Virus record (IMG/VR): IMGVR_UViG_3300027749_000427
Span: 1-26,994 of that record
Source: a virus
Lineage: Duplodnaviria > Caudoviricetes
DNA: 26,994 nt
Strand: one strand, 5' to 3'
In this document: in pieces, positions 1 to 26,994 of the stretch
How positions within the stretch are numbered: position 1 is the first letter of the stretch
How the letters are laid out: every line of letters begins with the position of its first letter
The notes under the pieces: generated by a model
The model's input: the letters and a program-made list of their open reading frames with translations, nothing else
What the model was told of the DNA's origin: nothing
Databases searched by the model: none
Translations under genes and position numbers: made by a program

Positions 1-841
1 CTGTACCACTACTAGCTGTGTAATCAGAGCCTGTTAGCAATACGCCGTTTACATAGATTTGAAGATACCCCACTGCATAGGTAACTGTAAACGCTGTTTG
101 CCCTGCTGTAGCGGTAAAAGTAGTTCTTGTATATGCACTACCGCCCCCACCGCCTGAAGAATTAATTGTAACTACACCAGTCCCACCAGCAGGAGAAATA
201 GTTACGTTTGTTCCAGCAATGATTTGAGATACACCACCGGTAGCAGCAGACCAAGTTGCTGTTGTTCCGTTAGAAGTTAAAACATAACCATTTGTGCCTA
301 TTGCTAGTCGAGTAGAACTATTAGTACCATTACCAATAATTAGGTCGCCTGTAGTGGTAACCGGAGACAAAGCATTAAACGCTGCTGATGCAGTAGTCTG
401 CCCACTACCGCCGTTAGCAATAGGTAAGGCTGTACCAGAATAAGAGATTGCTAACGTACCACTACTGGTAATTGGTGAACCAGAAACAGACAAAAACGCT
501 GGAACAGTTGCAGCCACCGAGGTGACGTAGGACAGTGAAGGAATATCAGCAGTTGTTAAAGCGCGAAAACTTGGTGCTGCGGGTACCCCAGATGTAGGGC
601 CAATAAATACCAAATTTGCGGTAGTTAGTGAAGAACCAGTGCCTCCGTTAGCAATTGGAAGTGTCCCAGTTACACCTGTAGAAAGCGGCAACCCCGTAGC
701 ATTAGTAAGAACACCGGATGCCGGTGTGCCCAAAGCGTTGCCAGACTGATACTTATCTGTATTGAGGTTACTAAAATTGGTATCGACCTCCGTATTGGTT
801 AACGGAGAGCCTTTAACCGAACGAAGAACGATGGTTGACAT
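1..841 (-). CDS. Tail fibre / receptor-binding protein, N-terminal part (runs off the window)
   Basis: Not in the ORF track. Manual translation from ATG 841: [27 protein letters not shown]..., with repeated LPIANGG(T/S)G motifs, G/T/S-rich, open to position 1. RBS AAGGA at 849-853. Confidence 0.8.
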
Positions 842-851
842 TAGCTAGTCC

Positions 852-1298
852 TTAGCTGACAGTAATTGTCCAAGTAATACTCATTACGTCGGCTGCGCCC
901 TTGTTAACAACTGCAAATACTGTACGGCAAAGCATTGTGCCCGCGCTAGCGGCGTTAAAAACACCTGCTTCAGTAACAGCACCAGTACCTGTACCGGCTG
1001 GGAACGACGCAACATACGTTACCACATTGGTAGCCGCTGTACCGCTTGTCAAAGTTACCCGCGAACTAGAAATAACAGTTTGCAGCGTTGTATCGCCAAC
1101 AGCGGCGGCTGTAGTACCAGTGCCAAGTTCCATCCAACCCATAACAGTAGATGCAACACCAACTATACGAGATGCAATGAAAGTTTTGCCTGTTGTGACA
1201 ACTAAATTTTTAATTTCACGGGAGTCTTTTACAACCCCATCTGAACCAATGATATCAATTTTGACATCACCAGTAATTTTAATATTATCGTTTACCAT
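852..1298 (-). CDS. Virion structural protein, tail-collar/fibre-attachment-like
   Basis: KNLVVTTGK...LGTGTTAA..GDTTL...GAVTEAGVF pattern typical of phage tail-collar-like domains; RBS AGGAG; position in tail module. Confidence 0.65.
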   Translation of the reverse strand: MVNDNIKITGDVKIDIIGSDGVVKDSREIKNLVVTTGKTFIASRIVGVASTVMGWMELGTGTTAAAVGDTTLQTVISSSRVTLTSGTAATNVVTYVASFPAGTGTGAVTEAGVFNAASAGTMLCRTVFAVVNKGAADVMSITWTITVS

Positions 1299-1311
1299 AA
1301 ACTACTCCTGT

Positions 1312-2010
1312 TTAAAAAGTTCTAGATTCCCCGACGTAATCTTCAGCAAAATAAGTAAAATCACAATACCCTTGGGATATTAATGTACCACTATCTGCTG
1401 AGGAAAACGAGTCTGAAAACACTTTAGTACTAGCTACTATAGAGCTATCTGAGGTTGATACAGTGTTATTTGTATAGTCCGAAAAAGACCATTCCGGGCC
1501 TGCTGCGTCTGATAAATCGTTTAGTGCAAAAGAGTCATTAAAGAATTTACTTACCCCAAATGCAATTACACTTGATGCGTCTGATATAGTAACTGTATCA
1601 GAATAAAGCGGGCTAACTAATAAACTATTAGAATCCGAAGAGTTAACTACATCGTTTACAGCACGGATAAAAATTAATACTGTTACTAAGTTATCAGTTA
1701 GTGTGGCAGTATCATTGAGATTTTTGCCTGTACTTAATACCTGTGTGTCAGTTAATATAAACGCATCAGCATCAGCAATTTTTGATATATTTAAGCTGGC
1801 TAAATCAGCAATACTAAAAATATCAGTAATGTATTTAAACTTACCTGTTGTATCTAAATATGCGCTTGCAACTAAAAGAATATACGCTACATCTACTACA
1901 GGATAAACCCTAGTAGCACCTACTACTGGAACAACTGTAGAAACACCTACTCTTAGTTTTACCGAAGTAACTATTGCAGAAGTGTTATTACCAGTTATTT
2001 GCGCGGGCAT
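1312..2010 (-). CDS. Putative virion structural protein (S/T/D-rich, degenerate repeats)
   Basis: 232 aa ORF with recurring xDxxxxSD units and aromatic C-terminus YCDFTYFAEDYVG; lies in tail module. Confidence 0.55.
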   Translation of the reverse strand: MPAQITGNNTSAIVTSVKLRVGVSTVVPVVGATRVYPVVDVAYILLVASAYLDTTGKFKYITDIFSIADLASLNISKIADADAFILTDTQVLSTGKNLNDTATLTDNLVTVLIFIRAVNDVVNSSDSNSLLVSPLYSDTVTISDASSVIAFGVSKFFNDSFALNDLSDAAGPEWSFSDYTNNTVSTSDSSIVASTKVFSDSFSSADSGTLISQGYCDFTYFAEDYVGESRTF

Positions 2011-2342
2011 TAGAAATCACTCCGCACCTTAAATTTTAAAAGGTCGTATACAGTTTGAATTTGTCCATCAGCAAATGTAATTTGAATTTCACCTTCATAG
2101 TCACCGGCAGCCCCAGATAACATTTCAGGAGCAGAAGAAGGATAAAAAGTAACTTGCCCATTAAGGGCGTCTGTCACTGATCCAGTCACAGTAGCTTGTA
2201 ATGTTGTTGACCCAACTGCGCGAAACTTTAAAAGAACTGTAGCTCCAGATAAATTAATAGCCGCGCTAGTTACATCATCTGTAATGGCGCATACCAACGC
2301 AGGGCGCGTATCGTCTTGGACAAGTTTAATTTTATCGGTCAT
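2010..2342 (-). CDS. Ig-like virion protein (BppU N-terminal-like)
   Basis: LVQDDTRP...INLSGATV...GQVTF...GDYEGEIQITFADG pattern resembles BppU/DUF2479-type Ig domains; overlaps neighbours. Confidence 0.6.
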   Translation of the reverse strand: MTDKIKLVQDDTRPALVCAITDDVTSAAINLSGATVLLKFRAVGSTTLQATVTGSVTDALNGQVTFYPSSAPEMLSGAAGDYEGEIQITFADGQIQTVYDLLKFKVRSDF

Positions 2343-2989
2343 ACAAGCCTCTGGAATTCAATCTGTACCGATGCACGAGTCAGCCCTTTGTTAACTTGCG
2401 TGCGAACATCAGCCATTACATCGTTGAATCGTTTTAAGTACTCAAGGGACGTTTTTAAGTCGTAGTATGGTTGATTCGGTGTATTGTACAAACGCGCACG
2501 CGCTCCATAGGCAATATCTTCAAGAAACCGTTCATAGATTTCCTCCTTTACACCTGTAGACGCTCGGCTAGGGGTGAGCGCTGCCCGTATACGAATTTTT
2601 CCAGCTTCCGTTACTTGTGGGTAGGGTACTAACTGGATTTCTTGTGAAGAAGGACGAAAGTAGTAATACGGATTACCACCCAACGTATTCCAGTTGGTGC
2701 TACGATAAATTTGCGTCAACTGCTCAATTGATTTTGGCACAAGGAATGAGTCCCCATACCATACTTCAACAACATCAGCAATTTTGTATGTGCCATCGTT
2801 TGGCTCAAGATCGTATTTACTAATGCCAGAAATTCCAGACATAGAATCAAGGTTGTCTTGGATATACCGGGTTTCTTGGCAGAATTGAATACATGCGTTT
2901 CGTATGGCTTGAATAGCCACAATTTCGGGTACATCCCGAACGTAAGGCATAACCTCGACCAGAAAATTGTCGTAGGTAACTTCGCTCAT
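2339..2989 (-). CDS. Head-tail adaptor/connector-like protein
   Basis: 216 aa; AIRNACIQFCQET and IAYGARARL...QPY motifs seen in podophage adaptor proteins; ATGA-coupled to upstream adaptor. Confidence 0.6.
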   Translation of the reverse strand: MSEVTYDNFLVEVMPYVRDVPEIVAIQAIRNACIQFCQETRYIQDNLDSMSGISGISKYDLEPNDGTYKIADVVEVWYGDSFLVPKSIEQLTQIYRSTNWNTLGGNPYYYFRPSSQEIQLVPYPQVTEAGKIRIRAALTPSRASTGVKEEIYERFLEDIAYGARARLYNTPNQPYYDLKTSLEYLKRFNDVMADVRTQVNKGLTRASVQIEFQRLV

Positions 2990-3672
2990 GACATAGACCC
3001 GCCGACGTTAGGATTGCGTGGCAAAAGCGCCTGTTCTGGGCCTGCTTTGACTTCTGACTGCTCTTTGACGCCAACAGACGCAGTAAACGTGGTCAAGTAC
3101 ATTTGACCAAGCGCTACACCCGGAGCATATTCAGCATCTTTGGTGCAAGCCCTGTACATAATGTAATCAAAAAGTGGCATTTGGTATACATCAAACATTG
3201 GGATAACCTGTGACTCAGAAGTCAGATCAGATGGCTGTGCTGAGTAGTTTATCTCAAGGTAGTTTGTCCCCGTGCTCGGCGGATAAACGTAGTAAGCCGT
3301 TTGATCTTGTAGATCATAGATATAGTTCTGCGTGACTGCACTTGCTGTGGCTGTATGCCAACTTGGGTTAAACCCGTCAATCAGTTCACGAGAAATAACA
3401 CGTACAGCACGACCCGGAGTCGTACCTGTAGTGCCCATGTTTCGATAAATACCTAAAAGTAACCATCCGCCTGTGGGTAAAAGCTGGCGCGTGCCTGCGG
3501 TAAGTTGTACAGCTCCGGGCGTATTAGTTGCAGTAGGCTGCATAAGAACAATCTGCCGCAGACCATCATTAAGCGACTTAAGTAGTTCAGCCCTTGTCCA
3601 TCTAATGCCTGCAATATCAATAAGCTGCGAGGCAGCTTTGTCAATAATTGTGCCTGCGGTTACAGTTGCCAT
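2986..3672 (-). CDS. Head-tail adaptor protein (DUF6682-like)
   Basis: IRWTRAELLxxLNDG, YYVYPP and DYIMYRAxxKDAEYA motifs; directly downstream of capsid genes. Confidence 0.7.
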   Translation of the reverse strand: MATVTAGTIIDKAASQLIDIAGIRWTRAELLKSLNDGLRQIVLMQPTATNTPGAVQLTAGTRQLLPTGGWLLLGIYRNMGTTGTTPGRAVRVISRELIDGFNPSWHTATASAVTQNYIYDLQDQTAYYVYPPSTGTNYLEINYSAQPSDLTSESQVIPMFDVYQMPLFDYIMYRACTKDAEYAPGVALGQMYLTTFTASVGVKEQSEVKAGPEQALLPRNPNVGGSMS

Positions 3673-3680
3673 GCTCTACC

Positions 3681-3708
3681 TTTGAAGAATAGGGGCCGAA
3701 GCCCCTAT
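3681..3708 (-). terminator. Probable intrinsic terminator or stabilising hairpin after decoration gene
   Basis: Minus strand ATAGGGGC-TTCG-GCCCCTAT (C-UUCG-G tetraloop) followed by a weak TCTT tail. Confidence 0.6.
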
Positions 3709-3711
3709 ATA

Positions 3712-4101
3712 TTAAGCACCTTTAATGGCAATCCAAGTTGCGGCTGTGTCATCCACTTTAATAAATTTAGTAACTGTAAGAGTCGACAACGAATAGGCTG
3801 CACCTGCCGTGCCCCCATTTATAACGCCTGTCGATGCTGTTGCAGAACCATAAACTTTTAAAGTAGCGGCTGAAGTGTTTGCTACCACAACTGTATCACC
3901 AGCTACACGGTTTGTAGGAAGGGTTACCCCGTCTGTTGTACTAGCGACAACTGTCGATACCACGTTTATATCAGCAGTCAAAGCCGTACCAGTTGTAATG
4001 GTAGTACCAGCAGCAGCAATACCAGTTGCCACAGTACCAACAACACCGGCGGCTTGAGTGCCGTATAAACCGCTAATTACCAAGTCATTTTTCGTAGTCA
4101 T
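3712..4101 (-). CDS. Putative capsid decoration/cement protein
   Basis: 129 aa, A/T/G/V-rich beta-type sequence immediately after the major capsid gene; RBS AAGGA. Confidence 0.6.
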   Translation of the reverse strand: MTTKNDLVISGLYGTQAAGVVGTVATGIAAAGTTITTGTALTADINVVSTVVASTTDGVTLPTNRVAGDTVVVANTSAATLKVYGSATASTGVINGGTAGAAYSLSTLTVTKFIKVDDTAATWIAIKGA

Positions 4102-4117
4102 GTTTTTTCCTTTAGGT

Positions 4118-4142
4118 AAGAAAAGCGGGGCCGAAGCCCCGC
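4118..4142 (-). terminator. Intrinsic terminator after major capsid gene
   Basis: Minus strand GCGGGGC-TTCG-GCCCCGC followed by TTTTCTT. Confidence 0.8.
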
Positions 4143-4150
4143 CTTATTCT

Positions 4151-5173
4151 TTAGCCTGCGACATTCAAGAGAGCCAGACCGTTGGCCTGAGCTACTTGGG
4201 TGCCATAGACGTTCAGACCGCGAACCAGCGTACCGAAGTCGTTGGGGTTTTGCAGGGACTCAACCTTGGCAATTTGCGATGCAAAGGTGATGGCAGATTT
4301 GTGGCCTGCAACAACAGCGTGACGCTTCAGAGCACTTGTCAACGTGGCATCAGTGCCAGTGTTGGGGTTCATGTAGGTCTTACCAGCAGCGCCGCGTGGG
4401 ACGAGGTTGGAGACATACACAGTGAAGCGGTCAATCATACCGATCTTGCCGTTGCGCAGAACGCTAGCAGCATCACCCATGAACTGGGCTTGAGCCAAGT
4501 TCGATTGCATCAAGATTTGACGCTCAGTGGGGGTGATAACCAACCAACGGTCAGTCTCAGGCACGTTGTTTTCATCCAACACGCTGGACAAAGCGGTGAT
4601 GCTTTGCAGGATGTTAGCAGCGGTCAACGCGACAGGAGCTAGATCAGTACCTAGATTGAACGAGGCAGAGATAGCACCGGCAGTAGCGCCTTGGTTAGCG
4701 GCAGCGCCTTGGTTGTAGTTCGTGTACAAGATGTCCTTGTCGATCTGAATCTTCATCTGCATGGCGGCGTCATTGGTGAACATGTCCATCAATTTAGGCT
4801 TGGCTTGCAGTTCCAACACGTTGTTGACGTTCACACCAAAGTACTTACCCTTGTTGATAACCAACTGGATAGTGCTAGGAGCAGGTACTTCATAAGCCAA
4901 ATTTTGACCGATGCTGTAGCTGTTAATGGTGATCGAAGGGATCGTGTTGATAATCACGGTGTCACCCATGCCGGTGATATCACCTTGCCAGTCGGTATTG
5001 GCGATTTCGCCAAAAACGGTGGCGGCATAGAATTTCTGGGCCAGCTTGCCAGACCAGAGGGCGGGGATAAAGGAACCGGAATAAGCGGTGCCAGAATAAG
5101 CAACCTGACCACCGGGGGTGTTAAAACCACCCGAGTTAATGGGATAGGCTGCTGCTGCGGTAATAGTAGACAT
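4151..5173 (-). CDS. Major capsid protein (HK97 fold, P22/N4-gp56-like)
   Basis: 340 aa; FIPALWSGKL...NTDWQGDI...GDTVII, LDENNVPETDRW, FGTLVRGLNVYG motifs; follows scaffold and is followed by a terminator. Confidence 0.9.
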   Translation of the reverse strand: MSTITAAAAYPINSGGFNTPGGQVAYSGTAYSGSFIPALWSGKLAQKFYAATVFGEIANTDWQGDITGMGDTVIINTIPSITINSYSIGQNLAYEVPAPSTIQLVINKGKYFGVNVNNVLELQAKPKLMDMFTNDAAMQMKIQIDKDILYTNYNQGAAANQGATAGAISASFNLGTDLAPVALTAANILQSITALSSVLDENNVPETDRWLVITPTERQILMQSNLAQAQFMGDAASVLRNGKIGMIDRFTVYVSNLVPRGAAGKTYMNPNTGTDATLTSALKRHAVVAGHKSAITFASQIAKVESLQNPNDFGTLVRGLNVYGTQVAQANGLALLNVAG

Positions 5174-5223
5174 GGTATGTTCCTAATTCAAAAATGATTT
5201 GGCTAGGCCACCATGCTTGGGGA

Positions 5224-6165
5224 CTATCTAATTCGTCCTTCAGCGTAGGCGGCATGAATTTCTGCTTCAATCTTCGCCGCTTCATCGTTTGTAATCTTGT
5301 TCTTCATCCAGTCATCGTAAAACTGCGAAATTTCAGCTTGGCTAAAGTTCGGTTTTTCGGTTCCCAAATTCTGAGCAGGCGTACTACGAGAGCGAGTCGG
5401 CGCTACTTGACTCGAAAGACTCGGTGTTCTTTGTTGGGTCTTAGGGGTAACCATGGATTTGTACTGATTGAAAATTGCAGCCGTTCGGTCTGCGTCAAAT
5501 GCCTCATAAGCATTATTCAATCCATACTGACGTGGCAGCCCGTAAACCGGGTCTACTTCAGCCAACCATGCCAAGAAACCTGAATCTACATTCAAAGCTT
5601 CCCAGTCAGGAATTTTTGTGCTCAAGCTGGATAGGAACCTGTCTTTATCAGATACCACCTGCCGATCACTTACGTTCCCAAGCTTACCTTTTAACTCTCT
5701 GATTTCCCCAAGCAACTCAGCATTGCGATTCCGAACTTCGGAAACTTTTTGCTCAGAGGCACGGTCAATCAAATCCAACAAGTCAGAACCAAATGCTTCT
5801 TTGTCTTGTTCAGTGATAAGAGTCGATTTCGTCGTCGATGGCGTATTAATCTGTTGTACTTTGGCAGCAGCATTCTCAGCAATCAAGCCTTGAACCTGTT
5901 GGTTCAGTTCTCGTGTCTGTGCGTGCAGTCGTGGCACTTCAGCGTCATACATTCCCTTGAGCGTCAGGTACTTTCGTTCCCACGTTTCTTCGGGCACCGT
6001 CTTCGGTTGCGGCTCTTGCGAGACTGGTTGCGGCGGGTCGTTCGCTTCTAATTGAAGGTCTGGATTCTGGTTAGTCTCCGCATTTGCTGCGGTCTGACCG
6101 TTCATCTGGGCTACATACGCATCTGCGTCATCAATTTGCTGCTGAATTACTCGTGGCAATGCCAT
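5224..6165 (-). CDS. Capsid scaffolding protein
   Basis: 313 aa, acidic and coiled-coil; WERKYLTLKGMY, PDWEALN..GFLAWL and C-terminal AYAEGRIR; located between portal and capsid; RBS AAGGAG. Confidence 0.8.
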   Translation of the reverse strand: MALPRVIQQQIDDADAYVAQMNGQTAANAETNQNPDLQLEANDPPQPVSQEPQPKTVPEETWERKYLTLKGMYDAEVPRLHAQTRELNQQVQGLIAENAAAKVQQINTPSTTKSTLITEQDKEAFGSDLLDLIDRASEQKVSEVRNRNAELLGEIRELKGKLGNVSDRQVVSDKDRFLSSLSTKIPDWEALNVDSGFLAWLAEVDPVYGLPRQYGLNNAYEAFDADRTAAIFNQYKSMVTPKTQQRTPSLSSQVAPTRSRSTPAQNLGTEKPNFSQAEISQFYDDWMKNKITNDEAAKIEAEIHAAYAEGRIR

Positions 6166-6296
6166 ATCTCTATCTCCTTCGCTCCGACTACGCTTTGAAA
6201 CTCCGACTTTACGGTCAGTTTCTATTCGCTTACGGTCTGCTACTTTAGGGTTTCAAATTTGACTGTAATCTCCGACTTAACGGTCTGATTACTGTC
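6166..6296 (-). promoter_or_regulatory. Structured cis-regulatory RNA leader of scaffold gene (three copies of one hairpin module)
   Basis: RNA modules GUAAUC-A-GAC-CGUUAA-GUC-GGA-GAUUAC (6292-6265), GAAAC-U-GAC-CGUAAA-GUC-GGA-GUUUC (6222-6197) and a split copy GC-A-GAC-CGUAA...GUC-GGA-GC (6240-6181) ending next to the RBS. Confidence 0.65.
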
Positions 6297-6522
6297 TTCG
6301 GGTTTTGGCAAACAAGGTTTCCCCTTGTTCCACCATCTCAAGGATTTCCTTGAGTTCGATTTGTCGGCCTTGCAGCCGACTCTTCATTTCTTCACCTGTT
6401 GCTTCGCCAAGTCTTTCAAGAGTCTCTTGGCGTCGCGCTTTTAAATATTCTACCAGTGGTTGCATGTCTTGGGTACGCATCAGTGAGAAACACCGAGCTA
6501 CCCGATCATCGACACGAATCAC
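6289..6522 (-). CDS. Small helical protein between portal and scaffold
   Basis: 77 aa, GTG start abutting upstream stop; RLQGR motif typical of small head-module proteins at this position. Confidence 0.7.
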   Translation of the reverse strand: MIRVDDRVARCFSLMRTQDMQPLVEYLKARRQETLERLGEATGEEMKSRLQGRQIELKEILEMVEQGETLFAKTRRQ

Positions 6523-6714
6523 TTATTTGCACATTCCGTCAGTTTTGGCACATTCAGAAGTGTATTCAGCACCGCCGCGTTTACCCAAACTCATAATATC
6601 GCCGTTATTGCCGCCTGCGCCTTGCGAGGCTGGGCCTTTAGACATACCGTCAGTTTTGGCGGATTCCTGCGCGTATTCTTTGGAACGCGATTCCATTGGT
6701 TTGATAGCTTGCAT
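6523..6714 (-). CDS. Small protein with internal duplication
   Basis: 63 aa, strong RBS AAGGAG; EYAQESAKTDGMSK and EYTSECAKTDGMCK repeats. Confidence 0.7.
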   Translation of the reverse strand: MQAIKPMESRSKEYAQESAKTDGMSKGPASQGAGGNNGDIMSLGKRGGAEYTSECAKTDGMCK

Positions 6715-6733
6715 AAAAAACTCCTTTGTGTAG

Positions 6734-6761
6734 ATAATATACTAAAAAATTACACTGTCAA
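6734..6761 (-). promoter_or_regulatory. Sigma70-type promoter for scaffold/capsid transcript
   Basis: TTGACA (6761-6756), 16 nt spacer, TATTAT (6739-6734); the -35 box contains the portal stop codon. Confidence 0.7.
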
Positions 6762-8902
6762 CTGGGGATTCCAGCCTGTGGTGCAAAATTATTCGTCACT
6801 GCTGCGCCATTTTCAAGTTGCGCACCGGGGGCGGGGGCCGGAGGTGATCCCCCAGCTTGGGACTGCCCACTTGCTTGGTTGGCCTGCATCTGTTGCTGCT
6901 GGGCCATCTGTTGCTGCATAAGCATACGCTGTTTAATAATCTCAACCGGAGGGACGATAAGGTCTGGGTTAAGGTCAAGGGTTTTAGCCGACTGCCGTAG
7001 CAATTCTGCAATACCTTCCATACCAACCACCTGCTGGACAACTGGGCTTTGCAGCGCAATTTGCAGAAACTGGTTTTGACGGACTTGGGCTTGTTCTTTC
7101 TGAACCAGCGAAGCAGCACCGCGTGCGCGACAATTAACATCACCCTTTAGGTCAGGGTCAGAACCGTAACGCATATTATAAAAATACAGCCGGTTAATTG
7201 CGGGTTCAATAACTGCATTATCAATATTGGCAATAACCTGTTTAATAGATTTGCCTGCGTTAGTCATCAACATAGACATACCCGAAGCGGTACGTCCAGC
7301 ACCACCCGCAGGGCTATCGCCGGTCATATACCTAGGTATACCCGTGTATTCATCTGCCAGCGTAGCAAACTTTTCATATACAGCCATTAACTCCTGCGCA
7401 AGCGAATTTGGCTGGTAAAACTGCATTGGTGGCGCACTGCCAGCCATTGGGTCGGACGTAACCTGCCAGACCTTCCATGGATATAGCTGGGTAATATTCT
7501 CGCCCTGCGGCAGCCGGTCAATGTTGTAAACCACCTGTGGGCCGGACGAAATGGACATGTTATTGACCAACGACCTTGCGGCTGCGTTGCAAATGTCCTG
7601 TGTATCACGGCACAAGTCGGCTACGGAGTTACCCCAAAATGCACCGGGGACTTCTTCGTAGGACGCCTTAAAGTACGGCTTGCGGCCTAATGGATCGGGG
7701 TTTACTGCGGCTTTAATCACCCAGTGGCCCACTACCCAGCCCTCAATCGGATAATCCATTAAAGGGTCTGGAATTTCTTCTTCCGTTAAACCCCAGTCAA
7801 GGAGTAACTGCCCTTGCACGCTGCCCCAGTATTGAAGCGCGTCAATGAGTTCAGACGGGTTCTGCTGTACGCCCATGGTTGACTTGCCCTCAGCCGCAGC
7901 CTTGTTCATGTCAACGTAAATCCAGTCGCGTAGACCGCCTTTGCCATATTCTTCCAGCACGCCACGGATGGCATTCTCGCTGTAGCCCTCAACGCCAATC
8001 ATGGCTTGCAGGTCAGACCGGGACAGCTTATGGCGCTCAATGAGCGCACCGCCATCGTCGATATCCGTCATGTCCGCAGCGGGGTACAGATTAAACGGGT
8101 CAACTCGTTCCCACTCAAGGCAGAGTTCATCAACTACATCAAGCTTAAAGTGACCAGCCGCACCGGGAACCCACTTCATCTTTGGGCGCTTGCGGACAAC
8201 CGGCCCCTTCATGATTGCAGAGGGAAACGTGGTGATATCGTCTAGGAAATCGCTGAACGCCTTAGACCAATTGCCTTCATACAACTGGTCTTCCATCTTC
8301 AGTTCCATACGCTCAGCCGTGCGTTTTGCCATGTCCTGTAGGTGAGACATCGCCATGTCCTTCATCTCAAGCAAACGCTCACGCACCTGCTGATTTGTCG
8401 GGGGTGTACCAGCCATGTATAGCTGCTGCACTTCCTGCTGCGCCTGCTCCATGATTGACTGCACTTGGTCAGGTGGGAGGTCTGGCATCGGGCTTGGTTT
8501 GATAGTCCAAGGCTTATCCTCAGCGGCAGTGACAAGGGTATCTTTCAACCAGCTAGAAGCCGCACGACATTTGTTTGATGTCAGCATCATGTAGATAGTG
8601 GCGCTACCCTGCTCACGTAGCTGGGCCAGCTTGTCAGGGTCATATTCCCCGCGCCGTGCCCGGACAGACTTGAGCATCTTGATCTCAGAAGTCTGCTGCT
8701 TTGCCAGCATGGCAGACATCCATTTCATACGAATATACCCAGCCAAAGCTTGTACTACAGGCTGAGAATTAGCCCGTTGTGCTTCGGCCTTTGCCTCGTC
8801 CTGAAGCCCTTTGAGAGACTTAATAGTGACAAGACCGCCTGCCGAAACTACTCCCGGCGCATTGCTGTTCGTAATATTTAAGCCAAGTTGCATATGTGCC
8901 AC
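6758..8902 (-). CDS. Portal protein
   Basis: 714 aa directly after TerL; WERVDPFNLYP, GAFWGNSV, RTASGMSML and Q-rich C-terminus typical of P22-like portals. Start may be ATG 8893. Confidence 0.88.
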   Translation of the reverse strand: MAHMQLGLNITNSNAPGVVSAGGLVTIKSLKGLQDEAKAEAQRANSQPVVQALAGYIRMKWMSAMLAKQQTSEIKMLKSVRARRGEYDPDKLAQLREQGSATIYMMLTSNKCRAASSWLKDTLVTAAEDKPWTIKPSPMPDLPPDQVQSIMEQAQQEVQQLYMAGTPPTNQQVRERLLEMKDMAMSHLQDMAKRTAERMELKMEDQLYEGNWSKAFSDFLDDITTFPSAIMKGPVVRKRPKMKWVPGAAGHFKLDVVDELCLEWERVDPFNLYPAADMTDIDDGGALIERHKLSRSDLQAMIGVEGYSENAIRGVLEEYGKGGLRDWIYVDMNKAAAEGKSTMGVQQNPSELIDALQYWGSVQGQLLLDWGLTEEEIPDPLMDYPIEGWVVGHWVIKAAVNPDPLGRKPYFKASYEEVPGAFWGNSVADLCRDTQDICNAAARSLVNNMSISSGPQVVYNIDRLPQGENITQLYPWKVWQVTSDPMAGSAPPMQFYQPNSLAQELMAVYEKFATLADEYTGIPRYMTGDSPAGGAGRTASGMSMLMTNAGKSIKQVIANIDNAVIEPAINRLYFYNMRYGSDPDLKGDVNCRARGAASLVQKEQAQVRQNQFLQIALQSPVVQQVVGMEGIAELLRQSAKTLDLNPDLIVPPVEIIKQRMLMQQQMAQQQQMQANQASGQSQAGGSPPAPAPGAQLENGAAVTNNFAPQAGIPS

Positions 8903-8942
8903 ATCTTTGTTTGGGGGTGTGTAAACGATTTTGGTTTACGTG

Positions 8943-10343
8943 TCAAGTCCAGACATAATCTACTCTCTTGACCTCAACCGCTTTGCGCGTCCAAGAATCC
9001 CCAGTTACGTTACCGTCTGCGTGTAGGCACGCATATTGATGCGCGTCTGCAATGTGGGAATGCGAATTTTTTTCCGGCTTATCGTCTGTTTCGCCATTTT
9101 GCCGGATTTTATACCTATATCCACCTCTTAGTGCAGCAATAAGGTGTGTACATGACGGATCAACTAGATGGGCAGGTTTACCATCCACTGTACGTGTGAG
9201 CATCTTATCAACTGCATTAATACGTGCAACAATGCTGTTGGACTTAGCGGAAATTACCCTAAATCCCTCAGCCCGTAATATATCAAATACCGAACGCTCG
9301 TCGGTCTGAGCCCGCTGCTGACCAGCCGGGTCACCCACAATCAGGACGTTCATACCCGGAAACCGGTTAGCCAGCATGGGTTTTAGTTTCTCCCGGCAGA
9401 ACCGCAAAGTCCCCATACCCTCAGATATTAAGTCGGCAAACGTCAGCAACCGCCCTTGAGCGTCCACCTGATTAATAGTACAAGCGGGAGTTAACCCAAA
9501 GTCCATCCCAATCATAAGCGGATGGGTCTGCAATTTAATATGTGTCAGTGTCTGTTTTGCAACATGTGTGTCCCGGTCAAACGCCTTAAACACCGGCTGC
9601 CCACTGAGCGACTTACCAAACTCGCCGTGTACGTACACGTCTATCCAGTCCTCAGTTTTACCTTCACACAGGTTCTCATAGTACTCGTCAGGCAGGTACT
9701 GCGTCCAGTCAGCTTCTTGGCTCAAGCCGCTAGGCTGAATAGTAACGTGCGTATTCTGCGGCGGCTCAGTCAGCGTTTTTTCCCAGAACGTGTCCATGTC
9801 CGGCGGGTTAGTCGCCCCCCAAACTTTGTGAATCTGCTTACCCTTGTCATCACAAGCCCCAACCCCGTTCATCGTTTTATCTGGGTATCGCCCCAGACGA
9901 CCCGTCAGCGCGTTGTAAATGTCAGGGTTAATCTCCCGAAACTCATCCATCACGCCGAAGGTCAACTGTAATGACAACAGCCTACGCACGTCATTGGCAT
10001 CGTCCAGTCCACGAAACAGAACTTCGCATTCAACGTCGTCAAACTTCAACTGAAACTTGCTGTTCGTCTTCTCTAGTATCCCCGCTTCTTGGTCTGGATA
10101 CCACTTAATAAAGTCCGGTATGGTTGTATCCCAGAGCATCTGGCGTGTGTTACGGATGACCGCCACCCGGCTGCGGCGTATGCCATCCGGTGATGCCTTT
10201 ATGCGCTTAGCTTCATACCCGATCTTTATGAGCGCAGCGGTAGTCTTGGTCGAACCCACTGGCCCTACGATAAAGTTAGCAAACTTGTCTGCTGTAAGAA
10301 ACGGAACCACCGATGTCGGCGGAGTGTAGACAAGGTTAGCCAT
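8943..10343 (-). CDS. terL: Terminase large subunit
   Basis: Walker A-like GPVGSTKT, VIRNT, Walker B GVMDEFRE, ATNPP coupling motif, RNase H-type nuclease IGMDFG, GDPAG, HIADA. Confidence 0.95.
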   Translation of the reverse strand: MANLVYTPPTSVVPFLTADKFANFIVGPVGSTKTTAALIKIGYEAKRIKASPDGIRRSRVAVIRNTRQMLWDTTIPDFIKWYPDQEAGILEKTNSKFQLKFDDVECEVLFRGLDDANDVRRLLSLQLTFGVMDEFREINPDIYNALTGRLGRYPDKTMNGVGACDDKGKQIHKVWGATNPPDMDTFWEKTLTEPPQNTHVTIQPSGLSQEADWTQYLPDEYYENLCEGKTEDWIDVYVHGEFGKSLSGQPVFKAFDRDTHVAKQTLTHIKLQTHPLMIGMDFGLTPACTINQVDAQGRLLTFADLISEGMGTLRFCREKLKPMLANRFPGMNVLIVGDPAGQQRAQTDERSVFDILRAEGFRVISAKSNSIVARINAVDKMLTRTVDGKPAHLVDPSCTHLIAALRGGYRYKIRQNGETDDKPEKNSHSHIADAHQYACLHADGNVTGDSWTRKAVEVKRVDYVWT

Positions 10344-10833
10344 CTATGGTCAGAGGCTGCGCCCCTTGGGGTATGTTTATGGTGATACTAAATTTTGGTG
10401 CCGTGCTTGCCCCAGCGTTCTTGTCTTCTTTAGGCGCTTTGAGCCCTGCCACGTCCGTGAGCGCGTTGAACACGGAGAGCTTCTGCATCACGCTGGTGTC
10501 GTTGGCTATAGCCTGCTTAAACATCATCGCCATCATCTCCTCAGCCATGAGCCCGGCCTTCAGACGGAAGGTCATCCCGTTACGCTCAAACTCAGCACGC
10601 TGTGTCTGCACTGCGGTAATGAACGGACTCCACTGGGATAGGCGTTCCCACTTCTCACCCTCAAAGCCAAAGCGCTGCGCAATAGCCACGGGGTCTTCTA
10701 GCCCAGCAGCGCACTCCCACACCAACTGGGGCGGGATGTCCAAAGTAACGTGAGGGTCTGACGCCTGTGGCGATAACGCAAACTCTGAGTGATTCAGGTG
10801 TGCTGTTAGGTCATCGACTTCAAACTCGTTCAT
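10336..10833 (-). CDS. terS: Terminase small subunit (putative)
   Basis: 165 aa overlapping the TerL start; N-terminal HTH-like segment, central helices, C-terminal FSITINI beta strand. Confidence 0.7.
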   Translation of the reverse strand: MNEFEVDDLTAHLNHSEFALSPQASDPHVTLDIPPQLVWECAAGLEDPVAIAQRFGFEGEKWERLSQWSPFITAVQTQRAEFERNGMTFRLKAGLMAEEMMAMMFKQAIANDTSVMQKLSVFNALTDVAGLKAPKEDKNAGASTAPKFSITINIPQGAQPLTIDG

Positions 10834-10957
10834 CGTTCTTTATGTATTGCGCAATCGCACGGCGGACAATCTCAGACAAAGTAACACCGGTCTTAGCCGA
10901 GTATTCCTTCATCTTATACACAAGGTCTTCGGGTAGGAAGAAATTGTGGCGAATCAT
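10820..10957 (-). CDS. Ribbon-helix-helix (CopG/Arc-like) DNA-binding protein
   Basis: Below ORF-track cutoff. Translation MIRHNFFLPEDLVYKMKEYSAKTGVTLSEIVRRAIAQYIKNDERV shows the beta-strand/helix/G-x-T-x-SEIVRRAI RHH pattern; coupled by a TGATG overlap. Confidence 0.8.
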   Translation of the reverse strand: MIRHNFFLPEDLVYKMKEYSAKTGVTLSEIVRRAIAQYIKNDERV

Positions 10958-11127
10958 CAATACTTACCCTTCATGACGGGCTTGCCAGATTTTTTCATCT
11001 TGGCCTCTTCCATAGCCTCACCCTTCTTGTACATAGCTGGGGGCATTTTCTTCTCAGCTTTTTCTTCCTTAGCTGACTCTTTACCTTTGAACGTAGCCAT
11101 GAGAGCCGGGGGCATTTTGGTAGCCAT
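10957..11127 (-). CDS. Small K/M/E-rich protein, first gene of late operon
   Basis: Below cutoff. 56 aa MATKMPPALMATFKGKESAKEEKAEKKMPPAMYKKGE...KGKY; RBS AAGGA; KMPPA occurs twice. Confidence 0.7.
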   Translation of the reverse strand: MATKMPPALMATFKGKESAKEEKAEKKMPPAMYKKGEAMEEAKMKKSGKPVMKGKY

Positions 11128-11150
11128 GTGGATTCCTTAGTTGGTTAATG

Positions 11151-11186
11151 ACGTGTGTATGGTAGCAAAAATTTATGGCGTGTCAA
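11151..11186 (-). promoter_or_regulatory. Sigma70-type late-operon promoter with downstream ACACACGT motif
   Basis: TTGACA (11186-11181), 16 nt spacer ending in TGC (extended -10), TACCAT (11164-11159), then ACACACGT. Confidence 0.75.
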
Positions 11187-11352
11187 GCGGTGGGGGGTGC
11201 TGGGACTGGGGAATGTATGTAGACGTATGTATATAGTAAAAAATTGGCCTTGTCGTGTGCGTAATGGGTAGAGTAGCGCCCCCCTCCGCGTGTCCGTGTC
11301 CCTCTCCCCTCCCCGTGCCTTTGTCTGGGCCTCATTGTCCGATTCATGCCGT

Positions 11353-11662
11353 TAGTGGAAGCTCCGCTATCCTGCACGAAATAATGCGAACAAGCGGGTA
11401 CTAAGTAGGTCACGCCGCCGAAGGGGTTTTAACATCCTAGAGGTGACCGGCAGCTGAGAGTACGCAAATAGTTGCACGCCAACAGGTCACGCTGGGCTGG
11501 GCATCATGTTGCACCCCTAGCTACTAGGGATAATGGATTGGTTTTCAATCCGCCTAAGTGTTCGTTCACTGGGTGCATAAGGGTTCGCCGCAAACCACAA
11601 TCATGCGGAGCGCCTAAAACAGGGGGCGCTGCTAATACCCTGTCGCTTATAGATTCAAGCCC
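11353..11662 (+). ncRNA. Candidate structured RNA / long leader of early operon
   Basis: No credible ORF; dense run of complementary stems including a cloverleaf (11510-11577) and an H-type pseudoknot (11609-11643). Strand is inferred from G-U pairs and the downstream gene. Confidence 0.5.
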
Positions 11663-11692
11663 CTATTCATTTATTTACTCAAAGGAAAAATC

Positions 11693-12205
11693 ATGGACAA
11701 AACAATCATTCTCAAGCGTATCGGTGCAATCGGTAAGGCATCTGCCAAACTGACTCAGGATATCCAATCTGTGGCTGTAGCGTGCGCTCTGCACGCTGTC
11801 GCTCATGGTGACGTTACCCTCGCCGACCAATTGGTAGACGCTGTAGGTAAATCCTTGCGCCGTGCATCACTGCGTGCATGGTTCGAAAAGCAAGCACCAA
11901 TGTACTTGCCCAAAGGCAAAGACAAATTCGCATTCGATGCACTGCGTGCCGAAGATATGCGTAAATTAACCACCGAAGAATTGGAAGCCAAATTCGATGC
12001 ACTGGCATGGGAAGATGCCAAGCCCGAAGCCCCTGTTATCAGCGTGTTCGATGTGTCCGATGCTGTGGACAAATTCATGAAGCGTATGGAATCAATGGTC
12101 AAAGACGCCAATGTGACTGTGCGCAACAAAGAATTGTTGGAGATACTCGGTCAACAAGTCTCTATCTACCACGCCGAAAAAGTGCTCAGCCAGAGCACTG
12201 AGTAA
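11693..12205 (+). CDS. First early gene, hypothetical helical protein
   Basis: 170 aa, strong RBS AAGGA; HAVAHGDVT...RRASLRAWF pattern recalls early proteins of lytic proteobacterial podophages. Confidence 0.8.
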   Translation: MDKTIILKRIGAIGKASAKLTQDIQSVAVACALHAVAHGDVTLADQLVDAVGKSLRRASLRAWFEKQAPMYLPKGKDKFAFDALRAEDMRKLTTEELEAKFDALAWEDAKPEAPVISVFDVSDAVDKFMKRMESMVKDANVTVRNKELLEILGQQVSIYHAEKVLSQSTE

Positions 12206-12211
12206 TCACTT

Positions 12212-12234
12212 AACCCCCAACCATATGGGGGTTT
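12212..12234 (+). terminator. Hairpin after first early gene (terminator or processing/stability site)
   Basis: AACCCCCA-ACCATA-TGGGGGTT, short U tail. Confidence 0.5.
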
Positions 12235-12271
12235 GAATCTATAAACGACTCACTCACTGAAAGGACTATCC

Positions 12272-12520
12272 ATGCCTCGCGTCCACACTGTGCCGATTGG
12301 CACTATGCCATCAATGTACTCGCCTAAGCGGGCTGAGCCTGCACGGGTACTTCCCCCCAGATATGCGCTCGGTAGGTCATCTACTCGCGCACCAATGCAG
12401 AGCTTGGTGACTTACTTCTCCACCTACGGGGTGAATGCCTCGCCGTTTAGGATGGGCACCACAGCGGGAGATCGGCACATCGTGTCAACCCGCAACATAT
12501 CCAAGTTTATCCGCGCATAA
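12272..12520 (+). CDS. Hypothetical basic protein
   Basis: 82 aa, RBS AAGGA at appropriate spacing. Confidence 0.55.
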   Translation: MPRVHTVPIGTMPSMYSPKRAEPARVLPPRYALGRSSTRAPMQSLVTYFSTYGVNASPFRMGTTAGDRHIVSTRNISKFIRA

Positions 12521-12529
12521 CTTAGGAAA

Positions 12530-12830
12530 CGAATATTCCACTGAAAAGTGTCGGAATAAACTACAGAATAAACAAAAGTCCTTATAAATCATCCACTTAT
12601 AAGGGTATTATTCTAATATTCCAATATTCTTATGTAAATGGCTGCGCTCACATGAGCGCGTATGACGTGTGTATACACATGAAACGCCGTGCCGCATACA
12701 CACGTAATCATCAAAAGGTCTGTCTCTGCGTGAAAAACGTGGAATATTGGAATATTTGAATTTTCCCCTCGTAAGTATATGATTTGCAATACACTTCGAA
12801 TATTCCAGTGCGAGATGCTATAAGAATAAA
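12530..12830. repeat. Symmetric AT-rich repeat region, candidate replication origin
   Basis: 19/20 inverted repeat 12610-12629 / 12742-12761, inverted IHF-like boxes 12587-12599 / 12772-12784, CGAATATTCCA at 12530 and 12797, central palindromes. Confidence 0.6.
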
Positions 12831-13001
12831 TAAGTATCATGACGTGGGCAAAGCCACGTTGCACCTATCATGCGCGGCATCGGCTCATCAACTTCTTTCA
12901 CATCTACTTCAGCCTATGGCTGAAGCATAACACACTAAATTCGCGCAGTCAAGCGGAATGGCGGGAGTCCCATCAACTTACTCACTTACTTGGAGCACAC
13001 C

Positions 13002-13163
13002 ATGCTTAACGACCTAATCTTCTTGGAACTTGATGAGGACAGCTACCTAATCATCGAGCCCAACTACGCCCGAATCGAGTCCCCTGAACCTTGGCAGCAA
13101 CTGCCCTACCAACCCGCCAATCCCTTTATGACCGACGAACCCAACTTTGGAGAGCAAGCATGA
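13002..13163 (+). CDS. Hypothetical acidic protein (53 aa)
   Basis: Below cutoff. RBS GGAG; MLNDLIFLELDEDSYLIIEP...FGEQA; ATGA overlap with the next gene. Confidence 0.7.
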   Translation: MLNDLIFLELDEDSYLIIEPNYARIESPEPWQQLPYQPANPFMTDEPNFGEQA

Positions 13164-13366
13164 ACTTAGAAGATGTGCAGATTGCCTTGTTTGATATGTA
13201 TGACTTACGCAAGGCTTTGTATTCAAAGCGTAAAGAAATGATGGCCCCGCATGAGAGCGATGCTACGTTTGGTGAATGCATCGACGACACGATTGCGTTC
13301 TTGGAAAAGCTAGAAGAGGAACTCTTGGACAAGCTAGAAGCTGAACTAAAAGGAGAGCAAGCATGA
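13160..13366 (+). CDS. Hypothetical protein
   Basis: Start moved to ATG 13160 (RBS GGAG within repeat); MNLEDVQ...KGEQA. Confidence 0.75.
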   Translation: MNLEDVQIALFDMYDLRKALYSKRKEMMAPHESDATFGECIDDTIAFLEKLEEELLDKLEAELKGEQA

Positions 13367-13575
13367 ACAAAGAAACAAACCACGCAGTAGGGCTTGAGAA
13401 AGCCTTACGCCGCAAAGTAGCGATGCTGCGGGATACCGCAGCCATGGCAGATGGCTATAAAGACGGACGCTCAAAGATGGCGATTCGTCTCCGCGCAGAA
13501 GCGGACACCGCCGAAAAGGCGGCTGACGAACTAAAAGCAGCAACTGATGCTCGCATATGGCTGAACGCTGAATAA
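13363..13575 (+). CDS. Hypothetical coiled-coil protein
   Basis: 70 aa, RBS in junction repeat. Confidence 0.75.
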   Translation: MNKETNHAVGLEKALRRKVAMLRDTAAMADGYKDGRSKMAIRLRAEADTAEKAADELKAATDARIWLNAE

Positions 13576-13586
13576 GGAGAGCAAGC

Positions 13587-13775
13587 ATGAACACAGAGTA
13601 CACCACCACAAAGAGCCAAACCCTTGCCGACATCGGCATAGGCATCCTCACCACTATCTTTCTGTTCACCTGCTGGGGCAGGGAAGGCTGGCTATTCAAC
13701 GCTGGCCTAGTGTGGGCTGGCGCTAATGCCGGATACCTTATCACTGTATACCTAAACCAAGGAGAAGATGAATGA
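13587..13775 (+). CDS. Small membrane protein (two hydrophobic segments)
   Basis: IGIGILTTIFLFTCW and WLFNAGLVWAGANAGYLITVYL. Confidence 0.7.
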   Translation: MNTEYTTTKSQTLADIGIGILTTIFLFTCWGREGWLFNAGLVWAGANAGYLITVYLNQGEDE

Positions 13776-13954
13776 AAGTTAAAGAATTAATCCGCTATAT
13801 GCAAGGGTACAACCCCGAGCATGAAGTAGTTGTATCAGGGCATGAGCTAGGGTTAGGCAGCGACCTTGTTCTTGTAGAGACACACCAGTATGACAAAACA
13901 AAATACATTTGCCTGATAACAGGCGATAGTTTTGAAGAAGGAGAAGACGAATGA
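13772..13954 (+). CDS. Hypothetical protein
   Basis: MKVKELIxxL/MQxYxPExEVV N-terminus common in small phage proteins; coupled at both ends. Confidence 0.75.
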   Translation: MKVKELIRYMQGYNPEHEVVVSGHELGLGSDLVLVETHQYDKTKYICLITGDSFEEGEDE

Positions 13955-14295
13955 AAACATCTGAACTAACAGGAGCCGCCCTTGACTGGGCAGTAGCGAA
14001 GTGCGAAGGCTGGCCTATGGATATTTGGTACGACGAGGACCAGCTACCCATGATTCGTGATGATGAAGTGCCGGAATACAGCCCATCATCCAACTGGGCA
14101 CAAGGCGGGCCGATCATTGAACGGGAGATGATTGAGCTTGTGCCGCAGACACCTGCTTTGTGGGACGCCATGTACAAAACGCAGCACATCCCAAACGATG
14201 GGCCAACCCCACTAATCGCAGCAATGCGGTGCTACGTTGCATCCAAGCTGGGTGACGAGATTGAAGTACCAACCGAACTAGGAGAAGACGAATGA
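13951..14295 (+). CDS. NinX-family / DUF2591 phage protein
   Basis: MKTSELTGAALDWAVAKCEG, YSPSSNWAQGGPIIERE, GPTPLIAAMRCYVASKLG signatures. Confidence 0.85.
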   Translation: MKTSELTGAALDWAVAKCEGWPMDIWYDEDQLPMIRDDEVPEYSPSSNWAQGGPIIEREMIELVPQTPALWDAMYKTQHIPNDGPTPLIAAMRCYVASKLGDEIEVPTELGEDE

Positions 14296-14609
14296 ACGAC
14301 GAAGAAAATTTGGATATTGACCTTGATGGTGGCTTGAGTGCTACCAACGAACAAGAGTTTGACTTCACTTGGCAATACCGCATAGTCAACGCCAAGTCTG
14401 AGAACGGGGGTGAGGACTGGTACTGTATCAAGGAGGTTGTCTACTATAAAGAAGACTTCGGTAGGCCAAGCGGATTCCTTGACCCATGCCTTGGCTCTGA
14501 GGACATGGAGTCATTCAAGGAGGTGTGGGCAATGATTGGCAGTGCGTGGGACAAGCCACCACTACAAGAGGAAGACTTCTGTATTAAACCAACTGAGGAT
14601 GACCAATGA
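14292..14609 (+). CDS. Hypothetical acidic protein
   Basis: 105 aa; TWQYRIV...IKEVVYY...AWDKPPL pattern; coupled. Confidence 0.75.
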   Translation: MNDEENLDIDLDGGLSATNEQEFDFTWQYRIVNAKSENGGEDWYCIKEVVYYKEDFGRPSGFLDPCLGSEDMESFKEVWAMIGSAWDKPPLQEEDFCIKPTEDDQ

Positions 14610-14914
14610 AATTCAATCAAATGCGGGGCATGAACCCCAAGTGGACGCACCATTGCGAGGAGTGTAAATACCTTGGGTCAATGCACTTGCATGATGACAA
14701 CACGGCAGACTGGTACGAGTGCGGTGAGTCAGTCCTTGCTCGACTGAGTGGCGAGGGCTCAGACTATTGGTCAATGCCCACAGGCATGGTAACTAACGAT
14801 GTATACCTTATCTCACGTATGAGGGATGGAACTTATGACACTTATGGGTATACACACATGATTGTGCTAGCACGTTTCATGCTATCAAAGAAGGAGCAGA
14901 TTAATGATGACTAA
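14606..14914 (+). CDS. Hypothetical protein, possible metal-binding (HHCEEC)
   Basis: 102 aa, ATGA overlap, RBS GAGGA. Confidence 0.7.
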   Translation: MKFNQMRGMNPKWTHHCEECKYLGSMHLHDDNTADWYECGESVLARLSGEGSDYWSMPTGMVTNDVYLISRMRDGTYDTYGYTHMIVLARFMLSKKEQINDD

Positions 14915-15071
14915 CTTAATAGAGGACGCCATCACTGACTACTGGGGTGAGCGATGCCCTGACCACGAGTGGGGATGCGATGTGTGTGCAGCATGGAATC
15001 AGTACGACATACTCACACAAGCCAAAGCATTCCAGCAAATAACAGATTCATTAGAAGGAGAACACACATGA
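14904..15071 (+). CDS. Hypothetical Cys-containing protein (55 aa)
   Basis: Below cutoff. RBS AAGGAG; MMTNLIEDAITDYWGERCPDHEWGCDVCAAW...GEHT; ATGA overlap. Confidence 0.7.
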   Translation: MMTNLIEDAITDYWGERCPDHEWGCDVCAAWNQYDILTQAKAFQQITDSLEGEHT

Positions 15072-15274
15072 AAACAGTATCAATTGGATATCACTGTGCG
15101 TGCAATGACTTTGCCGTACTAGCCACGCTGAACAACATCGACGGACGTATGACTGACGAGGACTTTGAGGAGTTGGTTGGTGTCGTTGCGTCCAAGCTGT
15201 GCCGCAAGTTGGTACGCGAGGTATTCGTATTGGAACGGCAGGACGTGCCTGACTATGTGGAGGTAGAGCAATGA
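15068..15274 (+). CDS. Hypothetical protein
   Basis: Start reassigned to ATG 15068 with RBS AAGGAG; MKTVSIGYHCAC... Confidence 0.7.
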   Translation: MKTVSIGYHCACNDFAVLATLNNIDGRMTDEDFEELVGVVASKLCRKLVREVFVLERQDVPDYVEVEQ

Positions 15275-15474
15275 ACACCCAGCTAATAGTAGAACCCCGT
15301 GGCAATTGGGGCGAGGTACGCATCTATCCTAAGTGTGAGAAGTCCAAGCTGTTCTGTCAGATGCTTAATCAAAAGACGCTGACACCACGAGACATACACA
15401 ACATCACTGCCCTTGGATTCACCATCAAGGCAGAGCACCCACCTATCACGTTCGGAAAACCGCATAGCTCATGA
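15271..15474 (+). CDS. Hypothetical protein
   Basis: 67 aa; WGEVRIYPKCEKSKLF...KTLT...ALGF pattern common in phage early regions; RBS GGAGG. Confidence 0.75.
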   Translation: MNTQLIVEPRGNWGEVRIYPKCEKSKLFCQMLNQKTLTPRDIHNITALGFTIKAEHPPITFGKPHSS

Positions 15475-15584
15475 GATGAGCTACCCAAACTACAGCATTA
15501 AATTGAACACAAGCGTAGAACTTGTGCCCGTAGACGCCCGTAAGGGTAAACCCTGACCTTAACTTACTTAAATAAAAGGACATC

Positions 15585-16589
15585 ATGAGATATTCAGACA
15601 TACTCCAATCCTGCCTTGCCAACTTCGCCAAGGGTAACCAACTTGTACCCAACATCGAGGGCCGCCCGGGCGGCGGCAAGTCCACACTTGCACGGGAGAT
15701 CATCTCCCAGCTTGGCATCAGACCTGAGCGTATCACCGAGTTCAATCCATCATTGCGTGACCCCGTGGACATCATGGGTGTGCCTCGCACCGATGGCGAT
15801 GTAGCCAAGTGGATACCGATGCCTGAGTTCTATCGTATCCGTGACGATGGGACTGACGAGCCTTGTGCGCTAATCATCGAGGAGTTATCCGATGCGCCGA
15901 TGCCGATGCAAAATCCCATGTGCCGAGTTATCTTGGACAGACACGCGGGCGAATTGCAGTTGCACCGCAAGCTACACATCATTGCTTCAGGTAATCGTAC
16001 AGAGGACAAGTCTGGGGCTACCCGCATGAGTACCAAGCTAGGCAATCGTATGCAGACGCTGACCTTCGACGAGAATCTTGACGACTGGTGCTTGTGGGCA
16101 TTCGACAAGGGCATCGACCTAAAGATCATTCAGTTCCTGCGCTTCAAGCCAGCGTTGCTGTCTGACTTTGACCCCAATCGCAAGATCAACCCCACACCAC
16201 GTTCTTGGGCAATGGCTAACGATGTTGAGGAGACGCTGCCCACTGACTTGTACTTTGCCAATGTGGCTGGGTGCGTAGGCGAGGGTGCTGCTGCCGAGTA
16301 CACAGGGTTCAAGCGTATCTTCGAATCGTTACCCAACATAGATTCGCTGCTTATGAATCCAAGCAAGGCAGAGGTTCCTACTGACCCTGCGGTGCGCTAT
16401 GCGTTGGCTGGTGCAATCGCTCATCGTACTACCAAGGACAACTTTGACCGATGCATGGAGTTCATCGAGCGTATGCCATCTGACTTTCAGACTATGTACA
16501 TCATGGATGCGATGCGTCAGGATGCTTCGGTGCGCAACACCAAGGCGTATGTCAAGTGGACTGTGGCTAACGGCAATACTTATCTGTAA
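15585..16589 (+). CDS. MoxR-like (AAA_5) AAA+ ATPase
   Basis: Walker A GRPGGGKS, Walker B variant LIIEEL, sensor I ASGN, Arg finger LGNRM, sensor II PTPRSW. Confidence 0.88.
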   Translation: MRYSDILQSCLANFAKGNQLVPNIEGRPGGGKSTLAREIISQLGIRPERITEFNPSLRDPVDIMGVPRTDGDVAKWIPMPEFYRIRDDGTDEPCALIIEELSDAPMPMQNPMCRVILDRHAGELQLHRKLHIIASGNRTEDKSGATRMSTKLGNRMQTLTFDENLDDWCLWAFDKGIDLKIIQFLRFKPALLSDFDPNRKINPTPRSWAMANDVEETLPTDLYFANVAGCVGEGAAAEYTGFKRIFESLPNIDSLLMNPSKAEVPTDPAVRYALAGAIAHRTTKDNFDRCMEFIERMPSDFQTMYIMDAMRQDASVRNTKAYVKWTVANGNTYL

Positions 16590-16609
16590 CAACCAAGGAG
16601 AACATCATC

Positions 16610-17485
16610 ATGGAACTTAACGTCACCCCTCTCAATGCCAAAGCGATGCTGGTCAAGCTGACTGTGCGTAGGGCTAACCTATCACGGCGCGACACTGTGG
16701 CTGAATCGTTCGTGCAGAATCAACTGGACGACACATCCCTGATCGTGAGCAGCAAGCTGTTCCGCGACAAGTCCAACCCCATCAACCAGCTTATGACCAA
16801 GGTCAGCGAGGTATACACCAAGCACAAGGAGAACACACTACCCTACGTGGACAAGGGGCCGCGCATACTGCCGAACGTACAGTACTTCGATTACTCTAGC
16901 TTAATGCGTAGTGTCATTGCAGTGGTGGACAACATGAAGGCATTGCATATGCCTAACTACGACAAGTATGTGCAGCTTGATATCCAACAGCGCAGCATGG
17001 GCACTAACAGTAGGGCCACACTTGAAGACTACCCTACGGCGGAGGAGTTCGAATCCCGCATCGGGTTCGACTTGAGGTTCAGCCCGTTACCAGACGCCAG
17101 CCACTTCTTGTTCGATATCAGCGACGAGGACAAGTCAGCCTTCACCGACATGATGGCAACTGTCGAGCAGAGCGCACGCAACGAGACTATCAAGATGATG
17201 CTTGAGCCACTAGGTCACTTGGTAGAGAAACTGAACAAGCCCATTGGCACTGAGGGTTCTATCTTCCGTGAGTCTGCTATTGAGAACGTAATAGACAACA
17301 TCAACCGTGCCAAGAAGCTGAACGTGTCTGACGACCCTGAGATCACGACGATGATTAATACCTTGTCGTCCGCAGTGAACGTGTATACAGGCACTAACGT
17401 ACTACGCGAGTCGCCCATCGTGCGGGAGCAGGCTGCCAAGAAGTTAGATGAGATCGCACGTCAGATGGGAGCGCTGTACCGATGA
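16610..17485 (+). CDS. DUF3150-like helical protein
   Basis: 291 aa; TLPYxDKGPRILP, DYPTAEE and LNVSDDPE motifs; typical neighbour of phage AAA/VWA pairs. Confidence 0.6.
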   Translation: MELNVTPLNAKAMLVKLTVRRANLSRRDTVAESFVQNQLDDTSLIVSSKLFRDKSNPINQLMTKVSEVYTKHKENTLPYVDKGPRILPNVQYFDYSSLMRSVIAVVDNMKALHMPNYDKYVQLDIQQRSMGTNSRATLEDYPTAEEFESRIGFDLRFSPLPDASHFLFDISDEDKSAFTDMMATVEQSARNETIKMMLEPLGHLVEKLNKPIGTEGSIFRESAIENVIDNINRAKKLNVSDDPEITTMINTLSSAVNVYTGTNVLRESPIVREQAAKKLDEIARQMGALYR

Positions 17486-17703
17486 TTACTCTATCTGAGT
17501 TGGAACTGGTGCTGCTTATCGCAGTCACTGTCTTGGGCTTTGTTGTGTATTGGCAGTGGCGTGAGATGGAGGCAATGCGAGAGTTAGGGATACACCTGAT
17601 GGATGCCATGCGTGGTGTCGCTGACAATACATTGAGCATCAAGCGGGATGCGTCAGGCAACATTGAGGTTAACAAACTAAAGGAGAAACCAAATGGCAAT
17701 TAA
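17482..17703 (+). CDS. Small single-pass membrane protein
   Basis: LVLLIAVTVLGFVVYW hydrophobic segment; overlaps both neighbours. Confidence 0.7.
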   Translation: MITLSELELVLLIAVTVLGFVVYWQWREMEAMRELGIHLMDAMRGVADNTLSIKRDASGNIEVNKLKEKPNGN

Positions 17704-18814
17704 GAAGGCAAGTAACATGGACAAGGCGCGGTCACTGATCGTGCTTGACTATCCATTCGTGGCGAGCATCCTGCTTCGTCGTCCGTTCATTGAGACTAGG
17801 GAAGTGCCTACGCTGGCGGTAGATGGCAAGATGCGTATTTACTTCAACCCTGACTTCGTGGCTACGCTTACTGTGCAGCAGCTTGTGTGGGGCTTATGCC
17901 ATGAGGTGTTTCATATCGTAGGTCAGCACGCACTGCGTGTAGGTACACGTAACCACAAGAAGTGGAACTGGGCTGGTGATGCGTGGATTAACGATACGCT
18001 TGACGAGGCCAAGATGGGCGAGCGTATACCGGGCTGCGTAGATATGCCGGGCTCCAAGGATGACACTGTAGAGAATATCTACGACTCACTGCCTGACGAT
18101 GACGGTGGTGGTAGCGGTGGCCTTGGTAACGATGTCCACTTTACCGATGGCGTTGGTGATGGCAGCAAGCAGATGACCAAGGATGAGGTGCGTACTGTCA
18201 GTGGTGAGATCAAGGTGCAGATAGCCGAGGCTGCGCAGGCTGCCAAGATGCAGGGTAAGTTATCAGGCAGGCTGGCTGAGATCGTTGCAGAGGTGCTGGA
18301 TGTCAAGACACCTTGGTACGACATCGTTGAGAAGTATATGACTAGCTGTGTGCGGCAGGGTCAGTCATGGCGGCGTCCTAACAAGCGGTACACCGATGTG
18401 TACTTGCCCAGCGTAGATAAGCTACCACAGATGGGCGCACTTGTTGTGCAAGTTGATGTGTCTGGATCGGTGTCCAAGCGCGAGTTAGATTACTACAACG
18501 GTCACCTATCACGCATCATCGAGCAGACGCGACCTGAGAGCGTTCATGTTCTGTACACCGACACACAGGTTGTACGTCACGACGAGTTCGAGTGCGGCGA
18601 GGAGGTCAAGCTAGAGTTCTATTCGGGTGGTGGTACGCATATGCCAGCAGGGTTCGACTACTGCGCTGAGCATGGCATCGAGCCTGAGTTGTTCGTGTGC
18701 TTGACCGATGGCTACACCGACTTTGGCAATGACCCCGGCTATCCCGTGGTGTGGTGTATCAGCAGCGATGTTGTAGCCCCGCATGGCGAGAACGTACACT
18801 TTGAGATGGAGTAA
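17693..18814 (+). CDS. DUF2201-type putative metallopeptidase with VWA-like domain
   Basis: HEVFH (HExxH) zinc motif, G/D-rich linker, SWRRPNKR, MIDAS VDVSGS, GGGT, LTDGY. Confidence 0.88.
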   Translation: MAIKKASNMDKARSLIVLDYPFVASILLRRPFIETREVPTLAVDGKMRIYFNPDFVATLTVQQLVWGLCHEVFHIVGQHALRVGTRNHKKWNWAGDAWINDTLDEAKMGERIPGCVDMPGSKDDTVENIYDSLPDDDGGGSGGLGNDVHFTDGVGDGSKQMTKDEVRTVSGEIKVQIAEAAQAAKMQGKLSGRLAEIVAEVLDVKTPWYDIVEKYMTSCVRQGQSWRRPNKRYTDVYLPSVDKLPQMGALVVQVDVSGSVSKRELDYYNGHLSRIIEQTRPESVHVLYTDTQVVRHDEFECGEEVKLEFYSGGGTHMPAGFDYCAEHGIEPELFVCLTDGYTDFGNDPGYPVVWCISSDVVAPHGENVHFEME

Positions 18815-18817
18815 GGT

Positions 18818-19162
18818 ATGGACAAGATCGAGGCGCTGGTCAAAGTGTCAGCGCGACTTGGTATGTTCGACCAGCTTGCCAAGGGAATGCTTGAGTTCGC
18901 ACCCTCCACAGTTAGGTTTGACATCCACAATGTTAACTACGAAGACCCGACAGGAGACGATGCAATTCTTGTGTTTCGCATTGGGCTTGGGCTTTGTAAT
19001 TCGCCGCATCTAAGCGAGTTTCATAACCACACTTGGCGTATGAGGTCACCCAATACGCTTTTAGAAATTTACAAAAGAGAAGCAGTGAAGGCAGGGTTAG
19101 CAGAATTACGTAGACACATAGAAAAAAGGAGTAAGAATGCAATACGCAAAGAACCACATTGA
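18818..19162 (+). CDS. Hypothetical protein
   Basis: 114 aa in operon orientation, tight spacing. Confidence 0.65.
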   Translation: MDKIEALVKVSARLGMFDQLAKGMLEFAPSTVRFDIHNVNYEDPTGDDAILVFRIGLGLCNSPHLSEFHNHTWRMRSPNTLLEIYKREAVKAGLAELRRHIEKRSKNAIRKEPH

Positions 19163-19700
19163 CAAATACCGTGATGTGCTTGTAGGGTGGGAGGACTGGA
19201 GCGAACACATACAGGAGGACTTCAAGGTAGAGATGCTTAAGATAGGAATTGCTGTGGAGCAAATCTTCTATTCCCTACACGGCGGACAGGGTGACGGGGT
19301 AAGCTACGAAGGGCGTATCAGTAATTGGGGTTTATACCTATTGCACCTAGGGTATGACGACCCGATACTACATAGACTTGCTTCTCTCAACTGGAACTTA
19401 GTATGGAAGCAATCAGGGCGTTACACCAATGAGCGCAGTGTGACTTACGACGACGACATTTGGTACGGCATCAACCCTTACGATGAGGATGAGACACCGA
19501 TAAGGCACGACACATGGCGTAACGTGATGAACACGTTTGATTTACTTGGCATATCTGAAGAAATAAAGGAGGACTTACGAAAAGGCATGAAGGGGTTATA
19601 TAGAAAGCTGCTTGAGGAATACGATCACTTGACCAGCGACGAGGTAGTATCTGAATGGATGAATAGCAACGACATCGAACTTACTGAATTGGAGAATTAA
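19137..19700 (+). CDS. Hypothetical protein with QGDG motif (family often annotated as antitoxin-like)
   Basis: IFYSLHGGQGDGVSYEG and LYRKLLEEYDHLTSDEVV motifs; RBS AAGGAG. Confidence 0.6.
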   Translation: MQYAKNHIDKYRDVLVGWEDWSEHIQEDFKVEMLKIGIAVEQIFYSLHGGQGDGVSYEGRISNWGLYLLHLGYDDPILHRLASLNWNLVWKQSGRYTNERSVTYDDDIWYGINPYDEDETPIRHDTWRNVMNTFDLLGISEEIKEDLRKGMKGLYRKLLEEYDHLTSDEVVSEWMNSNDIELTELEN

Positions 19701-19701
19701 T

Positions 19702-20361
19702 ATGGCATACGTAGGAATATCCGGCGACTTTATACAAGCAGTTAAACGTGAAATATCACGAATGCAAGATGCTGAACAGAATGCATTTATTGAGCCTGAG
19801 CGCGAGGTGAATTTAAATGAAGCACCGCATGATATTGTGCAGCTTGTATGGGGTCAGTACATTGGCTTGAGAGATCAAATGCCAAAAGAGTGGCTAATTG
19901 AAGCTAACTCAGTGGATATGCGAGTTAAGCTTGAGCATGAGGGCGAGAAGTGTGACTCAATGTACACCGTAAAGTTTACTGCACCCATGCTGAGCCCACC
20001 GGGATACTCTAGGTATCGTCACGATATCTATGTTGCAGAGGATGCGTACCCACCCATGGCGGCTGTTGTTAAGCACACAAGGGAGATGATGGAGATCAGG
20101 GTGCGGTGGAAGAAAGTTAATAGGCAGATCGTTGACTTCTTGCAGTCGTGTAAGTCACTTAATGAGGCACTCAAGCTATGGCCTGCTGTTAGTGTCTATA
20201 TACCTAAGACGTACTTAGATCGTGTCGAGCGTAAGGTTGAGCGCGAGGTGAAGGTAAGCGCAGCGCAGCAAGCCTTGGCTGGTGTGGATACTGACGCAGC
20301 GATTGCAGCGGCTACGACTGCACGATTCATGTCTACTGCACAGGGGACTTTCAATGTCTGA
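19702..20361 (+). CDS. Nmad5-like (nucleotide-modification-associated domain 5) protein
   Basis: C-terminal FLQSCKSLNEALKLWPAVSVYIP resembles the Nmad5 conserved block. Confidence 0.55.
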   Translation: MAYVGISGDFIQAVKREISRMQDAEQNAFIEPEREVNLNEAPHDIVQLVWGQYIGLRDQMPKEWLIEANSVDMRVKLEHEGEKCDSMYTVKFTAPMLSPPGYSRYRHDIYVAEDAYPPMAAVVKHTREMMEIRVRWKKVNRQIVDFLQSCKSLNEALKLWPAVSVYIPKTYLDRVERKVEREVKVSAAQQALAGVDTDAAIAAATTARFMSTAQGTFNV

Positions 20362-20503
20362 AGCTGATGCCAAAGAGTTGTTCGAACTGATTGACATCAT
20401 GAACGAACGGCTGACAAGGATTGAGTCCCGCCTTGTTCAGCTTATGTTGCACTTGGGACTTGACCCACAAAGGAAACACTATGGACAAAAAAGATATCCC
20501 TAA
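20354..20503 (+). CDS. Small coiled-coil protein
   Basis: MSEADAKELFELIDIMNERLTRIESRLVQLMLHLGLDP; RBS AGGGG; start reassigned to ATG 20354. Confidence 0.65.
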   Translation: MSEADAKELFELIDIMNERLTRIESRLVQLMLHLGLDPQRKHYGQKRYP

Positions 20504-20654
20504 CTTCGCCGCTTGGACTAACAAGAACTTGGCTGACTTCTGCACAGAAGCGTACCTACGTATGCAAGAGCAGCAAGAAGCCTTGGAGCAAGCGCAAGGG
20601 AACTTCAAGGACGCAATGAACGAACTTCGCAAGAAGATAGTAAAAGGTGACTAA
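20481..20654 (+). CDS. Hypothetical protein
   Basis: MDKKDIPNFAAWTNKNLADFCTEAY...; RBS AAGGA; start reassigned. Confidence 0.7.
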   Translation: MDKKDIPNFAAWTNKNLADFCTEAYLRMQEQQEALEQAQGNFKDAMNELRKKIVKGD

Positions 20655-20656
20655 TC

Positions 20657-21175
20657 ATGACTTCAATACAAACTGCACTAAAGAAAGTAATCCCTATGAT
20701 GCAACTTAATAACCTAACTTTCGATGACGACGTAGGCACTACGACTGCTGCTCCCGAAGTGGTAGTAGAGGGTAAGGTCAACGTGATGCAAACCTTGTGG
20801 GCGTTTATCAGGAGTAAGACTGGTGTATCAACCAAAGAGATTGAGGCAGCGTTCCCTCAGTATTCTAAGGGTGTAGCGACACGACTTAACCAGCTACTTG
20901 GCTCAGGTAAGGTTATCCGTAACGAGGATAGCAATGGGGTACGCAAGTGGTATGCCGTGGGTGATGTATACCCGATTGTGTATGCTAAAGGTAGACCCAA
21001 GGGTGCGCTTAACAAGAAGGTCAAGAAAGTCAAGAAGGTAGTACAGCCGCGCACCTATCATGCCGCGCCTGCTGTTAAACGCGACCCTGCCTTTGATGTC
21101 AATGCATTCATTGAAAATTTGACCATACTGCAAGCCAAAGAACTGCGCGACAAACTCAACCAATTCTTTAAGTGA
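20657..21175 (+). CDS. Putative winged-HTH DNA-binding protein
   Basis: LWAFIRSKTGVSTKEI...VATRLNQLLGSGKVIR...RKWY pattern plus K-rich GRPKG segment. Confidence 0.6.
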   Translation: MTSIQTALKKVIPMMQLNNLTFDDDVGTTTAAPEVVVEGKVNVMQTLWAFIRSKTGVSTKEIEAAFPQYSKGVATRLNQLLGSGKVIRNEDSNGVRKWYAVGDVYPIVYAKGRPKGALNKKVKKVKKVVQPRTYHAAPAVKRDPAFDVNAFIENLTILQAKELRDKLNQFFK

Positions 21176-21182
21176 GGACTAC

Positions 21183-21377
21183 ATGACCAAGTTAATGGAA
21201 CTACTCAGGGAGCCATTCAAAAGACCGACCCCGTTGGAGTTGATTGCCACTGAACTAGCTGATGCACATATGGAAAAGCTAAACGCCGAGACAGCGGTGG
21301 AGTATGCGCAGAGCATCGTTGATTACAACACTACCCGTATTGAACGACTTAACACACGAATCGAGGAGTACAAATGA
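21183..21377 (+). CDS. Hypothetical helical protein
   Basis: 64 aa, RBS GAGGA. Confidence 0.75.
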   Translation: MTKLMELLREPFKRPTPLELIATELADAHMEKLNAETAVEYAQSIVDYNTTRIERLNTRIEEYK

Positions 21378-21460
21378 GAAATGAAACGATTGATGAAACG
21401 ATCAATGCAACGATTGCCAAGCAATATACCGACTGGCACATCAAGGAGAGAATCAAATGA
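21374..21460 (+). CDS. 28-aa micro-protein with 12-bp tandem repeat
   Basis: RBS GAGGAG, ATGA overlaps at both ends; MRNETIDETINATIAKQYTDWHIKERIK. Confidence 0.55.
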   Translation: MRNETIDETINATIAKQYTDWHIKERIK

Positions 21461-21669
21461 CCCAATGTTGTGACGCTAATGGGAACTGCACCCAAGGCGC
21501 AGACTGCGCGATACGCAAACAGAAAGTGGTCAATGATGCCTACATCAATGGCAAGCCTGACACTAATCCCTACGATGACACGCTAGGTACATTTAAAGAA
21601 CTAATCACTGTGATTATTGTTGTGGCGTGTATCACGCTGCTGGCTTATGTTGTATGGGGGAAGCTATGA
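21457..21669 (+). CDS. Small Cys-rich membrane-anchored protein
   Basis: CCDANGNCTQGADC N-terminus and C-terminal hydrophobic helix. Confidence 0.75.
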   Translation: MTQCCDANGNCTQGADCAIRKQKVVNDAYINGKPDTNPYDDTLGTFKELITVIIVVACITLLAYVVWGKL

Positions 21670-21875
21670 CTGGATTTAAATCAAAGAAGGCAGCGGCGCA
21701 GGAACTTGTGGAGGATGTGGTTGAGTATTTTGCTGATGGGACAAGGATTGTTCGTATTGCAGCCCAGCGCCCTTGGGTTGACCTGACAGATGAGGAGATT
21801 GATAAGTGGACACCCGAAATTCATGGGGTCATCCGCGAAGTGATTGCTCAATTCAAGGAGAAGAACAATGGTTGA
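21666..21875 (+). CDS. Hypothetical protein (QRPWVDLTDEEI...KEKN module)
   Basis: Start at ATG 21666 (ATGA overlap); ends KEKNNG. Confidence 0.7.
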   Translation: MTGFKSKKAAAQELVEDVVEYFADGTRIVRIAAQRPWVDLTDEEIDKWTPEIHGVIREVIAQFKEKNNG

Positions 21876-22053
21876 CAACAAAGCACAGCCTGAACAATCT
21901 GAATGGAAATGTTACTTGTTTGGCAACACGCCACAAGACAACACAGGCGTTGTTTGGATTCCGATTAAAGGGCAAGAACCAAACCAATTTGTGCGTTGGA
22001 TGATGAAAGTATGTTTTGCTTGTATTTGGGTTAAGGAGAAAAACAATGGATGA
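21868..22053 (+). CDS. Hypothetical protein
   Basis: Start at ATG 21868 with RBS AAGGAG; also ends KEKNNG. Confidence 0.7.
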   Translation: MVDNKAQPEQSEWKCYLFGNTPQDNTGVVWIPIKGQEPNQFVRWMMKVCFACIWVKEKNNG

Positions 22054-22234
22054 TGATGACGATACACAGGTCTACAAAGACCACGGCGATGCGCTAACTA
22101 TTGCGTATCAAAGCGGCTATCACGATGGTAAAAAAGCAGCATTGGCTGGGCGGGAGCGTAACTTCTGCGAACGCTGCGGCAAACGCACGGCAGATTTGAC
22201 AACGATACACACTTGCACACCACCACATGCGTAA
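22046..22234 (+). CDS. Small protein with CxxC...HxC putative Zn finger
   Basis: MDDDDDTQVY...AYQSGYHDG...NFCERCGKR...IHTCTPP. Confidence 0.7.
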   Translation: MDDDDDTQVYKDHGDALTIAYQSGYHDGKKAALAGRERNFCERCGKRTADLTTIHTCTPPHA

Positions 22235-22478
22235 ATCCAACCATTACGCAGTAAGGATGCTGCTACAAAAGTACCCTGATGGGCTGACCGTATGTGACAT
22301 AGCCGAGCGACTGGAGAAAAGTACTACTTCTAGCAGACGTGCGCTGTTGGGGATGCCCGATGCGTACATAGACAGATGGACAGCCCATAGGAAACAATGG
22401 GTTGCTGTGTGGTGCGTAGTAGTACCGCCGCAAAACTGCCCTAAACCAAACCAAAAACCAAACCAAAAACCAAAATGA
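22227..22478 (+). CDS. HTH-like protein coupled to DNA polymerase
   Basis: LLQKYPDGLTVCDIAERL pattern; C-terminal KPNQ repeat; ATGA overlap with pol. Confidence 0.65.
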   Translation: MRKSNHYAVRMLLQKYPDGLTVCDIAERLEKSTTSSRRALLGMPDAYIDRWTAHRKQWVAVWCVVVPPQNCPKPNQKPNQKPK

Positions 22479-24310
22479 AGTTACTCACACTGGACTTTGA
22501 AACCTACTACGCTAGGGACTTTAGTCTATCTAAGATGACCACGGAAGCCTATATACGCGACCCGCAATTCCAAGTTATTGGCTTTGGGTACAAGGTAGAT
22601 GACGAAGAACCTGTATGGGTAACCGGCTCAGATACGCACATCCACATGGCACTCGCCGCGCTGGACATTGAAAGCTGCTATCTAGTTGCGCACAACATGG
22701 CATTTGATGGGGCAATTCTTGCATGGCATTACGGCATTCGCCCAAAGTTCTACATCGACACGCTATCAATGGCACGACCTATCACGGGTCAAACTGTCGG
22801 CGGCTCACTGGCTAAGCTGGCTACTAAGTTCAATCTTGGCGCTAAAGGCACGGAAGTTGTAAATGCGATGGGGCTGCGGCGTGAGGACTTCCCACCCATG
22901 CAGCTAGATCAATATGGCGAGTACTGCAAGAACGATGTTCAGATTTGCTGGAACCTGTATCACATACTCAAGCAATGGAACCCGCCAAAGGAGTTATACA
23001 TACAGGACTTGATGGTGCGTATGTTCATTGACCCCGTGCTGGAGTTAGATGAGGCTGAGTTGCAGTGCCACTTGACCAATGTACAGAACAATAAGGCCAA
23101 GCTGATGGCGCGTATCGACCAGTCTATTGGGCGTGATGCGTTGATGTCTAACCCCAAATTCGCTGAGGTACTGACTAAGCTGGGCGTTGAGCCGCCAATG
23201 AAAGTCAGCCTGCGTACTGAGAAGGAGACGTTCGCGTTTGGGAAGACAGACCCCGGCTTTAAGGCGCTACTTGAGCACCACGACCCCCGCGTCCAAGCAG
23301 TAGTTTCTGCCCGACTTGGTATCAAGTCTACCCTTGAGGAGACACGAACTGAAAGCTTTATTGGGATATCGCAGCGTGGGCCGCTGCCCATACTACTGAA
23401 CTACTGGGGCGCACACACTGGGCGTGCATCCGGTGGAGATAAGATGAACTTGCAGAACTTGCCGCGTGCAGGTGCGCTACGTAGGTCAATTAAGCCACCA
23501 AAGGGACACAAAGTTGTAGCTTGTGACTCAAGTCAGATTGAAGCCCGGGTGGTTGCCGGACTTGCTAACCAGCGGGACTTGCTCACTGCCTTTGCGCGGG
23601 GTGACGACATCTACTCTGAGTTTGCGTCCGATGTATACAGACGCCCGATTAGCAAGGAGAACAAGGTTGAGCGCTTTGTGGGTAAGACCTGTATCCTTGG
23701 ACTTGGCTACGGCATGGGGCATGAGAAGTTCCGAGCGACCCTCAAGGCTGGCGCTGGCGGTATATCCGTGGACGTTAGCGAAGAAGAAGCGAAGCGTATC
23801 GTCAACTTGTACAGATTAAAGTACAGCCATATCGCTGAGTTGTGGAGCCATGGGCAAAATGCGTTGAAGGTAATGGCGACAGGGTATGTAGGTACGTTCA
23901 GGTATTTACAAGTAGATGCCGATGGCGTGTACCTACCAAACCGCACGATGGTGCGCTACGCAAACCTACGCAAAGAAGCCGATCAGTTTGTGTACGATGG
24001 GCGCTATGGCCCTGTGAAAATCTACGGCGGTAAGTTTGTAGAGAATGTGGTGCAAGCCCTTGCCAAGATCATCGTGTTTGAGCAGATGGCACGTATCGAG
24101 CAGATACTGCGCCCGATGGATACACCTGATGCACGGCATCGCGTGGTGCTCACTGTTCACGATGAAGTTGTATGCGTTGTCCCTGATGAGAAAGCTGACT
24201 GGGCGCTGGCGATGATGACTGAGCAGATGAAGCGTCCCCCCAATTGGGCGACAGCCATACCCATATCCTGTGAAGGCGGTATTGGGGAAAATTACGGTGA
24301 TGCAAAATGA
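22475..24310 (+). CDS. DNA polymerase family A with 3'-5' exonuclease domain
   Basis: ExoI LDFETY, ExoII AHNMAFD, ExoIII YCKNDV; HTGR, NLQNLP, motif A DSSQIEARV, motif B RFVGKTCILGLGYG, motif C VHDE. No 5'-3' exonuclease domain. Confidence 0.95.
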   Translation: MKLLTLDFETYYARDFSLSKMTTEAYIRDPQFQVIGFGYKVDDEEPVWVTGSDTHIHMALAALDIESCYLVAHNMAFDGAILAWHYGIRPKFYIDTLSMARPITGQTVGGSLAKLATKFNLGAKGTEVVNAMGLRREDFPPMQLDQYGEYCKNDVQICWNLYHILKQWNPPKELYIQDLMVRMFIDPVLELDEAELQCHLTNVQNNKAKLMARIDQSIGRDALMSNPKFAEVLTKLGVEPPMKVSLRTEKETFAFGKTDPGFKALLEHHDPRVQAVVSARLGIKSTLEETRTESFIGISQRGPLPILLNYWGAHTGRASGGDKMNLQNLPRAGALRRSIKPPKGHKVVACDSSQIEARVVAGLANQRDLLTAFARGDDIYSEFASDVYRRPISKENKVERFVGKTCILGLGYGMGHEKFRATLKAGAGGISVDVSEEEAKRIVNLYRLKYSHIAELWSHGQNALKVMATGYVGTFRYLQVDADGVYLPNRTMVRYANLRKEADQFVYDGRYGPVKIYGGKFVENVVQALAKIIVFEQMARIEQILRPMDTPDARHRVVLTVHDEVVCVVPDEKADWALAMMTEQMKRPPNWATAIPISCEGGIGENYGDAK

Positions 24311-24313
24311 TGC

Positions 24314-24349
24314 TTGACTTTTCCTGTAGAGCCCCTAACATACACACGT
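24314..24349 (+). promoter_or_regulatory. Sigma70-type promoter with downstream ACACACGT motif
   Basis: TTGACT (24314-24319), 16 nt spacer, TAACAT (24336-24341), then ACACACGT. Confidence 0.7.
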
Positions 24350-24383
24350 ACCCCGAAGACTTTCACATTTGGGGTGTATACCT

Positions 24384-25037
24384 ATGACCATACCAGCTTG
24401 GACTTTTTCGCAGCTTGAGAAATTTGAGACTTGCCCTCGGCAGTTCTACCATGTGCGCGTCAAGCGTGATGTGACTGAGCCGCCGACGGAGGCGACCAAG
24501 TGGGGCGAGAGGGTTCACACTGCTATGGAGAACCGCATCAAAGATGGTACTACGTTGCCCGAAGGTATGGAGCAGTGGGAAGGGTTAGCTGGCAAGATTT
24601 GCAGCCTGTCAGGTGAGAAGATGGCAGAGCAGAAGATGTCGCTGGACGACTCATTCCAACCGACTGATTGGTCTGATGCATGGACTCGCGGTATTGCTGA
24701 TATGCTCATCGTGGATGGTACACGGGCGGCTACACTAGACTACAAGACAGGCAAGCGCAAGCTGACTCACCAGCTTATGTTGTATGCAGCGTATACGTTT
24801 GCGTACTACCCGCAAGTAGAGACAGTAGCTACTGGGTTTGTGTGGCTGCGTGATAAGAAAATTGACCGCGAGTTCTATAGCCGCGATGATCTACCAAAGA
24901 TATGGGGTACGTTTCTACCCAAGGTGCGTAAACTTGAATCAGCATACGAGCGTGACTCATGGCCTGCTAGACCAAGTGGGTTATGTAATGGCTGGTGTCC
25001 TGTCAGGTCATGTGAGTTCTACAAGGACAAACGGTAA
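24384..25037 (+). CDS. Cas4-like PD-(D/E)xK exonuclease
   Basis: FSQLEKFETCPRQF, GERVH, RGIAD, LDYKTGK, QLMLYA, and C-terminal CxxxCxxxxC completing a four-Cys set. Probable start ATG 24384. Confidence 0.88.
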   Translation: MTIPAWTFSQLEKFETCPRQFYHVRVKRDVTEPPTEATKWGERVHTAMENRIKDGTTLPEGMEQWEGLAGKICSLSGEKMAEQKMSLDDSFQPTDWSDAWTRGIADMLIVDGTRAATLDYKTGKRKLTHQLMLYAAYTFAYYPQVETVATGFVWLRDKKIDREFYSRDDLPKIWGTFLPKVRKLESAYERDSWPARPSGLCNGWCPVRSCEFYKDKR

Positions 25038-25339
25038 TGGCACAAACACCCGAAGGTAAAGTCAAGGATGCCGTTAAGAAGGTGCTGCACAAGCATGGCG
25101 TGTGGTACTTCATGCCCATGCAAAACGGCTTTGGGGTTGTAGGCATCCCTGACTTTATATGCTGCTGGAACGGACACTTTCTTGCAGTGGAAACCAAGGC
25201 TCCGGGTAAACGAGCACAGACAACTGAAAATCAAAAGCGTAGGATAGAGGAAATCCAAGGGCATGGCGGGTTTGCCATCGTCGTGGATGATGCGAAACAA
25301 CTTGAGGATTACATTAATTTTATAAGGAATGAATCATGA
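25037..25339 (+). CDS. VRR-NUC domain nuclease (probable Holliday junction resolvase)
   Basis: TPEGKVK, GIPDFICC, AVETKAPG, TENQ motifs. Confidence 0.9.
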   Translation: MAQTPEGKVKDAVKKVLHKHGVWYFMPMQNGFGVVGIPDFICCWNGHFLAVETKAPGKRAQTTENQKRRIEEIQGHGGFAIVVDDAKQLEDYINFIRNES

Positions 25340-25599
25340 ACAAAGGTGGAGCAGCTAAAGCAGCATACGACAAAAAGTACGAATCATCTCCTGAGCAAGT
25401 TAAGAAGCGCGAGATGCGTAACTTAGCACGGGCTGAAATGGCGCGTGATGGCAAAGTTAAAAAGGGTGATGGCAATGACGTTGACCATAAGCAGATGCTC
25501 GATGGCAGCGGCACTAACAGCAAGTCAAACTTGCGCGTAATAGACAAGGAGAAAAACCGTGGTTGGAGAAAATCAAATGGCAAAGCATATGGTAGTTAA
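25336..25599 (+). CDS. HNH-like small protein
   Basis: DVDHK...GTNSKSNLRV...NR beta-beta-alpha pattern. Confidence 0.75.
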   Translation: MNKGGAAKAAYDKKYESSPEQVKKREMRNLARAEMARDGKVKKGDGNDVDHKQMLDGSGTNSKSNLRVIDKEKNRGWRKSNGKAYGS

Positions 25600-26994
25600 A
25601 TGCTGATACGAGAAGACAAACGAGCAGTTATCTTAAAACTTAAGAATCCTAGCAAGGTAACTGTCCCGATATCAACTGCTAAGTTGGTAACACATAACGG
25701 AGAGACTTTTGTAGCTGTGCCGCACAGGCCGGATGAAGTTAAGGTACTACGTAATCTTGGCTTTAATCCTCCTGACCCGATGCAGTATTACTATAAGTGG
25801 CCCGGACGCTTTAAGCCTTTTGCTGCGCAGCTTGATACTGCGAACTTCTTGGCTATGCACGACAGGGCTTTCTGCCTCAATAGTATGGGGCTTGGTAAGA
25901 CAGTTACGACTCTGTGGGCATATGACTATATGCGTGACTCACGCCTAGTTAAACGTATGCTGGTTGTGTGTCCGCTATCGACTATGGAACGCACTTGGGC
26001 TGATGAGATATTCCGCACGTTCCCACACTTGGAAGCTAGTGTGCTGTATGGTTCACGAGAACGTAGATTGAAGTTGTTAGCGCAGCCTGCTGATATCTAC
26101 ATCATCAATACCGATGGACTTAGGACGATCAGAGAGGAACTTGCCAAGCGAGATGACATTGATCTGATTACTGTGGATGAGATGGCTATGTTTCGTAACG
26201 CATCTACTGATCGCTGGAAGGTACTCAATGCGGTGTGCAACAAACAGACACAGCGCCGCATATGGGCGTTAAGTGGTGCGCCTACTCCGCATGAGCCGAC
26301 TGATGCTTGGGCGCAGTGCCGCATCGTATGCCCGACAAACCCTGATGTACCTAAGTACTACGGGCAGTTCCGCGACATGGTGATGAAGCAAATCACACAG
26401 TTCGTATGGACTCCACGTACCAACGCTGTGGACATTGTGAAGAAGGTCATGCAGCCATCAATTCGGTACGCGCTGGACGATTGCATTGACTTGCCTGAGC
26501 AGACGTTCATAACACGCGATGCTGAGATGACCAAGGAGCAGAAAGAAGCGTACAAGCATATGCTTGAGAAGCTAACTGCTGAATATGAAGGTGGTCAGGT
26601 ACTGGCGGTTAACGAGGCGGTCAAGGCTAACAAGCTGGTGCAGATTGCTTGTGGTGTGGTCTACGGCAACGAAGGCGAACGTATTCATATACCTAATGAG
26701 CCGCGCATCGAAGTACTCAAGGAGTTAGTCGAAGGAGCAGAAGGCAAGGTCATTGTGTTCGTGCCGTTGACTGGTGTGCTGGAAGACGTGGCTGCCAAGC
26801 TGCGCGATGAGTGGAGCATTGCACTTGTACATGGCGCTACACCGAAGAACGAACGTGATGAAATATTCCGTAACTTTCAAGACTCACCTGAGCCCCATGT
26901 GTTAGTTGCAAACCCCGGCACGATGAGCCACGGGTTGACGTTGACTGCTGCCAGTATTGTGATTTGGTATGCGCCTATACACAGTAACGATATC
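25600..26994 (+). CDS. SNF2-family helicase (runs off the window)
   Basis: Not in the ORF track because it has no stop. From ATG 25600: SMGLGKT, LVVCPLS, TVDEMA, LSGAP, KVIVF, HGLTLTAAS motifs. Confidence 0.92.
   Translation, partial: MLIREDKRAVILKLKNPSKVTVPISTAKLVTHNGETFVAVPHRPDEVKVLRNLGFNPPDPMQYYYKWPGRFKPFAAQLDTANFLAMHDRAFCLNSMGLGKTVTTLWAYDYMRDSRLVKRMLVVCPLSTMERTWADEIFRTFPHLEASVLYGSRERRLKLLAQPADIYIINTDGLRTIREELAKRDDIDLITVDEMAMFRNASTDRWKVLNAVCNKQTQRRIWALSGAPTPHEPTDAWAQCRIVCPTNPDVPKYYGQFRDMVMKQITQFVWTPRTNAVDIVKKVMQPSIRYALDDCIDLPEQTFITRDAEMTKEQKEAYKHMLEKLTAEYEGGQVLAVNEAVKANKLVQIACGVVYGNEGERIHIPNEPRIEVLKELVEGAEGKVIVFVPLTGVLEDVAAKLRDEWSIALVHGATPKNERDEIFRNFQDSPEPHVLVANPGTMSHGLTLTAASIVIWYAPIHSNDI

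Follow-up and report, generated by a model that had tools for sequence, protein, structure and literature searches.

What does a small RNA fold do that is repeated three times in front of a phage structural gene? The question is raised by the window analysed here, a stretch of 26,994 nucleotides of caudoviricete DNA (IMG/VR record IMGVR_UViG_3300027749_000427), whose minus strand carries, in this order, terminase, portal (8902-6758), a 63-aa ORF (6523-6714), a 77-aa ORF (6289-6522), a 313-aa ORF (5224-6165) and the major capsid gene. The 313-aa ORF, located between the portal and major capsid genes, is likely to encode the capsid scaffolding protein. Our results suggest, with a probability of roughly 0.55, that the module, which is present in one to four copies at the start of this likely scaffold gene, is a translational operator bound by free scaffold protein. 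An earlier note on this DNA had proposed a protein-binding operator or switch with a conserved 1x3 internal loop; the translational operator is supported by what follows, and the switch and the 1x3 geometry are not.

The core is indeed triplicated, as two intact copies and a split third that encloses the second. Intact cores are found twice on the minus strand of the window, at 6287-6270 and 6218-6201 (0.01 expected). Copy 1 (6261-6296, minus strand) is composed of a long outer stem, a 3x1 loop, a CCG/CGG helix and an apical loop of 6 nt, and it is followed by an unpaired A/U-rich linker (6241-6260) that includes one arm of a non-conserved alternative pairing. Copy 2 (6197-6222), with ensemble pair probabilities of 0.98-1.0, is nested within copy 3 (6181-6240), which has its 5' strand at 6240-6233, its 3' strand at 6189-6181 and a short middle stem formed by 6229-6227 with 6192-6190. 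The closing stem of copy 3 is 2 bp, its final paired base is positioned 15 nt ahead of the scaffold start codon and, as had been claimed, one base separates the end of this copy from the Shine-Dalgarno sequence (6174-6179), which is read from the sequence and conserved. The predicted fold of the whole leader beats 198 of 200 shuffled sequences (z -2.2). Put generally, an outer stem and a CC/GG helix are separated by an internal loop in which three bases, the last of them A, face a lone A or C. The four bases just 5' of copy 3 (6244-6241) are near-invariant in the nearer clade although they are predicted to be unpaired.

The pairing register of the core differs from the one first assigned, a GAC/GUC inner stem with a 1x3 loop: the predicted fold, the alignment fold, which picked CCG/CGG unprompted, and the pair counts all give CCG/CGG with a 3x1 loop. 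Of the 80 protein-found relatives, 79 include the scaffold start within their locus, and the 45 different leaders obtained from these share a near-uniform layout apart from exceptions of the L267 type; the alignment used for pair counting comprises 46 leaders selected from two collections of relatives. Over these 46 leaders the CCG/CGG helix is paired in 98.5, 100 and 99.3% of cells, compared with 93.0, 97.8 and 62.2% for GAC/GUC. The GAC/GUC register was rejected: it is paired in 62% of cells in copy 2, shows zero two-sided change in any inner helix and lowers the stability of the window sequence by 7.5 kcal/mol. In the CCG/CGG structure 90.3% of cells are paired (27-37% in slid controls) and two-sided change is seen in 14 of 28 pairs, the shuffle controls of these leader tests ignoring relatedness and being supportive rather than probabilities. 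Both conservation and covariation are thus present in homologous leaders, where the earlier note had suggested looking for them, and its description of outer stems that differ yet remain complementary is borne out by the same alignment. The stems vary freely with compensating changes while the loop bases are retained: the outer stem of copy 2 has three pairs with 17-18 two-sided changes per pair, the third inner pair is formed by G-C, A-U, C-G, U-A or G-U, and the second C-G pair has become U-A in one relative (L236). Every one of the 46 leaders retains the five core pairs of copy 3, whose middle stem is 89% paired. The apical loop, which had been included in the conserved part, varies freely in distant relatives and is not essential to the module.

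A second fold had also been proposed, in which 6257-6250 pairs with 6201-6194 and disrupts copy 2. This pairing is present in the window sequence, and it has a probability of 0.001 and a cost of 4.4 kcal/mol; a complement of at least 6 bp for the alternative arm is found in 3 of 46 leaders (0.7 expected), two of which are near-identical. The alternative pairing is particular to this strain group, and because it is not conserved the leader offers no two-state switch with mutually exclusive pairings. This bears on the idea that the repeats form a small-ligand sensor or a DNA-level operator, which we consider very improbable. Short conserved repeats could be DNA sites, and riboswitches do occur in tandem copies. 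However, a ligand sensor would fit poorly with minimal members of about 20 nt, among which no conserved alternative fold or expression platform is seen, and split copies with inserts of 25-45 nt, the asymmetric loop and an excess of G-U over A-C cells all point to RNA of this strand rather than to DNA. The excess (90 versus 31 cells, and 42 versus 18 once four pairs are trimmed) is a modest sign that the minus strand would be the folded strand.

How widely is the module distributed? An exact search of viral contigs with the 16-base core returned 119 loci, of which 111 have a scaffold relative nearby, and these include phages of about 30% identity with one copy directly before the Shine-Dalgarno sequence. 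The eight core matches without a scaffold match comprise one truncated gene and seven that have no outer stems and look like chance. To avoid selection on the motif itself, loci were also collected by protein alignment, and the leaders of 96 were read: 38 of the 45 genome loci (a cut locus and six with weak, partial matches were left out), 57 of 80 viral loci (close duplicates and leaderless loci were left out) and a Rhizobium phage. A module descriptor, written after inspection of these leaders and applied with some start calls uncertain, finds that 38 of 54 distant leaders (below 60% identity; 4.1 expected) carry the module at most 32 nt from the scaffold start, and the matches in L227, L231 and L235 may be due to chance. 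The sole independent test of the descriptor, which was left unchanged for it, is a held-out set of new metagenome loci, 76 of them with enough leader and 19 new at below 70% identity; the module is found in 16 of these 19 (1.4 expected). The descriptor fails in 16 of the 54 distant leaders and 3 of the 19 held-out ones. The misses include loop variants (L213, L219 and L221) and the compensated second pair of L236, and in the scaffold leaders of L212, L215, L223 and L374 no module was seen. The phage family that carries the module spans about 25-100% protein identity, with one to four copies per scaffold locus, and related loci are located in beta-, gamma- and deltaproteobacterial records, whose bin titles may not give the true hosts.

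In most of the distant relatives examined the module is retained beside the ribosome-binding site. In 54 hits it overlaps the Shine-Dalgarno sequence in 20, lies within 3 nt of it in 25 and at 4-8 nt in 3, and six have no clear site, so that in 45 of 54 the Shine-Dalgarno sequence is included in the module or adjoins it. In one clade (L204, L206, L211, L368, L372 and others) the GGAG of the module is the Shine-Dalgarno sequence itself. The leaders of the next gene, which encodes the capsid protein, contain the module at chance level (5 of 50). Among 42 genes of the window the descriptor passes at two, the scaffold gene and one A/U-only match at 11127, and no convincing module precedes other phage genes in the window or in phage RHph_TM3_14A. 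The cis element is restricted to the scaffold initiation region, as would be expected of a P22-type system. The operator reading is favoured because the loop is conserved on freely changing stems, and because the copies vary from one to four while their position stays fixed at or over the Shine-Dalgarno sequence and they are absent from capsid leaders. We infer that a protein binds the module loop.

The module is also found inside coding regions. Copy 4 (6073-6099, minus strand), absent from the earlier note, is located at +67 to +93 of the scaffold coding region, in a predicted disordered linker. Its pattern, which was defined after inspection, recurs in 25 of the 31 dereplicated relatives of the nearer clade (below 85% identity), compared with 2.5 expected from synonymous codon resampling. 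The inner helix covaries (83.8% paired, two-sided change in 3 of 4 pairs, slid controls 17-43%), and the outer stem is imperfect in most relatives. Neither in the window nor in any of 22 close relatives does copy 4 pass the local ensemble filter, and its formation may therefore depend on binding. Distant relatives have in-gene copies in 5 of 54 cases, compared with 1 of 54 deeper in the gene. No long-range pairing between leader and coding region is predicted in a fold of 32 sequences, a fold that is also without copy 4, whose variable loop misaligns. In one contig, L267, a scaffold-like gene (55% identity) has an unrelated gene before it and no leader modules upstream of position 597, and it retains the in-gene copy; this is possibly a recombinant or chimeric contig.

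The second coding-region case comes from a cultured phage. The only cultured phages that match the scaffold are four near-identical Rhizobium phages, and in the one in which the module was read, RHph_TM3_14A, there is no intergenic leader and the module is located within the preceding gene, some 50 nt ahead of the scaffold start. It has an outer stem of 8 bp and is the sole strict match in 10.7 kb; an outer stem of at least 6 bp was obtained in 0 of 20 shuffles. The module is retained under coding constraint where room is lacking, both here and in copy 4. This speaks to the proposal that no protein is needed and that the hairpins govern how stable the mRNA is, its processing at the A/U-rich linker or its translational coupling to the upstream gene. 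Copy 1 shares bases with the upstream stop codon, in many relatives it is swapped for a plain hairpin or an intrinsic terminator, and an A/U-rich linker flanked by hairpins is a typical context for RNA cleavage, all of which would agree with such a role. The fixed unpaired loop bases, the up to four repeats and the retention in two coding regions would be left unexplained by it, and we regard it as improbable.

The module was compared with known systems. The earlier note had not recognised the module as a named RNA family, in agreement with the Rfam 15 comparison: no match reached the gathering score in the window or in 20 distant loci, and the best E-value was 1.9, on the wrong strand. The coat-protein operators of MS2 and PP7 are single bulged hairpins at the ribosome-binding site in which the apical loop is the determinant. 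The module resembles them as a bulged hairpin at a ribosome-binding site, which in MS2 and PP7 is read by a capsid-assembly protein, and it differs in that its apical loop is free and its internal loop is repeated. Two structural motifs were considered and rejected. In a kink-turn, tandem G-A and A-G pairs come after a bulge of 3 nt, whereas Watson-Crick helices are present on both flanks of the module; the long strand of a C-loop starts with a conserved C, which is found at loop position 1 in 1 of 57 module calls.

In another reading the module could mimic the site of a host RNA-binding protein such as ribosomal protein S8 or CsrA/RsmA and link scaffold synthesis to the state of the host. A site of CsrA/RsmA exposes GGA in a hairpin loop. 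In the module both G of each GGA are paired (98-100% of cells) and the following A is replaced by C in 23 of 57 calls, and a CsrA/RsmA site was rejected. The S8 site (16S helix 21 and spc mRNA), as far as it is described in the passages of PMC4176348 that concern it, is a small asymmetric loop with a conserved A and operator logic, in which A642 is located 5' of the G597-C643 pair and the triples (G597-C643)-U641 and A595-(A596-U644) are formed. The module has a near-invariant A equivalent to A642 on the 5' side of a C-G pair in 46 of 57 calls (six being shifted duplicates). Unlike the S8 site as described there, the triple-forming U is present in just 14 of 57 calls, the base 5' of GG is usually paired with no unpaired equivalent of A595, and the module occurs in multiple copies at a phage structural gene. 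The retention of the module across prophage-like contigs of beta-, gamma- and deltaproteobacterial records would also be in keeping with a host partner. However, in 401 bacterial genomes the exact core, a narrow pattern, gave 14 matches, 13 of them inside long open frames, and no copy in a host leader, and recognition by a host protein appears quite unlikely. A description of the module was not found in the literature, and the core pattern is absent from those supplementary files of PMC8040213 that were searched; the supplementary motif sets of PMC5737381 and PMC8040213 may hold it. The module is a real and apparently uncatalogued cis-regulatory RNA motif of the translational-operator kind.

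Which phage protein, then, would read it? Free scaffold is favoured because the module is restricted to the scaffold gene and because there is a precedent in phage P22, whose scaffolding protein (gene 8) reportedly autoregulates its own translation. As in P22, the likely scaffold gene is located between the portal and coat genes, the scaffold is predicted to be helical with a C-terminal helix pair, and control would be confined to the scaffold start. Unlike in P22, where regulation is known genetically, a defined, covarying and repeated RNA site is here known from sequence, and no sequence relation of the 313-aa protein to gp8 was found. The 313-aa protein belongs to the unnamed family phrog_13678. 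Its model consists of long helices, a small helical domain and the C-terminal helix pair (mean pLDDT 75, pTM 0.31), in agreement with the P22 scaffold architecture as presented in the parts of 10.1101/2022.12.13.520362 that describe it. Weak matches link it to annotated scaffolds, both in the Atlas (0.92, 114 shared features, family on 25% of members) and in structure (Foldseek E 6e-4 and weaker), and structure searches gave no solved relative. Position, architecture and these weak matches are the basis for calling it a likely scaffolding protein. No recognised RNA-binding fold was found in its model or by structure searches, and its N-terminal helix is conserved and not basic. Residues 250-260 (window approximately 5420-5385, minus strand) lie ahead of the C-terminal helices in a segment modelled with low confidence; they form a basic motif that is conserved, its Leu, Gln and Pro being invariant, and are a candidate RNA- or coat-binding arm.

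Another phage protein could take the place of scaffold, most likely the 77-aa protein or else unassembled coat or portal, and we hold this to be possible though rather unlikely. The gene of the 77-aa protein has its stop codon within the outer stem of copy 1, and modules often begin at the stop codon of this gene in relatives. In nearly all loci a member of its family, known from 69 distinct sequences, is encoded immediately before the scaffold gene, and the family has an often basic stretch with an invariant Gln-Gly. However, the 77-aa protein is modelled as a plain helical hairpin (pLDDT 94) with no named fold match and is unnamed in Pfam, PHROGs and Atlas; the window has no module before the 77-aa gene or before the capsid gene; and the only known precedent has scaffold as the regulator. 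Co-occurrence cannot separate the two candidates, because the 77-aa gene accompanies the scaffold gene almost everywhere.

Under the preferred reading, in which free scaffold is the ligand, binding to the module would keep ribosomes from loading until the scaffold has been taken up by procapsids. The 30S footprint on the mRNA is taken to cover the closing stem of copy 3, so that a protein bound to the loop could stabilise this weak 2-bp stem inside the footprint; in the clade in which GGAG serves both purposes, the helix stabilised by binding would instead be the one that contains the Shine-Dalgarno sequence. Additional copies could make repression cooperative and responsive to scaffold oligomers. 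The module of RHph_TM3_14A is too far from the start for simple occlusion. The element would in this way set the stoichiometry of scaffold to capsid, as the earlier note had proposed. A bolder version, which we judge unlikely, is that scaffold is a sequence-specific RNA-binding protein whose oligomers clamp the initiation region via the four sites flanking the start codon, one of them in the coding region. The mRNA would then sense free scaffold cooperatively and also serve as a platform on which assembly begins of scaffold and, through scaffold, of coat translated from the same message; if true, procapsid assembly in a double-stranded DNA phage would have a start guided by RNA.

The autoregulation of the P22 scaffold has been known genetically since 1985, and the passages on it that were available to us define no RNA site. 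What is new here is a covariation-supported site of about 20 nt at the scaffold start, with natural versions of one to four copies and one cultured carrier. The module allows tests of whether scaffold recognises a specific RNA fold, whether cooperativity depends on the number of copies and how the ratio of head proteins is set; if verified, a protein-RNA pair this small would be a compact new regulatory part.

The transcription context of the leader can be described in part. Past the portal stop, a putative sigma-70-like promoter (6734-6761, minus strand) which the earlier note does not mention, matches the consensus at 11 of 12 positions and is conserved in 21 of 21 close relatives, where its spacer is likewise 16 nt long; judged from sequence, it would start a transcript of the 63-aa, 77-aa, scaffold and capsid genes. 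The 16-nt spacer of this near-consensus site is unusual, and late expression of head genes from it could require a phage activator. The 63-aa ORF is glycine-rich with an internal repeat of an 8-residue motif, is found in the nearer clade only and has no PHROG or Pfam family match. Across all loci, some sigma-70-like site matching at least 10 of 12 consensus positions was found in 26 of 52 tested, and strong sites near the scaffold gene were seen about 84 nt upstream in L232 (12 of 12) and about 298 nt upstream in L208 (11 of 12). In many gamma- and deltaproteobacterial loci a terminator-like hairpin, identified by eye, is located between the 77-aa gene and the module, and it is accompanied by a U-run in L213, L219, L220, L221, L222, L226, L228 and L233; in these prophage-like loci it suggests that scaffold and capsid depend on antitermination or have a promoter of their own. 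In public RNA data small shares were found in 11 runs, and contigs from four runs cover parts of the leader at depths of 2-6, from which transcription, strand and ends are not deducible. Elsewhere in the window (15585-18814, plus strand), adjoining ORFs resemble, by eye, what we take to be an AAA ATPase and a VWA-type protein.

Follow-up and report, generated by a model that had tools for sequence, protein, structure and literature searches.

A conserved, pseudoknot-rich RNA motif ahead of the first early gene in a family of phages

Described phage RNAs and the present locus

Few structured RNAs of phages have a known job. The put RNA of HK022 lies at the head of an early operon, where it is read by the host polymerase; the available part of its description (PMC9378689) gives it a compact tertiary fold of two stems with a triple helix, which acts near a pause. 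The roles of nut and N in lambda antitermination are covered in the available part of PMC4807359. The T4 gene 32 operator combines an H-type pseudoknot, an unstructured tract and the ribosome site (PMC3014915, in excerpt). GOLLD and ROOL are phage-borne non-coding RNAs with several pseudoknots, a variable periphery and a job that is still unknown; according to the portions available of two reports (10.1101/2024.12.08.627333; PMC5737381), they measure 581 to over 800 nt, contain multistem junctions and often lie near tRNAs. In T7, early RNase III sites lie between early genes, and R1.1 is an internal-loop hairpin of this kind that is cut by RNase III (PMC6121014, in the part available).

The window analysed here is a stretch of DNA of 26,994 nt. 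It is a phage fragment with two divergent arms: from 11127, the genes for terminase, portal, capsid and virion proteins are read to the left, and from 11693, those for early functions and replication (ATPase, Pol A, exonuclease, helicase) are read to the right. The RNA locus lies in the gap between these arms. Complete relatives of this phage measure 57–60 kb. A T7-type RNA polymerase was found in none of five related records, four of which are complete (positive control 2/2). An initial annotation, made from the letters alone, had placed a large, structured RNA just before the early genes begin, and this is supported by covariation across relatives. Its remark that the region holds no credible ORF also stands, as no frame is conserved and 306 of 430 indels relative to the relatives are not multiples of three; the frames overlapping the RNA encode 93 aa from a TTG (11472–11753, plus strand) and 76 aa from a GTG (11183–11413, minus strand). 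Sequence comparison shows the segment 11357–11642 to be a non-coding RNA motif of the plus strand that is conserved, has covarying helices and is predicted to form three pseudoknots. It displays deep covariation and holds a fixed place heading the early arm.

The RNA resembles put in its position, heading the early genes of a phage and presumably read by the host polymerase, and in a putatively compact tertiary fold. However, it contains three predicted pseudoknots and has no sequence or model match to put, which is several times shorter than the ~290 nt found here. The order of pseudoknot, unstructured tract and ribosome site known from T4 gene 32 was seen in nine of 47 spacers between the RNA and the first early gene (gene 1), but the present RNA has two tandem pseudoknots, 220 nt of further structure and usually an intervening long stem, and gene 1 is not recognisable as a single-strand binding protein. 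As in GOLLD and ROOL, there are several (here predicted) pseudoknots and a variable periphery; these RNAs exceed 500 nt, whereas the present one strings small domains together and is linked to a single early gene, without an Rfam match and with no tRNA gene reported by ARAGORN. The long internal-loop hairpins, before and often after gene 1, are similar to the T7 early sites, although cleavage is a prediction here and three lineages have as their stem a long-range duplex by which gene 1 is looped out. Long-range duplex stems likewise loop out sequence in rRNA processing.

The covariance models of Rfam 15 gave no match at E ≤ 1 in the window, nor did the RNA of 14 relatives match any of them at E ≤ 5. 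Neither ARAGORN nor Rfam detected a tRNA or tmRNA at the locus. The Betaproteobacteria-1 model (RF02932) stayed below its cut-off in all five records searched (the window and four relatives), with a 15.9-bit match elsewhere only, and a blastn search of 50,697 phage records with the region returned only chance matches of 28 nt. Apart from the alignment supplements of Weinberg 2017 and part of Fremin 2023, which may hold parts of the motif, the literature searched gave no description; three supplements of PMC10690425, a source available in part, gave no match. The comparative evidence presents a family of structured phage RNAs that is real and undescribed, together with a correction to its fold and a candidate processing signal.

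Covariation and the predicted fold

For the covariation analysis, 45 distinct sequences with a mean identity of 61% were aligned with MAFFT, blind to structure, and an APC-corrected G-test with a tree-based null was applied by our own R-scape-like script. The 14 top-ranked column pairs all base-pair (87–100% standard pairs), seven of them at E ≤ 0.05, and the first non-pairing column pair appears only at E = 1. The best pair, 11401–11460, has E < 0.025. In the 67-pair model, 81.6% of cells were paired, compared with 36–48% in slid controls, and 46 of the 67 pairs had changed on both sides; the model was drawn from the same sequences on which it was scored, so these values are not independent. 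Close relatives outside model building differ at no fewer than 12 positions in the RNA, among the differences listed over a 2-kb stretch, and these comprise three compensatory pairs (11484/11493, 11538/11548, 11614/11625), two helix-compatible single changes and four unpaired positions. The MAFFT alignment A5 misaligns the PK2 and 11515–29 helices (score 33–44%), both of which were assessed separately.

Over 44 well-aligned pairs, 69 G-U cells were counted against eight A-C cells, an excess that points to the plus strand and to the RNA level. The shuffle z-score of the folding energy was −0.21 on the plus strand and −1.39 on the minus strand, and the mean over 18 family members was −0.7 and −0.4, respectively. 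On the plus strand the energy is thus no better than that of shuffles, an outcome that the initial annotation had set against a structured RNA, along with a lack of structural conservation. The z-scores are uninformative for a pseudoknot-rich RNA, and structural conservation in the relatives is clearly present. When the ensemble of the window sequence is computed free of pseudoknots, several covarying helices have p < 0.05; the model would need stabilisation by pseudoknots, tertiary contacts or protein, or else ordered co-transcriptional folding.

The predicted elements are listed in Table 1. Helix P1 of PK1 is 99.3% paired with all five pairs double-changed, while the 3-bp stem of PK1 is 100% paired with one double change, and more variants were seen by eye in L011, L017, L048 and L106. 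The hairpin within PK1 is presumably T-loop-like, and GUA/GAR in the P3 arm is what we take to be a loop-E-like motif. As P1, P3 and P6 abut without linkers, their coaxial stacking is likely. PK2 fits 25 of 26 distinct segments, compared with 11% of shuffles. All 35 distinct sequences with PK3 have a second stem of 4–6 bp, loop 3 is conserved, and the element is missing in seven divergent loci. A kissing interaction between two 6-nt loops was rejected as inconsistent by eye.

Table 1. Predicted RNA elements and flanking features, in window coordinates
Feature	Position	Strand	Description
Promoter-like element	11334–11356	+	Abuts the conserved GGAAG start of the RNA; putative role
Conserved structured RNA	11357–11642	+	~290 nt; probable ends, from the limits of conservation
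PK1, 5' pseudoknot	11357–11397	+	11357–59/11370–72; P1 11364–68/11393–97
PK1 loop 3 hairpin	11374–87	+	3 bp
P3 arm	11398–11463	+	P3 11398–401/11460–63; pairs 11408–09/11454–55; distal stem-loop variable
P6 arm	11464–11512	+	P6 11464–67/11509–12; conserved internal loop; P7 11473–75/11501–03
P6 arm, distal part	11464–11512	+	P8 11478–80/11495–97; P9 hairpin 11483–94
Three hairpins	11515–29, 11535–51, 11552–74	+	Covariation; other modules there in some clades
PK2, H-type pseudoknot	11582–11608	+	11582–85/11593–96; 11588–92/11604–08; A/C-rich loop 3
PK3, H-type pseudoknot	11610–11642	+	11610–14/11625–29 near-invariant; 11620–24/11638–42 covarying
Duplex left arm	11642–11666	+	Predicted RNase III processing stem
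Gene 1	11693–12205	+	170 aa, phrog_1448, mostly helical
Duplex right arm	12225–12249	+	Brackets gene 1 with 11642–66

This structure is unlike the fold drawn initially, in which the three pseudoknots and the duplex bracketing gene 1 were missed. All the stems listed there can be drawn in the sequence, including a long-range GGGCT/AGCCC read from the sequence alone, and AGGTCACGC does occur twice, at 11407 and 11484 (the chance expectation of a repeated 9-mer in 310 nt is ~0.2). Over 29 sequences, however, its four 5' stems are not conserved: TAGTGGA/TCCGCTA is 54.6% paired, CCTGC/GCGGG 66.9%, GGTCAC/GTGACC 57.5% and GCAGCT/AGTTGC 56.1%, and their double-changed pairs are no more numerous than in shuffles, 368 of 500 of which reach the same count. 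The stem set as a whole is 61.5% paired, without an excess of double changes. Further downstream, CCGCA/TGCGG is real and GCGCC/GGCGC is invariant, but each is half of a pseudoknot that had been overlooked, and the supposed cloverleaf at 11515–11574 consists of three hairpins and is not a tRNA. The two exclusive folds proposed for the copies of the repeat, which would compete for one partner, are not conserved either: the alternative pairing 11443–48/11485–90 is 40.5% paired in the 29 sequences, below all 500 shuffles. The second copy of AGGTCACGC forms a 3-bp hairpin with a variable 6-nt loop.

Distribution and boundaries of the RNA

Searches with gene 1 yielded 83 loci. After removal of 15 duplicates and of six loci whose flank was too short or whose match was weak, 62 distinct upstream regions remained, including the window's own contig. 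The conserved segment was present ahead of gene 1 in 50 of them: 46 match the window at E < 0.01 and four more are strong profile matches, while two regions are partial and ten gave no match. Two more copies were found in genome bins. A specific 3' pattern retrieved 16 viral contigs, all of them already known carriers of gene 1. The RNA was never met without gene 1 and is single-copy per genome (three of five genomes were matched by the 5' model).

The 5'-half model R1 gave 45 matches in 73 sources, 26 of them to training sequences. It matched nothing in the left-end regions of RSB1, SnaP-R1, Pepon, Prado and VPv81, in the divergent clade of L029, L031, L067, L068, L071, L073, L074, L076 and L077, or in L007, L010, L014, L046 and L047, whose 5' modules are replaced. 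Apart from L076, the members of this clade (46–62% identity in the best segment) were observed to carry a different modular leader upstream of gene 1, which shares the promoter-like element and a GUAUAUCG-type motif, with PK3 in three members. Peripheral modules are inserted (up to ~90 nt) or swapped between clades, a tolerance that fits a folded scaffold. The RNA reaches ~350 nt in relatives. In L061 and L032, the 3' part of the RNA stands alone, joined to unrelated coding sequence; these are probably chimeric assemblies.

The promoter-like element occurs in one or two tandem copies in relatives, and its sequence varies by clade. No further copy was found in the window, G002 or G003 when up to 7 of 27 mismatches were allowed. 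No plus-strand sigma-70 match was found at the element, the spacing of which is unfit for sigma-70, and a GG-N10-GC spacing, presumably that of the sigma-54 consensus, fits just one clade. Near the locus, sigma-70 is best matched at 11186–11159 (minus strand, 10/12, extended −10), in a sequence that points into the terminase/structural arm, divergent from the RNA. One contig begins exactly at 11357, although a contig end does not define a start site. Four sequencing runs that we guessed to be RNA also cover the structural genes and may therefore be DNA. Among truncated contigs, 15 of 27 begin 316–574 nt before gene 1, which suggests a genome end in the divergent gap; G/C runs could also cause such contig starts. 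G002 and G003 have 127-nt repeats at their ends; these look like overlaps from assembly and therefore do not map the genome ends.

The 3' boundary was compared over 47 distinct spacers, of which 34 contain a local hairpin (16–24 bp), four a long-range duplex (23–24 bp, three lineages) and nine neither. The stem of these 38 spacers has the shape of an RNase III substrate (a duplex of about two turns or an internal-loop hairpin), where cleavage is predicted. In the window, the duplex spans 25 bp, with 24 of 25 positions pairable against 18 in the best of 200 shuffles (−36.6 kcal/mol), and it is kept in L001; L013 and L076 have equivalent gene-bracketing duplexes with sequences unrelated to the window's. 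As the duplex closes 560 nt later, it can act only after transcription. All nine stemless spacers, which represent two lineages, are accompanied by an intrinsic terminator after gene 1 and have PK3 ~31–38 nt from the start codon. Such a terminator was found by script in one of 36 testable stem-bearing loci, and also in L067. On a quick tree, the stemless state needs two changes and the duplex three, of which two are forced, so that few independent events are represented. In hairpin-type spacers, such as L024 352–430 and L067 325–392, a segment Y has two possible partners, X and a segment Z that lies next to the ribosome site. The competing 6-mers differ in sequence between the two clades by eye, and this competition is a possible conserved switch.

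PK3 is also found in other phages. A looser pattern gave 94 viral matches: 19 with gene 1, 14 without it (those with a second stem of at least four Watson–Crick pairs) and 61 in neither class. All 13 inspected loci without gene 1 (ten of the 14, plus three with G-U pairs) directly follow a stop codon or tRNA-like gene, and eight of them closely precede a terminator. This recurrence in unrelated phages suggests that PK3 marks unit boundaries. The order in L158, L147, L143, L153, L142, L141, L190 and L199 is stop codon, PK3, a short CUCCU tract resembling an anti-Shine-Dalgarno sequence, and an intrinsic terminator. Matches to suhB/MmgR among these eight unrelated loci are weak (E 0.01–0.23), and the arrangement is a candidate phage small RNA. 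In L172, L185, L188, L195 and L200, which belong to unrelated phages, PK3 stands just after a tRNA-like gene or stop codon.

Possible functions and the surrounding genome

The explanation that we tentatively place ahead of the others is an early RNA, released by RNase III, which would bind a host protein in trans. The host polymerase would transcribe the RNA first on infection, with a start near 11357, and host RNase III would cut it off the message at the 3' stem. PK1 and PK2/PK3 could then protect the ends of the freed RNA, which as a stable molecule would bind a host protein as a decoy or inhibitor of defence or of a regulatory factor; the gene 1 product possibly acts together with it. The stem on the 3' side in most spacers and the location of both RNA ends in pseudoknots support such a release. 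Conversely, the stemless spacers with a terminator after gene 1 (9/47) suit a cis leader, and the invariable linkage to gene 1 also argues against a trans-acting RNA. As PK3 stands before a terminator in eight unrelated loci, the end that it caps may be the 5' end and not the 3' end. A more specific version, which we regard as rather doubtful, is a phage RNA weapon: the earliest transcript made after injection would be a modular, end-capped scaffold released by RNase III, whose exchangeable domains would each mimic or trap an RNA-binding protein of host defence or regulation, alone or in a complex with the gene 1 product.

Two cis-acting roles compete with release and trans action. It is possible, if doubtful, that the nascent RNA binds the host RNA polymerase as an antiterminator and so takes it through the long early arm, either in the manner of put or in that of nut with gene 1 as an N-like factor. 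The RNA directly follows the promoter-like element, the related records searched lack a T7-type polymerase, and intrinsic terminators stand after gene 1 in two clades. The order of promoter, RNA, RNase III-like stem, first gene and terminator also resembles what we take to be the layout of the lambda pL leader. However, put is a two-stem RNA acting near a pause, whereas the present RNA spans ~290 nt and its modules can be swapped; a clear terminator after gene 1 is missing from most loci that have a stem, the window among them, and terminator-like sites in the early arm are not enriched over shuffles (16 against 13.2 ± 3.4). Alternatively, the RNA may be a translational leader of gene 1, in which the 3' pseudoknots recruit S1/30S as a standby site or nucleate autorepression by the gene 1 protein while the rest stabilises the message. 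We consider this unlikely, although the linkage and fixed spacing to gene 1 agree with it, as does the succession of pseudoknot, unstructured tract and Shine-Dalgarno in nine spacers; in the hairpin-type spacers, an upstream 6-mer and one near the ribosome site compete by eye for one strand. Precedents are T4 gene 32 (PMC3014915) and the tisB standby pseudoknot (PMC7708055), each as given in the available part of its source. Against a leader, 38 of 47 spacers have a stem that would let RNase III separate the RNA from the gene, and a 290-nt fold with three pseudoknots far exceeds the needs of known operators.

The remaining explanations are all improbable. A two-state, riboswitch-like leader built on the AGGTCACGC repeat, as first suggested, draws on the alternative helix, which has p = 0.95 in the pseudoknot-free ensemble of the window and is kept pairable in close relatives, with two G-C pairs turned to G-U; its low pairing over the family, below every shuffle, and the lack of an Rfam riboswitch match make such a leader very hard to sustain. 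Slimmer still are the prospects of a self-cleaving or processing ribozyme in PK3 or PK1 that would define the transcript ends. The invariant first stem of PK3, its conserved loop 3 and its recurrence at gene boundaries of unrelated phages are compatible with catalysis; no Rfam ribozyme matched, ~30 nt is small, and the adjacent RNase III-like stem would be redundant. The least probable is a DNA-level structure at the genome end, serving as a packaging or entry signal. The locus is near the inferred genome end, but the plus-strand excess of G-U over A-C contradicts such a signal, and pseudoknots with A-rich loops are features of RNA.

The RNA, stem, gene 1 and terminator form a small clonable unit with which three mechanisms can be distinguished. 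Any outcome would be new, whether the RNA proves to be a decoy acting in trans, another RNA-only antiterminator that is much larger than the first, or a bacterial ribosome-loading leader made of pseudoknots in tandem. A first function might also emerge for phrog_1448, an early protein that is widespread, in many podoviruses, and carries no annotation, and for the 30-nt boundary pseudoknot common to unrelated phages.

RSB1, Prado and similar phages have distant homologues of gene 1 (28–52% identity) close to their left ends, and relatives by predicted structure are found in LUZ24-like phages. The protein has no Pfam, PDB sequence, Foldseek or convincing VIA match that would offer a functional clue, and none of its Atlas neighbours carries a name. 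Elsewhere in the early arm, an ATPase gene (phrog_1297) is followed by a DUF2201 metallopeptidase/VWA gene with the PHROG label HNH endonuclease (window 15585–18814). After gene 2, a 44-nt inverted repeat and AATATT-type repeats were observed (window 12586–12785, also 12527–12810), and at the matching site L002 and L003 contain many copies of a different 18-nt repeat; window 12586–12785 looks like a replication origin with clade-specific iterons. A 21-nt inverted repeat at 11141–11161 and 12695–12715, 1.5 kb apart and kept in L001, flanks the RNA, gene 1 and gene 2. The relative G003 encodes a 2725-aa protein with an LPD23 match and a DarB-like C-terminal match (L113 4570–12747, minus strand). 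The relatives L106 and L105 lie inside a Fluviibacter sp. bin and a Pseudomonadota bin, respectively, which weakly hints at a betaproteobacterial host, with binning contamination being possible. On the packaging-arm side of L005 (1881–1987, minus strand), Rfam Atu_At1 matched above its gathering score (75.7 bits); this match is absent from the window, and similar sequence was seen by eye in L018 and L041.
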